DNA of 64,000 bases from positions 80,281 to 144,280 of the forward strand of contig CANOZK010000006.1 of NCBI GenBank assembly GCA_947571775.1, read 5' to 3'. The notes under the pieces are model-generated. The model did no database searches, had not been told where the DNA came from, and worked only from the letters and a program-made list of their open reading frames with translations. The first letter of the stretch is position 1. Each line of letters begins with the position of its first letter. The translations under genes were made by a program, and so were the position numbers. The stretch comes from an uncultured Lachnospiraceae bacterium. Lineage in GTDB: Bacteria; Bacillota; Clostridia; Lachnospirales; Lachnospiraceae. This document shows positions 1 to 64,000 of this stretch, piece after piece.

Positions 1-900
1 GCCATACTCGCCGCCGTCACCGCCTCTGCGGCGCAGTTCGTCGGCCTCTTCCCCAAAGATCTCAGAGACAAACGCCCCTGCACCCACGGCGCTGGAATAG
101 GCTTTTACCACGGTAATGATTTTCTTAATCTCATAAGGCGGTATACCCGCGCCGATGGCTCCGTAAGCGGCCAACGTGGAAGAGGAGGTTACCATCGGAT
201 AAATGCCGTGGTCGGGATCCTTTAAGGAGCCAAGCTGACCTTCCAGCAGGATTTCTTTTCCCTCTTGCAAAGCCTGGTACAGATACACGGATACGTCGCA
301 CACATAAGGCCCTACCATCTCCCGGTAAGACAGCAGTTCTTTGAAAATCTTCTCCGGGTCCAGCGCTGGTTTATGATAGAGATGCTCAATCAGCACATTC
401 TTTACTTCGCAGACCCGTTTTACTTTATCCAGCAGTGCGTCTTCGCTGCCGAACAATTCACTGACCTGGAAACCGATTTTCGCATATTTATCTGAATAAA
501 AGGGAGCAATACCGGACTTGGTGGAACCAAAGGATTTTCCCGCCAGCCGTTCTTCCTCATAGGCGTCCAACAAAATATGGTATGGCATCACAATCTGAGC
601 CCGGTCAGAGACAAGGATTTTCGGCTGGGGCACGCCCCGGTCTTCCAGCTCTTTGATTTCCTGAAACAGCACAGGAATATTCAAAGCCACGCCGTTTCCC
701 AAAATGCTGGTGGTATGGCCGTAAAAAACGCCAGAGGGCATCGTATGCAGGGCGAATTTCCCATAATCGTTGATGATGGTATGGCCCGCATTGGCTCCGC
801 CCTGGAACCGGACGATAATATCCGATTCCTTTGCCAGCATATCGGTAATCTTCCCTTTCCCTTCATCTCCCCAGTTTGCTCCCACAATCGCTTTAACCAT
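1..900 (-). CDS. purA: adenylosuccinate synthetase (C-terminal end cut by window edge)
   Basis: It is absent from the ORF track because it runs off the window. The reverse-strand ATG at 898-900 translates to MVKAIVGANWGDEGKGKITDMLAKESDIIVRFQGGANAGHTIINDYGKFALHTMPSG... This carries the GDEGKGK P-loop and the GGxNAGHT motif of PurA. The frame stays open to base 1. Confidence 0.9.
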   Translation of the reverse strand, partial: MVKAIVGANWGDEGKGKITDMLAKESDIIVRFQGGANAGHTIINDYGKFALHTMPSGVFYGHTTSILGNGVALNIPVLFQEIKELEDRGVPQPKILVSDRAQIVMPYHILLDAYEEERLAGKSFGSTKSGIAPFYSDKYAKIGFQVSELFGSEDALLDKVKRVCEVKNVLIEHLYHKPALDPEKIFKELLSYREMVGPYVCDVSVYLYQALQEGKEILLEGQLGSLKDPDHGIYPMVTSSSTLAAYGAIGAGIPPYEIKKIITVVKAYSSAVGAGAFVSEIFGEEADELRRRGGDGGEYG

Positions 901-965
901 TTGACAGTACCTCCCATATCTCTCATATTTGTATCATTTGGAAAATATTTTCATGCCACTGGTTT

Positions 966-994
966 ATTATAGTATATCGAAACCGGATTTTCAA
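966..994 (-). promoter_or_regulatory. candidate sigma-A promoter of purA
   Basis: The minus strand reads TTGAAA (989-994), 17 nt, TATAAT (966-971), about 65 nt upstream of the purA ATG. This is a sequence match only. Confidence 0.4.
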
Positions 995-1088
995 CGATTA
1001 CTTTCGCGTGTGTCTGAATTATTGCCGGGCCGCCGACACGCCCTGTTTTACAGTATACCAAAGGCGTTCTGGGCTTTTGATCGGCACG

Positions 1089-3047
1089 TCACCACGACCC
1101 GCCTCCTCCGCCGCCGAAGCCTCCGCCAGAGAATCCACCGCCTCCTCCGCCAGAAAAACCGCCCCCGCCAAATCCCGATCCGCCGGACGTTTTCGGCGGC
1201 TCTGGAACAGCCAAGGCTTGGGAGGCCGTATCCATGCTGTGCATTAAGCTGCGGTGAAATACATAGTAATCAAAATAGTTACCCCGGACAGGGCCGGTAT
1301 ACCATTGGGGAGGTTCCAAAGCCAGCCCCTTGAGTTTGCGTGCAAACACATCCGACAGACCCATCACATACGCATAGGGAAGAATATGATAGAACAACTG
1401 AGGGCTTTCCTCTGCCAGAGCCCGCAACCGATCCAGTTCCGCAGTTTCGATAAACTCCCGCAATCCCAGCAGCTTTCCCATCCATTCTACACAGACATGC
1501 GTCCGTTTGCGCATAAAAACGGTCAGCAGAATCATTGCCACGGACGCCGCACACACAACTGCGTACAAAACCGTGAAGTCAAACACTTCCCCTTGCCGCA
1601 CCCGCTGCAAATAACCGCCTCCATAGCCGGCCAGGCCAATGACAACCATCGTTGCCGCCGACAGCGCGGTCAGCCAGCGTTTGGATACGGCCTTGCTGTG
1701 CCAGGTATCCACAACATAACAATTTGTCCAGACTCCTGCCAGAACAAGGGCCAGACAAACCAGATTCAGCACCCACTGCATACTCATATAGGAAGTCATT
1801 CCGATGAACACAACAAAGCTTCCAAAAGGAATCACACATAACAGACCCGCCAGCGCTCTGGCCCAGCGGGAGCTTTTAGTATACAGAGCCGTTGGCCCCT
1901 GAAAACACAGTTTCACCTGCTCTTTTGCCACATTTAAAGTCTTATAAAATTTGCCGCTGACATCTTTTAATTTGCACACATCGCCGTCCCGGAACAGCCG
2001 TTGAAACATGGTTTGGGCATAGGCGGGCGCATCCGCAGGCAGAGGGCGCATCCGGTGAAAATACAATTTTCCCTTTTTCGCCTCCTCAATGGTCAAATAG
2101 CCTTGATCCGCCCAGTAAAGGATCAAGGAAAGCATATCCCGGTCTTCCACAATTCCGTCCAGGATATATCCCACAGCGGCGCTGTCCAGCCCCTGCGGGG
2201 GCTGAAACTGGACAGAAGGGTAAATGGTTTCATCCCGTCCAAATGCCAGAAACAGCAGTGTCATCGCCGCAAGCCCTGCAAAAGTCAAAGCCAGAATGGC
2301 TATTCCCATCCCTTTTACCGAATGCATGCCTGTAAAATATCCTTCCGGCATGGAGGCAAAGAAGGTCATGCCCTCCCCAAGCTGCAAACTTTGATTCAGC
2401 GTCCCTTCCAGGGTATTCCCCGACCAGTGAAGCTCCATGATTTCTGCTCCGTCTTTTGCCTCGCCGTAAGAACCTCTATACAGCTTTAGATTCTCATGTG
2501 TAAAATCCTTGGGAAAAGCAATGGAAAAAGAGCTGCCCGCCGGGATGGGATTCTGCCACATACCGGGAAATACATTGTAATAGGCGTTGGAATACTCCCG
2601 ATTCTGAAACCATGGTGTAAACTGATAGCGAATCACATATTCCACAGAGCCGTATACCGTCTTATCCTCGCTGCCCAACTGGAAAACCGTACAGCCGTTT
2701 TCATGGGACACCTTTGCCGGGGCATTGGCCTCCAATAATTTGATTGTACCAAAATACGGAACTTTTTGCCGCTGTCCGGCTTCATCCATATATACGCTTG
2801 GCCCATATTGAGGAATATACCGGTAAATTCCATGCCGCCTTTCCAGCATATTGACCTGTATCCGTTCCTCCACTCGATAGGAGCCGTCCTTTAACACCTC
2901 TACCTGTGTGCTGTAATTTTCGGTCAGCATGGCAGAATCGTACACCGGATCCGAATCCGAACCCGACACGGATACAAGCAGACCGCCCCCAAAGAAACAA
3001 AGAACTGCAACTGCCACACAGACAAGGGCATAGACCCCTCTTTTCAT
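1089..3047 (-). CDS. DUF2207-type membrane protein with Gly-rich C-terminal tail
   Basis: 652 aa. It has an N-terminal hydrophobic anchor (VYALVCVAVAVLCFFGGGLL), a cluster of TM helices in the C-terminal third and the tail GGSGFGGGGFSGGGGGGFSGGGFGGGGGGSW. RBS GAGGGGGAAG. It lies directly downstream of a LemA gene, the usual LemA/DUF2207 pairing. The family name is from memory of that architecture. Confidence 0.75.
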   Translation of the reverse strand: MKRGVYALVCVAVAVLCFFGGGLLVSVSGSDSDPVYDSAMLTENYSTQVEVLKDGSYRVEERIQVNMLERRHGIYRYIPQYGPSVYMDEAGQRQKVPYFGTIKLLEANAPAKVSHENGCTVFQLGSEDKTVYGSVEYVIRYQFTPWFQNREYSNAYYNVFPGMWQNPIPAGSSFSIAFPKDFTHENLKLYRGSYGEAKDGAEIMELHWSGNTLEGTLNQSLQLGEGMTFFASMPEGYFTGMHSVKGMGIAILALTFAGLAAMTLLFLAFGRDETIYPSVQFQPPQGLDSAAVGYILDGIVEDRDMLSLILYWADQGYLTIEEAKKGKLYFHRMRPLPADAPAYAQTMFQRLFRDGDVCKLKDVSGKFYKTLNVAKEQVKLCFQGPTALYTKSSRWARALAGLLCVIPFGSFVVFIGMTSYMSMQWVLNLVCLALVLAGVWTNCYVVDTWHSKAVSKRWLTALSAATMVVIGLAGYGGGYLQRVRQGEVFDFTVLYAVVCAASVAMILLTVFMRKRTHVCVEWMGKLLGLREFIETAELDRLRALAEESPQLFYHILPYAYVMGLSDVFARKLKGLALEPPQWYTGPVRGNYFDYYVFHRSLMHSMDTASQALAVPEPPKTSGGSGFGGGGFSGGGGGGFSGGGFGGGGGGSW

Positions 3048-3059
3048 GACTTCCCCCTC

Positions 3060-3614
3060 TTAAAATGTCACCTTCACGTTGTCTCTCTCGTAAATTTCCT
3101 GTACTTCGTAGAGAGGTTTCCTATGAAAACCAAATAATCCCGCCAGCAGATTCCCAGGAAACATTTCTATTCGGGTATTGTATTTATTGATTACCCCGTT
3201 GTAATACCTTCTGGAACCCGCAATCTCTTCTTCAATACGGGAAAGCTGGTTCTGCAAAGCCAGAAAATTCTGGTCTGCTTTCAAGTTCGGATAGGATTCT
3301 GTGAGGGCAAATAAATTCTTTAACGTACTGTCCAATAAATTTTCGTTTTTGATGGTTTCTTCTGCGGAGCGGGAATTGACCGCCTGGTTTCTGGCCGCGA
3401 TTACCGCTTCCAGAGTCTCTCGCTCGTGCTTTGCATACCCTTTTACCGTTTCCACAAAATTCGGAATCAGATCGTATCTTTTTTTCAGCGAAACATCCAT
3501 AGCCGAAAAAGCTTCCTCTGTCTTATTGCGCAGACGCACAAAAGCGTTATACGTACCAATCAGCCAGCAGGCCAGCAGGATAATGACTGCTGCAACCACG
3601 ATTCCTATGATCAT
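3060..3614 (-). CDS. lemA: LemA family protein
   Basis: 184 aa with a single N-terminal TM (IIGIVVAAVIILLACWLIG) followed by TYNAFVRLRN...YPNLKADQNF..LQ.QL...E..I...RRYYN, which is typical of LemA. RBS GGGAGG. Confidence 0.85.
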   Translation of the reverse strand: MIIGIVVAAVIILLACWLIGTYNAFVRLRNKTEEAFSAMDVSLKKRYDLIPNFVETVKGYAKHERETLEAVIAARNQAVNSRSAEETIKNENLLDSTLKNLFALTESYPNLKADQNFLALQNQLSRIEEEIAGSRRYYNGVINKYNTRIEMFPGNLLAGLFGFHRKPLYEVQEIYERDNVKVTF

Positions 3615-3661
3615 CCAACATACCTCCCTGGAATATCTGTGTACTCTATGTTATACTTATG

Positions 3662-5095
3662 CTACACATGGATGTCCGCCGTCAAGCCCAAAGATTCCTG
3701 GTTCTCCTTTAACAGAAGATTTACCGTCTGCTCCAGGAATACATCCACCTGATGGGGAGCGCACCCTACATAACGGGCGGGATCCATCGTGTTTTGCAAC
3801 TCTTCCAGGGTCAGATTAAACGCCGGATCCGCAGCAATCAACTCCAGCAGATTGTTTTCTTTCCCCTCTGCTTTCACATGTTTTGCCGCTTCCATGGACA
3901 GTTCCCGGATACGCTCATGCAGTTCCTGCCGATCCCCGCCGGCCTTTACCGCATCCATCAAAATGTTTTCCGTTGCCATAAAAGGCAGCTCGGACATCAG
4001 CCGTTTTTGGATTACTTTCGGATAAACCACCAAGCCGTCCGCCACGTTCAGACACAAATCCAGAATGCCGTCCACAGCCAGAAAACCTTCTGGTATGCTC
4101 AAGCGTTTGTTGGCAGAATCATCCAGGGAGCGCTCAAACCACTGGACAGCCGAAGTAATGGCCGGATTTAGAGCATCCACCATCACATACCGCGACAGGG
4201 AGGCAATCCGCTCGCTGCGCATCGGGTTTCGCTTATAGGCCATGGCGGAGGAGCCTATCTGGTCTTTCTCAAACGGCTCTTCCACTTCTTTCAAATGCTG
4301 CAAAAGCCGAATATCATTTGAAAATTTATGGGCGCTTGCCGCAATTCCCGCCAAAATATTTGCCACGCGGGTATCCACTTTGCGGGAATAGGTTTGCCCG
4401 GATACTGGATAGCAGGCCGAAAATCCCATTTTTTCCGCAATCATAGCATCGACTTTGTCCACCAGATCCTGACGGCCCTCAAACAGTTCCAGAAAGCTGG
4501 CCTGGGTTCCTGTGGTTCCTTTCGAGCCCAACAGCTTCATCCCGTTCAGTACGTGATCCAGATCTTCCAGATCCAGCAGGAATTCCTGCATCCATAAGGT
4601 CGCCCGTTTGCCCACAGTCGTAGGCTGTGCCGGCTGAAAATGGGTAAACGCCAGCGTGGGCAGCTCTTTGTATTCCTTGGCAAATTCTGCCAATTTCGCC
4701 AGTACATTCAGCAGTTTTTTTCGAATTAGTTTCAAGGCTTCCGTCATCAAGATCAGATCGGTATTGTCCCCCACATAACAAGAGGTCGCGCCCAAATGAA
4801 TGATACCTTTTGCCTTAGGGCACTGGACGCCGTAAGCATACACATGGGACATCACGTCATGACGCACCTGGCGTTCCCGCTCCTTTGCCACCTCAAAATT
4901 GATGTCCTCTGCATGTGCCTTCAGCTCGTCGATCTGTTCTTGGGTGATAGGCAGGCCCAGTTCTTTTTCCGTCTCGGCCAAGGCAATCCAGAGCCTTCTC
5001 CAAGTCTTAAATTTCATGGAAGGGGAAAAGATATACTGCATCTCCCTGCTGGCATAACGTTCCGACAGGGGGCTTTGATAAATTTCTGTATTCAT
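3662..5095 (-). CDS. purB: adenylosuccinate lyase
   Basis: 477 aa. The N-terminus YQSPLSERYASREMQYIFSP..KF.TWR.LW.ALAE and the later GSSAMAYKRNP signature match the fumarase/ASL superfamily. RBS AAGGAGAG. Confidence 0.93.
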   Translation of the reverse strand: MNTEIYQSPLSERYASREMQYIFSPSMKFKTWRRLWIALAETEKELGLPITQEQIDELKAHAEDINFEVAKERERQVRHDVMSHVYAYGVQCPKAKGIIHLGATSCYVGDNTDLILMTEALKLIRKKLLNVLAKLAEFAKEYKELPTLAFTHFQPAQPTTVGKRATLWMQEFLLDLEDLDHVLNGMKLLGSKGTTGTQASFLELFEGRQDLVDKVDAMIAEKMGFSACYPVSGQTYSRKVDTRVANILAGIAASAHKFSNDIRLLQHLKEVEEPFEKDQIGSSAMAYKRNPMRSERIASLSRYVMVDALNPAITSAVQWFERSLDDSANKRLSIPEGFLAVDGILDLCLNVADGLVVYPKVIQKRLMSELPFMATENILMDAVKAGGDRQELHERIRELSMEAAKHVKAEGKENNLLELIAADPAFNLTLEELQNTMDPARYVGCAPHQVDVFLEQTVNLLLKENQESLGLTADIHV

Positions 5096-5109
5096 CCAGA
5101 CTCTCCTTT

Positions 5110-6579
5110 TTACTTTTCATACTCTCCCCGGATATCCTCCGACGGCGGATCCATCGGATATTCTCCGGTAAAACAACCATTGCAGATGGACAATCCAGGA
5201 GCCATCTGAGATAATCTATCCATCTTCAAATAAGCCAGACTGTCCGCCTCAATCATCTGGCAGATCTCTTCCACAGAACGGTTATAGGCAATCAACTGGT
5301 CTGAGGCAGGAATATCTGTGCCGAAATAACAGGGCCACAAAAAGGGCGGAGAGCTAACACGCATATGCACTTCACTGGCGCCCGCTTCCCGCAGCATACG
5401 GACAATCCGTTTGCTGGTCGTTCCGCGCACAATGGAATCGTCAATCATAATGACCCGTTTTCCCGCCACAGCTTCTTTTAATACACTGAGCTTTACCTGG
5501 ACGCTGGATTCTCGGCTGCTCTGCTTTGGTTTGATAAATGTTCTGCCCACATAGCTGTTTTTTACAAAGGCAATGCCGTAAGGAATCCCGGACTCCCTGG
5601 CATATCCCAAAGCCGCTGCAATCCCCGATTCGGGCACTCCCACCACTACGTCCGCCGAAACCGGGGAATCTGCTGCTAGAAAACAGCCTGCCCGCACCCT
5701 GGACGAATAGACATTCACGCCGTCCAGATTGCTGTCTGGCCGGGCAAAATAAATATACTCAAAAATGCACCGAGCCTGTTTTTTTTGCTCTATACACATG
5801 CGTTGGTCAGAAACGATTTCCCCGTCCCCAGTAATGGTGATAATCTCGCCCGGCTGCACATCTCGAATATACTCTGCCCCTACTGTGTGCAGGGCGCAGG
5901 ACTCCGAAGCAACGATATAGGCGTTATCCCTTTTTCCAATGCAAAGGGGTTTAAATCCATATGGATCTCTGGCGGCAACCAATTTCCGGGGCGACATGAC
6001 GATCAAGGCGTAGGAACCCTGGATTTTGCTCATCGCATTGGCAACTGCCTCCTCTACGGATTTTGTATGTACCCGCTCGCGGGCAATGTGATAGGCAATG
6101 ACCTCGGAATCAATGGTCGTCTGGAAAATGGCCCCTCCGTATTCCAGTTCCCGGCGCAGCTCATTGGCGTTGATCAGATTTCCGTTGTGCGCCACTCCTA
6201 AGGTTCCTTTGATATAATTGAGAACCAGGGGCTGGGCATTTTCCCGACTGCTGGCCCCTGCCGTGGAATAGCGCACATGACCGATGCCGATATCTCCATG
6301 AAGAGCTTCCAGGGAGTCTTCCGTAAATACCTCATTGACCAGGCCCATCCCTTTATGAGCGGATACATTTCTCTTGGAGCCTTTCGTATCGCTGACGGCA
6401 ATTCCGCAGCTTTCCTGCCCGCGGTGCTGCAAAGCAAACAAACCATAGTAAATAGAAGACGCCACATCTTGCCCGTCCAAATCATAAATCCCAAAGACTC
6501 CGCACTCTTCCTTTAGCTTGCTATCGTCCTCTGAGTGGTTGTATTTCTGCTTCTGTCCCTTAACCATGAAGTTTCTCAT
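5110..6579 (-). CDS. purF: amidophosphoribosyltransferase
   Basis: 489 aa. It has the Ntn-amidotransferase nucleophile CGVFGIY, a PRPP-binding loop VIMIDDSIVRGTT, and C-terminal Cys residues for the 4Fe-4S cluster (CYFG, CNGCFTGEYP). RBS AGGAGA. Confidence 0.93.
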   Translation of the reverse strand: MRNFMVKGQKQKYNHSEDDSKLKEECGVFGIYDLDGQDVASSIYYGLFALQHRGQESCGIAVSDTKGSKRNVSAHKGMGLVNEVFTEDSLEALHGDIGIGHVRYSTAGASSRENAQPLVLNYIKGTLGVAHNGNLINANELRRELEYGGAIFQTTIDSEVIAYHIARERVHTKSVEEAVANAMSKIQGSYALIVMSPRKLVAARDPYGFKPLCIGKRDNAYIVASESCALHTVGAEYIRDVQPGEIITITGDGEIVSDQRMCIEQKKQARCIFEYIYFARPDSNLDGVNVYSSRVRAGCFLAADSPVSADVVVGVPESGIAAALGYARESGIPYGIAFVKNSYVGRTFIKPKQSSRESSVQVKLSVLKEAVAGKRVIMIDDSIVRGTTSKRIVRMLREAGASEVHMRVSSPPFLWPCYFGTDIPASDQLIAYNRSVEEICQMIEADSLAYLKMDRLSQMAPGLSICNGCFTGEYPMDPPSEDIRGEYEK

Positions 6580-6592
6580 GAAATATTTTCTC

Positions 6593-7309
6593 CTAATGAA
6601 TTCCCAAGCGTTTAAAAACTTCCTCGTAGGCTTCTTCTACATTGCCCAGATCCCGGCGGAAACGGTCTTTATCCAATTTTTCGTTGGTCTTCACATCCCA
6701 CAGTCTGCAAGTATCGGGAGATACCTCGTCTGCCAGAATAATCTCCCCATGGAAGCGTCCGAATTCGATTTTGAAGTCTATGAGCTTTAATCCCAGAGAC
6801 AGGAAGTATTCCTTCATCACCTGATTGACTGTCCGCGTATAGCTTTTGATCTTGTCAATTTCCTCTTGGGTAGCCAGTCCCAGAGCCAGCGCGTAATCAT
6901 CGTTGATAAATGGATCCCCCAGATCGTCGTCTTTATAGCTGAATTCCAGAATCGGACACAAAAGCTCTCTGCCCTCTTCCACGCCCATACGTTTGGAAAA
7001 GCTTCCTGCCGCCACGTTGCGGACGATGACCTCAAGCGGAACGATTTCCACCTTCTTCACAGCCGTTTCGCGATCGCTCAGTTCTTCTACCAAATGGGTG
7101 GGAACTCCCTTCTCTGCAATCAAACGGAACACATGGTTCGTCATCCGGTTATTGATAGCTCCCTTTCCCACAATGGTTCCTTTTTTCTCCCCGTTAAAAG
7201 CAGTAGCATCGTCTTTATAATCTACGATAACTACATCTGGATCCTCTGTTGCAAATACTTTTTTTGCCTTTCCTTCGTACAACAATTGTTTTTTTTCCAT
7301 TTTTTCCAT
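6593..7309 (-). CDS. purC: phosphoribosylaminoimidazole-succinocarboxamide synthase
   Basis: 238 aa. The motifs [11 protein letters not shown]...DD.TAFNG.K and LADE.SPD.CRLWD are characteristic of SAICAR synthetase. Confidence 0.93.
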
Positions 7310-7387
7310 CCTTTGTCTGTTAATTTTCTAAAGTGTGCTTGAAATGTCAGCTATGTGTCCCAAACACTCTAACTTCTGAACATAAAA

Positions 7388-7416
7388 ATTATATAGCATG
7401 ACTCAATAAATTACAA
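7388..7416 (-). promoter_or_regulatory. candidate sigma-A promoter of purC-purF-purB
   Basis: The minus strand reads TTGTAA (7411-7416), 17 nt, TATAAT (7388-7393), about 80 nt upstream of the purC ATG. Confidence 0.45.
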
Positions 7417-7733
7417 TAGAAAAACGCACAACAATTCATCTGCTTTGTATCCCATATTTATAAAAATATGCCATAAAAAAGTGAAAAAATGAAGAAATAC
7501 TTCTGTGAATCTGAGAAAGATATAGAAAAAAACAAGAATTAGAAGATAGAAAAATAGGTCTCCCTAGACTTGATATTAGGCAAGGCTATGCTGCGCAACG
7601 TAGCCCTGCCTAAATATAAGCCCTTGTAACACTTATACTACTGCATTACGTTTTGCCGAATTACTTTTCGCAAAAAGTACATATATGACATAAACATTTT
7701 AGAAAAAATAAGGGGAGAGAGAATAAGTTTAGA

Positions 7734-8297
7734 TTATTTTCTTATTTTTTTAGCTCCAGCAAATACGTTTGTATACTCATCTGCTTTTGAGATAACGTCT
7801 TTGTTGTAATCTGCTGTTGAAATACGTGCGCCGTTTTTGAAGAAACCAGTAGTTCTTGCTTCATAGGTGTTGTATTTCAGTAATTTGTTATCGCTCTTTC
7901 TGTAATCAACAGTTACAATTGTGCTGCCTTTTTTTGTAACAACACGCAGGCTTTTGCCCTTGCGAGTCATGCTTACACCGTTCTCTTTGATGTTCATAAT
8001 CTGAACGATTTCTTTTTTGTTTTTTCTGCGATAAGTATAAACTTTGTATGCTTCTTTACCATTTACGGTGTATTTAACGAACATTTCATTTACGCCGTCT
8101 TTATCCAGATCGTAGTAAGTAACTTTAGCATTTTTGTTTCCAATAGAATCATACAGATAATGACTTATGTAAGCCTGGTATGCTTCTTTTGGTTCCTTTA
8201 CTGCAGCCTTTACCTCTGCTGCCTGGAAACCAACGGAAACCTCAAGAACCATCATTAAAGCTGCTAATAAAAACGCTGTTTTCTTAAAAATTTTCAT
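7734..8297 (-). CDS. hypothetical secreted protein
   Basis: 187 aa. It has a signal-peptide-like N-terminus (MKIFKKTAFLLAALMMVLEVSVGFQAAEVKA), is Lys/Tyr-rich and contains a YYDLDKDGVNEMFV motif. RBS AAAGGAGA. The gene and its flanks are visibly more AT-rich than the neighbouring genes. Confidence 0.6.
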   Translation of the reverse strand: MKIFKKTAFLLAALMMVLEVSVGFQAAEVKAAVKEPKEAYQAYISHYLYDSIGNKNAKVTYYDLDKDGVNEMFVKYTVNGKEAYKVYTYRRKNKKEIVQIMNIKENGVSMTRKGKSLRVVTKKGSTIVTVDYRKSDNKLLKYNTYEARTTGFFKNGARISTADYNKDVISKADEYTNVFAGAKKIRK

Positions 8298-8380
8298 TTT
8301 AGAAAATCTCCTTTCATTTTCTTTCCTGCGCTTTGTTTTCTCTCTTTGTGTGGTGTGCTAAATAAATGAGTATTCATTTG

Positions 8381-8389
8381 CCCCCCCCC
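8381..8389. repeat. C9 (G9 on the minus strand) homopolymer tract
   Basis: Nine consecutive C are read directly in the sequence. The tract lies between the candidate promoter (8412-8440) and the RBS of the 187-aa secreted-protein gene, so it would be in that gene's 5' leader. Confidence 0.9.
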
Positions 8390-8411
8390 TTTTTATGTTC
8401 TGTCAAAATAT

Positions 8412-8440
8412 AGTTTATATCCATTTGTTGTATTTGTCAA
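8412..8440 (-). promoter_or_regulatory. candidate sigma-A promoter of the 187-aa secreted-protein gene
   Basis: The minus strand reads TTGACA (8435-8440), 17 nt, TAAACT (8412-8417). Confidence 0.45.
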
Positions 8441-8492
8441 GGTGTATTTCCTGTATTTACCAATTCTCAGACAACTTCAGAAAGCACTAAAC

Positions 8493-8532
8493 AGAAAAAG
8501 GGATACACTTTGCATTTGTATTACCCCCCCCC
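8493..8532 (-). terminator. candidate intrinsic terminator after the three-gene operon (includes the second G9 tract)
   Basis: The minus strand reads GGGGGGGGG-TA-ATACA-AATGCAAAG-TGTAT-CCC-TTTTTCTGTTT. GGG..ATACA pairs with TGTATCCC with a 2-nt bulge, and a T-run follows. It sits 50-90 nt after the stop of the 261-aa ORF. Confidence 0.45.
8524..8532. repeat. second C9 (G9 on the minus strand) homopolymer tract
   Basis: Nine consecutive C are read directly, 143 bp from the first tract. Confidence 0.9.
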
Positions 8533-8580
8533 ATATATACAATGCAATATATTGTATTTTTTCTTTGTTGGAAATACGAT

Positions 8581-9366
8581 TTAAGCCCCTGTGTTATGAT
8601 GATACTCCTTCGTCATCTGCCCTAGAAGCTCCTCTACGTTTTCTTCTTCTATATGGATATCGGTGCTGTTATAAAATTCGGAAATAGCGTCCTGGATTTC
8701 TTTCCTGGTCTGGTCGTCTACCTTCATCTCGTTCATCCTGCTCTCATATTCCACAGGGGTTTTGGCGTTGCTGTATGCCAGCAGATAATGCTTTAGGGAA
8801 TCCCTGGTATGCAGGCAGTCGTAGGCTTTCTCAAAGCACTCCAGCGCCTCCTCCTTCTGGAAAAGGCGGCTGTAAGCGCATCCCAAATTGTGATATACGC
8901 TCCCGGAAAACCGGGGCGAACCTGCGCGGCTGGACACCTGCTCCAAAACGGTGCGGTATACCCGGATCGCATTGACGTATTTGCGGTTTTCCATCAGGCA
9001 GTCCCCCTTTAGTTTTCCCCGCACAGGGACGGACTGCTTTTCCAAAGCAGAAATCTTGTTCCGATAGGAACGCAGTTCATCATGGGGCAGATAGTTGATG
9101 GAGCGCAGGATTTCACAGGCAAAATCCTCCAAAGGCACGCTCCCGTGCCCCAGCAAAATAGCCAGCCTCCTGGCCAGCTCTTTCATGCCCAGTTCCTGAC
9201 TGATCCATTTGCACAGCCCTGCATTCATCAGGCTGTCGTCCACCAGATACAAGTTCCGGTGCAGATAATAACACAACTCCTCAATGGAATAAATATTGGT
9301 GCCGATGCTCTGGATAAAATAAGGGGTTGCCGCCATTGGTGCTTTACATAAAATATAACCGCTCAT
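8581..9366 (-). CDS. hypothetical protein with a TPR-like C-terminal half (operon gene 3)
   Basis: 261 aa. RBS AGGAGG lies 6 nt before the ATG, and the ORF starts 10 nt after the stop of the upstream ORF. TPR-like spacing is seen in NRKYVNAIRVYRTVLEQ and VYHNLGCAYSRLFQKEEALECFEKAYD. There is no signal peptide or TM. Confidence 0.7.
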   Translation of the reverse strand: MSGYILCKAPMAATPYFIQSIGTNIYSIEELCYYLHRNLYLVDDSLMNAGLCKWISQELGMKELARRLAILLGHGSVPLEDFACEILRSINYLPHDELRSYRNKISALEKQSVPVRGKLKGDCLMENRKYVNAIRVYRTVLEQVSSRAGSPRFSGSVYHNLGCAYSRLFQKEEALECFEKAYDCLHTRDSLKHYLLAYSNAKTPVEYESRMNEMKVDDQTRKEIQDAISEFYNSTDIHIEEENVEELLGQMTKEYHHNTGA

Positions 9367-9376
9367 GAATACCTCC

Positions 9377-10624
9377 TTACGCCTGAATCGTCTCTGTCCA
9401 TATCCTTTTGCTGGAGGAGTACATCTCCCCGAAGCCCATATCCCTGACTGTAATTTTACAAACGGTTTCTGACTGGCACTCCAGGCATACCCGCAGGCGT
9501 GTGGTTCGATTTGGCCTGGAAGGAAGCCCCGGCAGGGGCATGGAAACCTTTTGTTTATCGTTGGACTGCATCTGACTGATATAGAAGGTAAGCTGATTGG
9601 TATCGTCCAAAATCAGATCGAAAACCGTCCGGCATTCATACCAGTTTTTTCCCGCCTGGATAATCGGATAATAGGCCGGAGAACCCATGATCATCATATC
9701 CATACCGATGTTGTATTTGACGAGCGCATCGCTTAGATAAAGGTATCTGCGAAGCTCTCTGTCTTCTAATTTTTCCTTTGCTGTATAGCAGGCTCCCTTG
9801 GCAAATAAATTATTGCCGTAAAAAACTTTCCTTTGATGCTTGCACAGCAGTTTGATGGAATTGCCCGCCCATTCCTGATGAAACCCGTTGCCCGTGATCA
9901 GAATACTGGAAAACATCCCCCCGCCCAGCGTCTCCTGGACAAATTTGCAAAACTGCGCGTCCCGACTTTCCGCCTCTGCGGGCAACTGGGCGGACACCGG
10001 CTTTTCCAAGGTGACCAGCACCGGCTTTGTGTTGCTTGTCATCGAAAGCTTTCGGAATTTTACCAAGTCCTGGGCAAAGGCATACCATCCGACGCTGCGG
10101 CTCCAGTATTCCGGTTTCTGGCATAAAGTATAATAATAAAAGCTTTCGGAATAGTCCTGCAACATATAGCCGTCTTGCGAAAAGCCGATGTCCTCACAAG
10201 CTTTTTGCAGGTTCTCCACCATGGTCCCGGTCAGCCGCTCCACCGTGATCACCAGGCATTTCGTGTGTTTTACCGGCTCCACCGTCCCCATAGACTTTAG
10301 CACCTTGTCCAAAAAGATCCCCATTAGCTCCCACGGCTGCATCTCCTCAATGCCAACCTGAACGCTTTCGGTGCTTTTGCAGATCTCATAGAGGCCTTCC
10401 ACCAGGATACCTTCCTGTTCTTTTGCGCAATCAACGGCCTCCAGGCCGAAATACCAGACATTCTGCTCCATACTCTTGCACATGCAAGTGGGAAATTCAT
10501 ACTGGCTGGTTCCGACCTTCATAGACAAGGATACCGGCTCCTTGGCTTTTCGGTCGTAATAACAAAGCTGTGATTCTGTTTTCCCAAAATCAATTCCTAT
10601 CAGAATATCCCTAATTTCATTCAT
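9377..10624 (-). CDS. divergent Hsp70/actin-fold (ASKHA-like) protein, function unknown (operon gene 2)
   Basis: I chose the start at ATG 10624 (MNEIRDILIGIDFGKT...), which overlaps the TGA of the upstream ORF (ATGAATGA). The track ORF begins 13 codons earlier. IGIDFGKT and CLVITVERLTGTMVENLQKACEDIGF align by eye with the DnaK phosphate-1 motif and its AVITVPAYFND..R.ATKDAG.IAGL segment. Confidence 0.7.
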   Translation of the reverse strand: MNEIRDILIGIDFGKTESQLCYYDRKAKEPVSLSMKVGTSQYEFPTCMCKSMEQNVWYFGLEAVDCAKEQEGILVEGLYEICKSTESVQVGIEEMQPWELMGIFLDKVLKSMGTVEPVKHTKCLVITVERLTGTMVENLQKACEDIGFSQDGYMLQDYSESFYYYTLCQKPEYWSRSVGWYAFAQDLVKFRKLSMTSNTKPVLVTLEKPVSAQLPAEAESRDAQFCKFVQETLGGGMFSSILITGNGFHQEWAGNSIKLLCKHQRKVFYGNNLFAKGACYTAKEKLEDRELRRYLYLSDALVKYNIGMDMMIMGSPAYYPIIQAGKNWYECRTVFDLILDDTNQLTFYISQMQSNDKQKVSMPLPGLPSRPNRTTRLRVCLECQSETVCKITVRDMGFGEMYSSSKRIWTETIQA

Positions 10625-13600
10625 AAACCGTTCCTTCTTCAATAGGGAACATACTTTCCACAAATTTTTCCTGTTCCAGATATTGCTTGATTTTTTCTTT
10701 TACCGCTTCTGCCCTGCCCAGCTTCTTCGCCGCCAGCATCTCATTGAGCATCTGGTATTTCGTCTCTTGATCCTGAGGGGCCATGGATTTGGTAAATGTT
10801 CGTTCGCTGGTCTTTTTTACCGTTCCGTCCAGCTCTATCGTGAAATAATAATGGATAGATTCGCCGTAAAAAAGAGTGAACGTCCGCCCATGTATCCCCT
10901 GAAACAGATCCGGCAAGGGTTCCTGATGATATTCCAGATCGTCTCCCACACCATTGTCCAAAGCGTAATGGATGGTCACTTCCGCTCGCGGGCTGGTGGC
11001 ATATTCCACAAACACCTTATCATCCCACTGATACGCGCCCAGCAGATTCTTAGGCAGCTTCCGAAAAAAGGCGAAGGTGAGATTTCTGTGGTAGCATTCC
11101 GCCAGCAGGCTTTTGACCTGCTCAAACTGATTCCCGTTCCATTTCTTTTTTTTGCAAAGCCAAGCCAGCAAAGCCAGACGGCACACCAGGGGCAACGGCC
11201 ACTCGCGCTCATAGGCAGCCGCCAGGCACCCGGCCGCATAATCCGGCATAGGCTTTTTGTGTATAAAATATTCATAAGAAAGAAAGGTCAGATAATCCCG
11301 GACTAATTGCTCGTTTCCTTTTTCTCGGACATAATGCTCCAACACCTGGCTGCCCTCCCAGAAAGAATCCCGCACAAAGATACTGACTGCCAGAATCTCC
11401 TCTTCCAACAGATAAGTATCTAACTGAAAATCCCTGGCGCACACCCAGAGCTGGTACAGCTCTGACACCGGGCCAACATAATACATCATCAGATATTCCA
11501 GAATCACCCCGTCATATTTCCCGCTCTGGAACACCGAAAACGCCAGCGCCAAAAGATCCTCATCCTCCTCAAATTCCTGATGGAGAATCCATCGGCTGCA
11601 CAGTTTGATCAGCGATTCCAGACATAGGCCCTCCAGACCGTACGCACAATAAATCTGCCAGGCTTTTTCATAGAATCTGTGGGCAATCAGCATTTCCGAC
11701 AAATGCACTTTATCTACATTCACATACTCCTCCACATCCAGAGAAGCCAGAAATCCCTCCGTTAGAAAAACCTCTTCCAGTGATTGGTAATAATCCAGCA
11801 GAGCTTTGCGGATCTGATTGCGGTATTCCAAAGTAAAGGCTTCGGATTGGGTAATCCGGCGGAAAACTTCGATATTGTTTTTTTGCAGCCCGCCCTGGCC
11901 GCCGCACTGATTCAGCAGAAAGCCCGGATGGGAAACATGTTCTGGATTTCCCTGGCCGCAGGCTTCCAGCATCTCTTTGTCAAAAAGTTTTTGCAGATTG
12001 TAGTCGATGGTGGCCTCATAGCGGCGTTTTTTTTCATCCTGAAACAGAATTACCGCGTCCTCTCTGTAAATCTTAGGATAGGCCAGGCCGTTGACACAGG
12101 GATACGATTCTTCCTCCTGCAAAGGGGCGTGCCGGATAATCACATACCGGATATCTGGACGGTCGCAGTACAGGCGGTGCGTAAATACAATTTTCTGCAA
12201 ATCCTCTTCTTCCAGCACATCCATACAGTCATGATACAGGACGGCATACGTCTCATCCATCGCCCCGCCGCGCAGCTTGCGCTTGCTGAAATCTTCCATA
12301 ATCTTGCGGTAGCCGGCGTAAGACTGGGGATCTTCTTCCCGGTGCCGGATAATATTGGCGTATAATAGCGCTTTCTTGTTATCGCTCAGCGTGTTGTTAT
12401 AGAGAAAATAAATCCGCAGATTCTTTGGCAGCAGCCGGGGATAATCCGCATCCACCGTATCCATGTAATACTCAAACAGGCTGGTAATCCGCAGGTTTTC
12501 CTCCACAGCCCTGGCAAACCAAGGGAAAAACCGTTTTTTTCTGGGACGGCCTTTCATAATCAGTTTGCAGATAGCTTCTAAAATGTCTTGTTTTGGATAG
12601 ACCTCATACAGATGAACCAAAAGCTGGAACAGGCAAGGTTCAAACCCTTTGCGGTAACCGCTCAGATAGGCGATCCGAACAGCCAGTTCTTCCCCAATTC
12701 GCTTATTTTTAGCCGCAAACAGCAGCACCTGGATCCAGAAGCCATTCAGATGGGGAAGCATACTGATATCTTTTTCCACCATGGAAAATGTTTCCAGATA
12801 CAGAAGCGGGCTTCGGCTCCCATAGTCATACTGTTCTTCCATCATATACAGAGTCTTTGCCGTGGATAACAACAGTTCGTCGTCCAACTGAGAAAGAACC
12901 CAAAATAACAGGAAACTGTTGGGCCTCTGCCGATACAGCAGACGCAGCTTTTGTACCACTTTGCTCCGGTCTTTGAGCAAATCCACCAAATGGCAGGCAT
13001 AGAGATATACGCCCGCCAATTCCAGATCGTCCGCGGTGAAATTTTTATCCTGATATTTCAGAAGAATCTCCTGGGCCAGTTTCGGCTCGTCGTTCATATA
13101 ATAAACATATGCTTTATAAACCTGGTAAATCGCATAATCACAACCGGCCTCTTCCATCTGCTCTAGCGTCTCGATACTGTTATTTGCCCAGATCTTATAA
13201 TCCTGCTGATGAAGACGGAATTTCAGATAACTCCGGTACAGTTTTAGCTTTTGTTTCTTCTCATAGATATCCATGTCCACCTGGATTTCAGGATTCTGGG
13301 AGGCTGTCACATGGTAATCTATGCTTTGATAAGCGTCTTTTACCCGGATTTTTCCGAATTTTTTTCCTTTGCCCAGACTATCGGCTTCCATCCGGTATTC
13401 CAGATGAAACGAACTGCCGATAAAATCCTCGTCCGTAACCACCTGCTTATCCACCTGGATAAAGTCTCCAATGACCTCGATTTCCAACCGCAGATGTCCC
13501 CACCCGCTCCTTTTGATTAGAAAAGATTCCTGCACCGTCTCCGTTACCTGGTAATGCTCGGCTGCGCTTTCTCCCAGCGAAACCGATACGGATTCTTTTT

Positions 13601-14159
13601 CCCCGATTCCAATCAGAAATTCCTCCAAATGCTGATAGGTCACCGGATTCTGGGACATTCCCTCGTAAAGCGTGCGTTCTCTCCCCTCCCGGATGCCTGC
13701 AATCTCTGGAAAAGCGGGATCGGTAAATAACCGGAACGCCTCCCGGAAGTTGCTACGGGCTAACTTTACAAAATCCTCCATGCCGCGGATGCGTCCCACC
13801 GAGGACTGGGGCTGGTTCGCCTGGACTTGGATAAAAAAGGGAATCCGATACTCTCCCAGATTCGTCAGAAGCTGCAGTTCCCCCTGAAAGCTGTCGTCGG
13901 GCCTTAGCCCATCTGCATCAATTCCATAGGGAATCTGAATGGCTGTGCCGGAAAACCGTTCAAGCCCAGGCACAAAACGCCGATGGGAGGAAACGGCAAA
14001 TCCGCGGATCTTTGTATCGTCTTGTGTTCCCACATAAAGAACTCCCTGGGTGTTCACTTCTTTGGGAACTGTCAAACGTATCTCTTCCTGGGAAAATATC
14101 AGTTTCGGGACTTCGTATTCAAATTTATCGCTGTGTAATTGCTCGATTCGTATTTTCAC
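10617..14159 (-). CDS. large hypothetical protein (1180 aa): beta-rich modules plus a long helical-repeat region (operon gene 1)
   Basis: GTG start at 14159 with RBS AGGAGA 5 nt upstream. The ORF is uninterrupted for 3.5 kb. I see no signal peptide, TM or catalytic motif. Beta-strand-like alternation occurs at the N-terminus (two modules), near residues 640-720, and at the C-terminus (VTIHYALDNG...IHYYFTIELDG). The rest is Leu/Tyr/Glu-rich and looks helical. Confidence 0.75.
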   Translation of the reverse strand: MKIRIEQLHSDKFEYEVPKLIFSQEEIRLTVPKEVNTQGVLYVGTQDDTKIRGFAVSSHRRFVPGLERFSGTAIQIPYGIDADGLRPDDSFQGELQLLTNLGEYRIPFFIQVQANQPQSSVGRIRGMEDFVKLARSNFREAFRLFTDPAFPEIAGIREGRERTLYEGMSQNPVTYQHLEEFLIGIGEKESVSVSLGESAAEHYQVTETVQESFLIKRSGWGHLRLEIEVIGDFIQVDKQVVTDEDFIGSSFHLEYRMEADSLGKGKKFGKIRVKDAYQSIDYHVTASQNPEIQVDMDIYEKKQKLKLYRSYLKFRLHQQDYKIWANNSIETLEQMEEAGCDYAIYQVYKAYVYYMNDEPKLAQEILLKYQDKNFTADDLELAGVYLYACHLVDLLKDRSKVVQKLRLLYRQRPNSFLLFWVLSQLDDELLLSTAKTLYMMEEQYDYGSRSPLLYLETFSMVEKDISMLPHLNGFWIQVLLFAAKNKRIGEELAVRIAYLSGYRKGFEPCLFQLLVHLYEVYPKQDILEAICKLIMKGRPRKKRFFPWFARAVEENLRITSLFEYYMDTVDADYPRLLPKNLRIYFLYNNTLSDNKKALLYANIIRHREEDPQSYAGYRKIMEDFSKRKLRGGAMDETYAVLYHDCMDVLEEEDLQKIVFTHRLYCDRPDIRYVIIRHAPLQEEESYPCVNGLAYPKIYREDAVILFQDEKKRRYEATIDYNLQKLFDKEMLEACGQGNPEHVSHPGFLLNQCGGQGGLQKNNIEVFRRITQSEAFTLEYRNQIRKALLDYYQSLEEVFLTEGFLASLDVEEYVNVDKVHLSEMLIAHRFYEKAWQIYCAYGLEGLCLESLIKLCSRWILHQEFEEDEDLLALAFSVFQSGKYDGVILEYLMMYYVGPVSELYQLWVCARDFQLDTYLLEEEILAVSIFVRDSFWEGSQVLEHYVREKGNEQLVRDYLTFLSYEYFIHKKPMPDYAAGCLAAAYEREWPLPLVCRLALLAWLCKKKKWNGNQFEQVKSLLAECYHRNLTFAFFRKLPKNLLGAYQWDDKVFVEYATSPRAEVTIHYALDNGVGDDLEYHQEPLPDLFQGIHGRTFTLFYGESIHYYFTIELDGTVKKTSERTFTKSMAPQDQETKYQMLNEMLAAKKLGRAEAVKEKIKQYLEQEKFVESMFPIEEGTVYE

Positions 14160-14209
14160 AAGTGTCTCCTACCGTTACTGGTCACTCATAAACAGTAACC
14201 TCCTGCCTC

Positions 14210-14239
14210 TTGACTTCTTATCTTCTGTCTTACTATAAT
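14210..14239 (+). promoter_or_regulatory. candidate sigma-A promoter of the cobD-like gene
   Basis: TTGACT (14210-14215), 18 nt, TATAAT (14234-14239), 33 nt upstream of ATG 14273. Confidence 0.45.
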
Positions 14240-14241
14240 GG

Positions 14242-14270
14242 ATTATACAAGAAAAAGAAAGGAGTCGCAA
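14242..14270 (-). promoter_or_regulatory. candidate sigma-A promoter of the three-gene operon
   Basis: The minus strand reads TTGCGA (14265-14270), 17 nt, TATAAT (14242-14247). It is back-to-back with the plus-strand promoter and would give a leader of about 75 nt. Confidence 0.4.
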
Positions 14271-14272
14271 GC

Positions 14273-15370
14273 ATGATTAAACATAAAGACCACTTTCACG
14301 GCAGCGATTTGGAAGAAATTGAGAAATGCTTTGGCATAAAAAAAGAAAAAATTACCAGCTTTAGCGCGAATGTGAATCCCCTGGGAATTTCCACCCGCTT
14401 GCGCACCGCACTGGGGAAACAGCTCGACGCCATCACCCGCTATCCAGACCGAGAATACGCCAAACTGCGCCAATGCATCTCAGCCTATACCGGCGCGCAG
14501 ATGGAAAATATCATTATGGGAAACGGCTCCACAGAACTGATTTCCCTTTTTATCCAGGTCAACCACCCCAGAAAGGCATTGATTCTGGGCCCCACCTATT
14601 CGGAGTACGAACGGGATATCAATCTGGGCGGGGGAAGCTGTATGTATTATCCCTTAAAAGAAAAAAAGGATTTCCAGCCCGATGTGGACGACTTGTGCCA
14701 GGAACTTCACGATGGATTGGATCTGCTGGTCATCTGCAACCCCAACAACCCCACCTCCACCGCCATTACTACCGCGCAGATGCGCCGCATTCTGGACGCC
14801 TGCCTTCAATTCGGCATCTTTGTAATGGTGGATGAAACTTATGTAGAATTTGCCCCCAACGAGACACAGATCACCTCGGTAAAGCTGACCAATTATTACA
14901 CCAACTTAATCATTCTGCGGGGAACCTCCAAATTCTTTGCCGCCCCCGGCCTGCGCTTAGGGTACGCCATCACGGGAAATTTTGATCTGATTTCGGAAAT
15001 CAATCTGCGAAAAGATCCCTGGACCATCAACAGTCTGGCGGAGATTGCCGGCCAGATCATGTTCCAGGACCAGGAATACATCCAGGCGACCAAAGATTTG
15101 ATCGACAAAGAGAGAGAAAGAATCTTTCAGATATTATCCGGCTGGGATTCTGTCAAAGTTTACCCTCCCCAGGGAAACTTTATCCTGATGCGGATTCTGC
15201 GGGAAGATATCGACGCACAGATGCTCTTTGAACACTGCATCAAAAAAGGACTGATGATCCGGGACTGCTCCACCTTCCCATTTCTGGATTCCCAGTATAT
15301 CCGATTCTGTATGATGCTGCCCGAACAAAATGATGCTCTGATCGATGCTTTTTTTGAGAAATTAAAATAA
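14273..15370 (+). CDS. class I/II PLP-dependent aminotransferase family; threonine-phosphate decarboxylase (CobD)-like or histidinol-phosphate aminotransferase-like
   Basis: The start is moved to ATG 14273 (RBS AAAGGAG 8 nt upstream). The motifs HGSDL...FSANVNPLG, NPNNPTS and SKFFAAPGLRLGY (PLP lysine region) fit this family. The specific CobD assignment is tentative. Confidence 0.7.
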   Translation: MIKHKDHFHGSDLEEIEKCFGIKKEKITSFSANVNPLGISTRLRTALGKQLDAITRYPDREYAKLRQCISAYTGAQMENIIMGNGSTELISLFIQVNHPRKALILGPTYSEYERDINLGGGSCMYYPLKEKKDFQPDVDDLCQELHDGLDLLVICNPNNPTSTAITTAQMRRILDACLQFGIFVMVDETYVEFAPNETQITSVKLTNYYTNLIILRGTSKFFAAPGLRLGYAITGNFDLISEINLRKDPWTINSLAEIAGQIMFQDQEYIQATKDLIDKERERIFQILSGWDSVKVYPPQGNFILMRILREDIDAQMLFEHCIKKGLMIRDCSTFPFLDSQYIRFCMMLPEQNDALIDAFFEKLK

Positions 15371-15399
15371 GTACGCAACGATAATCGGAGGTAATAAAA

Positions 15400-16110
15400 A
15401 TGAAAGACTCTATCGTTTTTTCCACGTTCCATCCAGAGGAAAACACAAGCAATACGATAATCCTTTCCTGCCACACAGTCCGAAAAGAGCTGGAACATGC
15501 AATGCAGGCTGTGGGCACAAATTTTCCGGTCGCCTATCTGGAATCCAAACTCCACGACACGCCTGAACAATTAAGAAAAGTATTGCAGGAACAGATCGAT
15601 ACCGCAGGCAAAAGCGGCGTCCGCCGCATCCTTTTGGGATATGCCACCTGCGGAAATTCTGTGGCAGGACTGCGAACAGGTTCTTGCGAACTGATTCTCC
15701 CCCGGACAGACGACTGCGTTACTTTTTTTCTGGGTTCCATGGACAGACGACGGAAAATGCCTGCCGGAACTTTTTATGTAACTCATGGCTGGCTTTACGA
15801 TGAAGGCCATGGACAAAGCTATTATCAGGAAATCTTGGAAAAATACGGAGAAGAAACCGGCCAAGAGATTTATGAAATGATGATGGAACATTATCAGGAT
15901 GTAGGCGTTTTGGACACACACTGTTATGAAATGGAACAGCTAAAAAAGGACGCCCACGCGTTCGCCGACTGCCTGGGACTGGGTTACACGGAAATAGACG
16001 CCTCCAACAGCTATCTGGAACAGCTGCTGACTGGCCCATGGGAAAAAGAACGTTTTTTTATATTTGGTCCCGATCACTGCATTACAGAAGAGGAACTCTT
16101 TCTGCCCTGA
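15400..16110 (+). CDS. DUF1638-like protein (family often found near corrinoid-dependent genes)
   Basis: 236 aa. The motifs ILSCHTVRKELEHAM, LLGYATCGNS and PRTDDCVTFFLGS resemble what I recall of DUF1638. This call is by recollection only. Confidence 0.5.
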   Translation: MKDSIVFSTFHPEENTSNTIILSCHTVRKELEHAMQAVGTNFPVAYLESKLHDTPEQLRKVLQEQIDTAGKSGVRRILLGYATCGNSVAGLRTGSCELILPRTDDCVTFFLGSMDRRRKMPAGTFYVTHGWLYDEGHGQSYYQEILEKYGEETGQEIYEMMMEHYQDVGVLDTHCYEMEQLKKDAHAFADCLGLGYTEIDASNSYLEQLLTGPWEKERFFIFGPDHCITEEELFLP

Positions 16111-16127
16111 CGGCTCCAGAAAGCAAA

Positions 16128-16174
16128 TTGCAAAGTGTACAGTGCTGCTTATACAGAATTTGTACACTTTGCAA
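16128..16174. terminator. hairpin between convergent genes (candidate bidirectional terminator)
   Basis: A perfect 14-bp inverted repeat, TTGCAAAGTGTACA (16128-16141) and TGTACACTTTGCAA (16161-16174), with a 19-nt loop. The T-rich flank is mainly on the minus-strand side. Confidence 0.5.
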
Positions 16175-16178
16175 AAAT

Positions 16179-16583
16179 TTAAATATCCTCCAGATTTCCT
16201 CCATAGTATCTGAGAAGTTCTTCCCTCACACACTGAAAAGCTGGAATATATTCTGTTAAAATCGTCTGTACCAGCCGTTTTGCCGCCTCTCCACTGTAAA
16301 TATGAGTCACATCGTTTCTGTCTTTTAACATGGAAAGCCAAACCGTCTCATCCAAAAAATTATAAACAGAGAATGCCGCTTTGATGATTGCTCTGGGGGA
16401 ACCGGTAGCGGCTACTGCTTTTCCCTCATACCGCAGCAGTTCTTTTAAGACCTTCCACGACAATTCAAACTGAACAAAAAACTTATCAATAATGCCGCTT
16501 ATAATAAATTCATTATCCAAATCTTCTTTGTCTGCCCGCAGCAAAACATCCAAATTGGAAGAAAAATTATCAAACTTTTTCAT
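16179..16583 (-). CDS. HEPN-domain protein, HI0074-type nucleotidyltransferase substrate-binding protein (putative toxin)
   Basis: 134 aa with the Rx4H HEPN motif RNDVTH and the FELSWK.LKELL helix typical of the HI0074 family. There is a 4-nt ATGA overlap with the upstream MNT gene. Confidence 0.8.
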   Translation of the reverse strand: MKKFDNFSSNLDVLLRADKEDLDNEFIISGIIDKFFVQFELSWKVLKELLRYEGKAVAATGSPRAIIKAAFSVYNFLDETVWLSMLKDRNDVTHIYSGEAAKRLVQTILTEYIPAFQCVREELLRYYGGNLEDI

Positions 16584-16885
16584 TTTCTGTAAATTACAAT
16601 TCCTTCTTTTTGTATCGATTCCGCCAATTCCTTTTGAATCGGCTTATTCAAATCCACGACGTCATATTCCAGAAGTGTCTGTGTTTTCTCATCTACATCC
16701 AACGCAAAGTGCAGAACATCGCCTCCCAGAACAGCTAAATCGATGTCACTGGCGCGCTGAAAATCGCCCCGCGCCCGCGATCCGAACAAAAACACTTTTT
16801 TTAAATCGTATTTTTCTGCCAATTGACGGATTTCATCCAATACCACATCACGGATGCCAAAATCAGCCGCGCACTTTTCTGTCAT
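16580..16885 (-). CDS. minimal nucleotidyltransferase (MNT, HI0073-type; putative antitoxin)
   Basis: 101 aa with the pol-beta NTase signature LFGSRARGD....SDIDLAV. Confidence 0.85.
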   Translation of the reverse strand: MTEKCAADFGIRDVVLDEIRQLAEKYDLKKVFLFGSRARGDFQRASDIDLAVLGGDVLHFALDVDEKTQTLLEYDVVDLNKPIQKELAESIQKEGIVIYRK

Positions 16886-16897
16886 AGCTGCGTTCCT

Positions 16898-17515
16898 CTA
16901 AAACCGCACTTTTATATAGGACAGAATTTCCTCCACGCATTTCTCAAAACCCAATTTACTGCTGTTTAAACAAAGATCGTAATTTCTGGCGTCGGTCCAT
17001 TCCCGTCCGGTATAATGTTTATAAAACTGCGCCCGGTATTTGTCCGTCTTAGCGATGAATTTTTTCATCTCGTCCTCGGTCATGCTGTTTTGCTCCATGG
17101 CCCGTGCCAGGTTGAATTCTTCTGAGCCATGGACAAAAACGCTGACCACATTGGGATAGTCCTTCAGGACAAAGTCTGCCGCGCGCCCGATGATTACACA
17201 GCCCTGTGTGTCTGCCAGATGCTTGATTACTTCGGCCTGGTAATTGAACAGGTTTTTTGCAGAGACAAAGTCGCTGCTTGACGGAGGAATCAGCTCTCCT
17301 GTGTAGATGTCTGTGGTCATGCGCTGGAACAGGCTATTTCTTAATTTTTCATCAAACTGCATAAATAGCTGCTCGCTGATCCCGCTCTTTTCTGAGGCCA
17401 TTTTCAGAATATCCCGGCTATACCAGGGAATTCCCAGCTTATTTGCCAGCATCTTTCCCACAGTTTTGCCGCCGCTTCCATACTGCCTTGCAATGGTAAT
17501 TACTACACGCTCCAT
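16898..17515 (-). CDS. cytidylate kinase-like family P-loop protein
   Basis: 205 aa with the N-terminal ITIARQYGSGGKTVGKMLA P-loop typical of this clostridial family. Confidence 0.65.
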   Translation of the reverse strand: MERVVITIARQYGSGGKTVGKMLANKLGIPWYSRDILKMASEKSGISEQLFMQFDEKLRNSLFQRMTTDIYTGELIPPSSSDFVSAKNLFNYQAEVIKHLADTQGCVIIGRAADFVLKDYPNVVSVFVHGSEEFNLARAMEQNSMTEDEMKKFIAKTDKYRAQFYKHYTGREWTDARNYDLCLNSSKLGFEKCVEEILSYIKVRF

Positions 17516-17527
17516 ATACCTGCCCTC

Positions 17528-18247
17528 CTATTCACCGAGATACGCTTTCTTAATCGAATCGTCATTCATCAGTTTTTCCGCTTCTCCCTCCAGAACAATG
17601 TTGCCCGTTTCCAGAACATATGCCCGGTCCGCAATCGAAAGCGCTTTTTTTGCATTCTGCTCCACCAAGAGCACAGTCGTCCCCCCTGCACTCACCTCCT
17701 GGATAATATCAAAAATCTCATTTACAAGAATCGGAGAAAGCCCCATAGACGGCTCGTCCATCACAATGATTTTTGGATGGGACATCAGCGCCCTTCCCAT
17801 CGCCAGCATCTGCTGTTCGCCGCCGCTCAACGTCCCGGCAAGCTGGCTCTTCCGCTCCCGAAGCCGCGGGAAACGCTGATAGACCATTTCCAGCGTCTTT
17901 GCGATTTCCTCTTTGTCTTTTCTCGTATAAGCACCCATTTTCAGGTTTTCATAAACGCTCAGCTCCGCAAACACCCGGCGGCCTTCCGGCACATGGGCGA
18001 TTCCCAGTGATACGATTTTATGAGCTGGAATCTTGGTGATATCTTTTCCTTCAAAGATAACCGAACCCTTTTTTGGAGACAGCAGGCCAGTGATCGTATG
18101 CAAAATCGTTGTTTTTCCGGCGCCGTTGGCGCCGATTAGCGCAATGACTTCCCCCTCGTTGACTTCAAAGGAAATCCCTTTGATCGCCTGGATCATGCCA
18201 TAGTATACTTCAATGTCCTTTATCTCAAGCATTGCCATTTTCGCCAT
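17528..18247 (-). CDS. livF: branched-chain amino acid ABC transporter ATP-binding protein
   Basis: 239 aa with Walker A GANGAGKTT, signature LSGGEQQML and Walker B IIVMDEPS. Confidence 0.9.
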   Translation of the reverse strand: MAKMAMLEIKDIEVYYGMIQAIKGISFEVNEGEVIALIGANGAGKTTILHTITGLLSPKKGSVIFEGKDITKIPAHKIVSLGIAHVPEGRRVFAELSVYENLKMGAYTRKDKEEIAKTLEMVYQRFPRLRERKSQLAGTLSGGEQQMLAMGRALMSHPKIIVMDEPSMGLSPILVNEIFDIIQEVSAGGTTVLLVEQNAKKALSIADRAYVLETGNIVLEGEAEKLMNDDSIKKAYLGE

Positions 18248-18251
18248 CCCC

Positions 18252-19010
18252 CTATTCGCCTAAATATGCCTTAATAACCTCTGGATCGTTGAGCACATCA
18301 CTGGTGTTTCCCTCCGAGAGTACCTCCCCGAAATTCAAAACGGTCAGCTCCTCACAGATCCCGGATACTAATTTCATATCGTGTTCAATCAGAAGAATCG
18401 TCATATGAAATTCATCCCTCACAAAACGGATTGTTTCCATAAGTTCTTTCGTTTCATTTGGATTCATTCCCGCCGCCGGCTCATCCAAAAGCAGAAGCTT
18501 CGGCTCCGTGGCCAGCGCTCTTGTGATTTCCAGCTTTCTTTGCTTTCCATAGGGCAGGTTTGCCGCAAGAGTGTCTGCTTCTTTGTCCAGATCAAACACT
18601 GCCAGAAGCTCCATAGCCTTCTCATCCATAGCTTTTTCCACTTTGAAATACTTCGGTAAACGGAAAATCCCTTCCAGGGTAGAATACTTGTAATGATTGT
18701 GGAGCCCGACCTTTACATTTTCCAACACAGTCAAATCTTTAAAAAGACGAATATTCTGGAAAGTCCGCGCAATCCCCTCTTTGTTGATATCGATGGTCTT
18801 TCTGCCCACAATGTTGTTGCCGTCCAGAAGAATTACGCCCTCATTCGGCTTATACACTCCAGTCAAAAGGTTAAAGACCGTCGTCTTTCCCGCACCGTTC
18901 GGCCCGATTAGCCCATACAGACGCCCTTTCTCAATCTTCAGATGAAATTCATTTACCGCACGCAGGCCGCCAAAGGAGATTCCCAGATTATTCACTTCCA
19001 ACAATGCCAT
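18252..19010 (-). CDS. livG: branched-chain amino acid ABC transporter ATP-binding protein
   Basis: 252 aa with Walker A GPNGAGKTT, LPYGKQRKLEI and LLLLDEPAAG. Confidence 0.9.
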   Translation of the reverse strand: MALLEVNNLGISFGGLRAVNEFHLKIEKGRLYGLIGPNGAGKTTVFNLLTGVYKPNEGVILLDGNNIVGRKTIDINKEGIARTFQNIRLFKDLTVLENVKVGLHNHYKYSTLEGIFRLPKYFKVEKAMDEKAMELLAVFDLDKEADTLAANLPYGKQRKLEITRALATEPKLLLLDEPAAGMNPNETKELMETIRFVRDEFHMTILLIEHDMKLVSGICEELTVLNFGEVLSEGNTSDVLNDPEVIKAYLGE

Positions 19011-19012
19011 AA

Positions 19013-20089
19013 TTATGCAGCCTCCTTTGTACTTTTCTTATTTTTACGCCTGAATTTGGAAGAATATTTTCCTCTCCATTCAATGGCCTTCGGGCTCCAG
19101 TTAAACAACATCATGACAATCAGCACCACCGCATAAATCAGCATACGGTAATCGCTTAAAGACCGCAGCAGCTCCGGCAGCAGAGTCAGGATAATAGCCG
19201 CAATAATGGAGCCTCTCATATTTCCGATTCCGCCAAGCACGACAAAGACCAGAATCATAATAGACATATTGTAGCCGAAGTTCTTGGGCTGAGCAGTCAG
19301 AGTCGCCAGGTTATGTGCATAAATAACGCCTGCAACGCCGGCCAGCGACGCCGAAATCGAAAATGCCATCAGCTTGTATTTGGTGATATTGATGCCTACG
19401 GATTCCGCCGCAATCCGGTTATCGCGGATTGCCATAATGGCACGCCCGCTTCTGGAATGGATCAGATTCAGAACGATAAACAGCGTGACCAGAATCAGAA
19501 CCACACCGATAAAAAAGGTTGAGTCCTTGGGTGTTCCGGTAATCCCCTGGGGGCCGTTGACAATAACCTTGCCGCCATCTTCCAGCCCCAGAGACAGGGA
19601 ATCCTTTGTGGAAAAATGAAAGCCGTTGGAATCCCTGCCGATGAACAGGATATTTACAATATTCTTGATAATCTCTCCAAATGCCAGAGTTACAATGGCA
19701 AGATAATCGCCTTTTAGACGCAGTACCGGAATCCCAATCAGAATCCCGCATATTCCTGCCGCGGCCGCGCCAATCAAGAGCGCGAGAAAATAGCGCAGGC
19801 CCGATGCGGTGATCGTATCCACTGTGCATTTTGAGAAAAAGGCGCTGGTAAATGCTCCCACACACATAAACCCGGCATGTCCAAGGCTCAGCTCTCCCAA
19901 AATACCAACCGTAAGATTCAGCGAAACAGCCAAAATGATATAGGCGCAGAGAGGTACCAAAAGCCCCTGGAGAAGACTGGAGACATTCCCGGTGAAAACC
20001 AGTATTTCTACAACCAGAAAAATCACGATTACCATCAAATACGTAATCATATTGCTTTTTGTTGTTTTACTCATCTTTTTCATAGTCAT
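19013..20089 (-). CDS. livM: branched-chain amino acid ABC transporter permease
   Basis: 358 aa, polytopic, with LivM-like motifs (GELSLGHAGFM, RAIMAIRDNRIAAES). Confidence 0.88.
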   Translation of the reverse strand: MTMKKMSKTTKSNMITYLMVIVIFLVVEILVFTGNVSSLLQGLLVPLCAYIILAVSLNLTVGILGELSLGHAGFMCVGAFTSAFFSKCTVDTITASGLRYFLALLIGAAAAGICGILIGIPVLRLKGDYLAIVTLAFGEIIKNIVNILFIGRDSNGFHFSTKDSLSLGLEDGGKVIVNGPQGITGTPKDSTFFIGVVLILVTLFIVLNLIHSRSGRAIMAIRDNRIAAESVGINITKYKLMAFSISASLAGVAGVIYAHNLATLTAQPKNFGYNMSIMILVFVVLGGIGNMRGSIIAAIILTLLPELLRSLSDYRMLIYAVVLIVMMLFNWSPKAIEWRGKYSSKFRRKNKKSTKEAA

Positions 20090-20093
20090 CTAC

Positions 20094-20978
20094 CTACACT
20101 TTCTCCTGAATATTTTTGCCAAGAATACCCGTAGGCTTTACAATCAGCACAATAATCAACACGCCGAACACAATTGCGTCCGCCATCTGGGAAGAAATAT
20201 AGGCTTTTCCAAAGATTTCAATAATCCCCAATAAGATTCCGCCGATTAAGGCGCCTGGAATCGATCCAATTCCGCCGAACACGGCGGCCACAAACGCTTT
20301 GATACCCGGCATAGCGCCTGTATAAGGGTTCAAAGATGGATAGGCTGAACATAAGAGCACGCCTGCAATCGCAGCAAGCGCAGAACCAATCGCAAACGTA
20401 AGCGCGATTGTTCCGTTGACATTGATTCCCATCAACTGGGCTGCGCCCTTATCCTCGGACACCGCAAGCATTGCCTGACCTGCTTTTGATTTCTTGATAA
20501 ACAGGCTGAGTCCAATCATAATCACAATACAGGAAAAAATGGTCACAATCGTTTCCCCGGCAATCGTAAGCCTGCCGCCGGCAAGTACAAGCGCTGGTAC
20601 TGGGACAACGGAAGAAAAAGATTTTGTATTTGCTCCGAAAATCAACAAAGCAATATTCTGAAGCAGATAGCTTACGCCGATCGCCGTAATGAGAACGGCC
20701 AGTGAAGAAGCCGCATTCAAAAGGGGCCGATACGCCACACTTTCAATCACAACTCCAAGAATGGTACAAAAAACAACTGCCACCAGTACAGCAGCCAATG
20801 GCGGAAGGCCCGCGCCGGAAATTGCCACCATGACCACATATGCGCCGGCCATGATAACATCACCATGTGCAAAATTCAGCATCTTTGCGATTCCGTATAC
20901 CATGGTGTAGCCAAGTGCAATGATTGCGTATACGCTTCCCAGGCTGATGCCATTCACCAAATAAGATATAAAACTCAT
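20094..20978 (-). CDS. livH: branched-chain amino acid ABC transporter permease
   Basis: The start is moved to ATG 20978 (MSFISYLVNGISLGSVYAIIALGYTMVYG), with RBS AAGGGGGGA. It is polytopic. Confidence 0.88.
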   Translation of the reverse strand: MSFISYLVNGISLGSVYAIIALGYTMVYGIAKMLNFAHGDVIMAGAYVVMVAISGAGLPPLAAVLVAVVFCTILGVVIESVAYRPLLNAASSLAVLITAIGVSYLLQNIALLIFGANTKSFSSVVPVPALVLAGGRLTIAGETIVTIFSCIVIMIGLSLFIKKSKAGQAMLAVSEDKGAAQLMGINVNGTIALTFAIGSALAAIAGVLLCSAYPSLNPYTGAMPGIKAFVAAVFGGIGSIPGALIGGILLGIIEIFGKAYISSQMADAIVFGVLIIVLIVKPTGILGKNIQEKV

Positions 20979-21087
20979 AGGAATCCCCCCTTTGGTGCTT
21001 AAGAATTTATCTATATTATGCAAATAGAAGGTTATCTTTATTGAAAGATAACCTTCTATAATATTAAAGATAATCTTTTATCCTCTA

Positions 21088-22287
21088 TTACTCTACAACT
21101 GCATAATCTCCATCAGCAATTCTCACTACCATAGGCTCTTTGCTGGGTTCTCCGTCTGCTTCCCAGGTAAGGCCTTTTGCCGTTACGCCGTCAATACTGA
21201 TCTTTGTCATCGCATCCTTCAGAGCGTCACAGATATCAGACGAGGACATGTCCGGTGTTACACCTGCCTCTTCCATTGCTGCTTTGATGGCATACATTCC
21301 ATCGTATGCATCTGCTGCAAACTGGTTGGGCGTATCCCCATAAGCATCCTGATAATCTGTTACAAACTTTTGAATGGTTTCATCCTCGGAAGTAGGGGTA
21401 AATGGACTCATAAACATCAGGTTGTTTGCCAGATTTACATCAAAGCCTTCCACTGCAAGGATACCGTCCATACCGTCACAGCCAAAGAAGATGGGTTCGT
21501 AATTCATTCCGGAAGCCTGTTTCAACACCAGAGAAGCCTCTGTATAATAGAAAGGAAGAAATACAAGCTCTGCGCCAGCATCTTTTGCTTTCTGAAGCTG
21601 TACAGAGAAGTCGGTTTTGCTTTCTGCGGTAAACGCTTCTGCTGCAACCACTTCAAAATCCTGGTTTTCTGCTTCTTTTACAAACGCCTCGTAAATACCG
21701 GTGGAATATACGTCTGAGCTGTCATAAATCGCTGCAACCTTTTTTGCAAGGCCGTTTTCACCGATATATTTTGCAGACTCCAATCCCTGCATGGGGTCAG
21801 AGAAACATACGCGGAACGCATTGTCATACTGCACACATTCTACGGCTGTGCCGGAGGGCGTCAGCATAAAGATATTATCCGCCTGGGATACTTCTCCGAC
21901 TGCCACGCAAGGAGCGGAAGTTACCGTACCCAAAAGTGCATGCATTCCCCAGTCTTTCAGCGTATTGTAAGCATTTACGGCTTTCTCTGCATCGTGCTCG
22001 TCATCCTCGTATTTATACTCAATCTGCTTCCCGCCGATTCCGCCAGCTTCGTTGATTTCCTTTACCGCCAGTTCTGCACCGTTCTTTACGGCCTCGCCGT
22101 AAACTGCCGCACCGCCGGTTACTGGCCCAATAGCGCCAATGCGAAATGCCTCTTGGCTTCCGCCAGTTTCTCCGGAACCACTGGAACCAGAACCAGAGTC
22201 AGAGCCGGATCCAGAGCCGCAGCCTGCCAGAAGAGCCATTGCCATTGTTGCCGCTAAAACAGCGGATATTGCTTTTTTCATTTTCAT
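21088..22287 (-). CDS. ABC transporter substrate-binding lipoprotein (Leu/Ile/Val-binding family)
   Basis: The start is moved to ATG 22287 (MKMKKAISAVLAATMAMALLAGCGSGSG, with a lipobox), with RBS GGAGGGAG. It has a Gly/Ser linker followed by a type-I periplasmic-binding-fold sequence. Confidence 0.85.
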   Translation of the reverse strand: MKMKKAISAVLAATMAMALLAGCGSGSGSDSGSGSSGSGETGGSQEAFRIGAIGPVTGGAAVYGEAVKNGAELAVKEINEAGGIGGKQIEYKYEDDEHDAEKAVNAYNTLKDWGMHALLGTVTSAPCVAVGEVSQADNIFMLTPSGTAVECVQYDNAFRVCFSDPMQGLESAKYIGENGLAKKVAAIYDSSDVYSTGIYEAFVKEAENQDFEVVAAEAFTAESKTDFSVQLQKAKDAGAELVFLPFYYTEASLVLKQASGMNYEPIFFGCDGMDGILAVEGFDVNLANNLMFMSPFTPTSEDETIQKFVTDYQDAYGDTPNQFAADAYDGMYAIKAAMEEAGVTPDMSSSDICDALKDAMTKISIDGVTAKGLTWEADGEPSKEPMVVRIADGDYAVVE

Positions 22288-22362
22288 AAAATTTCTCCCT
22301 CCAAACAATGATTTTCCGCAGCTGCCCAGTACCCGCACAGCTACGATTTGTCTTTGTGTGAA

Positions 22363-22391
22363 ATCATACACGAGAATACAAAATTTGTCAA
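22363..22391 (-). promoter_or_regulatory. candidate sigma-A promoter of the liv operon
   Basis: The minus strand reads TTGACA (22386-22391), 17 nt, TATGAT (22363-22368). This is a near-consensus match about 75 nt upstream of the binding-protein ATG. Confidence 0.55.
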
Positions 22392-22397
22392 GGAATT

Positions 22398-23312
22398 TCA
22401 ATGCTTCCTGTGGTATGCCTGGAAAAAACGCTGCATGTCAAATATGCCCCATCCCTGGCGATTTTGCGGGTATCCGGCGTCTACCGCGCTTTCTTTTAAC
22501 AGCATCTTAATTTCCACATTGGTCAAAGAGGGATCATATTCCAGCATTTTTGCCACCGCGCCGGAAATCACCGGGGTGGACATGGAAGTGCCGCTCTTTC
22601 TCACATAGAGATTCCCCCGCTTCTGAGGCGCACAGGACAAGATCCGCATCCCTGGCGTCACAATATCCGGCTTGCACACACATTCCAGGGTAGGCCCGCT
22701 CCCAGAACTGCCGTACCTGGCGCTTAACATATCGCTGGCTCCTACGGTAATCACCTTGCGGCTGCTCCCCGGCGCGGTGACCGTCCCCGGCGCGGGACCC
22801 CGGTTTCCTGCAGCCGCCACAACAACCATCCCTGCGTCCCACACCTTCTCTACACCGTCTATCAGGATTCTGTGATCCCCGTCGCTGCGGTAGGTGGTGC
22901 CCACAGATATATTTACAATCCGAATATGATATTTTTTGTGATTTTGGATCAGCCACTGAAACGCTTTTAAGACATGCTCTTTGTTCCCGTTCCCCTGTCT
23001 GTCCAGCACCTTAATCCCAATAAAATCGCACTGTGGGGCAGTTCCCCGGCACCTGCCGTGGGAAGCTGCTCCGCTTCCCCCTAAGATCCCCGCAATATGC
23101 GTGCCATGGCCATTGTCGTCATACGGCTGCTGTTTTTTATTTACCATATCCTGAAAAGCGATAATACGATTGTCAAAATCCACATGAGGAAAGATACCAG
23201 TATCAATCACTGCTACACCAATCCCTTTCCCTGTCAGACTAGAAATATTTTTCATTTTGTTTGGCTCCAGCGCAATTGCGCACCTTCTCTCTTTTAAAAT
23301 ATTCGTAAACAT
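22398..23312 (-). CDS. S8 family serine peptidase (small, no signal peptide or prodomain evident)
   Basis: 304 aa with an intact Asp/His/Ser triad context: GVAVIDTGI, DDNGHGTHIAGILGG, GTSMSTPVISGAVAKM. Confidence 0.85.
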   Translation of the reverse strand: MFTNILKERRCAIALEPNKMKNISSLTGKGIGVAVIDTGIFPHVDFDNRIIAFQDMVNKKQQPYDDNGHGTHIAGILGGSGAASHGRCRGTAPQCDFIGIKVLDRQGNGNKEHVLKAFQWLIQNHKKYHIRIVNISVGTTYRSDGDHRILIDGVEKVWDAGMVVVAAAGNRGPAPGTVTAPGSSRKVITVGASDMLSARYGSSGSGPTLECVCKPDIVTPGMRILSCAPQKRGNLYVRKSGTSMSTPVISGAVAKMLEYDPSLTNVEIKMLLKESAVDAGYPQNRQGWGIFDMQRFFQAYHRKH

Positions 23313-23488
23313 CTGGATGGTTCAAAGGAAATCCCCTATCCATGCCGCGGAATTTGGAAAAATTTGCCGATCATTTTTTCACAATTTTCACAGAATCTTT
23401 ACGTTTTTTTATCATTACTGACTTGCAGGAAATTCTGTTTCGTAATATAATGATAAAAATTCAAGTATGAAAAAGGGGAGTATAGACT

Positions 23489-24235
23489 ATGAAAAAAAGG
23501 ATGAAAATGAGAATTGCAATGCTGTTATGCATTGGTACTTTTCTTCTGGCGTTCGGCGGCTGTGGAAAAAAAGACGATGAATCCACTGCGATTGCCATCA
23601 CGCCGACTCCGGCGGAAACAGCCGCTGCTTCCGAAACTCCTTCCGCCACACCGGAAGTCTCGTCCAATACTACGGCAGGAATTTCCGAAAATGTCGGCGG
23701 GACAAGCACTTCTTTTTCTGCCTCCAGCAATACCATGGTAAATACCGGACTGTCGGCCAACTCCACAGACGGTACCAATAAGATTACCGGAACCATCGTA
23801 GCGGCCAGTATGGACGATGTAACTATCCGCACATCAGAGGGCGCGGAATACACCTGCTCCACCGCTACGGCCGTCAACAATCTGGCCAACGGCATTACGC
23901 TAGGCAACAATATTACGGTTACACTGTCCTCCATGTCTGCGGTAAATGGATTATACACCGCTACGGAGTTAAACGACACCAGTTCCCCGGATACGAGCAC
24001 CGCCGGAACAACAAATACTACCGGAAATCTGTACAATAACAATACGGTGGATGACGGCGGATATACGGACGATAGCACAATCTACGACGACGGCACGATT
24101 TATGACGACAGCACCGTTTACGACGACGGCACACTCTACGATGACAGCACCGTTTACGACGACGGCAGCGGCGATATGTACTATTACGATCCCGCCAGTG
24201 AAGGCTATTACGATGAATCCGATGGTTATTATTAA
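23489..24235 (+). CDS. hypothetical lipoprotein with Thr/Ser-rich linker and C-terminal Tyr/Asp pentapeptide repeats
   Basis: 248 aa with RBS GGGGAG and the signal plus lipobox MKKRMKMRIAMLLCIGTFLLAFGGC. The C-terminus reads TIYDDGTIYDDSTVYDDGTLYDDSTVYDDGSGDMYYYD. Confidence 0.65.
   Translation: MKKRMKMRIAMLLCIGTFLLAFGGCGKKDDESTAIAITPTPAETAAASETPSATPEVSSNTTAGISENVGGTSTSFSASSNTMVNTGLSANSTDGTNKITGTIVAASMDDVTIRTSEGAEYTCSTATAVNNLANGITLGNNITVTLSSMSAVNGLYTATELNDTSSPDTSTAGTTNTTGNLYNNNTVDDGGYTDDSTIYDDGTIYDDSTVYDDGTLYDDSTVYDDGSGDMYYYDPASEGYYDESDGYY
24064..24170 (+). repeat. coding tandem repeat (15-bp unit, 30-bp super-unit)
   Basis: The DNA tacgacgacggcac..tatgacgacagcaccgtt is iterated and encodes about seven Y-D-D-[GS]-[ST]-[IVL] units. 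Confidence 0.8.
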
Positions 24236-24391
24236 AATATATTTATAAACTCATTCACTCCATCTACACGCTTCGCTTTGCGGGGTATAGCCGGCAGAAG
24301 GCATTTTTCAAACACGCCACTAGAATGTATTTCCGATTTCTTTCATAGAATCTATGAAAACCAGAAATCATTATGCGGGATCTGTCTATCT

Positions 24392-26086
24392 ATGCCAGAT
24401 ATAAAAGATATTATTCTATCGGACGATTATTGGGATTTGATACTTCCCACCAGAGGTACTCCAGAGAAATTTTTGGAGGATGTAGACTCTTATCCTCAGA
24501 TCATCAACCACAGTTTTACAGAGGTATTCTGGAACCGAAATAAGCCGTTGAATGATTTTTTCCGGGAAACGCTGTACAGCCTCCTGCCAAACGTTTATAC
24601 GCTGGAAGATACCTCCAGCGTAGCCAAATCCGGCGTCCTGCAAGTACAGGCAAACCCCGCTTTGGGGCTGACCGGGCAAAACGTCTTAATTGGATTTTTG
24701 GATACCGGAATTGATTACACCCACCCGGCGTTCCAGGATTCTTTTGGAAATACGCGAATCGAATACATATGGGATCAGACCATCCAGAGCGGAACGCCGC
24801 CTGACAATTTCTACTATGGCAGTGAATACAGCAAAGCACAGATTCAAGAGGCACTAAATTCGCCAGATCCGTACGAGATTGTACCCAGCAGGGACACAAA
24901 CGGTCACGGTACTTCCCTTGCCGGCGTGGCGGCGGGAAGCATAGATGAAAAGAACGATTTTCAGGGGGCCGCGCCTCAGTCCCGCCTGGTTGTAGTAAAG
25001 CTCAAGGAAGCAAAACCCAGTCTGCTGGAATATTACCAATTCAACGGTTCTGGGCCTATGTACCAGGAAAACGATATCATGATGGCAATCCGCTATGTGA
25101 CAGAAATTTCCTATAAGATGCAGATGCCTCTGGTGATCTGCATCTGTCTGGGAACCAACCAAGGCGCGCACAGCGGGGACGGCGCCCTCCCTGGTATGCT
25201 GGACAGCATGAAAATTTATAAGGGGATATCTGTGGTGATCGCCGGGGGAAACGAAGCCGGAAGGGCCCACCATGTCAGCGGCAAAATACTAAATCCCAAT
25301 ACCTTCCAGGAGATTGAGATACAAGTGCCTGCCAACTCTCCTGGATTCAGCATGGAATTTTGGGGCCGTCCGCCGGAGCTTTACACCGTAGGCGTTGTAT
25401 CTCCCTTGGGCGAAGTCGTAGATCGGATTCCTGCCCGTTTCAACCAAATGCAGGAAATTTTCTTCGTTCTGGAAAATACTTCTCTTTTGATTTCTTACGG
25501 ACTGGTTGAAGTCGAATCCGGAGGGCAGGTCATCTTTTTCCGGTTCCGGCAGCCTACGGAAGGGATTTGGCGAATCCGTGTCTATTGCAGCAATTATTCC
25601 ACAGGCACTTTTCATATGTGGCTTCCGGCACATGGAATGGTAAACCCGGATATCACGTTTTTGAATCCAGATCCTTTTACCACTATTGTTTCTCCAGGTA
25701 ATGTCGTTTCCGTGATTACAACTGCCGCTTACCAGGTACTCAACAATTCTATCTATACGTATTCCAGCCGGGGTTTTACCCCTGTTGACGATATCAAGCC
25801 TGACATCACTTCCCCAGGTGTTGATCTTACGGTGCCCAAACCCGGAGGGGGCTACGGAACAGGCACCGGCTCTTCGATCGCCGCCGCTTTTGCGGCGGGA
25901 TGTACCGCTCTGATCGCACAATGGGGGCTGACGCTTAAGCCAAAACGCTATTTCAGTTCCAACGAAATGAAAGCTTACCTTATCCGAGGAGCGGTACGCA
26001 ATCCAGCGCTTACCTATCCAAACCGGGAATGGGGATATGGAACTTTGAATATCTACCAAGTATTCAGCATTTTTTTATCCCCATAA
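24392..26086 (+). CDS. S8 family serine peptidase, Csp-like (possible germination-type subtilase)
   Basis: The first in-frame ATG is at 24392; the track ORF starts at TTG 24278 and no strong RBS is seen for either. Triad contexts are GFLDTGIDYTHPAF, TNGHGTSLAGVAAG and GTGSSIAAAFAAGCTAL. The size (about 565 aa) and the C-terminal EWGYGTLNIY resemble clostridial Csp proteases. The Csp assignment is an inference. Confidence 0.75.
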   Translation: MPDIKDIILSDDYWDLILPTRGTPEKFLEDVDSYPQIINHSFTEVFWNRNKPLNDFFRETLYSLLPNVYTLEDTSSVAKSGVLQVQANPALGLTGQNVLIGFLDTGIDYTHPAFQDSFGNTRIEYIWDQTIQSGTPPDNFYYGSEYSKAQIQEALNSPDPYEIVPSRDTNGHGTSLAGVAAGSIDEKNDFQGAAPQSRLVVVKLKEAKPSLLEYYQFNGSGPMYQENDIMMAIRYVTEISYKMQMPLVICICLGTNQGAHSGDGALPGMLDSMKIYKGISVVIAGGNEAGRAHHVSGKILNPNTFQEIEIQVPANSPGFSMEFWGRPPELYTVGVVSPLGEVVDRIPARFNQMQEIFFVLENTSLLISYGLVEVESGGQVIFFRFRQPTEGIWRIRVYCSNYSTGTFHMWLPAHGMVNPDITFLNPDPFTTIVSPGNVVSVITTAAYQVLNNSIYTYSSRGFTPVDDIKPDITSPGVDLTVPKPGGGYGTGTGSSIAAAFAAGCTALIAQWGLTLKPKRYFSSNEMKAYLIRGAVRNPALTYPNREWGYGTLNIYQVFSIFLSP

Positions 26087-26149
26087 TCTGTAACCAAATC
26101 CACAAATCCTCATAGGATAAAGTGTAAATAAGTTTTGGAGGATTCAAGA

Positions 26150-26443
26150 ATGAGTGATTTAGCTGCTACAAATTGCGGATGTGATGACAGATGCGGATGT
26201 GAGCGGGAAGACAGCTGCGGGTGCGGCTGTGGCTGCGGATGCGGCACTGGTTTGCTGAATGGTTTTGGAGGAAGTTCTTCCTGCAGTTGCATTCTGTGGA
26301 TCATTATTTTACTGAGTTTCTGCGGAAGCGGGAACAACATGCTCGGCGGACACGGCTGTGGCTGCGGATGCGGCGGTGCAGACAATAGCTGCCTCTTAAT
26401 CATCATCCTGCTGCTTTGCGGCGGTGGTAACTGCGGCTGCTAA
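26150..26443 (+). CDS. Cys/Gly-rich small protein with two hydrophobic segments
   Basis: ATG 26150 lies 7 nt after GGAGGA. The product is 97 aa with 19 Cys by my count: MSDLAATNCGCDDRCGCEREDSCGCGCGCGCG...CILWIIILLSFC...HGCGCGCGG..CLLIIILLLCGGGNCGC. A strong terminator follows. Confidence 0.7.
   Translation: MSDLAATNCGCDDRCGCEREDSCGCGCGCGCGTGLLNGFGGSSSCSCILWIIILLSFCGSGNNMLGGHGCGCGCGGADNSCLLIIILLLCGGGNCGC
26224..26374 (+). repeat. exact 22-nt direct repeat inside the Cys-rich gene
   Basis: cggctgtggctgcggatgcggc occurs at 26224-26245 and again at 26353-26374. The copies are 129 bp apart, which is 43 codons and in frame, so the protein is an internal duplication. Confidence 0.9.
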
Positions 26444-26457
26444 ACAGCATTAGAGAA

Positions 26458-26495
26458 CAGGCCAGGGAATTCATCCCTGGCCTGCTTTTTATTTT
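26458..26495. terminator. intrinsic terminator (usable from both strands)
   Basis: CAGGCCAGGGA (26458-26468) and TCCCTGGCCTG (26474-26484) form a perfect 11-bp GC-rich stem with a 5-nt loop, followed by CTTTTTATTTT. Confidence 0.65.
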
Positions 26496-26632
26496 CTCCT
26501 TTTTTGAACAGGGCGCATCTTTTGGCCGCGTGTCCTCTTTTTTACACATTCTTCATCTATTTCATAGAAGGCGTTGCCCTCCAGCACAAAATGACTTTCT
26601 GCATTCTTTTTGTCTTCCTTTGATGGCTTCAT
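26489..26632 (-). CDS. possible small ORF (47 aa, Lys/Arg-rich), below the ORF-track size cut-off
   Basis: My translation is MKPSKEDKKNAESHFVLEGNAFYEIDEECVKKRTRGQKMRPVQKRRK. AAAGGAA lies 6 nt upstream of the ATG, and the ORF ends inside the T-run of the 26458-26495 terminator. I have no homology evidence. Confidence 0.3.
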   Translation of the reverse strand: MKPSKEDKKNAESHFVLEGNAFYEIDEECVKKRTRGQKMRPVQKRRK

Positions 26633-26740
26633 TTAAAATTCCTTTCTAGTAGAGATATCTTTACTTTTATCATATGTCAATTTCCCCTCTCCCGTCATAT
26701 TCTAATTAAGGAATTCATAAAATTAAAAAAAAGGAAAATT

Positions 26741-27091
26741 ATGAATCAACAAGAAACGACTCCTATGACTGACCTGGATCAGATGGTCAGCGATGATCAG
26801 ATTCAAATATTAAAAGCGGCCATTCCTTATCTCTCTGCCCCTGGACAGCGGCTCCTATCTGTTTATTCCAAAGTACGGGAACTTCAAAATACCCTCTCTT
26901 TATTTCCGCAGCAAAGCGGAGATATGCGTATATGCGGCTCAGGCGCGGAAACAGAAACGCAGCCCTTAAATATCTTAAACGAGATCCGGCCTTTTTGCAG
27001 CGGTCCGGCCCAGGAACGCATTGACCAGATCATACAGGTATTCGCTATGCTGCAAATGGTGGAACTCTTTCAGAACTCAGAAAATTCTTAG
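26741..27091 (+). CDS. hypothetical small protein (116 aa)
   Basis: An ATG preceded by AAGGAAAA. The protein looks helical and its C-terminal motif ERIDQIIQVFAMLQM resembles that of the next ORF. Confidence 0.5.
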   Translation: MNQQETTPMTDLDQMVSDDQIQILKAAIPYLSAPGQRLLSVYSKVRELQNTLSLFPQQSGDMRICGSGAETETQPLNILNEIRPFCSGPAQERIDQIIQVFAMLQMVELFQNSENS

Positions 27092-27109
27092 AACAGGCAG
27101 GTGAATTCA

Positions 27110-27406
27110 ATGAATGAGAATCAAAACAGCCCAAATGGCCAGTGGATGGATAATCCCAAATTGGAAGGGATTGACAAAGAAAAGCTGAAGATGCTTCAAG
27201 GGCTGGCTGACCAGGGGATGAACAAAAGCCAGTCCGATATGCTTCCGTTTCTCATGTCCGCGGCCACACAGGGAAAAGAAAATGGCATTCATTTCTCTTC
27301 TGATGAAATCAATGCCATTATTGAAGTTATGAAAATGGGAAAGTCCCCCAAAGAGGCTGCACGGCTGGATAAGATCGTTTCTCTGATGAAACTGATGAAA
27401 CACTAA
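27110..27406 (+). CDS. hypothetical small protein (98 aa)
   Basis: ATG 27110; the track uses GTG 27101. The ORF starts 10-19 nt after the previous stop. Its C-terminal motif is ARLDKIVSLMKLMK. Confidence 0.5.
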   Translation: MNENQNSPNGQWMDNPKLEGIDKEKLKMLQGLADQGMNKSQSDMLPFLMSAATQGKENGIHFSSDEINAIIEVMKMGKSPKEAARLDKIVSLMKLMKH

Positions 27407-27418
27407 ATCCAAGGCAAA

Positions 27419-28684
27419 TTATTTCTTTTTAAAATTTTGCAGTAACGTGTCCCTGAGCAAAACCAATGCGCTGACCGTGGTACACTCGCGGATTTTGCTT
27501 CGGCTTCCAGAAAAATGAAATTCCTTTATATTTACCTCGCCCTGATAACAACAGGCCATAAAAACCGTTCCCACTGGTTTCTCTTTGCTGCCCCCGTCCG
27601 GCCCTGCAATGCCGGTAATGGATATACAAACGTCAGCCCCAGATACAAAACACCCGCCCTTGGCCATTTCCTTTGCCGTCTTGCCGCTGACGGCCCCCTC
27701 TCTGGCCAAGGTTCCTTTTTTTACCAACAGGCGTTTTCTCTTCGCGCGGTCGCTGTATGTCACAAATCCCTCTTTTAAGATTCTGGATGCGCCCGGCACG
27801 TTCACGATCCGGGCCGCCAGCATCCCTCCGGTGCAGGACTCCGCTGTGGCCAGCGTCAGATTCTGGCTAGCGAGAAGTTCCACAACAGCCTCTTCCAATG
27901 TCTTGTTTTCTTCTGTGGTGTAAATATTTTTTCCAAATCGCCCTTTTAATTCCCGCACAATCGGCTTGCACATCTTTTTGGCTTCTTTTTCATCCTTTGC
28001 TTTCGCAGTAATGCGCAGATGCACCTCCCCGGTTTTGGCATAAGGCGCAATGGTGGGATTCTTCTGCTTTCTAAGCAGATCTTTAATCTTCTCTTCTACC
28101 TGGCTTTCCCCGATTCCGCAGATTTTTACCATCTGGGAGTAGATGATTTCCGGCTGATTCTTATGCAGATACGGATAGACGGACTCCTCGAACATGGGCT
28201 TCATCTCGTTCGGCGGGCCGGGAAGCAAAATCAGCACAGTACCATCCTCCTCCAGAATCAGCCCCGGCGCTGTTCCGTTTTGGTTGTCAATGACCTTTGC
28301 CCCTTTCGGCACCATTGCCTGTTTCCAGTTGTTTTCTGGAATCTTCTTGCCGTCCTGGAATTTTGAGTGTTTTTTGAAAAAAGCTTCGATGCGCTTTTTC
28401 GTATGAACATCTTCCACCAGCTTGCATCCCAAAACAACCGCCGCCGTCTCCTTTGTGATATCGTCTTCGGTGGGTCCAAGCCCTCCGGTGACCAAAACCA
28501 CCTGGGAACGGCCGCATGCCCGCTTCAAAGTTTCTTTCAAACGCTCTTCGTTATCTCCTACTACCGTATGGTAATATAGATTGATACCCAGCCTGGCGCA
28601 CATCTCCGAAAGAAACGCGGTATTGGTATTGGTAATATTTCCCAATAAAATCTCCGTACCTACCGAAATCAATTCACCATCCAT
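27419..28684 (-). CDS. cinA: competence/damage-inducible protein CinA (MoCF-biosynthesis-like domain plus nicotinamide-nucleotide amidohydrolase PncC domain)
   Basis: The start is moved to ATG 28684 (MDGELISVGTEILLGNITNTN), with RBS AAGGAG. It carries LVTGGLGPTEDD and a C-terminal AESCTGG motif. Confidence 0.9.
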   Translation of the reverse strand: MDGELISVGTEILLGNITNTNTAFLSEMCARLGINLYYHTVVGDNEERLKETLKRACGRSQVVLVTGGLGPTEDDITKETAAVVLGCKLVEDVHTKKRIEAFFKKHSKFQDGKKIPENNWKQAMVPKGAKVIDNQNGTAPGLILEEDGTVLILLPGPPNEMKPMFEESVYPYLHKNQPEIIYSQMVKICGIGESQVEEKIKDLLRKQKNPTIAPYAKTGEVHLRITAKAKDEKEAKKMCKPIVRELKGRFGKNIYTTEENKTLEEAVVELLASQNLTLATAESCTGGMLAARIVNVPGASRILKEGFVTYSDRAKRKRLLVKKGTLAREGAVSGKTAKEMAKGGCFVSGADVCISITGIAGPDGGSKEKPVGTVFMACCYQGEVNIKEFHFSGSRSKIRECTTVSALVLLRDTLLQNFKKK

Positions 28685-28723
28685 ATTTGCTCCTTTCCCA
28701 TAACAATTCAAATTCTTTCACCG

Positions 28724-29263
28724 TCAATCCTGCATAGATATGACGCCTTTGTTTTTCCATAAATAATCTGCCAGCGAAATCACGGTCAGCGCCACAGACA
28801 AGTCAATCAGAATACGCTCGATCAGCACGGCTGTGCCGCCCAGGTCTGCGAGCAAAAAAATGATCATCGCCATCTGACAGACGGTTTTTATTTTTCCCCA
28901 ATAACTGGCGGCAATGACAATGCCATTATCGGAAGCCACCAGCCGGAAACCGCTGATGATAAATTCCCGTGCGATAATAATCAGAACCGCCCATACCGGA
29001 AGCCGATCCTGCGCCATCAGGCAAATCATGGCAGAACAGACCAGAAGCTTATCCGCCAGCGGGTCCATAAATTTACCGAAATTTGTGACCAGATGATACT
29101 TTCTCGCAATGTATCCGTCTAGAGCGTCCGTGGCGCTGGCAACGCAGAAAATGGCAAGGCAGATCCATTTTCTCCAGGCGCCGCCAAAGTCGCCCAGCAT
29201 CAGAATCACAAACGGAAACACCAGAACAAAACGCAGCAAGGTCAATTTATTGGGAGTATTCAT
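28724..29263 (-). CDS. pgsA: CDP-diacylglycerol--glycerol-3-phosphate 3-phosphatidyltransferase
   Basis: 179 aa with the CDP-alcohol phosphotransferase motif DALDGYIARK...G.F.DPLADK. Confidence 0.9.
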   Translation of the reverse strand: MNTPNKLTLLRFVLVFPFVILMLGDFGGAWRKWICLAIFCVASATDALDGYIARKYHLVTNFGKFMDPLADKLLVCSAMICLMAQDRLPVWAVLIIIAREFIISGFRLVASDNGIVIAASYWGKIKTVCQMAMIIFLLADLGGTAVLIERILIDLSVALTVISLADYLWKNKGVISMQD

Positions 29264-30599
29264 CTCTCGGCTCTCCTATCAAATTTCCTATCAAATCATA
29301 TTCCATCGCCTCAGTCACTTCCACCGAGACAAAATCTCCAGACATTAACGGCTCCCCGGTATTGACAAACAAATAGCCGTCCACATCCGGCGCATCTGCA
29401 TAAGTCCGGGCTACATAAACGCTTTCCTGGGGAATGGCTCCCTCCACCATACAGAATAGCGTCTGGCCGATGCGCGCCTCGCCTTTTCTCATAGAAATCT
29501 CTTGTTGCAGCTCCATGAGTTCCGCTCTGCGCGCCTCTTTTACCTCTTCGGGAATCTGCTCCTCCATCACAGCCGCCGGTGTATCTTCCTCCGGCGAGTA
29601 GGCGAAAACGCCCAGTCGGTCAAACTGCATAGCCCGAACAAATTCCAACAATTCCTCATGATCCGCCTGTGTTTCCCCCGGAAAACCCGTGATCAAAGTA
29701 GTTCGCAATACGATATCCGGGATTTCTTGGCGAAGCCCTGTAATCATCTGCTCCAGCTCGGATCGGGAAGTCTTTCTGCCCATTCGCTTTAAAATGCGGT
29801 CGCTCGCGTGCTGAATGGGAATGTCCAGATAATGGCATATTTTCGGCTCTTTGCGGATGGTATCGATCAGCTTCGGATATAATTCTTCTGGATAACAATA
29901 CATTACCCGTATCCAAGTCAATTCGGGAATCTTGCATATCTGTTCCAGCAACCGATGCAGGGATTTCTCCCCATACAGATCTTGTCCGTAGATCGTAGTT
30001 TCCTGGGCAACCAGGATCAGCTCCCGCACGCCTTCTTCGGCCAGTGTCCGAGCCTGTTCCAGCAGACGTTCCATGGGAACGCTTCGATATCGCCCCCGCA
30101 GTTTTGGAATAATACAGTATGTGCAGTGTTTATCGCAACCTTCCGCGATTTTCAGATAAGCATAATGACCGCCTGTCGTCAGAATCCGCTTCGCCGGAAT
30201 CTGCGGCAGATAATCCAAATCCGCATATTTCTCATAATGGCTTCCGCCCAACGCCGCTTCCAGAGCTTCTATCATCTCTTCCACCGCCGTAGTTCCCAGA
30301 ATCACATCCACCTCCGGGATCTCCTTTGCAATCTCCTCTTGGTAACGCTGGGCCAGGCATCCAGTCACCGCCAGCACTTTGCAAGAGCCGGCTTTTCGGT
30401 ATTCGGCCATTTCCAGTATGGTCTGAATACTCTCTTCTTTGGCATCGCTGATAAAACAACAGGTATTGATCACAATGATATCCGCATATGTCTCATCGTC
30501 GATAATCTGGTATCCATGCTTAGCCAAAAGTCCAAGCATCTCCTCCGAATCCACCAGATTTTTGTCGCATCCAAGGGAAATGAATAAAATTTTCCTCAT
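29247..30599 (-). CDS. rimO: ribosomal protein S12 methylthiotransferase
   Basis: 450 aa with the UPF0004 N-domain (LGCDKNLVDSE), the radical-SAM motif CDKHCTYC and a C-terminal TRAM domain. Confidence 0.92.
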   Translation of the reverse strand: MRKILFISLGCDKNLVDSEEMLGLLAKHGYQIIDDETYADIIVINTCCFISDAKEESIQTILEMAEYRKAGSCKVLAVTGCLAQRYQEEIAKEIPEVDVILGTTAVEEMIEALEAALGGSHYEKYADLDYLPQIPAKRILTTGGHYAYLKIAEGCDKHCTYCIIPKLRGRYRSVPMERLLEQARTLAEEGVRELILVAQETTIYGQDLYGEKSLHRLLEQICKIPELTWIRVMYCYPEELYPKLIDTIRKEPKICHYLDIPIQHASDRILKRMGRKTSRSELEQMITGLRQEIPDIVLRTTLITGFPGETQADHEELLEFVRAMQFDRLGVFAYSPEEDTPAAVMEEQIPEEVKEARRAELMELQQEISMRKGEARIGQTLFCMVEGAIPQESVYVARTYADAPDVDGYLFVNTGEPLMSGDFVSVEVTEAMEYDLIGNLIGEPRDEYSQ

Positions 30600-30713
30600 A
30601 AATCCTCCCGCGCCAAGAGTAGATAAAAAGTACAGTAAATAAAATCTAACAGGCTGACATACGAAAAAAACAGCCGCTTTTTTCCGTACAACAGCCTGTT
30701 GACTTGTCTGTAT

Positions 30714-31103
30714 CTATTCCTCTGCTTCCTCTGGCAGTTCTTCCTCCTGGCCGAACATCTCTTCTTCCAGCAATCCTTCTTCTACCAAAACCTCTTGCTC
30801 CAACTCTTCTTCCGGCACAGACGCTTCTTCTGCCAGATCTTGAATTTCCCCTTCCAGTTCTTCTTCTTTTGCGTCCTCGGCCATAATCTTTACTTTTCCC
30901 TTATACAATTCGTCAATAGCCAAAGACAGCGGCTTTTTCCCGCTCACATAGGGAACCAGAGGCGTATCCCCCGCTATAATCTGTCTGGCCCGCTTGCTGG
31001 TCGCCAGAACAATCGAATATCTGCTGTTTACTACCGGAGGCTCGTCAATCTCCGTATCTTTGTTTACAACTTGCATCAATTCCGAATACGATGGATGGAT
31101 CAT
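30714..31103 (-). CDS. rpoZ: DNA-directed RNA polymerase subunit omega with a long acidic C-terminal extension
   Basis: 129 aa. The first ~70 aa (SRYSIVLATSKRARQII...PLSLAIDEL) match RpoZ. The last ~55 aa are mostly Glu with Leu. Confidence 0.85.
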   Translation of the reverse strand: MIHPSYSELMQVVNKDTEIDEPPVVNSRYSIVLATSKRARQIIAGDTPLVPYVSGKKPLSLAIDELYKGKVKIMAEDAKEEELEGEIQDLAEEASVPEEELEQEVLVEEGLLEEEMFGQEEELPEEAEE

Positions 31104-31120
31104 ATTGTCAATCTCCTTTA

Positions 31121-31738
31121 TTACAATTCCTTTAATTCCTCAACGATTCTTTCGGCAAATTCCCGGCTGCGCTGCATACGATAGTGCTCGCTCTGGATAA
31201 CCCGATGCATCACATCGGTACAAGTTTCCAAATCGTCATTGATTAACAGATAATCGTAGCCCAGAATCCCCTTTGCCTCTTCCCCTGCCCTGCGAAGCCG
31301 GTTTTGAATCAATTCCGGCGCCTCGGTACCGCGTGTTTCCAGCCGTCGTTTCAATTCCTGGGCGCTGGGAGGCGACACAAACAGCAGCAAGGTATCGGGA
31401 AGTTTCTCTTTCACCTTCAAAGCCCCTTGGATCTCAATCTCCAAAATGACATCTTTCCCCGCTTTTAGTTGCTCTTGCACATAATCCTTTGGCGTGCCGT
31501 AGTAATTACCCACATACTCGGCGTACTCGATGAGCCGATCCGCTTCGATCCATTCTTCAAATTCTTCACGGCTCCGAAAAAAATACTCTCGTCCGTCTTG
31601 TTCCCCTTCTCTGGGAGACCGGGTTGTGACAGAAATGGACAGCGCGTAATTGTCATATTTTTCCAGCAGACGCTTCATCAGCGTCCCCTTTCCCGCGCCG
31701 GAAAACCCGGATACCACCACAAGAATCCCTTTATTCAT
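31121..31738 (-). CDS. gmk: guanylate kinase
   Basis: The start is moved to ATG 31738 ([19 protein letters not shown]). It has TTR.PR.GE.DG..Y.F and overlaps the remA stop by 8 nt. Confidence 0.92.
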
Positions 31739-31991
31739 GTTCTTCCCCCTCGTAATTGACTGAAAAACGCTTGGCAATCGTTTCCGGCTGCAAGGCAGAC
31801 AGCACGATTTTTTCGCTCTCTGTGATAATCACAGCCTTAGTCTTCCTGCCTTGGGTGGCATCTACCAGGCTTCCCAGATTCTTCGCATTCTGCACCAGAC
31901 GTTTTACCGGCGCTGCGTCCGGGCTGACCACGGCCACTACTTTCTCCGTATTGACCACATTTCCAAATCCAATGTTGATTAATTTGGCCAT
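31731..31991 (-). CDS. remA: DUF370 / RemA-family regulator
   Basis: The start is moved to ATG 31991 ([33 protein letters not shown]), with RBS GGGGGA. The yicC-remA-gmk-rpoZ order is conserved in Firmicutes. Confidence 0.85.
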
Positions 31992-32005
31992 TTGTATCCC
32001 CCTGA

Positions 32006-32884
32006 TCATTCGATATTCTGAATCTGCTCCCGAATTTTCTCAATCTCTGTCTTCAAATCAATGGCTATATTAGAAATCTCCAGGTCGTTGGCTTTGGACA
32101 ATATCGTATTGGCTTCCCGGTTCATCTCCTGTGCAATAAAATCTAGTTTTCTGCCTACACTTTCCCCTTCGGCCAGCACTTGTCCCATATTTTTGATATG
32201 GCTTTTTAAGCGCACTGTTTCCTCATCGCAACAGATTTTATCTGCGTAAAGCACTACCTCTGCGGCTATCCGGCTCTCCTCGATCTGTGCATCCTGCAAT
32301 AATTCTGCCGTCTTGGCTTCCAGCTTCTCCCGGTAAGCTGTCAATAACTGGGGAGCGCGCGCTTCGATCCGCTCCATCTTCTCTTCCATGGAATCCAGTT
32401 TTCGCAAAATATCTTCTTTCAGATGCCCGCCCTCCAGTTCTCTGGCCTGAATTACACTGTCTACCGCCTGCTGCAGTCCCGTCTGAAGAAGCTTCCACAG
32501 GGAATCCTCATCCTGGGTCTGCTGCTCCATGACAAAGATTTCTGGCAGCCCAGCCAGTGTAGACAAGGTAATATCATTTTCCACATGAAATTCCTTCTCC
32601 ATCTGGTTAAAATACTCCAGATACTGCTTTGCCAGCTCTTGGTTGTACGTGAGCAAAACCTTCTGAGGAGAATAATCTTCGTAAAAAACAAAAACATCCA
32701 CTTTTCCCCTCAAGAGATATTTTTTCAGATAATTGCGCACGCAAGTTTCAAAAAACCCCAACTGCCTGGGCAGCCGCACGCTCAAATCCAAATAGCGATG
32801 GTTCACCGTCTTTAATTCAATGGTAAATTTATGGGTTTCGTCCAAAACTTCTGCCCGGCCAAAACCCGTCATACTTTTTATCAT
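32006..32884 (-). CDS. yicC: YicC/YloC family endoribonuclease
   Basis: The start is moved to ATG 32884 ([12 protein letters not shown]), with RBS GGAGAA. The C-terminal [12 protein letters not shown] motif is present. The 74-codon upstream extension in the track has no support. Confidence 0.85.
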
Positions 32885-33139
32885 GCCTGTTCTCCAAAAT
32901 AGCAAATCCTTATGCATCGTATGGACATAATTGCAGTTTGGCCATATACTATCCTGTGAAGTATTGAATTGTATATGCAATTCTTTCCTGAAACAGGCAG
33001 ACGCCAAACTGCGTTTTTGCAGTTTATGTGCACATTTAGTGACAATGAAGCCTGGAAGGCTGAACTGTTCTAGACGTATTATAGTGCATTCCCCAACACT
33101 AGTCAAGTTATGAAATTATTCCCGTAATACAAAAAAAGA

Positions 33140-33168
33140 TTGATTTTATATGAAATTACATATATACT
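33140..33168 (+). promoter_or_regulatory. candidate sigma-A promoter of the REC-GGDEF gene
   Basis: TTGATT (33140-33145), 17 nt, TATACT (33163-33168). A second TATAAT lies at 33172-33177. Confidence 0.4.
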
Positions 33169-33297
33169 TAGTATAATTGGAGAGTTCATACGTTGTTGAT
33201 GTCAGTTGTTGGTAACCGTTCTTTCCTGTTTTATGAACTATGTGTTGAAAGCGTTTTATCATTCCAAATCCCTCAGATTATGAAGTGGAGTATGCCC

Positions 33298-34242
33298 ATG
33301 AATAAGAATACCTTGAATATCAAGAAAAAAATATTAATTATTGATGACAGTAAACTGCAGACAGAAGCTTTGCGCACGATTTTAGAAGACGAATACGATA
33401 TTACCACTAGTCAGACCGCGCAAGACGGCCTGAAAAATGCAAAGATCGGCAGCTATTCCCTGATTATCCTGGATATTATCATGCCGGGTCAGGACGGGTT
33501 TGAAGTGCTCAAAGAATTGCAGTCCACCGTTTTGACAAAATATATTCCTGTCATCATTATCACAAGCCTGTCCGACGCACACTATGAAGAGAAGGGGCTT
33601 ACTTTGGGAGCCGTGGACTATATCACCAAACCATTCGTCCCCCTAATTGTAAAAGCCAGGGTAAGAACCCATGTCAAACTGTACCAGTATCAGATGAATT
33701 TCCGACAACAGGCAATGCTTGACGGCCTGACGGGAATTGCTAACCGCAGAAGCTACAACAAGAACAGCCGCATCAAATGGCGAGAAGCCATCCGTCTGGA
33801 ACTGCCGTTTACCATCTGTATGATCGATGTGGACAATTTCAAAACGTATAACGATACGTTTGGCCACGCAAAGGGCGATAAAGTTCTAATTTCTGTGGCA
33901 CAGACCCTATCTTCTCATCTGCAGCGCGCTACGGACTTCCTCGCCCGCTACGGAGGAGAAGAATTTGTGATTATCCTGATGGAGAACGATGCACGTGCTT
34001 CCTATGAATTTATGAAAAGAATCTGTAAGGCTGTGGAAGACCTGCATATTCCCCAGAATCCCCTGGTTGCTCAATGGGTTACCATCAGCATCGGCGGAGT
34101 GACTTTGGTTCCAAAAATAACGGATACATACGATACCTATGTACAGATTGCCGATACCATGCTGTACGACGCCAAACGCTACGGCCGAAACCAGGTGGTA
34201 TGGTCAAATGAAAACAAAGAACAATGGTTGGAAAAAAAATAG
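33298..34242 (+). CDS. response-regulator receiver + GGDEF diguanylate cyclase
   Basis: The start is moved to ATG 33298 (RBS GTGGAG). The REC domain has ILIIDDS...LIILDIIMPG.DG. The GGDEF domain has an intact GGEEF active site and an RxxD I-site (RATD) five residues upstream. Confidence 0.88.
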   Translation: MNKNTLNIKKKILIIDDSKLQTEALRTILEDEYDITTSQTAQDGLKNAKIGSYSLIILDIIMPGQDGFEVLKELQSTVLTKYIPVIIITSLSDAHYEEKGLTLGAVDYITKPFVPLIVKARVRTHVKLYQYQMNFRQQAMLDGLTGIANRRSYNKNSRIKWREAIRLELPFTICMIDVDNFKTYNDTFGHAKGDKVLISVAQTLSSHLQRATDFLARYGGEEFVIILMENDARASYEFMKRICKAVEDLHIPQNPLVAQWVTISIGGVTLVPKITDTYDTYVQIADTMLYDAKRYGRNQVVWSNENKEQWLEKK

Positions 34243-34260
34243 AATTTCAAAATGATATAT

Positions 34261-34299
34261 AGACAAAGAAGTCTCAATTAACTTCTTTGTCTTTTTTTG
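34261..34299 (+). terminator. intrinsic terminator of the GGDEF gene
   Basis: AGACAAAGAAGT and ACTTCTTTGTCT form a 12-bp stem with an 8-nt loop, followed by TTTTTTT. The right arm overlaps the last codons of the convergent GtrA gene. Confidence 0.6.
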
Positions 34300-34720
34300 T
34301 AAAAATCAAAAGTTTGCTGAATACATAATTCAGAAGAATGACCAGAACATTGCTGCCCGTCTTCACCGCCATACCCCAGAGAAACAAAAACTCCGGCTGT
34401 ATATATCTGGGGCCGATATAGTCTACCCCCACAATCATAATCACCTGGTCAATGACCCCTGTTCCGATCCGGCATGCAAGAAAAGTCAGAAATTCCTTAA
34501 AAATCAAAATCCCTGTATGGTTTTCGCTGTGAAACACCCACTGCCGGTTTGTGATATAGGCAAATAATACGGCCAGAATCCACGCCGCCACATTGGCTTT
34601 TCCGGTTGTCCATCCGCATCTGGTACAGATTCCGTAAACGGCAATATTAACCCCTGTGGTACATACGCCGAAAAAGATATATGCCAGAAAAGATTTGTAT
34701 TTCTCTATCCGTTCCTTCAT
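34274..34720 (-). CDS. GtrA family membrane protein
   Basis: 148 aa with four TM segments and the motif ITNRQWVF typical of GtrA-like proteins. Confidence 0.75.
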   Translation of the reverse strand: MKERIEKYKSFLAYIFFGVCTTGVNIAVYGICTRCGWTTGKANVAAWILAVLFAYITNRQWVFHSENHTGILIFKEFLTFLACRIGTGVIDQVIMIVGVDYIGPRYIQPEFLFLWGMAVKTGSNVLVILLNYVFSKLLIFTKKDKEVN

Positions 34721-34755
34721 GCTTCTCCTCCTTTGTATCTATCCACCTGATTATA

Positions 34756-35757
34756 CTACGTTTTTTCGTCCAACACAATGGATACCTTTGTCCCCTTTCC
34801 CACCTGGGATTCCACGGTCACCGCATGAGAAAGATTTTCCAACACCCGCCTGCAAAGGTACATCCCGATGCCTGTCGCCCGCTTATCTGTTCTGCCGTTG
34901 TACCCGGTAAACCCTTTTTCCCAAATCCGCGGCAGATCTTCCGGGATAATTCCGATTCCGGTATCCGCAATCACCAGCACCTTTTCTGGTTCCTGGTAAA
35001 TGGATATACAACCCTGATTGGTATATTTCAGGGCATTGGATAAAATCTGCTCAATCGCAAACACCAGCCATTTCTCATCTGTGATCACCTGGCAGTCCAG
35101 CGGCCGAAGATCCAGCTTTAATTTTTTTTGGATAAACAAAGACGCATATTTTCTCACTGCCTGCCGCACCAAATCATCCAGGGAATATCTGCGGAATACG
35201 TAATCCGTAGAGCTGCTTCCCAGGCGCACGTAAGAAAGGGCCATCTCCACATACTGTTCCGTCTTAAACAGCTCCGCCTGCAAAGCCCGTCCCATCTCGG
35301 TATCCTGGCCCTGAAGAAGCAGACCCATAGCCGCAATGGGGGTTTTCACCTGATGAGCCCATAAAGTATAATAATCCAGCGTTTCTTGCTGCCTGCGGCA
35401 GCCGTCGGCCAAACAGTTTTCCTTCTCCTCCCACACGGCTCTCAGCAGTTGAACATCGTCCTCCTCCTGAAGATTCTGCGGTGCGGGAAGCTCCGGCATC
35501 CCCTGCCTGACCTGTGCTTTTAGCTGAAGCATCTGCCTATGCCTGCGCCAGTAGGCATAGCCGTCCGGTATCATCGCCAGAATCCCCGCTGCCAGACAGA
35601 GAACCAGCCCATAGAAAAAAGGTTCCCAGGAAAGGTCATAAAGCTGATACACCGCTCCCAGAACCAAGGCGAACACAGTCAACAATACCAGGATTTTTCT
35701 CTTATCCCGAATATAATGCAGCCAGATATTTCCCCAAACAACCTTTTTATTCCACAA
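34756..35757 (-). CDS. sensor histidine kinase, intramembrane-sensing type (two TM joined by a very short loop)
   Basis: 333 aa. TM1 and TM2 are separated only by DLSWEPF. It has the H-box WAHQVKTPIAAM and a HATPase_c region (ADTGIGI, TGIGMYL). It overlaps the response-regulator stop by 11 nt. Confidence 0.85.
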   Translation of the reverse strand: MWNKKVVWGNIWLHYIRDKRKILVLLTVFALVLGAVYQLYDLSWEPFFYGLVLCLAAGILAMIPDGYAYWRRHRQMLQLKAQVRQGMPELPAPQNLQEEDDVQLLRAVWEEKENCLADGCRRQQETLDYYTLWAHQVKTPIAAMGLLLQGQDTEMGRALQAELFKTEQYVEMALSYVRLGSSSTDYVFRRYSLDDLVRQAVRKYASLFIQKKLKLDLRPLDCQVITDEKWLVFAIEQILSNALKYTNQGCISIYQEPEKVLVIADTGIGIIPEDLPRIWEKGFTGYNGRTDKRATGIGMYLCRRVLENLSHAVTVESQVGKGTKVSIVLDEKT

Positions 35758-36439
35758 GATACCCCATCCCCTTCTTCGTATGTATAAAATCCGAAAGCCC
35801 CAGATCCGAAAGTTTTCGGCGCAGCCGGGCTACATTCACCGTCAGCGTATTCTCATCAATAAAGCTGTCCGTCTCCCAAAGGCGGGCCATCAGCGCATCC
35901 CGGCTGACTACCTTTCCCTTATTCTCCATTAATGTCTGCAAAATCCGATATTCATTCTTCGTCAGCTCGATTCGTTTCCCCTGATAACTCAAAGAAGTAT
36001 CTCCTGTGTTCAAAACCGCGCCTCTGTGCTCCATCCACTGAACCGGATTTCCAAAATCATAGGCCCGGCGCATCACAGCCTGTATCTTGGCCGTCAGCAC
36101 TTGCAGGTCAAAAGGCTTTGCAATAAAATCATCCGCCCCCATATTTACCGCCATCACAATGTTCATATTGTCTGAGGCGGAAGATAAAAAAATGACCGGA
36201 ACCTTGGACACCTCCCGAATCTTCCGGCACCAGTGAAATCCGTCATAAAACGGCAGGGAAATATCCATCAGCACCAGCTGCGGCTTCCATTCTAAGAATG
36301 CGCCCATAACATCCTGAAAATCTTTGGCGGCCTGCGCTTCGTATCCCCAGGAGGCCACATGGCTGCACACCTCGCCCGCAATCACCGGGTCGTCCTCTAC
36401 AATCAATATTTTATACGGTATCTTTCCTTCTAATCCCAT
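35747..36439 (-). CDS. OmpR-family response regulator
   Basis: The start is moved to ATG 36439 (MGLEGKIPYKILIVEDD), with RBS GAGAGGAA. It has a REC domain plus a winged-helix C-terminus (LTKNEYRILQTLM...RRKL). Confidence 0.88.
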   Translation of the reverse strand: MGLEGKIPYKILIVEDDPVIAGEVCSHVASWGYEAQAAKDFQDVMGAFLEWKPQLVLMDISLPFYDGFHWCRKIREVSKVPVIFLSSASDNMNIVMAVNMGADDFIAKPFDLQVLTAKIQAVMRRAYDFGNPVQWMEHRGAVLNTGDTSLSYQGKRIELTKNEYRILQTLMENKGKVVSRDALMARLWETDSFIDENTLTVNVARLRRKLSDLGLSDFIHTKKGMGYLVE

Positions 36440-36600
36440 TGTTTTTCCTCTCATTTCTTTTCTATTATAAACCGGAATAGACAATTGTGAAACCCCCATT
36501 CTGCTGCCAGAATCTCAATAATATTCTAAAAAAACTATTGCATCCATCTCCTGCCTGGTATAAAATTTAGATATAAAAGTATTAGGAGGTATGATCGAAT

Positions 36601-37005
36601 ATGGCTTATCAATTTACAAAAGATTTGGAAACCGGGAACGCCACCATTGATTCCGAACACCGGCAACTGATTCAGGCTGTCAACGATCTTCTGGCTGCCT
36701 GTTCCCATGGCAAAGGCAGGGCAGAACTGGAAAAGACCACCCGCTTCCTGTCTGACTACACGGCTAAACATTTTGCCCATGAAGAAATGCTGCAAAAACA
36801 GAGCAAATATCCAGATTATATCAACCACCGCAGACTTCATGAGGAATTCAAAAAAGTGGTAGCCAATCTGCTGCGCCGCCTGGAACAACAAGGTCCCACT
36901 GTGGCTTTGGTAGGAGAGGTAAACACCACTATCGGCGGATGGCTGGTCAAACACATCAAACAGGAAGACACCAAATTAGCCGCCTACTTAAAATCCAATT
37001 CTTAG
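36601..37005 (+). CDS. hemerythrin-like metal-binding protein
   Basis: 134 aa with the motifs TGNATIDSEHRQL, HFAHEE and H.EF..WL..HI typical of bacteriohemerythrin. RBS AGGAGG. Confidence 0.85.
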   Translation: MAYQFTKDLETGNATIDSEHRQLIQAVNDLLAACSHGKGRAELEKTTRFLSDYTAKHFAHEEMLQKQSKYPDYINHRRLHEEFKKVVANLLRRLEQQGPTVALVGEVNTTIGGWLVKHIKQEDTKLAAYLKSNS

Positions 37006-37096
37006 AATACGTTTGAAAACGCAATCTCATACATACGGGAAAGGCAGATTCATCCCGTAATCTACCTTTCCCTTTCATTGTGTTCATCCTCTTTTT

Positions 37097-39163
37097 TTAA
37101 AAATCACTCATGTCCGGCATCCGATCCCTGCGAATTACACAAACAACTTCTCTGTTATATCCTTTTTCTTCTAAAAGAATCTCCGCACGAAGTTCATAAT
37201 CATAAGTGCTGATCAGACCATTGTTACATCCATCGCTGATCAGACAGGGCAGCAATTCCTCTATCTTTGCCCGATCCGTGATCTTCTTTTCCTCTTCTTC
37301 ATCCCCCTGGAAATCATACAGGGTAATAGATTTGATCGCTTCCGGCTGGAACGTTTCCGGCAATTCCACATTCTGAGTTTTCAGCATCGCCAGAGTCTTG
37401 GTAAAAGAAGGATAAATATAATATGGTGTATCTCCAATGACCCGCGCCTCATCCCAGGTCATCTCCCCGTTTTCGTAGTTGATTGTCAAATCCAGACATC
37501 CGATAGGCACCTCCTCGGTAACAGTTTTCTGATCCATCTGCATCAGTTCCCCGCGGAACGTCTTCAGAAAATCTACCCTTGCCTCGTTGCTGCCTGCAAA
37601 TAACTGAGAAATATTTCCCATAATGGAAGTCACTTGCACCGATTGAATTCTTTTTTCCAGATCCGCCTCTGCCATCGTTGTCAAAGGATAGATTATTTTC
37701 TTATAATCTGGACTGTCATATAGGGCCAAAAGCCGCTGTTCAAACTGGCTGTAATCCACATAATAAACCCGATTGGCAGTCCGGCCGCCGTTCAAGCCGT
37801 ATTCCACCTCGACTCCGTGAATCTGTTCCACCTTCTCACCATTTTGATCCCTATGCACCCAGCCGTCACTGCTCTGAATGCTCTGTAATCGGTTTTGCAC
37901 AACTTCTTGCAGCATTTCATATACCTGCGGATCTTGGGCCAGTTTTTCCATGGAAGCGATCTTCTCCTGATTATAGGCGGCCTCCTCCTCTCTCCCGCCA
38001 TAATTTTTCTCGCTGCTTTGAATCCTGAGCGTTTTGAGTTCTTCCTGCTTGGGAAAGAATGCATCGTATCCAAATATATCTCCATAAAAGCTTCCGATCA
38101 CTAGCAAAGCAGTCACAATGGACGCGCCCATCATCCAGGTATGCGCCATCACCCGGCGGATATCCCCCTCATAAATGACTTCCATAATACCATGACTCAG
38201 CGCGCCTCCTAGCACAATCCCAAACACCATCCATCCTAAAGATGCATGTTCCGTAATGCTGTAAAAAAGCATTCCCGAACCCAGAATCACTAGTACCTCC
38301 ATCAGATACTGAATCAGCCTTCCCAGTCCGGGAAAAGCCATGCTGCGGCCCGCCGCCTCGGAGGCACGTCTTTTGTATAGAAAGAAACAAAGCACTGCCA
38401 GCGCCGCCACGGCCAGGATCCCCACCCCCCAGACCTTTCCAGGAATAGACCAGGAATTGTTTGGCATATACGTAAAATAAGCAATAATCGGAGACAGTCC
38501 GTAAAGGATTTTGCTAAAGAAAAAATCGTTTGTGATGTAGGTGTCAAAAAAGCTGGTCGCCATGCCCTGCAAGAGCAGATCCAGAACCGGCCCATAGAAA
38601 CAAAGCACCACCGAACCCAGACAGCCGAGCAGGATTTTTCCGGTCAGCAGCATAGCCAGCACCACCACCAGATAGATCATCAAATAAAACAAAAGATGGT
38701 AACAAAAGGTCTGCAAAGACAACCGAACCATACTTCCCCGGAAAATCCCATGCACCATGCCGACTACATAGGCCAGCAGCAGATTGACCAGATAGGGCAC
38801 CACATAATAAGCAATCCCCAGAAACACCTGGTTTACAAATAGCTTCTCCCTGCGGATCGGCAGGCTGTGGTAAAAATCCGTCTTTACCCTAGAGTGAAGC
38901 CAGGAAAAACTGTTGACCCCTGTCAAAACGGCACCGCCCAGGGTCATCATTGTCACAAGTGACATCCCTGTACCTGCCAGGAAACGGGTATAGTCAAGGA
39001 TGATATCTGCCTCCGCCCGCCCATTTGTCTGTATGATTTCCAGGTAAACCATGCCCGCAATAGGCATACTCAGGAAAAATCCCAGAAAAATCAGAACCGG
39101 AACCCAGATCTGCTTTTTCATCGTTTCCATTAAAATGTTAAAAGATAAGATCCTTGACTTCAT
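37097..39163 (-). CDS. putative ABC transporter permease with a large C-terminal non-membrane domain
   Basis: 688 aa. RBS GGAGGTG lies 7 nt before ATG 39163. About 10 hydrophobic segments fill the first 350 aa, followed by a 330-aa hydrophilic domain. It is translationally coupled to the upstream ATPase by a 26-nt overlap. I recognise no family motif. Confidence 0.6.
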   Translation of the reverse strand: MKSRILSFNILMETMKKQIWVPVLIFLGFFLSMPIAGMVYLEIIQTNGRAEADIILDYTRFLAGTGMSLVTMMTLGGAVLTGVNSFSWLHSRVKTDFYHSLPIRREKLFVNQVFLGIAYYVVPYLVNLLLAYVVGMVHGIFRGSMVRLSLQTFCYHLLFYLMIYLVVVLAMLLTGKILLGCLGSVVLCFYGPVLDLLLQGMATSFFDTYITNDFFFSKILYGLSPIIAYFTYMPNNSWSIPGKVWGVGILAVAALAVLCFFLYKRRASEAAGRSMAFPGLGRLIQYLMEVLVILGSGMLFYSITEHASLGWMVFGIVLGGALSHGIMEVIYEGDIRRVMAHTWMMGASIVTALLVIGSFYGDIFGYDAFFPKQEELKTLRIQSSEKNYGGREEEAAYNQEKIASMEKLAQDPQVYEMLQEVVQNRLQSIQSSDGWVHRDQNGEKVEQIHGVEVEYGLNGGRTANRVYYVDYSQFEQRLLALYDSPDYKKIIYPLTTMAEADLEKRIQSVQVTSIMGNISQLFAGSNEARVDFLKTFRGELMQMDQKTVTEEVPIGCLDLTINYENGEMTWDEARVIGDTPYYIYPSFTKTLAMLKTQNVELPETFQPEAIKSITLYDFQGDEEEEKKITDRAKIEELLPCLISDGCNNGLISTYDYELRAEILLEEKGYNREVVCVIRRDRMPDMSDF

Positions 39164-40040
39164 AGCCAGCCACCTCCGTTTCGCTGATAAATATTTCTTC
39201 CAGGGTCAAGGGGATAATCTCGCAGAACAGGGGATTTTTCTCCTGGATGCATTTCAAAATCTCTGACCTGGTTCCCCGTGCGGTCACCATCAAAAGGGAA
39301 CCTTGATGGTCACAGCGTATCACTTCCAGCTCTTCTAAAAGCTGTTTCTCCTGCCCCTCCTCTGGAATCACACACTGTACCTTGTGCAGATGCAGTTTCA
39401 TATCCTCCAGATTTTCTGACAGGAGGATTCCGCCCTTATGCAGAAGCCCCACGTTTTCGCAGACATCCTCAAGCTCCCGTAAATTGTGGGAAGCGATCAC
39501 TGGGGTAAATTCCCGTTCCATAATCTCTGTGGCGAACATCCCTTTTACCGCCTGGCGCATCACTGGGTCCAGGCCGTCAAATGTTTCGTCGCACAGCAGA
39601 TATTTGGTGTTTGCGCTGATTCCCAGAATCGCGCTTAACTGCTTCTTCATTCCTTTTGAAAATGTCCGAACTTTCCGGTCTTTTTTCAGGCCGAACCGCT
39701 CCAGAAGCTGGTAAAACCGTCCAGTATCGAATTTTGGGTAAAACTGCTGGTAATAATGCTGCATGTCTTTGGGAGTGCCGTTGGCAAAGAAATAGCTGTC
39801 ATCGGAGATATAAAAGATTTCCCGTTTGGTACTCTCGTTCTCAAAAACCGGCTGTCCGTCCACGGTAATGCTTCCCTCGTCCTGCTTCAAAATCCCGCAA
39901 AGCATCCGCAGCAGGGTACTTTTGCCCGCCCCATTCGTCCCCACCAGCCCAAAAACCTCCCCCTGGCGGATTTCCAGGGACAGGCTGCTGACCGCCTGCA
40001 CATCATCAAACTTTTTGCTGACGCCTATTGTCTGTATCAT
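39138..40040 (-). CDS. ABC transporter ATP-binding protein
   Basis: 300 aa with Walker A GTNGAGKST, signature FSKGMKKQL and Walker B YLLCDETFDGLD. There is an ATGA overlap with the GntR gene. Confidence 0.88.
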   Translation of the reverse strand: MIQTIGVSKKFDDVQAVSSLSLEIRQGEVFGLVGTNGAGKSTLLRMLCGILKQDEGSITVDGQPVFENESTKREIFYISDDSYFFANGTPKDMQHYYQQFYPKFDTGRFYQLLERFGLKKDRKVRTFSKGMKKQLSAILGISANTKYLLCDETFDGLDPVMRQAVKGMFATEIMEREFTPVIASHNLRELEDVCENVGLLHKGGILLSENLEDMKLHLHKVQCVIPEEGQEKQLLEELEVIRCDHQGSLLMVTARGTRSEILKCIQEKNPLFCEIIPLTLEEIFISETEVAGYEVKDLIF

Positions 40041-40408
40041 ATGGCTTCCTCCTTATAATAATCATCGGCAGTCTTTAGAAATTGCTCCCTGGAAATCCCA
40101 TAAGTCCTGCCTTTCTTGATCAAATCCCGAAGCTCCGCAAAAAACATCTCTCTTTTCCTGTCTGCGGCGTCCAGATTGGGAGAAACAAAATTTCCTCTGC
40201 CTTTCACCGGATAAATCAGCCCCTCCTGCTCTAACTGGGCGTAAGCCCTCTGGATGGTGTTGGGGTTGATGGATAAATCCAATGCAAGCCTCCGCACCGA
40301 CGGAAGCTGACTATCCGGCAGAAGCGCCCCGCTGAGAATCAACGCCTGGAATTTTTCCACAACCTGCTCATAAATGGGTCTTCGATCTTGATAATCCAGT
40401 ATAATCAT
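40037..40408 (-). CDS. GntR-family transcriptional regulator, short YtrA-like subtype
   Basis: The start is moved to ATG 40408 (MIILDYQDRRPIYEQVVEKF), with RBS AAGAAGG. It has the winged HTH LPSVRRLALDLSINPNTIQRAY and only about 50 aa after the DNA-binding domain. Confidence 0.85.
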   Translation of the reverse strand: MIILDYQDRRPIYEQVVEKFQALILSGALLPDSQLPSVRRLALDLSINPNTIQRAYAQLEQEGLIYPVKGRGNFVSPNLDAADRKREMFFAELRDLIKKGRTYGISREQFLKTADDYYKEEAI

Positions 40409-40447
40409 CCACATACCTTCTTTCTGCATACTGTATTAACTGTATCG

Positions 40448-40502
40448 ACTGTATTATTAGTATTAATACAGTTATTATAAGAAAAAACTGCCTGTCTGTC
40501 AA
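40448..40502 (-). promoter_or_regulatory. candidate promoter plus operator of the GntR-ABC operon
   Basis: The minus strand reads TTGACA (40497-40502), 17 nt, TATAAT (40474-40479). Immediately downstream is a perfect inverted repeat, ACTGTATTA-N7-TAATACAGT (40448-40472). Two further direct ACTGTAT copies lie at 40430-40446. Confidence 0.5.
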
Positions 40503-40512
40503 GCAGTTTTTT
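40482..40512 (-). terminator. intrinsic terminator of the MacB-type operon
   Basis: AAAAAACTGC and GCAGTTTTTT form the stem with an 11-nt loop, and a T-run follows on the minus strand. It overlaps the -35 of the next operon. Confidence 0.55.
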
Positions 40513-40522
40513 CCAACATTTA

Positions 40523-41746
40523 TCAATTTCTTCTCAACGCTTCGATAGGGCTTAGTTTCGCCGCCTTGCGCGCTGGGTACAATCCGAAGAAAATCCCGAT
40601 GCCCGAAGAAAACAAAGTCGCAAACAAAATGGTTGACACATGGATTCCCGGCGGGAACCCCAACGTGGGCACCGAACAGATGGCATGAGCAAGCCCAATC
40701 CCGATGACCACTCCGATCAGCCCGCCAATACAGGAAATAATCGCCGATTCCGCCAGGAATTGCAGCGTGATAGAGGACGTTTTCGCTCCAAGAGATTTTC
40801 GGATGCCAATCTCTCTGGTACGCTCCGTCACCGATACCAGCATGATGTTCATGACGCCGATTCCCCCTACCAGCAGGGAAATTCCCGCCACAAAAGAGAT
40901 AAACCCAGTGATCATGCCTAACATACTGTTTACCTGTCCCACCTGGTCGTTATAGTCCTGCATCTGGTAATACTCTTCCCCCTGGCTGTAATGCCGTCGG
41001 TTCAAAAGCTGCAAAGCATTCTGCGCCACAACGCCAGACTCCACTGTACCGTCTGTGGTCACATAGAAGCTGTAAATACTTTCCGACGTCTCCCAGCCAA
41101 ACGCCTCAAAAGCCGTGTAGGGCATTTCCAGGGAAATCGAATCCCCTGCATAGTCATAGCTGACCATGTTGTCCTCATTCTTGCTTTCTGAGATGCCGAT
41201 GATCGTCATATCCACAGTATTATTATAAAGGCTTACCTCCAGATTCATTCCCAGAATGTCCTCAGTGCCAAAAGCTTTCAGCGCATCTTTTTTTCGGATT
41301 ACACATACATGGCTGCCTGTGGAAATATCGCCCTTATTATAATAACGCCCGGACACGATCTTAATCCCGGATATTTCCTCCTGGGCTGTCCCTCCGCCCC
41401 GAAGGGTGACGTCAAAGGTTCCTTTGGGTGCCAGGGTCGTTCCTGTTTCCATATAATCTGGACTGGTGCCGGAAACCCCTTCCAGTTCTTCTATGGTCTC
41501 CATATCCTCTGAGTTTAAGTATTCATCATTTTTCTGGCCCTCGCTATTCGTATAGATATAGATCTGACCTCCGGCAAACGCAGCAAGCTGCTCGTTCATT
41601 TCTTCTTCAAACCCGTTTCCGACTCCCATAATGGTGATAACTGATGAAATACCGATGATAATGCCAAGCATAGTCAGAAACGAACGGCCCTTGTTGGCGC
41701 GGATATTAGACAGCGCCATTTTAATGTACTCAAGTATTTGGCCCAT
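40523..41746 (-). CDS. MacB/FtsX-type ABC transporter permease
   Basis: The start is moved to ATG 41746 (MGQILEYIKMALSNIRANKGRSFLTMLGIIIG), with RBS AGGAGG 6 nt upstream. It has a large extracytoplasmic loop and a C-terminal FtsX-type helix bundle (TREIGIRKSLGA). Confidence 0.85.
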   Translation of the reverse strand: MGQILEYIKMALSNIRANKGRSFLTMLGIIIGISSVITIMGVGNGFEEEMNEQLAAFAGGQIYIYTNSEGQKNDEYLNSEDMETIEELEGVSGTSPDYMETGTTLAPKGTFDVTLRGGGTAQEEISGIKIVSGRYYNKGDISTGSHVCVIRKKDALKAFGTEDILGMNLEVSLYNNTVDMTIIGISESKNEDNMVSYDYAGDSISLEMPYTAFEAFGWETSESIYSFYVTTDGTVESGVVAQNALQLLNRRHYSQGEEYYQMQDYNDQVGQVNSMLGMITGFISFVAGISLLVGGIGVMNIMLVSVTERTREIGIRKSLGAKTSSITLQFLAESAIISCIGGLIGVVIGIGLAHAICSVPTLGFPPGIHVSTILFATLFSSGIGIFFGLYPARKAAKLSPIEALRRN

Positions 41747-43502
41747 TGATTTCCTCCTGTCCGTCTTCTGCCGGAATGCTTTTGGCTTCACTTCCCTCCA
41801 TCATACCCTCTGGAAGCTGAGGAATCACCAGCTCACCTTCTTTTAGCCCTTTCTGAATCTCCGTCTCGGTATCGGAACTGATTCCGGCTGTAATATCCCT
41901 GCGGGCAATCACTCCATCTTCGAGCACATAGCAGAATGTACTGTCTTTACCTGTATTGACTGCCTCCACTGGAACGGTCAGCACATTTTTCTCCGATCCA
42001 GTGAGAATGGAAGCCTTCGCCTCCACGCCCAGGAAAATATCATCATCTGGGTTGTCAATATTGACTTCACAGGTAATGATCGGCGCCCCCTTTTCGTTCT
42101 GCTGCGCTACCCGGCTGATATCTCCCACCGTTCCCTCATAAGTTTTGTTCGCGACGGTGATCTGCGCTTTCTGTCCTTCTTTTAACTTGTTGTAATCGTA
42201 TTTGGAAACCGTCACTTCCACAGCCACATCATCGCTGCTGGCAATGCTGACTAGCTCCATGCCCTGAGCAGCCTCTGCCCCTGGGAAAAGCTCCGCCTTT
42301 GTGATAATGCCATTAAATTCTGCCTTGATTCCCCTGCGCCCTTTTTCCAGAAGTTCTTCCAGGGACGCCGATTCCAGCTCGGCCAGGTTGTTGTTGTCCT
42401 CTATGACCTTCTTGCCGGCCCGGGTGATTTCCACGGCATCTGCGGCATCCACCTTTGCCTCCTCAGCGGCCAGATCCGACTGCAGCTCCGCCAGGGTTGT
42501 CTGGGCGTTTTCCAGATCTAACTGCCACTGGGACAATTGCGCATCCGCCGCGGCTCCCGCCGTATCTATCTTATCCACAGGCACAGAACTCGCTGCTGCG
42601 GCGGCGGTCAGTTTCTCCAGCATCTTCTGGATATCTGCGGATGAGACATTTGCATAATCTCCCAATTGATTTTCCAATTGAGCAATCAGCACTTGGTTGG
42701 TTTTGATGGCTTTGGTTTTTTTCTTGATCTGCGAAGCGATGGTTTCCGCTGTATTCGTATCCCCGTCAAACTCGGCTCGTGACTGGATGATGGCCAGGCC
42801 GTCAATCTCCGCCTGATAGCTCTCGTTTTGGGAAACCAGGCTTTCCTTTTGCGCGGCAAACTCCACGGCACGGCTCAGCGTCGCCATTTCCTGCGACGAA
42901 TCCTCCTGATAGTCCTGCTCATCCACTTCCACATCTGATTCCTGCTGGGCAAGCTGAAGCGTCCGATCGCTGATCGATTGTTTCAGACTGTTGATAAAGT
43001 CTTTATAACGCTTGATATCCCCTTCAAGGATCTGCACATTTCCTCTGGCAGCCTCCGCTTCCGCCCATGTCTGATAAGCTTTATCCATGGTGTCCTGGTT
43101 CGTATTGACTGTGACGGATCGATTCAGATTTCCCTTTTGGTTGTCTCTTTCCAGAGAATTTGTTTCAAAGCTGACCAATGTAGTACCCACGGTTACCATC
43201 TGCCCAGTTTTGGCAGTATAATCTTTTACCGTTGCATTGACTGGTGAATAATAAGTCTTGGTTTTGAGACTTTTTACCGTGCCGCTCACTTCCAGATAAG
43301 CGGCCACATCCCCTTTTCCTACGGTCTGCGTGGCTACCGTAGGTGTCATATCGGTCTGTGTCATTTTTGGCAGCATCATCAGGGCAACCATGGACAGAAT
43401 CGCCAGAACACCGATGATTACGGTGATAATCCTTCCCTGCCTTCTTCTCTGCTGTGGTGTTTTTCTTCCTTTGGGACGTTTTGGTGTCTTACTCCTGAGC
43501 AT
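41730..43502 (-). CDS. HlyD/efflux-adaptor family protein with a long coiled coil
   Basis: The preferred start is ATG 43502 (MLRSKTPKRP...), preceded by GAGGGGGAAGAG; the track starts at 43532. It has an N-terminal TM (IITVIIGVLAILSMVALMML), a biotinyl/lipoyl-like segment, about 250 aa of coiled coil, and beta-barrel motifs near the C-terminus. Confidence 0.8.
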   Translation of the reverse strand: MLRSKTPKRPKGRKTPQQRRRQGRIITVIIGVLAILSMVALMMLPKMTQTDMTPTVATQTVGKGDVAAYLEVSGTVKSLKTKTYYSPVNATVKDYTAKTGQMVTVGTTLVSFETNSLERDNQKGNLNRSVTVNTNQDTMDKAYQTWAEAEAARGNVQILEGDIKRYKDFINSLKQSISDRTLQLAQQESDVEVDEQDYQEDSSQEMATLSRAVEFAAQKESLVSQNESYQAEIDGLAIIQSRAEFDGDTNTAETIASQIKKKTKAIKTNQVLIAQLENQLGDYANVSSADIQKMLEKLTAAAAASSVPVDKIDTAGAAADAQLSQWQLDLENAQTTLAELQSDLAAEEAKVDAADAVEITRAGKKVIEDNNNLAELESASLEELLEKGRRGIKAEFNGIITKAELFPGAEAAQGMELVSIASSDDVAVEVTVSKYDYNKLKEGQKAQITVANKTYEGTVGDISRVAQQNEKGAPIITCEVNIDNPDDDIFLGVEAKASILTGSEKNVLTVPVEAVNTGKDSTFCYVLEDGVIARRDITAGISSDTETEIQKGLKEGELVIPQLPEGMMEGSEAKSIPAEDGQEEINGPNT

Positions 43503-44211
43503 AGGTCTCTTCCCCCTCTTCATAATTTTCATTGATCACATCTTCTACGATTTTTCCGTCCATAATCCGTATAATTCTGCGCGCCCGGTCAGCAATCTCA
43601 TCGTCATGGGTGATCAGGATGACGGTGCGCCCTTCCCTATGTAAACCTCTGAGGATTCCCATAATTTCCTGTGTGGATTTGGAATCCAGATTTCCGGTAG
43701 GCTCGTCGGCCAGTATCACTGGCGGTCGGGCTGCGATGGCCCTTGCAATGGCCACTCTCTGCTGCTGCCCGCCGGACATCTCCGAAGGCTTATGTGTCAT
43801 TCGTTTTTCCAGCCCTACCATACGCAGGGCTTCCTCTGCCAGCTCCCGCCGTTCCCATCGATCCACGCCCCGGTAGACCAGGGGCAGTTCCACATTGGCG
43901 ATAGCGTTGAGATTTCCAATCAGGTTAAATCCCTGAAAAATAAATCCAATCTCAACATTGCGAATAGCAGAAAGCTCATTGTCTGTCATGTAAGAAACAT
44001 CCTGGCCGTGAAGCAGGTATCTGCCCCTTGTGGGCACATCCAGACATCCCAGCATATTCATCAGGGTGGATTTCCCGGAACCAGAATGTCCGATAATCGC
44101 TACATATTCCCCTTCCTCCACCTCCAGATTCACATGGTTCAAGGCCCAGACTTCATTTTCTCCCGGATTGTAGATCTTACACATATCCTGAATTTCAATT
44201 AGTTTCTCCAT
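43489..44211 (-). CDS. MacB-type ABC transporter ATP-binding protein
   Basis: The start is moved to ATG 44211 (MEKLIEIQDMCKIY). It has Walker A GHSGSGKST, signature MSGGQQQRVAIARA and Walker B ILADEPTGNLD. Confidence 0.9.
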   Translation of the reverse strand: MEKLIEIQDMCKIYNPGENEVWALNHVNLEVEEGEYVAIIGHSGSGKSTLMNMLGCLDVPTRGRYLLHGQDVSYMTDNELSAIRNVEIGFIFQGFNLIGNLNAIANVELPLVYRGVDRWERRELAEEALRMVGLEKRMTHKPSEMSGGQQQRVAIARAIAARPPVILADEPTGNLDSKSTQEIMGILRGLHREGRTVILITHDDEIADRARRIIRIMDGKIVEDVINENYEEGEETYAQE

Positions 44212-44312
44212 ATGGCCCTCCACAAGTATTTCTGTTTTTGTACTGCTTAATTAATACAATAATACATATCATTTTGTTTGTCAATACATTTCTTATTTTA
44301 ACTCCATTGCAT

Positions 44313-44345
44313 AAAAAAGGGAAGCTGTTTGCCTCCCTTTTTTTC
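44313..44345. terminator. hairpin with flanking A- and T-runs (bidirectional terminator candidate)
   Basis: The sequence reads AAAAAA-GGGAAGC-TGTTT-GCCTCCC-TTTTTTT. The stem is 7 bp including one G-U pair when read on the minus strand. Confidence 0.55.
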
Positions 44346-44535
44346 TTACATTTTCGTAAGAATTGACGATGATTTTATGTGATAAAGTTTGTAATCCTCG
44401 CTCTTTTCAACCCGAGCGCCCGCAACTATATGGCAGCGGTTTTCTTGTATAAAAATGTAACAGCTCAGAACTTTTCACTGTTCCGAATTGTTACTGGCAT
44501 GTCTCTAAAAAAACTGTATCCGACAAAATTTTGTC

Positions 44536-45114
44536 TCAGGCTCGAATATCTATCCCTTTTGCTCCCTGCGCTTTTCCTGACACCATAGAAGTGATGCTTT
44601 CATCTGCAAAAATTTCGTCCAGCAGCCCTTCTGGGATCGCTTTTCCAGCAGTCCAGCCGGGGACTTTTTCCTTAATGGCGCTGGAAACCTTGTTCGAGAT
44701 TCCCAGATGAAGCTGATTTAACGTCCAGGCTGCGGACAAACGGTCTTCCCTTTTTAATGTTTTAAAATACTCATTATTTTTGCGGTAATAGGCATCCCAT
44801 TCCGCCTCGTTATCCCCTGACATCCCATTATATTTGTAATAGCCCAATTTCACATCTTCCAGGACGTGATTTTTCATCTCATCCGATACCGGGATGATTT
44901 TTTTGTAATCGCTTCTGCCTGTCACACACATTCCTTCCACGCCGTAAGAATTTTTATAATGCCCAGAAAGAAGATCTTCCAGGGTATTGCGGCCTCCGGC
45001 GTTTGAGCGCTTTGCGGACGTCCCGCTGCCAAAAGGCATACTGATATTTGTCTGCTTCCCGTTGATTCTTGAAAAAAGCTGCATCATTCCTAGATAATTG
45101 TTCCCTATACGCAT
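44536..45114 (-). CDS. hypothetical protein (192 aa)
   Basis: The start is moved to ATG 45114 (MRIGNNYLGMMQLF), with RBS GGGAGGGA. It overlaps the upstream ORF stop by 10 nt. I recognise no motif. Confidence 0.55.
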   Translation of the reverse strand: MRIGNNYLGMMQLFSRINGKQTNISMPFGSGTSAKRSNAGGRNTLEDLLSGHYKNSYGVEGMCVTGRSDYKKIIPVSDEMKNHVLEDVKLGYYKYNGMSGDNEAEWDAYYRKNNEYFKTLKREDRLSAAWTLNQLHLGISNKVSSAIKEKVPGWTAGKAIPEGLLDEIFADESITSMVSGKAQGAKGIDIRA

Positions 45115-45701
45115 GATAAATCCCTCCCTGTCATAGAACGTACTCTCCAAACCCTCATTTCCTGTGCCCACTTCGCGGACGCTTCCTGGTATGCTTGTTT
45201 TCTCTTTGCCTTTGCCTCATCTTCAGCTTTTATCTGGGCTTTGATTCTTGCCCGCACTTCCGGTTTTAAATCGCCGCAGACATAGTGCGTGATCGTGCCG
45301 TCTGGATGGATGACGATGCCAGAAGAATGGATTTCATGTCCCATAGCCGAGAGCTGCGCCTTGCACTGAGGCAGCGTGTCAAAGTAATGCTGTATCTTTC
45401 CCTCGTAATAAGCCGCCTTTCTGGGATCTGCCGCCATCTGCTCTAAAATATTCGGAGCGATGATTACATTACCCGTACCGGCAGTCTCCGCTCCGATGCG
45501 GTCCATGCTTTTTTGGTCCTGTTTTACGCTTTGAATCCTTACATTGCCAAATCTCTGTTTCAGATATTTCTGATATAGTTCCTCCGTTCCTGTTTTTTGC
45601 AATTGTTCCGTAAAACCCGTTTTACCTGCATTTGTGTTCTGTGCTCTGCCAACATATTTATAGACGTCTGTAAAAATCTCGCTTGCATTGAAAACATTCA
45701 T
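45105..45701 (-). CDS. hypothetical protein (198 aa) with a Lys/Ala/Glu-rich C-terminal helix
   Basis: RBS GAGGGGGA. The motif NVIIAPNILEQMAADPRKAAYYEGKIQHYFD looks conserved, but I cannot name a family. Confidence 0.55.
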   Translation of the reverse strand: MNVFNASEIFTDVYKYVGRAQNTNAGKTGFTEQLQKTGTEELYQKYLKQRFGNVRIQSVKQDQKSMDRIGAETAGTGNVIIAPNILEQMAADPRKAAYYEGKIQHYFDTLPQCKAQLSAMGHEIHSSGIVIHPDGTITHYVCGDLKPEVRARIKAQIKAEDEAKAKRKQAYQEASAKWAQEMRVWRVRSMTGRDLSCV

Positions 45702-45861
45702 CCTATTCCCCCTCTAAAAATAATACATTTTTCATCCTCTGCGACGGTTATCTTCAAAATCGATTACCTCAATTATTATATCGGCATAAGCATCCCTTTC
45801 TTTGCTTCGATGGAACAAAAGGGGTATTTTTCGGGAACGAAAGGATTTTTCTGAAAAAAAA

Positions 45862-46743
45862 TCACCCTAAAGTTTTCAGGTTCCTGCGGTATTCTGCCAT
45901 CTTCTCTTCACTTGTCGTATCCAAAACGTCTTGCAGTTCGCCGATAACCGCCTCCCGATCCCTTGGCAGATACGCCGTAACTGGATAAACATTTGAGCTG
46001 GAATTGGCAAACAGATGCGTTCTTATCTGCAGATTCTGGATAAATACCTGCAACTCCTGTAAGCGTTCTTTCTCCCCGGCCGGGGTAAACACTCCCTGCT
46101 GCTCCATACGATATAGTTCTGTGCCGGGGAACAGCGTAAGCGAATCTACTGAAATAAAATATGGCTGAAGCCAACTAAATAATCTCGCACTATTTTTGGC
46201 ATTGCGGTATCCGCCGCCCCTGCCGGCCAGCCCGGTCATATAAACAAAATAATACTCTATCCCCGCTTCCTCCAGCTTCCGGCACTGTTTTACAATATCC
46301 TGCGCCGTGTAGCCCTTACCCGCCAGCGCAAGGGTCGCATCATCCCCGCTCTCCGTTCCAATGCTCAGCCCGTTTACGCCTGCTGCCCGCAGCTTCTTTA
46401 ACTGCCATACTTCCTTGTCCCGAATATCTCGAATGCTGGCAAACATCGCCATTGTCTGACATTGAATCAGATAGTCCCGCACCGTTCGCGCGCGCAGCCT
46501 TAAATTCTCGTAACTCATGGCAAACGGATTTGCCCCTGTCCAGAAAATGCGCCGGGCATAGGGCTGGTAATGCTTAATCTCCGCCAAATCTTCCTCAAAT
46601 TCTTCCATCGGAGACATGCGAAAGCGCTCCCCTTGATAGAGATTGCAGAAACGGCATTTTCTGTAAGTACAGCCGGAAGTGGCCTGTACGATCACGGAGT
46701 GCGCCTCGTAAGGCGGCCTCCATGTCCTTCCTGTAAAATGCAA
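45862..46743 (-). CDS. radical SAM protein (paralogue B)
   Basis: 293 aa. The N-terminus is MHFTGRTWRPPYEAHSVIVQATSGCTYRKCRFCNLY. The Cys cluster is C-x4-C-x2-C. GTESGDD and the partial TIM-barrel pattern fit a radical SAM core. Confidence 0.85.
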   Translation of the reverse strand: MHFTGRTWRPPYEAHSVIVQATSGCTYRKCRFCNLYQGERFRMSPMEEFEEDLAEIKHYQPYARRIFWTGANPFAMSYENLRLRARTVRDYLIQCQTMAMFASIRDIRDKEVWQLKKLRAAGVNGLSIGTESGDDATLALAGKGYTAQDIVKQCRKLEEAGIEYYFVYMTGLAGRGGGYRNAKNSARLFSWLQPYFISVDSLTLFPGTELYRMEQQGVFTPAGEKERLQELQVFIQNLQIRTHLFANSSSNVYPVTAYLPRDREAVIGELQDVLDTTSEEKMAEYRRNLKTLG

Positions 46744-46757
46744 AAAAATTCCCTCCT

Positions 46758-47657
46758 TTACAGATGATGAACGCTCTCGCGGTAACGCCGCAGCTTATCC
46801 TCGCCGACGTTTTCAATTACATCGTTTAGCAAAGCCAGCAGTTTCCCCTTGTCCTTTGGCAGAGTCCCCTGCATCTGAAAGGCATTGGACGCTCCAAGGG
46901 CCGCAAAAACCGTAGGAATTTTCAGATTTTCTACCAGAGTCCGCACTTCCCGGTACTTCTCCGTCTCGCTTTCCTCTTCCCAGTTTCCCTGCTGGATCTC
47001 CGCATACAGTCTGGAATCCGGGTAAATCGTCAGCATATTTGCCCCCACCACGGTGGGATGAAGCTGATTGCACACGGCTGCGGTAGCCCTGGCGCCGGCC
47101 TCCCCGCGGCCCGCGCCGGAAATACCCGTCAGATAAAAGAAGCTGTAATGGATGCCGGCCTTATCCAGCCGCCTGCATTGTTCCAATATATCGTCCGCCC
47201 GATAACCCTTGTCCATAAAACGCAGCGCTTCTTCATCCGCCGTCTCTATGCCGATGGTCAGCCCGTCGTATCCGGCTCGGTGCAAGGCGGCCAGTTCTTC
47301 ATCCGATTTTAGAGAAACGTCCGTCACCCTTGCAAAGCTGCCAATCGTCTCCATATCTGGAAAATACCGATGAATCAACTCCGAAATCTTTATCAGCTTT
47401 TCAAACTTCAATACAAAAGGATTTGCTCCAGTCAGAAACGTCCGCGATACATCTGGATTCATCAACTGGCGGTACATGGCCTGCGCCTCCTTTAAATCCG
47501 CTTCTACATCCTCCAACGGGGACATCCGAAACCCAAACGGCAGGTCTGCATAGAGTGTGCAAAATTTGCATTTATGGTGCGTGCAGCCTGCGGTGACTTC
47601 CAAAAGCAGTGAGGACGCCTCATAGGGCGGCCTCCATATAGTTCCTGTGTAATGCAT
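46758..47657 (-). CDS. radical SAM protein (paralogue A)
   Basis: 299 aa. The N-terminus is MHYTGTIWRPPYEASSLLLEVTAGCTHHKCKFCTLY, again with C-x4-C-x2-C. It lies 14 nt upstream of paralogue B. Confidence 0.85.
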   Translation of the reverse strand: MHYTGTIWRPPYEASSLLLEVTAGCTHHKCKFCTLYADLPFGFRMSPLEDVEADLKEAQAMYRQLMNPDVSRTFLTGANPFVLKFEKLIKISELIHRYFPDMETIGSFARVTDVSLKSDEELAALHRAGYDGLTIGIETADEEALRFMDKGYRADDILEQCRRLDKAGIHYSFFYLTGISGAGRGEAGARATAAVCNQLHPTVVGANMLTIYPDSRLYAEIQQGNWEEESETEKYREVRTLVENLKIPTVFAALGASNAFQMQGTLPKDKGKLLALLNDVIENVGEDKLRRYRESVHHL

Positions 47658-47813
47658 GATTCATTCCTCCTCATTTCATTTGCTGAAACTAAAATACCTC
47701 CATCCTTTTACAGAATCAAGTACGGTCTTTTTCTGGCAATAGTTCTATTTTTGATAGTATCTTGATTTTTGTCCTGTGCTGAAATATACTGATACGAAAA
47801 GAGGTAAAAAGAA

Positions 47814-48188
47814 ATGGCTAAGAATAAATTTCACGATAAAGATGTGATCGCTCGCTGCGTCCCCATGAGCAGGTTGCAGTCCATCATCGGCGGTAAATGG
47901 AAAATCCTGATTTTATGGTATATCTCCTTTTACAAAGTCCAGCGGTTTGGAGAACTGCTGCGCCGTCTGGACGGAATCACCCAGTCCACGCTGACCAAAC
48001 AACTGCGGGAGTTAGAAGACGACGGATTCCTTCACAGAGAGATTTATAAGGAAATCCCTCCAAAGGTGGAGTATTCCCTGACCAAGCTGGGAGAGAGCTT
48101 TCTCCCAGTCTTGCAGACCATGATGGCATGGAGCGAAACCCATCTCTGCCCGGATTATGAAAATCCCTATAAACATGTTCAAAAATGA
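47814..48188 (+). CDS. HxlR-family transcriptional regulator
   Basis: 124 aa. The motif GGKWKILILWYI...RFGELLR.L.GITQSTLTKQLRELEDDGFLHREIY.E.PPKVEYSLT is the HxlR winged helix. It is divergent from the radical-SAM pair. Confidence 0.88.
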   Translation: MAKNKFHDKDVIARCVPMSRLQSIIGGKWKILILWYISFYKVQRFGELLRRLDGITQSTLTKQLRELEDDGFLHREIYKEIPPKVEYSLTKLGESFLPVLQTMMAWSETHLCPDYENPYKHVQK

Positions 48189-48272
48189 ACCAGTTTCGAG
48201 ATAAGTCAATGCCTCACTGTAAGCAGGGCAGCAAAATAGCGGCGTCAGGCTTTGACCCTGGCACCGCTTATG

Positions 48273-48788
48273 TTATTGATTTTGCTCCGTTTTATTGCCT
48301 GGGAGTAATTCCCCAGCTTGTTTCAATGCCATCTCTTCCACAATAGCACTGACATAAAAGCCATTCTGCTGCATTTCAGACAAAAGCGGGCGGATCTCAT
48401 GTATAAGCCCCTGACGTTTTGCTTTTAAAAGCACCCCCAATGTTCCAGTGACTGAAAAACCCAGGTATTTAGCGGTTTTCTTCGCTGCATTATCATCCAA
48501 AATGAGCAAATCCGCCCCTTTTTCCTGCGAAAGTATCATAACTTCAACTTCACCGTCATGCAACTTTGCCTTGTACATCTTCTTTTCTGAATGGTCTCGA
48601 ATTCCTTCTACATGGATCCATTCCCTGGATGCTTTTATCTGAATACAGGCAGTATCCTCTTTCACTGTTACCTCTCGATACACAGCTTCTGGAATGAAAA
48701 TCTCCTGATACAGTTCCCGCAAAATAGAAAGCCGCCCAATTCCGCATAGTACAATGAGCGGTGTGGAATTGACAATTACTTTACGCAT
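48273..48788 (-). CDS. DUF3368 / PIN-like nucleic-acid-binding protein (putative toxin)
   Basis: The start is moved to ATG 48788 (MRKVIVNSTPLIVLCGIGRLSILRELYQEIFIPEAVYREV). It has HDGEVEVM and LILDDNAAKK acidic motifs. There is an 8-nt overlap with the upstream small gene. Confidence 0.8.
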   Translation of the reverse strand: MRKVIVNSTPLIVLCGIGRLSILRELYQEIFIPEAVYREVTVKEDTACIQIKASREWIHVEGIRDHSEKKMYKAKLHDGEVEVMILSQEKGADLLILDDNAAKKTAKYLGFSVTGTLGVLLKAKRQGLIHEIRPLLSEMQQNGFYVSAIVEEMALKQAGELLPGNKTEQNQ

Positions 48789-49035
48789 TGCCCAGTTCCT
48801 CCAAAAATTCTTCCTCGTTGTCAAAATGAAAGATCGAGATACCATTCTGCCCCAGATATCTGATAAAATCGCCCTCGGTCATTCCTGCAATCTGGGCGCA
48901 GTACCCAACAGACACGCCTCTTTGAGTATAATATCCAAGCGCCGCTGTACACCTTACAAAACGCCCAGCTTCTTCTTGGCTCATTTTCGTATCAAAAAGA
49001 ACTTCTTCTGGTATACTAACTGTTATCTGGCACAT
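48781..49035 (-). CDS. UPF0175-family small protein (putative antitoxin)
   Basis: The start is moved to ATG 49035 (MCQITVSIPEEVLFD...), with GGAGGA 6 nt upstream. It is 84 aa and has the AALGYY....S.G..A.IAGM....F pattern of UPF0175. Confidence 0.75.
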   Translation of the reverse strand: MCQITVSIPEEVLFDTKMSQEEAGRFVRCTAALGYYTQRGVSVGYCAQIAGMTEGDFIRYLGQNGISIFHFDNEEEFLEELGNA

Positions 49036-49146
49036 AATCATTCCTCCTGCCATATTCACATACTGCAACCTCTTTGCTGGTTACAGTTTATCACAAAACC
49101 TTCCCATTGACCACTGACAACAGATTTTTTCTTCTATCATCTATAT

Positions 49147-50640
49147 TCACTGCACAGACAAGTTTGTATAACCCATCAGACTCTCATCCACAGCTCTGGC
49201 TGCTTCCCGGCCTTCCCGGATCGCCCAGACTACAAGGGACTGCCCCCGATGCATATCTCCGGCCGCAAAGACTTTCGATATGGTAGTCTCGTATTTCCCA
49301 GGTTCCGTGGCTACGTTGGTGCGCCCGTCCAGCTCGACTCGGAAGGCTTTTGCCACATAATCCTGTGCCCCCAGAAAGCCTGCGGCAATTAGGACAACAT
49401 CTGCATCTATGGTTTGCTCTGTCCCTTTTACGGGAAGCATATTGATCCGTCCGGTGTCTGCATCGGTTTTTGGTTCTAGCTTCACCGTTTTGACCTGACA
49501 CAGCTCACCGTTTTTGTTTTTGACAAATTCTGTGACCGTGGTCTGATAAACCCTGGGATCCTTCCCAAATGCGGCGATGGCCTCCTCCTGACCGTAATCG
49601 GTCTTGCAGACTTTTGGCCACTGGGGCCAGGGGTTATTTTTTTCTCTGCTGTCTGGCGCTTTCGGCATCATCTCAAGCTGAAAGACACTTTTGGCCCCTA
49701 GGCGGATAGCTGTCCCCACACAGTCGTTTCCGGTATCGCCGCCGCCGATGACCACCACATGCTTTCCCTTTATCGGAATCACCTTCTGATCCTGGAAATT
49801 GGAATCCAGCAGACTTTTGGTCACGGTTTTCAGAAAATCCACGGCAAAGAAAATGCCCTTGGCATCCCTTCCGGGGATTTTCAGATCGCGGGGATTTGAC
49901 GCGCCGCAGGCCAGAATCACCCGGTCAAATTCTTTTAACAAAGCGGCTGCCTTATGGGTCTTTCCCACGTCCGCATTGGTGACAAACCGGACGCCTTCCT
50001 CCTCCATGACCTGTACTTTCCTATCAATGATCTGCTTTTCCAGCTTCATATTGGGGATTCCGTAGCGGAGCAGCCCTCCGATCCGGTCGTCCCGCTCAAA
50101 CACCGTGACCTCGTGCCCCCGCTTGTTGAGCTGGTCTGCCGCCGCCAGCCCGGAGGGGCCGCTGCCCACAATGGCTACTTTTTTTCCAGTGCGCACCTTT
50201 GGGGGATGGGGGGCCGCATAGCCCCGCTCATAGGCCGTCTCCATGACGGCATACTCGTTTTCCCTGGTGGACACCGGATCGCCGTTTAAGCCGCAGATGC
50301 AGGCCGCTTCACATAAGGCCGGGCAGACCCTTGCGGTAAATTCAGGAAAGTTGTTGGTCTTTTTCAGACGCTGGTATGCCTGCTCCCAGTTTCCATGATA
50401 CACGGCGTCGTTCCATTCCGGTATCAAATTGTGCAAGGGGCAGCCCGAAGTCATCCCCCCGATCGTCATTCCCGACTGGCAAAAAGGAACGCCGCACGAC
50501 ATACATCTAGCGCCCTGAAGCTGCTGTTCCTCCAGAGGGAGATGGGCATGGAATTCACGAAAATGCTGAATCCTTGTTTTCGGCTCTTCTGATACGCTGA
50601 CTTCCCGTTTGTAATCTAAAAATCCCGTTGGTTTTCCCAC
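49147..50640 (-). CDS. gltD: glutamate synthase (NADPH) small subunit
   Basis: 497 aa with the N-terminal Fe-S Cys motifs (CMSCGVPFC, C.ALCEAAC) and two Rossmann GxGxxG motifs (VAIVGSGPSGLAAA, VVVIGGGDTGNDC). Confidence 0.93.
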   Translation of the reverse strand: MGKPTGFLDYKREVSVSEEPKTRIQHFREFHAHLPLEEQQLQGARCMSCGVPFCQSGMTIGGMTSGCPLHNLIPEWNDAVYHGNWEQAYQRLKKTNNFPEFTARVCPALCEAACICGLNGDPVSTRENEYAVMETAYERGYAAPHPPKVRTGKKVAIVGSGPSGLAAADQLNKRGHEVTVFERDDRIGGLLRYGIPNMKLEKQIIDRKVQVMEEEGVRFVTNADVGKTHKAAALLKEFDRVILACGASNPRDLKIPGRDAKGIFFAVDFLKTVTKSLLDSNFQDQKVIPIKGKHVVVIGGGDTGNDCVGTAIRLGAKSVFQLEMMPKAPDSREKNNPWPQWPKVCKTDYGQEEAIAAFGKDPRVYQTTVTEFVKNKNGELCQVKTVKLEPKTDADTGRINMLPVKGTEQTIDADVVLIAAGFLGAQDYVAKAFRVELDGRTNVATEPGKYETTISKVFAAGDMHRGQSLVVWAIREGREAARAVDESLMGYTNLSVQ

Positions 50641-50643
50641 TTT

Positions 50644-53600
50644 TTATCCCTCCTCGTCCTGCTTATTCGCATAAAATGCCTCGATTTGCGCCTGCTGGGA
50701 GCTTAACCCCTTTTCTTCCATTTTCACAATGGCGGACAACATCCGGTTATAATCATTCGGAATGATCTTCTTAAACTTGGGCAGATATTCCTCAAAGTGA
50801 TCCAGCATCTGTTTTCCCTTGATTGAATTGGTGTAGGCCACATGATCCTGTATCATGGTTTTCAGTTCCTGCACATCGTATTTGGACGTTACCTTTTCGA
50901 TGGAAACCATGTCCTTGTTGGTCTTGGTGTAGAGATTGTTCTCTTCGTCCAGTACATAGGCAATCCCGCCGCTCATGCCTGCGGCAAAGTTTTTGCCCAC
51001 AGTTCCCAGGATTACCACGCGTCCCCCGGTCATATATTCACAGCCATGGTCGCCGACGCCTTCCACCACAGAACTCGCCCCGGAGTTGCGCACGCAAAAC
51101 CGCTCTCCCGCCACGCCGTTGATATAGGCTTTTCCGCTGGTCGCCCCGTACAAGGCCACATTTCCCACAATGATATTCTCATCCTGGCGGAATCTGCTGC
51201 CTCTGGGCGGATACACCACCAGCTTGCCCCCGGAAAGTCCTTTTCCAAAATAATCGTTGCTGTCGCCCACCAGCTCCAGCGTCAGCCCCTTGGGGATAAA
51301 CGCCCCGAAACTCTGTCCGCCAGAGCCATGGCATTTCACGGTATAGGTATCTTCCTCTAAAGTGTCGCCGTAACGCTTTGTAATCTCAGATCCGAACATG
51401 GTTCCGAATGTCCGATCGGTGTTGCCCACATCCAGTTCTACGCTGCGCTTTTGCCCGCTTTCCAGCGCGTCTTGGAACTTTTTCATCAAAACTGTCCGAT
51501 CGGCTTTTTGATCCAGCTCGAAATCATAGACCTGTTTGGGGTCAAAAACGACCTTCTGCTTCGTTGCCGCATACGGATTGGACAGAATATTGGACAAATC
51601 TACTTTCTGGGCTTTCCGTGCCTGAATATCCGTTCTGGCGCAGAGAAGATCCGTTCTGCCCACCAGCTCATCCACCGTGCGCACGCCCAGTTTTGCCATA
51701 TATTCCCGCAGTTCTTGTGCGATAAAGCGCATAAAATTGACGACGTATTCCGGTTTTCCGCGGAAGCGTTTGCGCAATTCTGGATTCTGCGTGGCCACGC
51801 CCACCGGACAGGTATCCAGATTGCAGACACGCATCATCACACAGCCCATCGTGATCAGGGGAGCCGTCGCAAAGCCAAATTCTTCGGCGCCTAACATGGC
51901 GGCGATGGCCACATGCTTGCCGGTCATCAGCTTGCCGTCTGTCTCAATGCGCACTTTGCCCCGCAGTCCGTTTAAGATTAACGTCTGATGCGTTTCGGAA
52001 AGACCCAGCTCCCAGGGAAGCCCTGCGTTGTAAATAGAACTTCCCGGTGCAGCTCCCGTGCCTCCGTCATAGCCGGAAATCAGGATCACCTGCGCTCCAG
52101 CTTTCGCCACGCCGGCCGCTACTGTGCCCACGCCGGCCTCTGCCACCAGTTTTACCGAGATCAACGCATTGGGATTGGCGTTTTTCAGGTCATAAATCAA
52201 CTGCGCCAAATCCTCGATAGAGTAAATATCGTGATGCGGCGGCGGTGAAATCAAGCTGACGCCCGGTGTGGAATGGCGGGTGGTCGCAATCCAAGGATAT
52301 ACTTTCCCGCCCGGCAGATGGCCGCCTTCCCCTGGTTTTGCTCCTTGGGCCATTTTGATCTGGATCTCCTGGGCGCTGACCAGATACCGGGAAGTTACGC
52401 CGAACCGCCCGGACGCCACCTGCTTGATGGCAGAACAACGATTCTGACCGTCTGGGCCGACGGTCAGTCTGTCGAGACTTTCGCCGCCTTCTCCGGTGTT
52501 GGACTTGCCGTGAATCCGGTTCATAGCGATAGCCAGCGTCTCGTGGGCCTCCTGAGAAATAGAGCCGTAGGACATCGCCCCGGTCTTAAACCGCGTCACA
52601 ATGGAGTCCACACTCTCCACCTCTTCCAATGGAACCCCCTGCTTGGGGTATTTCAACTCCATCAGATCCCGCAGCAGCCCGGGCTTTTCCTCCGCTTCCA
52701 AAAGTTTTGTATATTCCTTGAACATGGCATAATCGCCCTGTTTTGTGGATTCTTGGAGCAGATGAATGGTCTGGGGATTGTACAGATGCCGCTCCCCGCC
52801 GCTTCTCATCTTATGACGACCCAGGCTGTCCAGCGACAAATCCGTTTCCAGCCCCAGGAAATCGAAGGCCTCGGAGTGGAGCTGATCCGCTTCTCTTCCG
52901 ATATCTTCCATAGTAATGCCGCCGATCCGGCTGACGGTATTGGTAAAATATTTGTCGATGACTTCTTTTGCAATTCCTACCGCCTCAAAAATCTGGGAGC
53001 CATGGTAGGACTGTATCGTGGAAATGCCCATCTTGGAGGCGATTTTTACAATTCCATGCAGGATTGCGTTGTTGTAATCCTCCACCGCCGCATAGTAATC
53101 TTTGTCCAGGATGCCGGTGTCAATCAGCTCATGAATCGTATCTTGAGCCAGATATGGATTGATGGCGCAAGCCCCATATCCCAACAATGTAGCAAAATGA
53201 TGCACCTCCCGCGGCTCCCCGGACTCCAGAATAATCGCCAGGGACGTCCGTTTCTTTGTTTTTACCAGATGCTGATGCACCGCCGAGACGGCCAGCAGCG
53301 AGGGAATGGCCACATGATTTTCGTCCACGCCCCGGTCTGAGAGGATAATCACCTTGGCACCGTCCCTATGCGCCCGATCCACCTCCACAAACAAACGCTC
53401 GATGGCTTTTTCCAAGCTGGTATTCTTGTAAAACAGAATGGGAATGGTTTCGATTTTAAATTCCCTGCGCTTCATATTTTTGATTTTCAGCAAATCCGTG
53501 TTGGTGAGGATTGGATTTTCCACCTTCAGCACCGTGCAGTTCTCCGGCTTTTCTTCCAGAAGGTTTCCATCCTCTCCCACATATACCGTAGTCGAGGTCA

Positions 53601-55179
53601 CCACTTCCTCGCGAATCGCATCCAGTGGCGGATTGGTCACCTGAGCAAACTGCTGTTTAAAATAATGAAACAAAGGCTCATGTCCCTCTGAGAGTACTGG
53701 AAGGGGTGTATCTGTGCCCATCGCCGCAATGGCCTCGCTTCCTGTCGCCGCCATATGCAGGATGGAAGTCCGGCAGTCCTCATAGGCATAGCCAAAAGCT
53801 TTCTGAAGCCTTGCCCGTTCTTCCTGCGTATAGGAGGGGACTCTTTTGTTGGGAATTTTCAGTTCTTTTAACGTCACCAGATGGCTGTCCAGCCATTCCC
53901 CGTAGGGCTGTTTTCCTGCATAATACTCTTTTAGCTCATCGTCGGAGATCACCTTGCCCCGAACCGTATCCACCAACAGCATTTTGCCGGGATGCAGCCG
54001 CTCCTTTTCCACAATTTTCGCCGGATCGATCTCCAGAACGCCCACTTCTGAGGACAGAATCACATACCCGTCCGAGGTCACATAATACCGGGAAGGACGC
54101 AGGCCGTTTCGATCCAGAACAGCGCCCATAATGTCCCCATCGCTGAACAGAATCGACGCCGGGCCGTCCCACGGCTCCATCATCGTCGCATAATACTGGT
54201 AAAAATCCCGCTTTTTCTGGCTCATGGTCTTGTTGTTCGCCCATGGCTCCGGTATCGTAATCATCACCGCCAAAGGCAGCGGCATCCCGCTCATCACCAG
54301 AAATTCGAGCGTATTGTCCAGCATCGCCGAATCCGATCCGGTGGCGTTTACCACAGGAAGCACTTTGTACAGTTCATCCCCCAGGGCGCCGTTGTCCATG
54401 GTTTCCTCCCTAGCCAGCATTTTATCCCCGTTGCCCCGAATGGTGTTGATCTCGCCGTTATGTACGATAAAGCGATTCGGATGCGCCCGCTCCCAGCTCG
54501 GATTGGTGTTGGTGCTGAAGCGGGAATGTACCATGGCGATGGCAGACTCATAATCCTCGCTTTGCAGATCCTTGTAAAAGGTGCGAAGCTGCCCCACCAG
54601 AAACATCCCCTTATAAGCAATGGTTCTGCTGGACAGGGAGGACACGTATGTATTGTCGTTGCTCTGCTCAAAAATGCGCCGGATAATATAAAGCCTGCGG
54701 TCAAAGTCCAGACCCCGCTCCAATCCTCTGGGCCGTTTGATAAAGCCCTGCATAATGTAGGGCATACAGGCAACCGCCCGATGACCCAGCACACCGGGAG
54801 CCGTGGGCACTTCCCTCCATCCCAGAAATTCCAGCCCCTCCTTTTCCACAATCACCTCAAACATTTTCTTGGCCTGGTTGCGCTTGAGTTCATCCTGGGG
54901 AAAAAAGAACATCCCCACGCCGTAATCTCTCTCATTACCTAAAAAGATGCCGATGGACTGACAGGCTTTTGAAAAAAACTTGTGTGAAATCTGCAACAGA
55001 ATTCCCACACCGTCTCCTGTCTTTCCTTCGGCATCTTTGCCAGCTCTATGTTCTAGGTTCTCCACAATCTTCAATGCGTTGACCACTGTTTCATGTGTCT
55101 TGATTCCTCTTATATTGACTACCGCCCCGATTCCGCAATTGTCGTGCTCGAATCGGGCATCATATAACGTCTTCTCCAT
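50644..55179 (-). CDS. gltB: glutamate synthase large subunit
   Basis: 1511 aa with the N-terminal Ntn nucleophile (HDNCGIGAV), FMN and 3Fe-4S domains (LDTCPVGVATQ) and the C-terminal GXGXG beta-helix domain. Confidence 0.95.
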   Translation of the reverse strand: MEKTLYDARFEHDNCGIGAVVNIRGIKTHETVVNALKIVENLEHRAGKDAEGKTGDGVGILLQISHKFFSKACQSIGIFLGNERDYGVGMFFFPQDELKRNQAKKMFEVIVEKEGLEFLGWREVPTAPGVLGHRAVACMPYIMQGFIKRPRGLERGLDFDRRLYIIRRIFEQSNDNTYVSSLSSRTIAYKGMFLVGQLRTFYKDLQSEDYESAIAMVHSRFSTNTNPSWERAHPNRFIVHNGEINTIRGNGDKMLAREETMDNGALGDELYKVLPVVNATGSDSAMLDNTLEFLVMSGMPLPLAVMITIPEPWANNKTMSQKKRDFYQYYATMMEPWDGPASILFSDGDIMGAVLDRNGLRPSRYYVTSDGYVILSSEVGVLEIDPAKIVEKERLHPGKMLLVDTVRGKVISDDELKEYYAGKQPYGEWLDSHLVTLKELKIPNKRVPSYTQEERARLQKAFGYAYEDCRTSILHMAATGSEAIAAMGTDTPLPVLSEGHEPLFHYFKQQFAQVTNPPLDAIREEVVTSTTVYVGEDGNLLEEKPENCTVLKVENPILTNTDLLKIKNMKRREFKIETIPILFYKNTSLEKAIERLFVEVDRAHRDGAKVIILSDRGVDENHVAIPSLLAVSAVHQHLVKTKKRTSLAIILESGEPREVHHFATLLGYGACAINPYLAQDTIHELIDTGILDKDYYAAVEDYNNAILHGIVKIASKMGISTIQSYHGSQIFEAVGIAKEVIDKYFTNTVSRIGGITMEDIGREADQLHSEAFDFLGLETDLSLDSLGRHKMRSGGERHLYNPQTIHLLQESTKQGDYAMFKEYTKLLEAEEKPGLLRDLMELKYPKQGVPLEEVESVDSIVTRFKTGAMSYGSISQEAHETLAIAMNRIHGKSNTGEGGESLDRLTVGPDGQNRCSAIKQVASGRFGVTSRYLVSAQEIQIKMAQGAKPGEGGHLPGGKVYPWIATTRHSTPGVSLISPPPHHDIYSIEDLAQLIYDLKNANPNALISVKLVAEAGVGTVAAGVAKAGAQVILISGYDGGTGAAPGSSIYNAGLPWELGLSETHQTLILNGLRGKVRIETDGKLMTGKHVAIAAMLGAEEFGFATAPLITMGCVMMRVCNLDTCPVGVATQNPELRKRFRGKPEYVVNFMRFIAQELREYMAKLGVRTVDELVGRTDLLCARTDIQARKAQKVDLSNILSNPYAATKQKVVFDPKQVYDFELDQKADRTVLMKKFQDALESGQKRSVELDVGNTDRTFGTMFGSEITKRYGDTLEEDTYTVKCHGSGGQSFGAFIPKGLTLELVGDSNDYFGKGLSGGKLVVYPPRGSRFRQDENIIVGNVALYGATSGKAYINGVAGERFCVRNSGASSVVEGVGDHGCEYMTGGRVVILGTVGKNFAAGMSGGIAYVLDEENNLYTKTNKDMVSIEKVTSKYDVQELKTMIQDHVAYTNSIKGKQMLDHFEEYLPKFKKIIPNDYNRMLSAIVKMEEKGLSSQQAQIEAFYANKQDEEG

Positions 55180-55216
55180 TTGGAAAACCGTCCTTTCTTC
55201 CGAAATACTTAAAATT

Positions 55217-55312
55217 ACTATAACTCATTTTTTCCTTGTTGTAAACAACAAATTTTCCCTTAATTATCAGATAATATGATTTTATATCTTTATATTTATT
55301 TTTATCAGATAA
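55217..55312 (-). promoter_or_regulatory. candidate gltBD promoter with three palindromic elements
   Basis: The minus strand reads TTTACA (55240-55245), 17 nt, TATAGT (55217-55222). The -35 sits inside the palindrome TTGTTGT-NN-ACAACAA (55236-55251). Two copies of the palindrome TTATC-N-GATAA lie at 55264-55274 and 55302-55312. Confidence 0.4.
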
Positions 55313-55433
55313 CAATCCTTATATTCTTATTTTTCTCCCCGTAACCGCCTGGATATTTCTCAAGAAAAGAAAAAATTCAAGGTGGAAAAATCAAAAAATC
55401 ATCCATCCATCTTGAATTTTCTCAATTATCTCT

Positions 55434-56198
55434 TCAATTTTTACAAAATCGGACGACGGAAAAAATTACAACGACAATCTCCACGCCCATAGCCAGCAGC
55501 AAGAAATATCCCAATTGCGCCGATTGGACTTTTTCCGCCAGCTTCGTCAGAATCACCGACCAGGAATTTGCCCCGATATGAAGCAGAATCGGCGCCCACA
55601 GACTGCCCAGCCGATAATAGCAATAGGCAAAGCAGGCTCCCAAAACTCCTGCATATAAAAACTGCAAAACATTCCCATGGTAAACGCCGAACAAAAAAGC
55701 GGAAATCCCAACGGCCCAGCCAAGACGCATATCATCCAACAGCCGTCGGAAAATCAATCCGCGGAAAATCAGTTCTTCCGCTATGGGAGCCACAATTCCC
55801 ACCCACAGCATCATGGAAAAAAAGCTCTGCCCCGTAAATACCTGTTCCGAAAGTTCTTCATATCCCGGAAACAACCGGGTAATCTGCAAAACGGCCAGCA
55901 GCATATTGGCCAGATGGCAAACCGATACGCCTAAGAGCAGCATCCAGATCACTTCCCCCGGACGGATCTGTCTCTGAAACGCCCGCTGGCGGTAAAAGCC
56001 AGGCTGTCTGTTGTCCAGCTTTATCAAAAGCCAGGCTATTGGGATGGTCAAAAGCCCTGTTACGCCTGTGGCCACCAAGCTGTATTTCTGCGCTTCTCCC
56101 AGGCCAAGGCCCAGTACCAGAAGTGCAACAACTAGCGCCTGCGCCATCAAAAATCCGATTCCAAAGTGAATCCCTGCCGGATAAAGTGCCCTCCACAC
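55434..56198 (-). CDS. CPBP-family intramembrane glutamic endopeptidase (CAAX protease/Abi-like)
   Basis: 254 aa, polytopic, with the conserved motifs APIAEELIFRG and FGVYH.... Confidence 0.8.
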   Translation of the reverse strand: MWRALYPAGIHFGIGFLMAQALVVALLVLGLGLGEAQKYSLVATGVTGLLTIPIAWLLIKLDNRQPGFYRQRAFQRQIRPGEVIWMLLLGVSVCHLANMLLAVLQITRLFPGYEELSEQVFTGQSFFSMMLWVGIVAPIAEELIFRGLIFRRLLDDMRLGWAVGISAFLFGVYHGNVLQFLYAGVLGACFAYCYYRLGSLWAPILLHIGANSWSVILTKLAEKVQSAQLGYFLLLAMGVEIVVVIFSVVRFCKN

Positions 56199-56233
56199 TT
56201 TATGAAGCCAATGCCGGCGGCGCGGCGGAGGGC

Positions 56234-56881
56234 TTACAGAAAAAAACGATGCAGACCTTCCACGGCAGGGACAATCATCACCGGACCCGCCTGCTGCAAC
56301 TCCTGAAAGCTGCCGTATCCATAGGCCACCGCCACGCAGTCGACTCCCGCCTCTTTTGCACCCTGAACGTCATGCCAGCGATCCCCAATCATGACCACCT
56401 GTTCCTTTTTGTCTTCCATGTTTAACTTTCTGAGAGCTTCCCGGATAACCTCTGCCTTGCCGCTGCGGGAACCGTCCATCTGGGTACCCTCCACCACGGT
56501 AAAAAAAGACGCAAGCTGAAAGTGCTCCAAAATCTGTCTTACATAATACACCGGCTTGGCAGAAGCCACTCCAAGGATATATCCTTGATTTTTCAAATCC
56601 TGCAAGAGTTCCCGGATTCCCTCATAGGGCCGATTCTCGTAAATCCCCTGCCGACTGTATCGCTCCCGGTAATAAGAAACCGCCTGCCAGGCCGTCTCCT
56701 CATTCATCCCATAGGCGTTCATAAACTGATCCAGCAGCGGAGGCCCGACGAACGCCTCCAACTTCTGCAAATCCGGTTCGTCTATTCCAAGCTTGTGCAG
56801 CGCATATTGAACACTTTTGGTAATTCCTTCCGCCGAAGCCGTCAGTGTGCCATCCAAATCAAATAAAATCACATGGTACAT
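56234..56881 (-). CDS. HAD-family hydrolase (phosphoglycolate phosphatase-like)
   Basis: 215 aa with HAD motif I ILFDLDGTL, motif II SAK and motif IV MIGDRWHD. Confidence 0.85.
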   Translation of the reverse strand: MYHVILFDLDGTLTASAEGITKSVQYALHKLGIDEPDLQKLEAFVGPPLLDQFMNAYGMNEETAWQAVSYYRERYSRQGIYENRPYEGIRELLQDLKNQGYILGVASAKPVYYVRQILEHFQLASFFTVVEGTQMDGSRSGKAEVIREALRKLNMEDKKEQVVMIGDRWHDVQGAKEAGVDCVAVAYGYGSFQELQQAGPVMIVPAVEGLHRFFL

Positions 56882-57034
56882 TCCCCTTGCTCCTCTCCTG
56901 AAAACCGCTGCAAGCGACTCTTTTTTTGTAATGAGCTTTCTGCTTTTCGATTTTCATCATTCTACGGCAATAGTATAACACAAATTTCCGTTTTTGGCGA
57001 TTTAATTACACCAGAGAAACCAGCTTACGATTAT

Positions 57035-57212
57035 TTATTTCTCAAATGGTACGATTGCAAGAGTCTTTCCCAATGGAACCAGAATTTTAAGGATGGTATC
57101 TATCTGTGGATTTATGCTCCCTTTCTCCATTCTAGCTATGATCGGCTGTTTGACACCGCTGAGTTCCCCAAGTCGTGTAACCGCTCTGAACTACTGCCAA
57201 ATGTTTCAACAA
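57035..57212 (-). pseudogene. possible frameshifted XRE-type HTH gene remnant
   Basis: One minus frame (57212-57132) reads LLKHLAVVQSGYTTWGTQRC...stop. A second frame (57190-57035) has no start codon and reads ..TRLGELSGVKQPIIARMEKGSINPQIDTILKILVPLGKTLAIVPFEK-stop. Together they resemble an HTH_XRE protein broken by a 1-nt shift near 57170-57176. Confidence 0.35.
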
Positions 57213-57220
57213 AAGCTCAA

Positions 57221-58888
57221 TTATCTCTCCCTCCGTGCAAGGTTGCCTGTGGTTTCTGGTGATGGCTTATGAGCGCTGTTATCTCCAATAAATTTTGCCA
57301 AAAAATCTCTATCCCACAATATGATTCCATTTTCTTTTGCCAGTTCCTTCGCCGATTTCGTGAAATAATTGCTTGTCATTACAATCCCCACATGGCAATG
57401 ATAAAATTGTTTTCCGGCAAATATTTCTTGTATCGCTTTATTTCCGACAGGATGAGAATAGCGTTTGCACTGAACTGCATATTTAATCCCATCGCGCTCT
57501 GCAAAAACGTCAACCCCCTGGTCGCCGCTCCCTTTCGTTACTTCTACATTTTCATATCCGTTTTCTTTTAATATATCCGCGCAAAAGTTCTCAAACTCCC
57601 ATCCATCCATAGAATCATAATCAAACGGAAACGCTTTGGCGCAATCCTGAATCGGTACAGCTTCCTCTTCTTTGGAAAATAGATGCTCAAATTCTTCCAT
57701 ATTGACCAAGATTTTTCTTGTTTTTTCTTTGGAGCCGGAATTGCTTTTCAAAAAATCTACGACTTTTGAAATTTCTTCATCGGATACATATGCGCCTTGA
57801 ACGCGGATTGCTCTTGTAAGCCCCCGTGCCTTGTAAAGCATATCTCCGTTTTCCAAAAGCTCTTCCGCGCCCTTTTCGTCCAAAATGGCCTCCGAATCCT
57901 TTGCCGAGGAAACACGAAACGCAATCCTTCCAGGAATATTCGCTTTGATCGGTCCGGTCAGAACATCCTCCGAAACTTTTCGTGTTGCGATAATCAGATG
58001 AATCCCGGCCGCTCTCGATATCTGCGTTATTCTGGTAATCAACCGCTCTGTTTCGTCTTTGTATAACGCCATAAAATCAGATAAATCGTCTATAATGATA
58101 AATATCCGCGGCAGTTTCTGCGATATTTTTTCAGAATTATGATATCCGTTCAAATCTCTGACGCCGCAATCCACAAACTTTCTATATCTATCTTCCGTTT
58201 CTGATATCGCCCAATTCAAGGCTTTTAAGGCCCTTGACGGATTGCTTATAACCGGTGCAAGCAGATGCGGTATCCCGTTATAAAGATTTAAATTCGTACC
58301 TTTTGTATCTATCAGAATCATTTTTACCGCATCTGGAGATGACTGATAAAGAATGCCCATAATGAAAGTGGATAGAAAATTTGTTTTGCCAGATCCGGCC
58401 GCTCCCGCAATTAAGATATGCGGCATTTCGGATAGATCAGCGATTGCATTTTCCCCAATCGTATTTTTTCCAATTACGCACGCTGCGTCAGATGGAAATT
58501 CTGTAAAATCTGCGGATTCGAGGATTCCTCTCAGGGCAACCATCGAGTGGCTTTTGTTGGCAATATCAATTCCCATAGCGAATTTTCCCGGAATGGATTT
58601 CTCAATGTGAAGATAGGAAGCCACCGTCGCTCTTTTCAACTCGTTTTTCCGTCTTGTAATTTCTTCTACCCGAACCCCTGGTTCTGGTACGATTTCGTAT
58701 CTTGTAAACCTTGCGCCTACATAAATATTGGAAACTCGTACTCTCACCCCAAAATTGAAAAGGGTTTGTTGTATCATCGCTGCGGTCCCTTTTGTTTCTT
58801 CTTTGTTCCTGCTGTGCGGACTTCTTTTCAGCAGGGATTTTGGTGGAAAACAGTACTGCGCACTTGTATATTCCTTTTGTCTGTCCAT
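57221..58888 (-). CDS. FtsK/SpoIIIE-type ATPase domain fused to a C-terminal Mrr-like restriction-endonuclease domain
   Basis: 555 aa with no TM region. The alpha/beta motor part has FGVRVRVSNIYVGARFTRYEIVPEPGVRV, Walker A GAAGSGKT and Walker B IFIIIDDLSDF. The C-terminal 130 aa (GWEFENFCADILKENGYENVEVTKGSGDQGVDVFAERDGIKYAVQCKRY) matches the Mrr_cat D-(D/E)xK pattern. Confidence 0.8.
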   Translation of the reverse strand: MDRQKEYTSAQYCFPPKSLLKRSPHSRNKEETKGTAAMIQQTLFNFGVRVRVSNIYVGARFTRYEIVPEPGVRVEEITRRKNELKRATVASYLHIEKSIPGKFAMGIDIANKSHSMVALRGILESADFTEFPSDAACVIGKNTIGENAIADLSEMPHILIAGAAGSGKTNFLSTFIMGILYQSSPDAVKMILIDTKGTNLNLYNGIPHLLAPVISNPSRALKALNWAISETEDRYRKFVDCGVRDLNGYHNSEKISQKLPRIFIIIDDLSDFMALYKDETERLITRITQISRAAGIHLIIATRKVSEDVLTGPIKANIPGRIAFRVSSAKDSEAILDEKGAEELLENGDMLYKARGLTRAIRVQGAYVSDEEISKVVDFLKSNSGSKEKTRKILVNMEEFEHLFSKEEEAVPIQDCAKAFPFDYDSMDGWEFENFCADILKENGYENVEVTKGSGDQGVDVFAERDGIKYAVQCKRYSHPVGNKAIQEIFAGKQFYHCHVGIVMTSNYFTKSAKELAKENGIILWDRDFLAKFIGDNSAHKPSPETTGNLARRER

Positions 58889-59049
58889 ATTATCTCAAAC
58901 TCCCTTTTCGTGATATATCTACATTTTATCACAAAAAGAGAACGTTGTCGAATCCTGGAAATGCCCAAATTTCAGAAATAAAAAAAGACAGCGTCAAAGA
59001 TAGCGCTGCCTCAGGCTTTTGTTGTATTTACAAGAAGGGATCTGGTCGT

Positions 59050-59472
59050 TTACAATTCCGTCACGTTTTGAATCACGCGATACCCTTTTTTTACCAGAAC
59101 GCTTTCCGTCTCCTCGATATCCTCTGCCCGGAAAATCAACACGGCTGATTTCAACTGGCTGCTGATATAGGAATACAGACAGTCAATGCCAATATTGGCC
59201 TCCTCCACCGTCTCTAAGATACCGTCCATCGCCCCTGCCTGGTCGTCCATGGGCACGGCAATTACCCGGTCTTTCATAACCATCTGGCCGTGTGCTTCCA
59301 GCACCTGATAGCCTTTTTCAAAATCGTCTACGATCATCCGCAGAATGCCGAAATCCGGCGCATCGTATGTAGAAATGCACAGGCAGTTTACCTGATGCTG
59401 GGCCAAAAGGCTTGTGACCCGCCGCAGGCTTCCCGGTTTGTTTTTTACCACAACTGCTATCTGATTAATCAT
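59050..59472 (-). CDS. ACT domain-containing protein (tandem ACT)
   Basis: 140 aa. The N-terminus MINQIAVVVKNKPGSLRRVTSLLAQHQVN has the typical ACT beta-alpha-beta start, and a second similar unit follows. Confidence 0.7.
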   Translation of the reverse strand: MINQIAVVVKNKPGSLRRVTSLLAQHQVNCLCISTYDAPDFGILRMIVDDFEKGYQVLEAHGQMVMKDRVIAVPMDDQAGAMDGILETVEEANIGIDCLYSYISSQLKSAVLIFRAEDIEETESVLVKKGYRVIQNVTEL

Positions 59473-59569
59473 ATGTACTTTCCTTTCTTGTCTCTCATTT
59501 TATAGTTTCACCCGCCCTGGATTAATCAGAGCGGGCTGCAAATTCTCTATGATCGTTTTTTTTGACTGC

Positions 59570-59818
59570 TTACTGTGTCAAAATGGATCTAACATGATCG
59601 ATTTCGTCTGCTTTTGCTTGTGCAGCCGGCACATAATAGTGCTTTTCCCTGGCGATGTTATAAATCTCCTCCTGGGACATTTCGCACTGGTTGCGGATCT
59701 GTTTTAAGGTTTGTTTTAACTGCGGATTTCCCGTCTGTGTGATCATCTCGGAATAACGCAGCAATTCACCGTTGACTGCTGTTAAGGTATCTGCTACCAT
59801 CGTTTTTTCATCTAACAT
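59570..59818 (-). CDS. Coat F-like spore coat protein
   Basis: 82 aa. The pattern DEKTMVADTLTAVNGELLRYSEMITQTGNPQLKQTLKQIRNQCEMSQEEIYNIAREKHYY fits the Coat_F helical pattern. Confidence 0.7.
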   Translation of the reverse strand: MLDEKTMVADTLTAVNGELLRYSEMITQTGNPQLKQTLKQIRNQCEMSQEEIYNIAREKHYYVPAAQAKADEIDHVRSILTQ

Positions 59819-59830
59819 CTTTTGTCCCTC

Positions 59831-60016
59831 CTACTGTAAAAACTGCATTAACTGCTGCTTGTTCTGCATGGCTGACTGGGCAGATTTCTGAAAAAACTGC
59901 TTAATCTGCGGGTCTTGTGCCTGCTCCGCATAGCCTTGCATTTTACAATGGCTGACCTCAAATCCGCCGATCAGATGGCGCAGGTTCTGTAAATCCAATT
60001 CTGAAATATTCGTCAT
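59831..60016 (-). CDS. small helical protein, probable partner of the Coat F-like gene
   Basis: 61 aa, 12 nt upstream of the Coat F-like ORF. It has a similar Q/K-rich helical composition (QDPQIKQFFQKSAQSAMQNKQQLMQFLQ). Confidence 0.45.
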   Translation of the reverse strand: MTNISELDLQNLRHLIGGFEVSHCKMQGYAEQAQDPQIKQFFQKSAQSAMQNKQQLMQFLQ

Positions 60017-60088
60017 GATACACCTCCTAAATGAACGGTAACGACTTTACCACCTTAGTATACCACGACAAAAAAATCTTATTCGTTG

Positions 60089-61534
60089 CTATTCGCCGAT
60101 CAGCCAGTTATACATTTCCTCGTATTGGCTGGCCGAATGGTTCCAAGAGAAATCCATCGCCATCCCCCGATCCACGATTTTATTCCATTCCCTTTTTTTA
60201 TCATAATAGATCCGCTCCGCGTTGCGGATGACGCCCAGCATCTCGTGGGCGTTGTAATTGGTAAAACTGAATCCGGTTCCTTTGCTCTCATATTCGTTGT
60301 ACGGCTGTACGGTGTCTTTTAAGCCGCCAGTCTCGCGGACAATGGGAACGGTCCCATAACGCAGGCTCATCAACTGGCTTAAACCGCACGGCTCAAACAG
60401 AGACGGCATCAGAAACGCGTCGCAGGATGCATAGATCTTATGGGACATTGGCTCCGAATAGTAAATATTCGCAGAAACTTTCCCCCGGTATTTCCATGCA
60501 AAATGGCGGAACATATTTTCATAGCGTTCCTCTCCTGTGCCCAGAACTACGAGCTGAATGGAATCCTGGCACAACTCATCCATAATGTAGGCAATCAGAT
60601 CCAACCCTTTCTGGTCGGTGAGCCGGGAGACAATGCCGATCATCATTCTGCCGGCATCCTCCTCCAGTCCCAGATCCCTTTGCAGTGCAAGTTTATTTTT
60701 CTTTTTTTCCAGCCGGAAATTCTTCGCCTTGTAGTTCCTTACAATATGGCGGTCAGTGGCTGGATTGTACTCTTCGTAATCAATTCCGTTGACGATTCCT
60801 CTAAGGCTGTTGGTCCTGGCACACAGCAGGCCGTCCAGCCCTTCTCCGTAAAACGGCGTCTTAATTTCTTCCGCATACGTATTGCTCACCGTAGTGATGG
60901 CATCGGCGTACACGATTCCGCCTTTTAAAAAGTTGGCGTCCTTGTATGCCTCCAATTTATCCGGCGCAAAATAATAGGGCGGCAGGCCCGTGATGCTTTT
61001 TACCGTATCCACATCCCACACTCCCTGAAATTTCAGATTATGTATGGTCATGATGGTCTTGATGCCGCGGAAAAACTCCCCTGCCTGGAATGTGTCATGC
61101 AGGTAGACAGGCAAAAGACCCGTCTGCCAGTCATGGCAGTGAATGATATGGGGTCGGAAATCAATTACCGGCAAAACGGACAGAACCGCTTTTGAGAAAA
61201 AAGCAAATTTCTCTAAATCCCACGGGGCCTGGCTGTACGGTTTTGGTCCACCAAAATAATGCTCGTTATCGATAAAGTAAAAGGTAATCCCATCGTGTTC
61301 CATACGGAAGATTCCCACATAACAGCTTCGGAAACCCAGATCCATATAGAAGTTTGTGATATACTCCATCTTTGATTTCCATTCTTCTGGAATACACGTA
61401 TACTTAGGTAATATCACCCGAATGTCAAAATAGCGTTTGTCAAAGTATTTGGGCAATGCTCCCGCCACATCCGCAAGCCCTCCGGTCTTAATAAACGGTA
61501 CGGCCTCTGACGCAGCAAATAATATATTCTTCAT
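60089..61534 (-). CDS. glgA: glycogen synthase (ADP-glucose type)
   Basis: 481 aa with the N-terminal SEAVPFIKTGGLADV motif, plus HDWQTGL and PSLFEPCGLSQL. Confidence 0.93.
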   Translation of the reverse strand: MKNILFAASEAVPFIKTGGLADVAGALPKYFDKRYFDIRVILPKYTCIPEEWKSKMEYITNFYMDLGFRSCYVGIFRMEHDGITFYFIDNEHYFGGPKPYSQAPWDLEKFAFFSKAVLSVLPVIDFRPHIIHCHDWQTGLLPVYLHDTFQAGEFFRGIKTIMTIHNLKFQGVWDVDTVKSITGLPPYYFAPDKLEAYKDANFLKGGIVYADAITTVSNTYAEEIKTPFYGEGLDGLLCARTNSLRGIVNGIDYEEYNPATDRHIVRNYKAKNFRLEKKKNKLALQRDLGLEEDAGRMMIGIVSRLTDQKGLDLIAYIMDELCQDSIQLVVLGTGEERYENMFRHFAWKYRGKVSANIYYSEPMSHKIYASCDAFLMPSLFEPCGLSQLMSLRYGTVPIVRETGGLKDTVQPYNEYESKGTGFSFTNYNAHEMLGVIRNAERIYYDKKREWNKIVDRGMAMDFSWNHSASQYEEMYNWLIGE

Positions 61535-61572
61535 CCCATATCCTCCTTAGCGAAATGAATGTGTCTATATTA

Positions 61573-62397
61573 TTATATCCTACTTTCTACACTATGGAAA
61601 GTCTGATTTTTATATTCCAGTCTTATTTTATCCGCAATCAAGGCTATGAATTCTGAGTTTGTGGGTTTTCCTTTTCCGTTGCTGACCGTATATCCAAATA
61701 ATTCGTCAATGGTATCCATTTTTCCGCGGCTCCAGGCGACTTCAATGGCATGGCGGATCGCCCGCTCTACTCTGCTGGGCGTGGTTTGGTGTCTCTTGGC
61801 AATGGTCGGATACAAAATCTTTGTTATGGAATTGAGCATCTCCTGGTCATTGACCGATAAAATGATGGCATCACGTAGATACTGGTATCCCTTGATATGT
61901 GCCGGAACGCCGATTTCGTGGATAATATGTGTTACATCGCCCTCCAGATTCCTTTCCATATAGTGACTGGAGCTTTCGTAAGCGCTGATCTTCTGTATGT
62001 CCTTTTTGCGCCGCTGCGCCATTTGCCTGACGTATTTGATGCGATCCAGCAGCAGCCCGTTGTCAAATGGCTTGAGCATATAATAGTCTGCTCCCAGATT
62101 GAACGCGTCTTCCGTAATTCGCTCCTGTCCTACGGCAGACAGGATGATAAAAGACGGCTGCTTCTTCATCTCTTTGTCGTGGATCACTCTGTCCATCACA
62201 GACAGCCCATCCACCTTTGGCATAATAATATCCAGCAGCACCACGTCTGGTTCTTTCTCCCGAATGATATTGCAGATATCTTCTCCATTATGTGCTTTTC
62301 CGACTAAATGCAGTTCTTTATCCTCGGCTATCATTTTCTCCAGTATTTCTATCATTTTTTCGTTATCATCGGCAATGGCTATGTCTAATTTTTCCAT
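61573..62397 (-). CDS. spo0A: sporulation master regulator Spo0A
   Basis: 274 aa with a REC domain ([14 protein letters not shown]) and the Spo0A-specific C-terminal domain ([55 protein letters not shown]). Confidence 0.95.
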
Positions 62398-62480
62398 CGA
62401 TGCTCCTCCTTACACTTGTGTTTTCTGTCCAGAAACTTTTTCGGCCCCGTACAGCCTTTTTGGCTTCTGCACCTAAAAAT

Positions 62481-62556
62481 ATTATGACTGAATTAATCCC
62501 GACAATCAACTGCAAAATATACAAAATGCATTACTTTCGTTTTACATTCTTCGACA
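62481..62556 (-). promoter_or_regulatory. candidate spo0A promoter region with Spo0A-box matches
   Basis: The minus strand reads TTGATT (62504-62509), 17 nt, CATAAT (62481-62486). A perfect 0A box TGTCGAA lies at 62550-62556. A 5/7 match, TGTCGGG, lies at 62498-62504, abutting and overlapping the -35 by one base. Confidence 0.4.
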
Positions 62557-62567
62557 ATATATTTCCA

Positions 62568-63788
62568 TTACCTTGCATATGATTGATTGTTCTTCAGCAT
62601 ATTTTCAATAAAAATCCCGTATCCGCTTGTCGAGTCCTGCACAAAAACATGCGTAACTGCGCCTACGGCTTTTCCGTTCTGAAGGACTGGGCTTCCGCTC
62701 ATCCCCTGGACGATTCCGCCGGTTTTCTTCAAAAGCTTCGGATCGGTCACCTTCAAAATAAAACTTTTGTTTGTGTCTGGATGGTTATAATCAATGCTCG
62801 TGATCTCCACCTGATATTCTTCCACTTCTCCGTCCACGCTGCACAGGATACTCGCCTCCCCCAGTTCCATCTCCTGCTTGTACCCCACTTCTATGGGCTG
62901 GAAGGTCAGGCTTTGGGTGTATTTGGGAAACAGGTTGCCGTAAATCCCGTTTTCGCCGTTTTTGACAATGGTGCCTATGATATTAGAATGGTCATAGCGG
63001 ATCAGACCGGAGAGTTCCCCCGGATTTCCCTTGGAACCTTTGTGAATCCCCATAACCTGCGCCCGGTACAAGTCTCCATCCCGGATCTGCATCAGCTCCC
63101 CAGTATCCACATCACTGATTCCGTGGCCCAGTGCGCCGAAGTTTCCGTTCTGGTCCATATAAGTGAGCGTTCCGATGCCTTGGGTGTTGTCCCGCACCCA
63201 GATACCCAGCTTATAATCTCCTTCCTCGTCCACAACCGGACTCAAAGCCATCTGGATTTCCTCTCCCCGGCGCAGTAAGGAAAGCTCCACGGGACTGCCG
63301 TCGCAGGTCTGGATCTTATGAATCAGTTCCCGCTTATTTCCCACATGTTCCTGGTTCATTGCTACGATGTAATCCCCCGGCTGTACCAGGTTCCTAGCCG
63401 GCTGGTAAGACAGGCCGTCCTCCCCGGTGATCTCCCCGCTGTCGATAATCAGCACGCCCTGGGTTTCCATATAGACCCCAACGGTACTGCCGCTGACATA
63501 GATATCCGTAGGTTCCACCACCTGAACTTTGATCTGTTTGAGCGGTATAGTTCCGAATAAACTGCATTTTAGCGTAAAACCGTCTCCTCCCGACACGGGT
63601 ATAGCATCTTCAAGGGTCAGCCAGGGCTTCTCAAACTGTTCCAGGAAGTCTTCTTCCCCGCCTTCCACAACGCTAACCTGATCCGGCAGAAAATTCCGGA
63701 TCTCACAGTATCCCATGCAGGTAAAAAGCACCGTCCCCACCAGCACCAGCATCCATAAGATTCTTCTGTATTTTTCCTTCCGATTCAT
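62568..63788 (-). CDS. spoIVB: SpoIVB peptidase (S55)
   Basis: The first ATG is at 63788 (MNRKEKYRRILWMLVLVGTVLF); the track starts at TTG 63815. It has a PDZ-like region, then GIGTLTYMD....FGALGHGI and GIVQGMSGSPVLQNGKAVGAVTHVF. Confidence 0.92.
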   Translation of the reverse strand: MNRKEKYRRILWMLVLVGTVLFTCMGYCEIRNFLPDQVSVVEGGEEDFLEQFEKPWLTLEDAIPVSGGDGFTLKCSLFGTIPLKQIKVQVVEPTDIYVSGSTVGVYMETQGVLIIDSGEITGEDGLSYQPARNLVQPGDYIVAMNQEHVGNKRELIHKIQTCDGSPVELSLLRRGEEIQMALSPVVDEEGDYKLGIWVRDNTQGIGTLTYMDQNGNFGALGHGISDVDTGELMQIRDGDLYRAQVMGIHKGSKGNPGELSGLIRYDHSNIIGTIVKNGENGIYGNLFPKYTQSLTFQPIEVGYKQEMELGEASILCSVDGEVEEYQVEITSIDYNHPDTNKSFILKVTDPKLLKKTGGIVQGMSGSPVLQNGKAVGAVTHVFVQDSTSGYGIFIENMLKNNQSYAR

Positions 63789-63885
63789 TTTATCACATAC
63801 ACATCCCTTCTCCAAATAAGGTGTATAAGCGGCAAAATACTCCTCCGCCGCAGTACGCTCCTGCCCGGAGAGTTCTCTTATGCCA

Positions 63886-63918
63886 TATAAAAAGAGCGTA
63901 CACCCTCGTATACACTCT
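63886..63918 (-). terminator. intrinsic terminator of the gene ending at 63936
   Basis: The minus strand reads AGAGUGUAUAC-GAGG-GUGUACGCUCU-UUUUAUAU. The stem is 11 bp including two G-U pairs. Confidence 0.55.
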
Positions 63919-63935
63919 CTTAGTATGTGATAATC

Positions 63936-64000
63936 TCACAATTTCAATCTTGAATTTTTTTGCTTGTCTGCCAAATCTTTCATCTCTCTGGCGCTTTCCA
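63936..64000 (-). CDS. 3' end of an upstream gene (RecN-like by synteny only)
   Basis: The open minus frame ends ...ESAREMKDLADKQKNSRLKL-stop (TGA at 63936-63938). Only 21 codons are visible. The recN-spoIVB-spo0A order is known from Bacillus, but the sequence here is too short to confirm it. Confidence 0.3.
   Translation of the reverse strand, partial: ESAREMKDLADKQKNSRLKL

Follow-up and report, generated by a model that had tools for sequence, protein, structure and literature searches.

Three genes lie packed as one unit on the minus strand of the window (the whole 64,000-nucleotide stretch that was analysed), and the original prediction took them for an orphan operon that matches no characterised system. 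Is this unit confined to one genome, and what could its products do together? Re-reading of the ORFs and junctions gave the predicted coordinates (Table 1). The first two genes overlap by 8 nt in the junction tATGAATGAaa, where the ATG of gene 2 (10624) overlaps the TGA of gene 1 (10617-10619), and a gap of 10 nt separates genes 2 and 3. A TTG at 10663, the ORF lister's alternative start of gene 2, was rejected; because the homologues all start with MNEIRD, 10624 is the correct start. The proposed promoter was recovered by a scan, and the pattern TTGCG(C/A)-N17-(GTG)TATAAT is kept upstream of gene 1 in relatives, also where the upstream neighbours differ. Similarly, the AGGAGA ribosome-binding site expected ahead of the GTG was found and is conserved in relatives, the TAGGAGACACTTGTGAA block being nearly constant in eight aligned sequences, three of which carry 1-2 substitutions. 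The hairpin with a T-run claimed at the 3' end did not hold up, since its stem is poor, the terminator scan made no call at 8493-8532 and the folding energy is no better than that of shuffles (z = -0.75); this segment is a possible weak intrinsic terminator.

Table 1. Positions of the features of the three-gene unit, counted within the window
Feature	Position	Strand	Basis
Operon promoter, sigma-A-type, TTGCGA-17 nt-TATAAT	14242-14270	-	Consensus scan, 10/12
Gene 1 RBS, AGGAGA	14165-14170	-	Six bases ahead of GTG; read from sequence
Gene 1 (DUF5717), 1180 aa, cytosolic Ig-like/TPR-like scaffold	10617-14159	-	GTG start; Pfam, AlphaFold2
Gene 1, Ig-like beta-sandwich 1, residues 20-112	13824-14102	-	AlphaFold2 strands, Foldseek
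Gene 1, Ig-like beta-sandwich 2, residues 193-287	13299-13583	-	AlphaFold2 model, Foldseek
Gene 1, TPR-like alpha-solenoid part 1, residues 296-655	12195-13274	-	About 24 AlphaFold2 helices, Foldseek
Gene 1, small conserved beta insert, residues 660-720	12000-12182	-	Short strands, pLDDT ~58-88
Gene 1, TPR-like alpha-solenoid part 2, residues 728-1034	11058-11978	-	AlphaFold2 model, Foldseek
Gene 1, C-terminal beta-sandwich with F.LF.GE motif, residues 1048-1123	10791-11018	-	AlphaFold2 model
Gene 1, C-terminal helices and low-confidence tail with invariant F1171	10620-10760	-	AlphaFold2, alignment
Gene 2 (DUF5716), 415 aa	9377-10624	-	ORF, stop TAA 9377-9379
Gene 2, reduced Hsp70-type nucleotide-binding domain, residues 1-293	9746-10624	-	AlphaFold2, Foldseek, DnaK motif spacing
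Gene 2, linker (YLYLSD) and Hsp70-type beta substrate-binding domain, residues 294-415	9380-9745	-	AlphaFold2, Foldseek
Gene 3 RBS, AAGGAGG	9372-9378	-	Overlaps gene 2 stop codon; read from sequence
Gene 3, 261 aa, TPR protein	8581-9366	-	ORF, ATG at 9366
Gene 3, family-specific N-terminal domain (residues 1-115) and TPR region (~118-200)	8581-9366	-	Pfam
Candidate weak intrinsic terminator	8493-8532	-	Poor stem (G-run ... CCC), then TTTTTCTGTTT

The unit is not an orphan. Pfam assigns DUF5717 to gene 1 and DUF5716 to gene 2, the labels that the prediction had tentatively named, and the survey of neighbourhoods found the order DUF5717-DUF5716-TPR in all 80 Blautia-type genome loci examined, in 8/8 distant Lachnospiraceae loci and in two further contigs of unrelated genomic context (10 distant loci in total). 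At 50% identity the DUF5716 family falls into about 1,100 clusters (E<=1e-10), and its named sources are all Lachnospiraceae or Clostridiales. The site of the unit is fixed in the syntenic core genome, beside pur genes, and its neighbours differ between clades. The three genes are thus a Lachnospiraceae-wide core module that travels together in hundreds of gut species. Searches of PADLOC, NCBIfam, PDB sequences and the literature gave no characterised counterpart, in line with the prediction, and we found no published work on the function of DUF5716 or DUF5717 and no relevant literature mention of either.

Gene 1 matches PF18984 over residues 1-864 (E 2.5e-238) and PF18983 over 866-1171 (E 1.4e-97), and its AlphaFold2 model (mean pLDDT 82.7) has the beta and helical layout that had been read from the sequence. 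In Foldseek, residues 1 to about 290 resemble tandem Ig modules, 2qsv, the CEP192 SPD-2 domain and chains of the ciliary central apparatus (tandem Ig/ASH part, E 1e-7 to 1e-5), with BACON/PKD-type viral domains also matched, and the solenoid resembles the TPR scaffolds Ski3, Ctr9, OGT, Naa15 and IFT-A (E 1e-5 to 1e-3). Ski3, Ctr9, Naa15, IFT-A and the proteins that combine ASH/Ig modules with a solenoid are all non-enzymatic assembly platforms; however, TM-scores are low (0.07-0.15) at 5-12% identity and no sequence-level match to TPR/ASH scaffolds was found, so that the modelled similarity is one of fold class only. The structure search returned only generic Ig/ASH modules and TPR scaffolds. 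These results support the view that gene 1 encodes a large non-enzymatic scaffold of the cytosol, built from three Ig-like beta-sandwiches and a long TPR-like solenoid. Among close relatives the small insert is densely conserved (R662, Y664, C665, D666, P687, C688, G691, Y694, P695 and others), and in the C-terminal beta-sandwich G1088, F1094, L1096, F1097, G1099 and E1100 do not vary even where overall identity is as low as 23-28%. An [LIM]-F motif (F1171) near the C terminus is kept in 10/10 distant sequences, and residues 1167-1180 have pLDDT <50; this motif may act as a docking peptide. Scans of the three proteins found no HPD tripeptide and no TM-grade hydrophobic segment (top 19-residue Kyte-Doolittle mean, 1.35), and no J-domain or effector occurs in any of them, as the prediction had it.

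Gene 2 was modelled by AlphaFold2 with pLDDT 90.2 and pTM 0.85, and its best Foldseek matches are full-length DnaK, Hsc70 and BiP (E 1e-19 to 1e-15, TM 0.5-0.63), with alignments that cover the DnaK NBD and SBD at full length. Like DnaK, it has a two-lobed ASKHA NBD, a hydrophobic interdomain linker and an eight-stranded beta SBD. Nine landmarks are collinear in the two proteins, with six of the eight intervals differing by <=3 residues, and in the SBD LPGLPxRPNxTTR aligns with DnaK PAPRGMPQIEV and DxGFGE with DKNSGKE, the spacing of the motifs being matched. Unlike DnaK, gene 2 is of 415 aa rather than ~640, and it lacks subdomain IIB (a deletion of 84 residues), part of IB (18 residues) and the helical lid, the C-terminal helices being absent from the SBD model. 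Its phosphate-1 and phosphate-2 loops are degenerate, Pfam HSP70 gives no match at E<=1 (PF18980 spans residues 124-414), and it is accompanied by a giant scaffold and a TPR protein, not by a J-protein and GrpE. Gene 2 thus encodes a true, collinear Hsp70 derivative without subdomain IIB or a lid and with degenerate phosphate loops.

The degeneration of the loops is seen in residue statistics and hhalign. The phosphate-1 Gly is retained in only 33 of the 119 DUF5716 family representatives, and the phosphate-2 position is acidic in 83/119 with the Gly loop absent; here and in 21/30 close relatives, Ala takes the place of the DnaK phosphate-2 Asp. Subdomain IIB of Hsp70 is the nucleotide-exchange-factor site and also closes over adenine. 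Because the phosphate-1 and -2 glycines are not conserved in the family, Ala is present here and subdomain IIB is deleted, the predicted ASKHA-fold NTPase keeps its fold, with a linker and a beta SBD in addition, but its NTPase label is doubtful, and the motifs suggest that ATPase activity may have been lost. The protein could still bind nucleotide, or hydrolyse it slowly, by means of its conserved acidic residues (D12, D157/E160) and the invariant glycines G245 and G247 of the adenosine motif. G325, W328 and DxGFGE of the SBD are essentially invariant across the family, which indicates that constraint on gene 2 is strongest in the peptide-binding half.

The atypical Hsp70 Ssz1 does not cycle ATP as normal Hsp70s do. 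It is an Hsp70 paralogue without a normal lid and a structural neighbour of gene 2 (6sr6, 7x3k, 5mb9; Foldseek E 5e-15 to 1e-12), and in the eukaryotic ribosome-associated complex (RAC), with Zuo1, it acts as a stable subunit that binds part of a partner in its SBD as a pseudo-substrate (6sr6 title). Its NBD is of full size, however, and it pairs with a J-protein on the ribosome, whereas neither a J-domain nor a ribosome link is seen for the present unit. The resemblance is a functional analogy and not a demonstrated orthology.

In gene 3, the predicted TPR units were matched by Pfam TPR_2 at 157-182 (E 1.5e-9) and TPR_12 at 120-183, and the N-terminal ~190 residues show 26-37% identity in distant loci. 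DUF5716-TPR fusions were found in seven of the 150 best cluster representatives and in P0016, eight proteins in all, whose C-terminal halves match 180-260 of the 261 residues of gene 3 (E 1e-10 to 2e-78); L089 is a case at the locus level. Genes 2 and 3 are thus joined in at least eight lineages. Some of these fusions may be due to stop-codon read-through or assembly artefact, and the linker of P0016 resembles translated intergenic DNA.

We tentatively favour a core-genome operon of the Lachnospiraceae, vegetatively expressed, whose three products would form a single stable complex in the cytosol, its Hsp70 subunit being structural and Ssz1-like. The tight packing, the constant gene order and the fusions of genes 2 and 3 suggest a complex. 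DUF5717 would be its platform, in which a TPR-like superhelix of ~650 residues is combined with three Ig-like beta-sandwiches. The Hsp70 fold with degenerate phosphate loops, the near-invariant SBD motifs and the lack of a J-domain or GrpE gene in the neighbourhoods examined point to DUF5716 as mainly a structural or regulatory peptide clamp, not an ATP-cycling foldase; its beta SBD would grip an extended segment of a partner or client, and the small TPR protein would couple it, as an adaptor, to the scaffold or to clients. The operon would presumably have an assembly or holdase function.

A specialised Hsp70 machine that is still active, in which DUF5716 binds and hydrolyses ATP through non-canonical loops, the TPR protein is a co-chaperone (as Hop/CHIP in eukaryotes) and DUF5717 is a client-recruiting adaptor or dedicated client, seems rather unlikely. 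The fold is kept with an intact linker and SBD-beta, acidic residues are conserved at phosphate-1 and connect-1, the adenosine motif is invariant, and Asp/Glu stands at phosphate-2 in most of the family, if not in this genome; yet the phosphate-2 glycine loop, subdomain IIB, the lid and a J-protein or GrpE partner are all missing. Such a machine might cooperate with HtpG (Hsp90), since in 6/8 distant loci the upstream region includes, at a distance of one to four genes and on the strand of the unit, htpG and a prsA-type rotamase gene, and htpG directly adjoins the unit in L081 (115 bp apart). However, htpG is not found within 10 kb in the window or in any of the 80 Blautia-type loci, and variable, often opposite-strand genes separate it from the unit in distant loci, so that inherited synteny fits better than an operon. 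As with Hop/Sti1 and CHIP, a small TPR protein is tied genetically, and sometimes physically, to an Hsp70-family protein; but neither partner here has an EEVD-type C terminus, carboxylate-clamp residues are not demonstrable in gene 3, and its N-terminal domain is family-specific.

Somewhat less probable still is a structural or morphogenetic scaffold close to the membrane that serves biogenesis of the cell envelope, division or sporulation, with the Hsp70-like protein as a passive building block. A fourth gene, encoding a coiled-coil protein with two TM helices, is present in 7/8 distant loci, a PG_binding_1/SpoIID-like gene is adjacent or a few genes off in 7/8, the unit of contig L090 is surrounded by polysaccharide deacetylase, NAGPA and GT2-GtrA genes, and in 34 of the 80 Blautia loci the next gene upstream, divergently oriented, is sigK. 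Nevertheless, the conserved promoter is of the sigma-A type and not sigma-E/K/F/G, the neighbours vary by clade, the membrane gene is absent at the locus here and throughout the Blautia-type clade, and Pfam finds known envelope-function domains in none of the three proteins.

An anti-phage or conflict system, with the TPR/Ig scaffold as sensor of an invader and the Hsp70-like protein as signal transducer, is already disfavoured and highly improbable: repeat scaffolds and Hsp70 paralogues are known in predicted NTP-dependent conflict systems (PMC7159879) and five GenBank records named 'Bacteriophage sp.' contain the unit by tblastn, but there is no significant PADLOC, specific PHROG or plasmid match, effector, GTPase, tubulin and nuclease components are all absent, and the gene order is conserved at a fixed core site. 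Those records are UNVERIFIED virome contigs and were rejected as phage DNA; the one examined, MT835486 (L090), is bacterial because it carries rarA, valS and cell-wall genes, and the suggested surveillance machine has no support. The GTPase-centric conflict systems (Kaur et al. 2020, PMC7159879), with Hsp70, GrpE and FNIII-DnaJ/TPR proteins, likewise bring an Hsp70 paralogue, beta-sandwich repeats and TPR proteins into one neighbourhood; however, a GAP1-N2 or DO-type GTPase is their defining component, often with GrpE and DnaJ, they carry effectors and they are patchily distributed, and the present unit shows none of these features.

The observation behind the original prediction is confirmed and its interpretation partly supported. 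Most distant relatives add to the three genes a fourth, for a membrane protein, which this genome lacks at the locus. Under the favoured reading of a stable complex with an Ssz1-like subunit, the product of that gene, with its coiled coil and two TM helices, would anchor the complex in the membrane in most other Lachnospiraceae.

ORF listing of the window returned three minus-strand ORFs at exactly the coordinates of the original prediction. Genes 1 and 2 overlap by 8 nt at the junction tATGAATGAaa, and 10 nt separate the TAA of gene 2, overlapped by an AAGGAGG, from the ATG of gene 3. The listing also offered a TTG start for gene 2, 13 codons further upstream; ATG 10624 is taken as the real start because the N-terminus MNEIRD is common to all homologues. 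As had been claimed, all three proteins lack an HPD tripeptide and any hydrophobic stretch of transmembrane grade. The hairpin plus T-run placed downstream of the operon did not hold up, since the terminator scan made no call there and the segment folds no better than shuffled sequences (z = -0.75). An Rfam search of the whole window found no RNA family, and thus a riboswitch or leader is out as an explanation of regulation. Between the operon and purC lies a minus-strand gene (7734-8297) whose product (187 aa) carries a hydrophobic, signal-like stretch at the N terminus and matches no Pfam family; this protein is kept only in the closest relatives, L002 and L005 (54-57% identity). On the other side, a DUF1638 protein gene (15400-16110, plus strand) follows the aminotransferase gene on the same strand after 30 nt; beyond it, at 16179-16885 on the minus strand, two genes share 4 nt, one for a nucleotidyltransferase (PF18765/PF01909, 101 aa) and one for an NTase substrate-binding protein (PF08780, 134 aa), arranged as in an MNT/HEPN-type toxin-antitoxin-like pair.

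The names DUF5716 and DUF5717, suggested tentatively in the original prediction, proved right in Pfam. Gene 1 matches PF18984 (DUF5717_N; E 2.5e-238, 793.6 bits) and PF18983 (DUF5717; E 1.4e-97, 327.1 bits; gathering cut-off 25 bits), and gene 2 matches PF18980 (DUF5716_C) over residues 124-414 (E 1.2e-103, 346.6 bits; cut-off 34.7 bits). In gene 3, TPR_2, TPR_1, TPR_8 and TPR_12 score above their cut-offs at residues 120-183, in agreement with the TPR-like units seen earlier. Genes 1 and 2 have no NCBIfam match, searches of the PDB by sequence and by profile returned nothing specific for the unit and no Hsp70 chain for gene 2, and PHROGs gave generic TPR matches only.

The label "orphan" was wrong. 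With one genome scanned per species, relatives of gene 2 occur in at least 532 species; B. wexlerae, B. luti and B. schinkii are among the carriers of the unit. In the best 80 of these loci, all from Blautia-like Lachnospiraceae, tblastn places DUF5717, DUF5716 and TPR genes in this order on one strand (80/80), with flanking genes that vary among subclades. A DUF5716 profile searched against 1.84 billion cluster representatives matched 1,666 clusters with E<=1e-3; 1,135 of them pass E<=1e-10, and 645 pass E<=1e-30. The clusters are drawn at 50% identity, which puts DUF5716 at roughly 1,100 protein clusters. The names on the homologues are only Lachnospiraceae, Blautia, Kineothrix, Clostridiales and Eubacteriales. 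Three loci (L033, L052 and L071) come from genome bins named Eggerthellaceae, Prevotella sp. and Ruminococcus bicirculans; these odd labels are probably due to bin contamination, because their DUF5716 is 51-56% identical to the query, as in the neighboring Blautia entries of the list.

To reach more distant relatives, a profile was built from representatives that share only 25-30% identity with the window protein, and eight long Lachnospiraceae contigs were fetched. The order DUF5717-DUF5716-TPR is kept in all eight. In seven of them and in two further contigs, the TPR gene is followed by a fourth gene in the same direction. The N-terminal half of its product (392-406 aa) is an acidic coiled coil, there are two hydrophobic helices, and the C-terminal half is helical; the protein belongs to no Pfam or NCBIfam family. 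The fourth gene is absent at the locus in the window and in all 80 Blautia-type loci. A PG_binding_1 / SpoIID-like gene adjoins the unit or lies a few genes away in 7/8 distant loci, and an amino-acid ABC transporter and pur genes lie 3' of it, likewise in the window (purC, purF).

Coordinates of the unit, of segments of the gene 1 model and of neighboring features (L0xx, homologous loci in other genomes or contigs)
Feature	Location	Strand	Remarks
Gene 1 (DUF5717)	window 10617-14159	-	1180 aa, GTG start, AGGAGA six bases upstream
Gene 2 (DUF5716)	window 9377-10624	-	415 aa, ATG start
Gene 3 (TPR)	window 8581-9366	-	261 aa, ATG start
Divergent promoter, TTGACT-18-TATAAT	window 14210-14239	+	predicted by scan, for class I/II aminotransferase gene 14273-15370
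Gene 1 beta-sandwich	residues 20-112		model
Gene 1 helical connector	residues 127-184		model
Gene 1 beta-sandwich	residues 193-287		model
Gene 1 repeat helices, about 24	residues 296-655		model
Gene 1 small beta insert	residues about 660-720		model
Gene 1 further helices, about 17	residues 728-1034		model
Gene 1 beta-sandwich	residues 1048-1123		model
Gene 1 two helices	residues 1134-1170		model
Gene 1 low-confidence tail	residues 1167-1180; window 10620-10658	-	model
Fourth gene	L081:10344-11549		same direction as unit
Fourth gene	L082:12183-13364		same direction as unit
Fourth gene	L083:12242-13426		same direction as unit
htpG	L081:2482-4509
htpG	L082:2694-4766
htpG	L083:2768-4879
htpG	L085:2890-4962
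htpG	L087:671-2734
htpG	L088:1059-3077
sigK, representative locus	L039:4145-4774	-	NF004471

The original prediction had described gene 2 as a divergent Hsp70/actin-fold protein, and its AlphaFold2 model (pLDDT 90.2, pTM 0.85) gives a confident Hsp70-family match. All 50 PDB matches listed by Foldseek belong to the Hsp70/Hsp110 family, led by a near-full-length DnaK (E 8.9e-20, TM 0.62 on the query); full-length DnaK, Hsc70 and BiP are matched at E 9e-20 to 1e-15 with probability 1.0, in alignments that run through the nucleotide-binding domain (NBD) and the beta substrate-binding domain (SBD). These neighbors and the presence of the beta SBD also led us to reject an actin-like ATPase (MreB, FtsA, ParM). 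Ssz1 of the ribosome-associated complex (RAC) is matched as well, including 6sr6 ("pseudo substrate bound to Ssz1 SBD"). Gene 2 thus has the Hsp70 architecture of ASKHA NBD, linker and beta-sandwich SBD, as indicated by Foldseek and by the collinear motifs, and the model points to structural derivation from the Hsp70 family. The kinship is one to which HMMER is blind: Pfam HSP70 does not match gene 2 at E<=1, and hhalign of the gene 2 family against DnaK is marginal, with a probability of 8% from 30 sequences and 52% from 119 sequences (E 1.4e-4, 219 columns).

The landmarks of gene 2 are collinear with those of E. coli DnaK, whose numbering here is approximate, and gene 2 can therefore be described as an Hsp70 that has lost 84 residues in one deletion and 18 in a smaller trim. 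Judged by how large they are and where they lie, the deletion is that of subdomain IIB and the trim falls in IB.

Spacing (residues) between Hsp70 landmarks in DnaK (approximate) and gene 2
Interval	DnaK	Gene 2
Phosphate 1 to connect 1	164	146
Connect 1 to phosphate 2	23	24
Phosphate 2 to adenosine motif	145	61
Adenosine motif to connect 2	30	30
Connect 2 to linker	21	23
Linker to first SBD strand	8	10
First SBD strand to PAPRG-like motif	67	64
PAPRG-like motif to DKNSGKE-like motif	24	25

In the model, a single helix (218-233) bridges phosphate 2 and the adenosine motif where IIB, the binding site for nucleotide-exchange factors, is missing. The helical lid (SBD-alpha) is also lacking, because the chain stops at residue 415, directly behind the last beta strand (408-414). 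Among 119 full-length DUF5716 cluster representatives, the phosphate-1 Asp is kept as D/E in 117, and only 33 keep the next Gly of DxG; at the phosphate-2 position, 83 have D/E with no glycine loop after it, and Ala stands there in the window (A182, DnaK D194 in approximate numbering) and in 21 of 30 close relatives. Neither canonical ATPase loop (DxGTTxS for phosphate 1, DLGGGTFD for phosphate 2) is present, and the ATPase site appears degenerate from these residues. In contrast to the loose phosphate loops, the adenosine motif (G245 in 119/119, G247, F248), connect 2 (G270, N272, G277, A278) and the SBD motifs (G325, W328, D395-x-G-F-G-E) are near-invariant, which suggests that selection is most visible on the fold and the peptide-binding half, not on a canonical catalytic center. 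Neither the window operon nor any of the eight distant neighborhoods encodes a DnaJ or GrpE Pfam domain, and hence no dedicated partner of either kind was found there. In all, gene 2 lacks five of the seven defining Hsp70 features tested, namely the ATPase loops, IIB, the lid, profile membership and a J/GrpE partner.

Gene 1 was predicted to be a non-enzymatic scaffold, and its AlphaFold2 model (pLDDT 82.7, pTM 0.53) agrees. In the PDB, the N-terminal 290 residues have ciliary central-apparatus chains, the CEP192 SPD-2 domain, tandem Ig modules and the P. gingivalis protein 2qsv as neighbors, and the helical part has Ski3, Ctr9, OGT, Naa15 and IFT-A subunits; a viral structure library gave BACON/PKD/BIG2-type Ig-like domains only. 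No catalytic family was matched in the structure searches, and the model indicates a scaffold of Ig/ASH-like sandwiches and a TPR-like superhelix. Because the TM-scores are low, these matches define a fold class, with homology not established, and beyond that class gene 1 matches no characterized family. Residues invariant at 23-28% identity lie in the connector (F130, L133, A134, E140, A141), at 561-600 and in the C-terminal sandwich (F.LF.GE). In ten sequences at the same identity, a single Phe is invariant that belongs to an [LIM]-F motif only a few residues short of the C-terminal end; placed in a disordered tail, it is plausibly a candidate short linear docking motif.

Gene 3 consists of a family-specific N-terminal domain of about 115 residues, the TPR block and a helical tail, and its first ~190 residues keep 26-37% identity in the distant loci. 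DUF5716-TPR fusions of 671-745 aa were found in 7 of the 150 best cluster representatives, with P0016 as a further one, and in each of them the C-terminal half aligns with 180-260 of the 261 residues of gene 3 (E 1.3e-10 to 2.4e-78). The linker of P0016 (locus L089) resembles translated intergenic sequence, and single fusions may thus be artefacts. That fusions recur in clusters with less than 50% mutual identity speaks for genuine fusions and for a direct contact of the two proteins.

Tight coupling, invariant order, the gene 2-3 fusions and the lack of an enzyme domain suggest a single multi-protein assembly. Because gene 2 has lost the elements of an ATP-driven Hsp70 (IIB, lid, glycine loops, J and GrpE partners) and kept the linker and a conserved beta SBD, we propose a constitutive complex, for which Ssz1, an Hsp70 acting as a stable subunit with a partner segment held in its SBD, is the closest functional precedent. 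DUF5717 would be the platform, DUF5716 a clamp on an extended segment of a partner or client, and the TPR protein a bridge between them; the fourth protein, where present, may anchor the complex in the membrane. This is a tentative proposal, to which we give slightly less than an even chance. It is somewhat unlikely that the unit is a hitherto unrecognized bacterial chaperone-like machine, in which a catalytically degenerate mini-Hsp70 is permanently docked via a TPR adaptor on a giant TPR/Ig platform (in most Lachnospiraceae, also on the membrane), as a bacterial counterpart of Hsp70-TPR (possibly Hsp90) co-chaperone assemblies of the eukaryotic style or of the Ssz1-containing RAC, serving a Lachnospiraceae-specific assembly process.

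Alternatively, the unit could be an active non-canonical chaperone, possibly working with HtpG. In 6/8 distant loci, htpG (HSP90), with a prsA-type rotamase gene before it, lies one to four genes 5' of DUF5717 on the same strand, directly beside the unit only in L081 and elsewhere usually with variable genes between. However, htpG is found within 10 kb of the unit in none of the 81 loci of the window clade (the window and the Blautia-type loci). The proximity could be inherited synteny or a chaperone link, and given this distribution a partnership with HtpG is a minority reading; we regard an active chaperone as rather doubtful. An envelope or morphogenetic scaffold is unlikely as an explanation, and would be compatible with a constitutive complex.

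A sporulation-specific role could be read from sigK (NF004471, 298 bits), which is the divergent upstream neighbor of DUF5717 in 34 of the 80 Blautia loci (among L014-L078), with conserved RNase J-like, O-methyltransferase and U32 peptidase genes in a block before it. However, this adjacency is confined to one clade, and the conserved promoter is of another type. A promoter scan recovered the candidate promoter predicted upstream of DUF5717 (TTGCGA-17-TATAAT, 14270-14242, minus strand). The motif TTGCG(C/A)-N17-(GTG)TATAAT, a predicted sigma-A-type promoter, is found 5' of DUF5717 in the window, in close relatives and in many Blautia loci with different upstream genes, and is still recognizable in distant loci. 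At 14210-14270 it stands back to back with the divergent promoter; the two sigma-A-like elements overlap with adjacent -10 boxes, are both conserved among relatives sharing the aminotransferase neighbor, and would give transcripts sharing ~10 nt. The conservation of a sigma-A-type promoter, with no sigma-E, -K, -F or -G-type element apparent upstream of DUF5717, argues for vegetative expression of the unit. A sporulation-specific role is down-weighted because of this promoter and the one-clade sigK adjacency.

Five "Bacteriophage sp." virome records in GenBank, labelled UNVERIFIED or without annotation, match in tblastn. Two of them, L090 (MT835486.1) and L091 (MT835719.1), both "UNVERIFIED: Bacteriophage sp." from a human faecal virome, carry the four-gene unit at 25-30% identity. 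In L090, the only contig with its flanks scanned, rarA, valS, polysaccharide deacetylase and glycosyltransferase genes are aboard, and it is thus bacterial chromosomal DNA, where the four genes have remained side by side in chromosomal surroundings of quite another kind. We therefore reject a phage association. A defence system is highly improbable, as PADLOC gave chance-level matches only (E 0.004-0.02), a plasmid search found no match to the unit, the "phage" record examined is bacterial, and the genomic context is fixed and syntenic.

The unit thus belongs to Pfam DUF5716/DUF5717 and to no characterized co-chaperone, RAC, conflict-system or actin-like family. It shares TPR repeats in gene 3 with the co-chaperones Hop and CHIP; however, partners of these end in an acidic EEVD-type peptide that a carboxylate clamp binds, whereas gene 2 ends in ...WTETIQA and gene 1 in ...EEGTVYE, the conserved feature of the gene 1 tail being [LIM]-F, and no residues of such a clamp could be assigned. 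With RAC it shares only the structural resemblance of gene 2 to Ssz1, which RAC pairs with a J-protein (Zuo1) on the ribosome, whereas no J-protein is encoded near the unit. Membership in the conflict systems of Kaur et al. (2020; PMC7159879) was rejected, as there is no GTPase, GrpE, DnaJ or effector.

The existence of the two families is not new, because they are already catalogued as DUFs; the searchable literature on DUF5716, DUF5717 and their Pfam accessions holds nothing relevant. As far as that literature shows, what is new is the recognition of a minimal, degenerate Hsp70 in DUF5716, the folds that make up DUF5717, the fusions of genes 2 and 3, the four-gene unit as the ancestral form, and the module as a Lachnospiraceae-wide, core-genome one. 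To our knowledge, partnerships of Hsp70 with TPR proteins are regarded as inventions of eukaryotes, as are catalytically silent "structural" Hsp70s of the Ssz1 kind, and bacterial Hsp90 is generally described as being without co-chaperones. A lid-less, IIB-less bacterial Hsp70 tied genetically to TPR proteins would offer a minimal natural system in which to ask what parts of Hsp70 peptide clamping requires when there is no ATP cycle. Lachnospiraceae, Blautia included, are among the most abundant human gut bacteria, and the unit is a widespread, well-defined and experimentally approachable module in the core genome of this major lineage. With its folds and partners defined, the question it poses is directly testable, and it could bring to light an assembly process peculiar to this lineage, perhaps at the membrane or envelope.

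What the first reader, a model, noticed from the sequence alone, without database searches (positions are those of the whole stretch)
57221..58888. FtsK/SpoIIIE motor domain fused to an Mrr-type restriction-endonuclease domain in a small AT-rich insert
Seen in sequence: the 555-aa protein lacks the N-terminal membrane domain and the gamma (KOPS-reading) domain of FtsK. It keeps the alpha/beta motor (FGVRVRVSNIYVGARFTRYEIVPEPGVRV; Walker A GAAGSGKT). Its Walker B reads IFIIIDDLSDF, which is Asp-Asp where FtsK-family proteins normally have Asp-Glu. The C-terminal 130 aa carry the Mrr_cat pattern (GWEFE...GSGDQGVDVFA...YAVQCKRY). The gene sits between a HAD hydrolase and an ACT-domain gene, looks more AT-rich than they do, and is followed by a broken HTH gene. 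Established knowledge: FtsK/HerA-type translocases and Mrr/PD-(D/E)xK nucleases are recurrent building blocks of anti-phage and anti-plasmid systems. Inference: this is a single-polypeptide DNA-translocating nuclease that could be a defence or DNA-surveillance factor. The Asp-Asp Walker B may alter or slow ATP hydrolysis.
Basis: partly seen in the sequence, partly recalled or inferred. Interest (0 to 1): 0.6.

Follow-up and report, generated by a model that had tools for sequence, protein, structure and literature searches.

The report
Soluble FtsK motor fused to nuclease
A mouse-gut bacterium carries a rare, intact gene that joins the DNA-ring part of the cell-division protein FtsK to a restriction-type DNA-cutting domain whose closest relatives sit in the dormancy modules of resident viruses, so it is most likely an untested kind of defence against foreign DNA.

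Summary
ORF 57221-58888 (-) encodes 555 aa: FtsK alpha, FtsK/SpoIIIE beta, then Mrr_cat. It has no 4TM, no gamma domain and no membrane segment.

The Asp-Asp Walker B is real. It marks a small clade of short, membrane-less FtsK-like proteins (32 of 33 nearest hits). Ordinary FtsKs have Asp-Glu (87 of 87).

The gene is accessory. No full-length match was found in 40 relatives or in 400 genera of the family. It lies where synteny breaks in six congeners, has low GC3, and is followed by an Xre HTH remnant. It is intact in 14 within-species variants.

The same two modules are joined in at least five orders in other proteins. The nuclease residues E/D/D/Q/K are kept in all five other fusions checked. 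The ATPase residues decay stepwise, and this protein has sensor Gln->Arg and DNA-loop Arg->Glu.

The Mrr module has 259 relatives in IMG/VR. Representatives of 12 of 26 clusters sit just upstream of a prophage integrase.

Best reading (about 0.5): a single-protein anti-invader nuclease of the 'HerA/FtsK capture' kind. The FtsK ring probably acts more as an ATP-gated DNA clamp than as a fast motor. No function was tested, and the genomic context of the closest fusions could not be fetched.

The parts
57221..58888 (-). FtsK(alpha-beta)-Mrr fusion gene, 555 aa
   Evidence: ORF list; Pfam. The identical protein P0235 and 13 near-identical variants of 554-555 aa occur in other assemblies.
58556..58849 (-). 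FtsK alpha domain (residues 14-111)
   Evidence: Pfam PF17854, E 1.9e-18. Aligns to P. aeruginosa FtsK 2iuu. AF2 pLDDT is mostly above 85 here.
57734..58534 (-). FtsK beta (RecA-like) domain, residues 119-385
   Evidence: Pfam PF01580, E 9.4e-47 over residues 119-306. phmmer to 2iuu gives E 5.5e-85 and aligns residues 9-256 and 258-399. AF2 is confident up to about residue 310 and below 50 for 313-421.
58382..58405 (-). Walker A, GAAGSGKT (residues 162-169; Lys168)
   Evidence: Position. G162, G165-K168 are invariant in 26 of 26 clade members.
58076..58099 (-). Walker B, IIIDDLSD (residues 264-271; D267 D268 in place of Asp-Glu)
   Evidence: Position. DD is invariant in 26 of 26 and present in 32 of 33 nearest hits, while 87 of 87 canonical FtsKs have DE.
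58013..58015 (-). Arg292, counterpart of the FtsK arginine finger (PaFtsK R620); kept
   Evidence: Mapped through the 2iuu alignment with residue numbers from PMC7321959. Tabulated.
57977..57982 (-). Arg303-Lys304, where FtsK has the sensor Gln631 and DNA-loop Arg632 (deviation)
   Evidence: 87 of 87 canonical FtsKs have Q and R here; this protein has R and K.
57890..57892 (-). Glu333, where FtsK has the DNA-contact Arg661 (deviation; Lys330 is new nearby)
   Evidence: 87 of 87 canonical FtsKs have R here; this protein has E.
57617..57733 (-). Linker, residues 386-424, taking the place of the linker to gamma
   Evidence: No Pfam hit. AF2 pLDDT is below 50.
57290..57616 (-). Mrr_cat PD-(D/E)xK nuclease domain, residues 425-533, with E433, D456, D460, Q473, K475
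   Evidence: Pfam PF04471, E 1.1e-32. The five residues are invariant in 17 of 17. In the domain-only AF2 model the core blocks have pLDDT 93-98 (mean 79.8). Foldseek finds 1y88, MspJI, AspBHI, EndoMS and the Avs4 nuclease.
57038..57190 (-). Remnant of an Xre-type HTH gene: 51 codons, no start codon, in-frame stops just upstream
   Evidence: Translation. It is the only copy in the genome. Assigning it to the Xre/HTH_3 type is my reading of the sequence; it was not scanned against Pfam.
58923..58951 (-). Promoter-like site: TCGACA, 17 nt, TAAAAT, with TG before the -10; 35 nt upstream of the ATG
   Evidence: Consensus scan, 10 of 12 matches. This is a consensus match only.

Best explanation
The gene encodes a cytoplasmic, single-polypeptide nuclease aimed at foreign DNA. 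It was assembled from two modules that circulate on mobile elements of gut Firmicutes.

Shown:
- The FtsK alpha/beta part keeps the P-loop Lys and the arginine finger.
- It has Asp in place of the catalytic Walker B Glu, Arg in place of the sensor Gln, and Glu in place of one DNA-contact Arg.
- The Mrr part keeps all PD-(D/E)xK-type residues (E433, D456/D460, Q473-x-K475).

Inferred:
- The alpha/beta part assembles, as FtsK does, into a ring around double-stranded DNA.
- ATP binding, with slow hydrolysis, gates loading or short-range movement rather than fast pumping.
- The ring brings several Mrr domains onto the encircled duplex, which is then cut.
- This resembles the way the McrB ring serves McrC. 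It also resembles what was proposed for the captured FtsK domain of DndH-type systems.
- How self DNA is spared is unknown. The lost HTH gene may once have controlled expression.

The gene reached this species by horizontal transfer. It is kept intact there as a solitary accessory gene.
For: Architecture and residues:
- Domain order and key residues are documented.
- The nuclease fold model matches MspJI, AspBHI, the Avs4 nuclease and Can2/Card1-type nucleases.

Accessory and horizontally acquired:
- One copy in the genome, beside one ordinary FtsK.
- No full-length match in 40 relatives, 9 of them congeners.
- None among the 150 best of 484 match rows from 400 family genomes. A fusion would rank first there.
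- The Spo0A-GlgA-CotF-CotF-ACT block is conserved in 6 of 6 congener loci, but what follows ACT differs in each lineage. One congener has an AAA_15/AAA_21 ATPase plus DUF3226 pair at that spot.
- GC3 is low.

Maintained:
- 14 variants of 554-555 aa; the 11 of length 555 differ at 0-8 residues, none of them a key residue. They come from some 70 contigs.
- DNA runs of several studies hold the stretch.
- RNA-library contigs of 4 runs from 2 studies cover parts of it at 100% identity (weak).

Rosetta-stone argument:
- The same Mrr subtype and the same kind of membrane-less FtsK are joined in at least five orders:
  - alpha-beta-Mrr (this protein, P0002);
  - alpha-beta-Mrr-gamma (P0296);
  - Mrr-alpha-beta-gamma (P0294);
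  - X-Mrr-alpha-beta (P0298);
  - TM-gamma-Mrr-alpha-beta (P0003, P0007 group).

- E/D/D/Q/K is kept in all 5 other fusions checked.

Context of the Mrr module:
- 259 IMG/VR relatives; the best 80 are 48-69% identical.
- Representatives of 12 of 26 clusters (clusters holding 39 of the 80 loci) have a Tyr or Ser integrase within two ORFs downstream. Several have an HTH_3 repressor and an M78 protease upstream. Others lie next to the endolysin.
- From general knowledge, this is where prophages keep genes expressed in lysogens.

Other support:
- A sibling fusion carries TIR in place of Mrr (P0299).
- Print: 'HerA/FtsK capture' systems with FtsK-alpha-bearing ATPases taken from cellular FtsK and active restriction-fold nucleases (PMC10853773; passages read).
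Against: - No functional test of any kind was made.
- PADLOC recognises no system, only domain-level partial hits.
- The gene is not in a defence island; its neighbours are housekeeping genes.
- No reader domain or partner gene explains how self DNA is told from foreign DNA.
- The motor deviates at the sensor Gln and at Arg661.
- AF2 gives pLDDT below 50 for residues 313-421, which include the C-terminal part of the beta domain. The mixed alignment used may be the cause.
- The genomic context of the true fusions (P0002, P0296, P0003, P0007) could not be seen.
- None of the 80 viral Mrr loci has an FtsK motor nearby.
- No fusion was found in phage, plasmid or IMG/VR collections.
- The prophage position of the Mrr relatives would also fit a role for the phage itself.
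Confidence: 0.5

Rival explanations
1. It is a modification-dependent (Type IV, Mrr-like) restriction enzyme. The Mrr domain cuts only DNA that carries a foreign methylation or other base modification, and the FtsK part is the DNA-tracking ATPase. This is still defence, but with a defined rule for telling self from foreign DNA.
For: - Mrr_cat scores E 1.1e-32.
- The best structural matches after AF1548 are the modification-dependent enzymes MspJI and AspBHI.
- PADLOC gives a weak hit to mREase_IV, E 1.1e-4.
Against: - No modification-reading domain was found. Pfam shows no Mrr_N, SRA or similar domain.
- The matches concern only the catalytic fold, which many other nucleases share.
Confidence: 0.15
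2. It is a stranded cargo gene of a decayed mobile element, and its job served the element rather than the host. Possible jobs are processing, resolving or partitioning the element's own DNA, or degrading host DNA. It now persists in the chromosome without defending it.
For: - An HTH remnant lies right behind the gene, and GC3 is atypical.
- Mrr relatives lie inside prophages.
- A short DD-type FtsK in a MAG sits beside a PIN protein and a DUF4942 methyltransferase.
- Atlas look-alikes of short alpha-beta FtsK proteins are partly labelled viral. Scores are below 0.9, so this is a lead only.
Against: - No integrase, replication or transfer gene is left nearby.
- The gene is intact, with its own promoter-like site, in all 14 variants. 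That is not expected for a function that lost its element.
- The DD-type motor was not found in IMG/VR; the best match is 45% identical.
Confidence: 0.15
3. It is a functionless leftover on its way to decay. The deviating motor residues are the first signs.
For: - Sensor Gln->Arg and Arg661->Glu in this protein.
- Relatives have dead motors.
- A relative in G156 is a pseudogene with two stop codons.
- The neighbouring HTH gene is already broken.
Against: - No frameshift or stop codon in 14 variants of 554-555 aa from about 70 contigs.
- The nuclease residues are invariant.
- Parts of the gene are present in RNA libraries of two studies.
- P0002 keeps the full architecture at 75% identity.
Confidence: 0.1
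4. It has a housekeeping role in chromosome handling, for example clearing or cutting DNA trapped at the division or sporulation septum, as a soluble helper of the membrane FtsK/SpoIIIE.
For: - The motor is a true FtsK alpha/beta, 48-52% identical to the family's own FtsK.
- The locus lies near spo0A, spoIVB and cotF. The spoIVB name is my reading of the ORF translation; it was not scanned.
Against: - Not found in 9 congeners, 31 further relatives or 400 family genomes.
- Composition is atypical.
- A nuclease on a chromosome-tracking ring would endanger the cell.
- It lacks gamma, the domain that gives FtsK its direction and its link to Xer (from general knowledge).
Confidence: 0.05

Closest known systems
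'HerA/FtsK capture' anti-invader systems, including DndH/SspH of DndFGH and SspFGH (Krishnan, Burroughs, Iyer, Aravind; NAR 2024; PMC10853773; passages read)
   Same: - An active restriction-fold endonuclease is combined with a HerA/FtsK-class ATPase.
- Some versions carry the FtsK-alpha domain and were taken from the cellular FtsK.
- The proposed role is to intercept or position invader DNA for the nuclease.
- PADLOC's SspH models match the motor at E 7e-53.
   Different: - Those proteins are about 1700 aa, with eight or more domains (TRD, an inactive methylase, a helicase remnant) and partner genes (DndF/G, ORC/Cdc6, D5 helicase, wHTH).
- This protein is 555 aa, stands alone, uses an Mrr-type nuclease and puts it C-terminal to the motor.
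- Only the C-terminal 240 positions of the SspH model match.
FtsK/SpoIIIE DNA translocases (P. aeruginosa FtsK alpha-beta; PDB 2iuu, 6t8b)
   Same: - Alpha and beta domains align over residues 9-399, E 5.5e-85.
- The P-loop, the Walker B Asp, the arginine finger, and loop II Ser, Gly and Lys are kept.
   Different: - No 4TM anchor, no long linker and no gamma domain.
- Walker B Glu->Asp, sensor Gln->Arg, Arg632->Lys, Arg661->Glu.
- The NCBIfam FtsK equivalog scores 283.7 bits against a cut-off of 1566.
Mrr and Mrr-like Type IV restriction endonucleases (Pfam Mrr_cat; MspJI and AspBHI catalytic domains)
   Same: - PD-(D/E)xK fold with the E ... D ... QxK pattern.
   Different: - No N-terminal DNA- or modification-reading domain.
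- Fused to an FtsK motor instead.
McrBC (a working analogy recalled from general knowledge; not tested here)
   Same: A ring NTPase on DNA that brings in a PD-(D/E)xK nuclease.
   Different: - McrB is a GTP-specific AAA+ protein with a methyl-cytosine reader.
- The nuclease McrC is a separate protein.
- There is no homology between the two motors.
Prophage-borne, membrane-anchored Mrr proteins of gut Firmicutes (uncharacterised; PHROG 19856 'unknown function')
   Same: - The nuclease domain is 48-69% identical.
- The same invariant residues are present.
- Some carry an FtsK gamma domain.
   Different: - They have an N-terminal membrane helix and no FtsK motor.
- They lie between repressor and integrase or next to the endolysin.

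Membership tests
FtsK/SpoIIIE DNA translocase (canonical) | N-terminal 4TM membrane anchor | tested here: not met
   No PF13491 hit. Highest hydropathy is 1.18.
FtsK/SpoIIIE DNA translocase (canonical) | Alpha plus beta motor domains with P-loop Lys and arginine finger | tested here: met
   Pfam; 2iuu alignment; K168 and R292.
FtsK/SpoIIIE DNA translocase (canonical) | Walker B Asp-Glu, sensor Gln, DNA-loop Arg632 and Arg661 | tested here: not met
   This protein has DD, R303, K304 and E333. 87 of 87 canonical hits have DE, Q, R and R.
FtsK/SpoIIIE DNA translocase (canonical) | C-terminal gamma (winged-helix) domain | tested here: not met
   No PF09397 hit. Mrr_cat takes its place.
FtsK/SpoIIIE DNA translocase (canonical) | NCBIfam equivalog score | tested here: not met
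   NF007615 scores 283.7 bits; the cut-off is 1566.
Mrr_cat (PF04471) PD-(D/E)xK nucleases | Profile match above the gathering score | tested here: met
   113 bits against a cut-off of 21, covering profile positions 2-114 of 115.
Mrr_cat (PF04471) PD-(D/E)xK nucleases | Catalytic pattern Glu ... Asp ... (Gln/Glu)-x-Lys | tested here: met
   E433, D456/D460 and Q473-C-K475 are invariant in 17 of 17. Which residues are catalytic in Mrr is recalled, not tested.
Mrr_cat (PF04471) PD-(D/E)xK nucleases | Nuclease fold | tested here: met
   AF2 domain model with pLDDT 93-98 in the core. Foldseek: 1y88 at E 6.4e-7, MspJI at E 3.5e-6.
Type IV restriction enzyme Mrr (E. coli type) | N-terminal DNA- or modification-reading domain, and cleavage that depends on modification | tested here: not met
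   No reader domain in Pfam. Dependence on modification cannot be tested with these tools.
HerA/FtsK capture systems (PMC10853773) | HerA/FtsK-class ATPase combined with an active restriction-fold nuclease | tested here: met
   'Active' is judged from residues only.
HerA/FtsK capture systems (PMC10853773) | Partner components (DndF/G, ORC/Cdc6 ATPase, inactive D5 helicase, rapidly evolving wHTH proteins) | tested here: not met
   The neighbours are HAD, ACT, CotF and a CAAX protease. Only a broken HTH lies nearby.
Known PADLOC systems (Ssp, MADS, Zorya, PDC-S02) | Full-length match to a system protein, together with the system's other genes | tested here: not met
   The hits cover only the motor (SspH model positions 1525-1765 of 1766; mad8) or only the nuclease (ZorD positions 944-1064 of 1071).

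The most novel reading that the evidence does not exclude
Membrane-less FtsK rings tethered to an Mrr nuclease form an unrecognised class of single-protein immunity. In this class the former DNA pump has become a nucleotide-gated clamp or sensor for foreign DNA: the ATPase residues decay while the nuclease stays intact across at least five independent domain orders. Its nuclease module comes from a large, uncharacterised family of membrane-anchored Mrr proteins that temperate phages of gut Firmicutes express from their lysogeny modules as superinfection-exclusion nucleases.
Probability: 0.3. Interest if true: 0.7.

Novelty: new variant of a known kind. Interest (0 to 1): 0.5.

Why it matters
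If it protects against foreign DNA, it would be one of the smallest ATPase-nuclease defence proteins, and a natural minimal model for the 'HerA/FtsK capture' idea, which so far rests on comparative genomics.

The series from a fully canonical motor to a dead one, with an unchanged nuclease, offers a ready-made set of natural variants. These could show what the FtsK ring contributes: pumping, clamping or sensing.

The work also points to an abundant prophage-borne family of membrane-anchored Mrr nucleases in gut Firmicutes. No function is on record for it in the libraries searched.

Tried and rejected
Searches that found no fusion:
- IMG/VR with the single protein found no relative.
- IMG/VR with the clade alignment found nothing above 45% identity.
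- tblastn against phage records (421 records matched) and plasmid records (1475 matched) gave 0 places covering 80% or more of the query.

Scans that gave no context:
These were picked through the P-loop pattern. Only L030 was a clade member.
- I first read those loci as FtsKs with a DD Walker B and noted that DD occurs in ordinary FtsKs. One search showed this to be wrong. 74 of 79 genome loci and 73 of 80 metagenome loci have DE, none has DD, and 5 and 7 match neither pattern. The idea is withdrawn.

Family-wide genome searches:
- Searches with this protein and with P0007 (400 genomes each) listed only the best 150 rows. All were ordinary FtsK motors at 52% identity or less. Weaker Mrr-only rows were not shown.

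Other dead ends:
- A search for the Mrr part in proteins longer than 972 aa found none. The tool itself calls this weak evidence.
- The +-strand ORF 56873-57262 (129 aa), which overlaps the gap, has no Pfam family. I read it as the shadow of the HTH remnant.
- Flanking repeats: one 17-nt AT-rich inverted pair, not distinguishable from chance.
- Iyer et al. 2004 (PMC521647) is not held, so I could not check whether that paper already lists an FtsK-Mrr fusion.
- RNA contigs left 57340-57567 and 58822-59049 uncovered. No conclusion is drawn from that.
- No complex prediction was run.
Full report
**What is there**

The minus-strand ORF 57221-58888 starts with ATG and encodes 555 aa. Pfam finds three domains:

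| Domain | Residues | E-value |
|---|---|---|
| FtsK_alpha | 14-111 | 1.9e-18 |
| FtsK_SpoIIIE | 119-306 | 9.4e-47 |
| Mrr_cat | 425-533 | 1.1e-32 |

- There is no FtsK_4TM and no FtsK_gamma hit.
- No stretch is hydrophobic enough for a membrane helix; the maximum is 1.18.
- The motor aligns to the solved P. aeruginosa FtsK alpha-beta (2iuu) over residues 9-399, E 5.5e-85.
- The NCBIfam FtsK equivalog scores 283.7 bits against a cut-off of 1566. The protein is therefore built from FtsK parts but is not an FtsK.
- The neighbours are a HAD hydrolase and an ACT_8 protein.
- Directly after the stop codon the same strand reads 51 codons of the C-terminal two thirds of an Xre-like HTH. They have no start codon, and stop codons lie just upstream.
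- A promoter-like site (10 of 12 matches, with TG) lies 35 nt upstream of the ATG.

**Composition**

- The gene has 42.1% GC. HAD has 51.4%, ACT 49.4% and the genome 46.7%.
- Among 5263 windows of equal size this is only the 13th percentile.
- GC3 is 0.397 against 0.53-0.63 for the neighbours. That is the 5.8th percentile of 1178 crudely called ORFs of at least 300 aa.
- 'AT-rich insert' is fair, but the signal is moderate.
- No insertion borders were found.

**An accessory gene at a variable junction**

- The 2.70-Mb genome (99% complete) has one copy of this gene and one ordinary FtsK (780-aa frame, 48% identical).
- None of 40 relatives (9 congeners, 15 from the family, 16 from the order) has a full-length match. 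Their best hits are ordinary FtsK motors at 51% identity or less.
- In 400 further genomes, one per genus of the family, the best hit after self scores 392.8 bits. Known clade members score 469-936 bits. Only the 150 best of 484 rows were printed, but a fusion would stand at the top.
- In six congeners the block Spo0A-GlgA-CotF-CotF-ACT is conserved at 77-96% protein identity. What follows ACT differs:

| Congener(s) | What follows ACT |
|---|---|
| Three | A 494-504-aa membrane protein |
| One | An RsmB-like gene on the other strand (my reading of its sequence; not scanned) |
| One | DegV (also my reading; not scanned) |
| One | An AAA_15/AAA_21 ATPase with a DUF3226 protein, then DegV |

- The counterparts of these genes lie on other contigs of this genome.
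- The gene thus sits at a synteny breakpoint where other lineages hold other cargo.

**It is maintained**

- The 90% cluster has 16 members seen on some 70 contigs from several sources.
- Fourteen of them are 554-555 aa. The eleven of length 555 differ from the window's protein at 0-8 positions, none of them a key residue.
- Thirteen DNA runs hold at least 95% of the sampled words of the stretch, mostly from mouse gut.
- Contigs from four metatranscriptome libraries of two studies cover parts of the gene at 100% identity, at depths like those of the neighbours. This is weak evidence for transcription, because DNA carry-over cannot be excluded.

**The Walker B Asp-Asp**

- Among the 120 best hits, the 33 nearest (P0001-P0032 and P0060; 383-803 aa, none with a 4TM domain) have DD in 32 cases and ED in one (P0026).
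- The other 87, all ordinary FtsKs (nearly all with the 4TM domain), have DE.
- D267 and D268 are invariant in an alignment of 26 clade members.
- I first thought DD also occurs in ordinary FtsKs of other phyla. A check showed that those loci carry DE: 74 of 79 and 73 of 80, none with DD.
- DD is therefore a derived signature of a small clade of short, soluble FtsK-like proteins (alpha-beta-gamma, about 476 aa), known mainly from mouse-gut Lachnospiraceae.
- These short proteins are otherwise fully canonical at the P-loop Lys, the arginine finger, the sensor Gln and the DNA loops. DD alone therefore does not mean a dead enzyme.
- From general knowledge of P-loop ATPases, the Walker B Glu activates the attacking water. 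Asp in its place is expected to slow hydrolysis rather than abolish nucleotide binding. This was not tested.

**The motor in Mrr fusions drifts; the nuclease does not**

The residue roles of P. aeruginosa FtsK come from PMC7321959 (passages read): R620 is the arginine finger, R632/S634/G640/K643 form DNA loop II, and K657/R661 form loop I. I mapped them through the 2iuu alignment; the identities of the flanking residues confirm the register.

| Protein(s) | State of the motor residues |
|---|---|
| 87 of 87 ordinary FtsKs | K, D-E, R, Q, R, S, G, K, R |
| This protein | K168, D267-D268, R292 kept; Q631->R303, R632->K304, R661->E333, with a new K330 |
| P0002 (75% identical, same architecture) | Q and R661 kept; R632->N, G640->E |
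| P0003 | Canonical apart from DD |
| P0007 group | Arginine finger R->K, Q->R, R632->S, R661->I or V |
| P0296, P0298 | Walker B Asp-His; no arginine finger |
| P0294 | No P-loop Lys; no arginine finger |
| P0142, P0148, P0199, P0209 | Only remnants of a motor |

- In contrast, E433, D456, D460, Q473 and K475 of the Mrr domain are invariant in 17 of 17 aligned family members.
- They are also kept in all five other fusions checked.
- The domain-only AF2 model has pLDDT 93-98 in the core. It matches AF1548, MspJI, AspBHI, EndoMS/NucS, the nuclease of Avs4 and Can2/Card1/Cdn1-type nucleases.
- The full-length model (mean pLDDT 72) is confident for alpha, for the first two thirds of beta and for Mrr. 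It falls below 50 for residues 313-421. That alignment mixed proteins of different architecture, so I do not read this as loss of fold. It remains a caveat.

**Many fusion orders**

An exhaustive profile-free search of 1.84 billion representative proteins, followed by Pfam, shows the same two modules joined in several orders:

| Order | Examples |
|---|---|
| alpha-beta-Mrr | This protein, P0002 |
| alpha-beta-Mrr-gamma | P0296 (637 aa, colinear, 42% identical) |
| Mrr-alpha-beta-gamma | P0294 |
| X-Mrr-alpha-beta | P0298 |
| TM-gamma-Mrr-alpha-beta | P0003, P0007, P0012, P0015, P0017, P0018, P0020 |

- Other membrane-less FtsK proteins in the same list carry an N-terminal TIR_2 domain (P0299) or a DJ-1/PfpI domain (P0292) in front of tandem motors.
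- Repeated independent joining of two modules argues that they work together.
- TIR at the equivalent position points to conflict systems (general knowledge).
- In one family genome (G156), a pseudogenised short alpha-beta-gamma FtsK is directly followed by a protein with the HSDR_N nuclease fold and preceded by an HTH_26 gene. This is an unfused version of the same pairing.

**Where the nuclease module comes from**

- The Mrr part alone has 263 cluster-level relatives of 305-972 aa. Most have an N-terminal membrane helix preceded by a conserved Gly-Cys-Gly motif. Many also carry an FtsK gamma domain, and some carry two Mrr domains.
- A scan of IMG/VR with an alignment of this module found 259 relatives. 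The best 80 loci are 48-69% identical to the window's domain and encode proteins of 215-647 aa. None has an FtsK motor nearby.
- The 80 fall into 26 clusters.
  - In the representatives of 11 clusters, Pfam finds a tyrosine or serine integrase within two ORFs downstream on the same strand.
  - For a twelfth cluster, PHROGs finds one in a locus (L337) that I assigned to that cluster from its protein length; the membership was not printed.
  - These 12 clusters hold 39 of the 80 loci. Only representatives were examined.
- Several have an HTH_3 repressor and an M78 (ImmA-like) protease just upstream. Other clusters lie beside the endolysin or a LytTR regulator, and one lies inside the tail module.
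- 33 of the 80 genes lie within 4 kb of the downstream contig end.
- This is the lysogeny or 'moron' region of temperate phages. From general knowledge, prophages keep genes there that are expressed in the lysogen, often for superinfection exclusion or defence.
- The HTH remnant behind the window's gene fits descent from such a setting. That link is inference.

**What it most likely does**

Taken together, I read the protein as a solitary anti-invader nuclease built on the pattern that Krishnan and co-workers called 'HerA/FtsK capture' (PMC10853773; passages read). That pattern is a restriction-fold nuclease joined to an FtsK-type ATPase taken from the cellular FtsK, alpha domain included.

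- Shown: the parts, their residues, their distribution and their contexts.
- Inferred: ring assembly on duplex DNA, ATP as a gate rather than as fuel for fast pumping (from the drift of the motor residues), and cleavage of the encircled DNA by the tethered Mrr domains.
- Unknown: how self DNA is spared. No reader domain, methylase or partner gene is present.

The rivals are set out in their own section: a modification-dependent Type IV enzyme, a cargo gene that served a lost element, plain decay, and a housekeeping role.

**Comparison and novelty**

- PADLOC (2023) gives only domain-level hits.
- Two full-text searches listed 11 and 8 papers:
  - FtsK + Mrr + defense;
  - FtsK + restriction endonuclease + anti-phage + translocase, from 2018 onwards.
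- From the listings, and from passages of four of these papers, none describes an alpha-beta-Mrr protein or the prophage Mrr family.
- Iyer et al. 2004 could not be read. Supplementary data of the 2024 paper were not opened, so a mention there cannot be excluded.
- I rate the finding a new variant of a known kind.

**Limits**

- No function was tested.
- The contexts of the closest fusions could not be fetched.
- The two large context scans were consumed by ordinary FtsKs.
- The IMG/VR contigs are predicted viral sequences.
- The counts for phage context rest on cluster representatives.

Noticed in passing
IMG/VR loci L290-L369 (for example L296:9674-10627, L309:9515-10354, L337:9647-10408): There is a large family of membrane-anchored Mrr_cat proteins of 215-647 aa, some with an FtsK gamma domain. 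They lie in prophage lysogeny modules between repressor/ImmA and integrase, or next to the endolysin. PHROG 19856 lists them as 'unknown function'. They are candidate superinfection-exclusion nucleases.
   Followed up: partly
L027:4578-6313 (congener G004, directly after the ACT gene): An AAA_15/AAA_21 ATPase (358 aa) plus a DUF3226 protein (219 aa) occupy the same junction that holds the FtsK-Mrr gene in the window. This is another accessory pair of defence-like make-up at this hot spot.
   Followed up: partly
Proteins P0299 (1048 aa) and P0292 (1227 aa): Membrane-less proteins with tandem FtsK alpha-beta motors and gamma domains carry an N-terminal TIR_2 domain (P0299) or a DJ-1/PfpI domain (P0292). 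Several others (P0293, P0295, P0297, P0301, P0302, P0355) have two FtsK motors in one chain.
   Followed up: partly
L370:7617-10827 (genome G156, contig C19): A short FtsK alpha-beta-gamma gene broken by two stop codons (Walker B reads Asn-Asp) is directly followed by a 363-aa HSDR_N nuclease-fold protein and preceded by an HTH_26 gene. This is an unfused FtsK-plus-nuclease cassette in decay.
   Followed up: partly
L030:7995-9425 and neighbours (MAG contig CAJUED010000038.1): The only clade member among the best 80 loci that the species-representative scan returned. It is a 476-aa DD-type alpha-beta-gamma FtsK. It lies among a PIN protein, several proteins with no family match and a methyltransferase with DUF4942, which suggests a mobile element.
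   Followed up: partly
window 57031-57047 and 58969-58985: A 17-nt AT-rich inverted repeat (88% complementary) brackets the promoter, the gene and the HTH remnant. By a rough estimate it is not distinguishable from chance.
   Followed up: partly
Proteins P0125, P0121, P0122: Some membrane proteins of the family carry two Mrr domains. In P0125 the second has lost the QxK motif, so one domain looks active and one inactive.
   Followed up: no
window 56873-57262 (+): A 129-aa open frame on the opposite strand spans the gap and overlaps the end of the gene. It has no Pfam family and is probably not a gene.
   Followed up: partly
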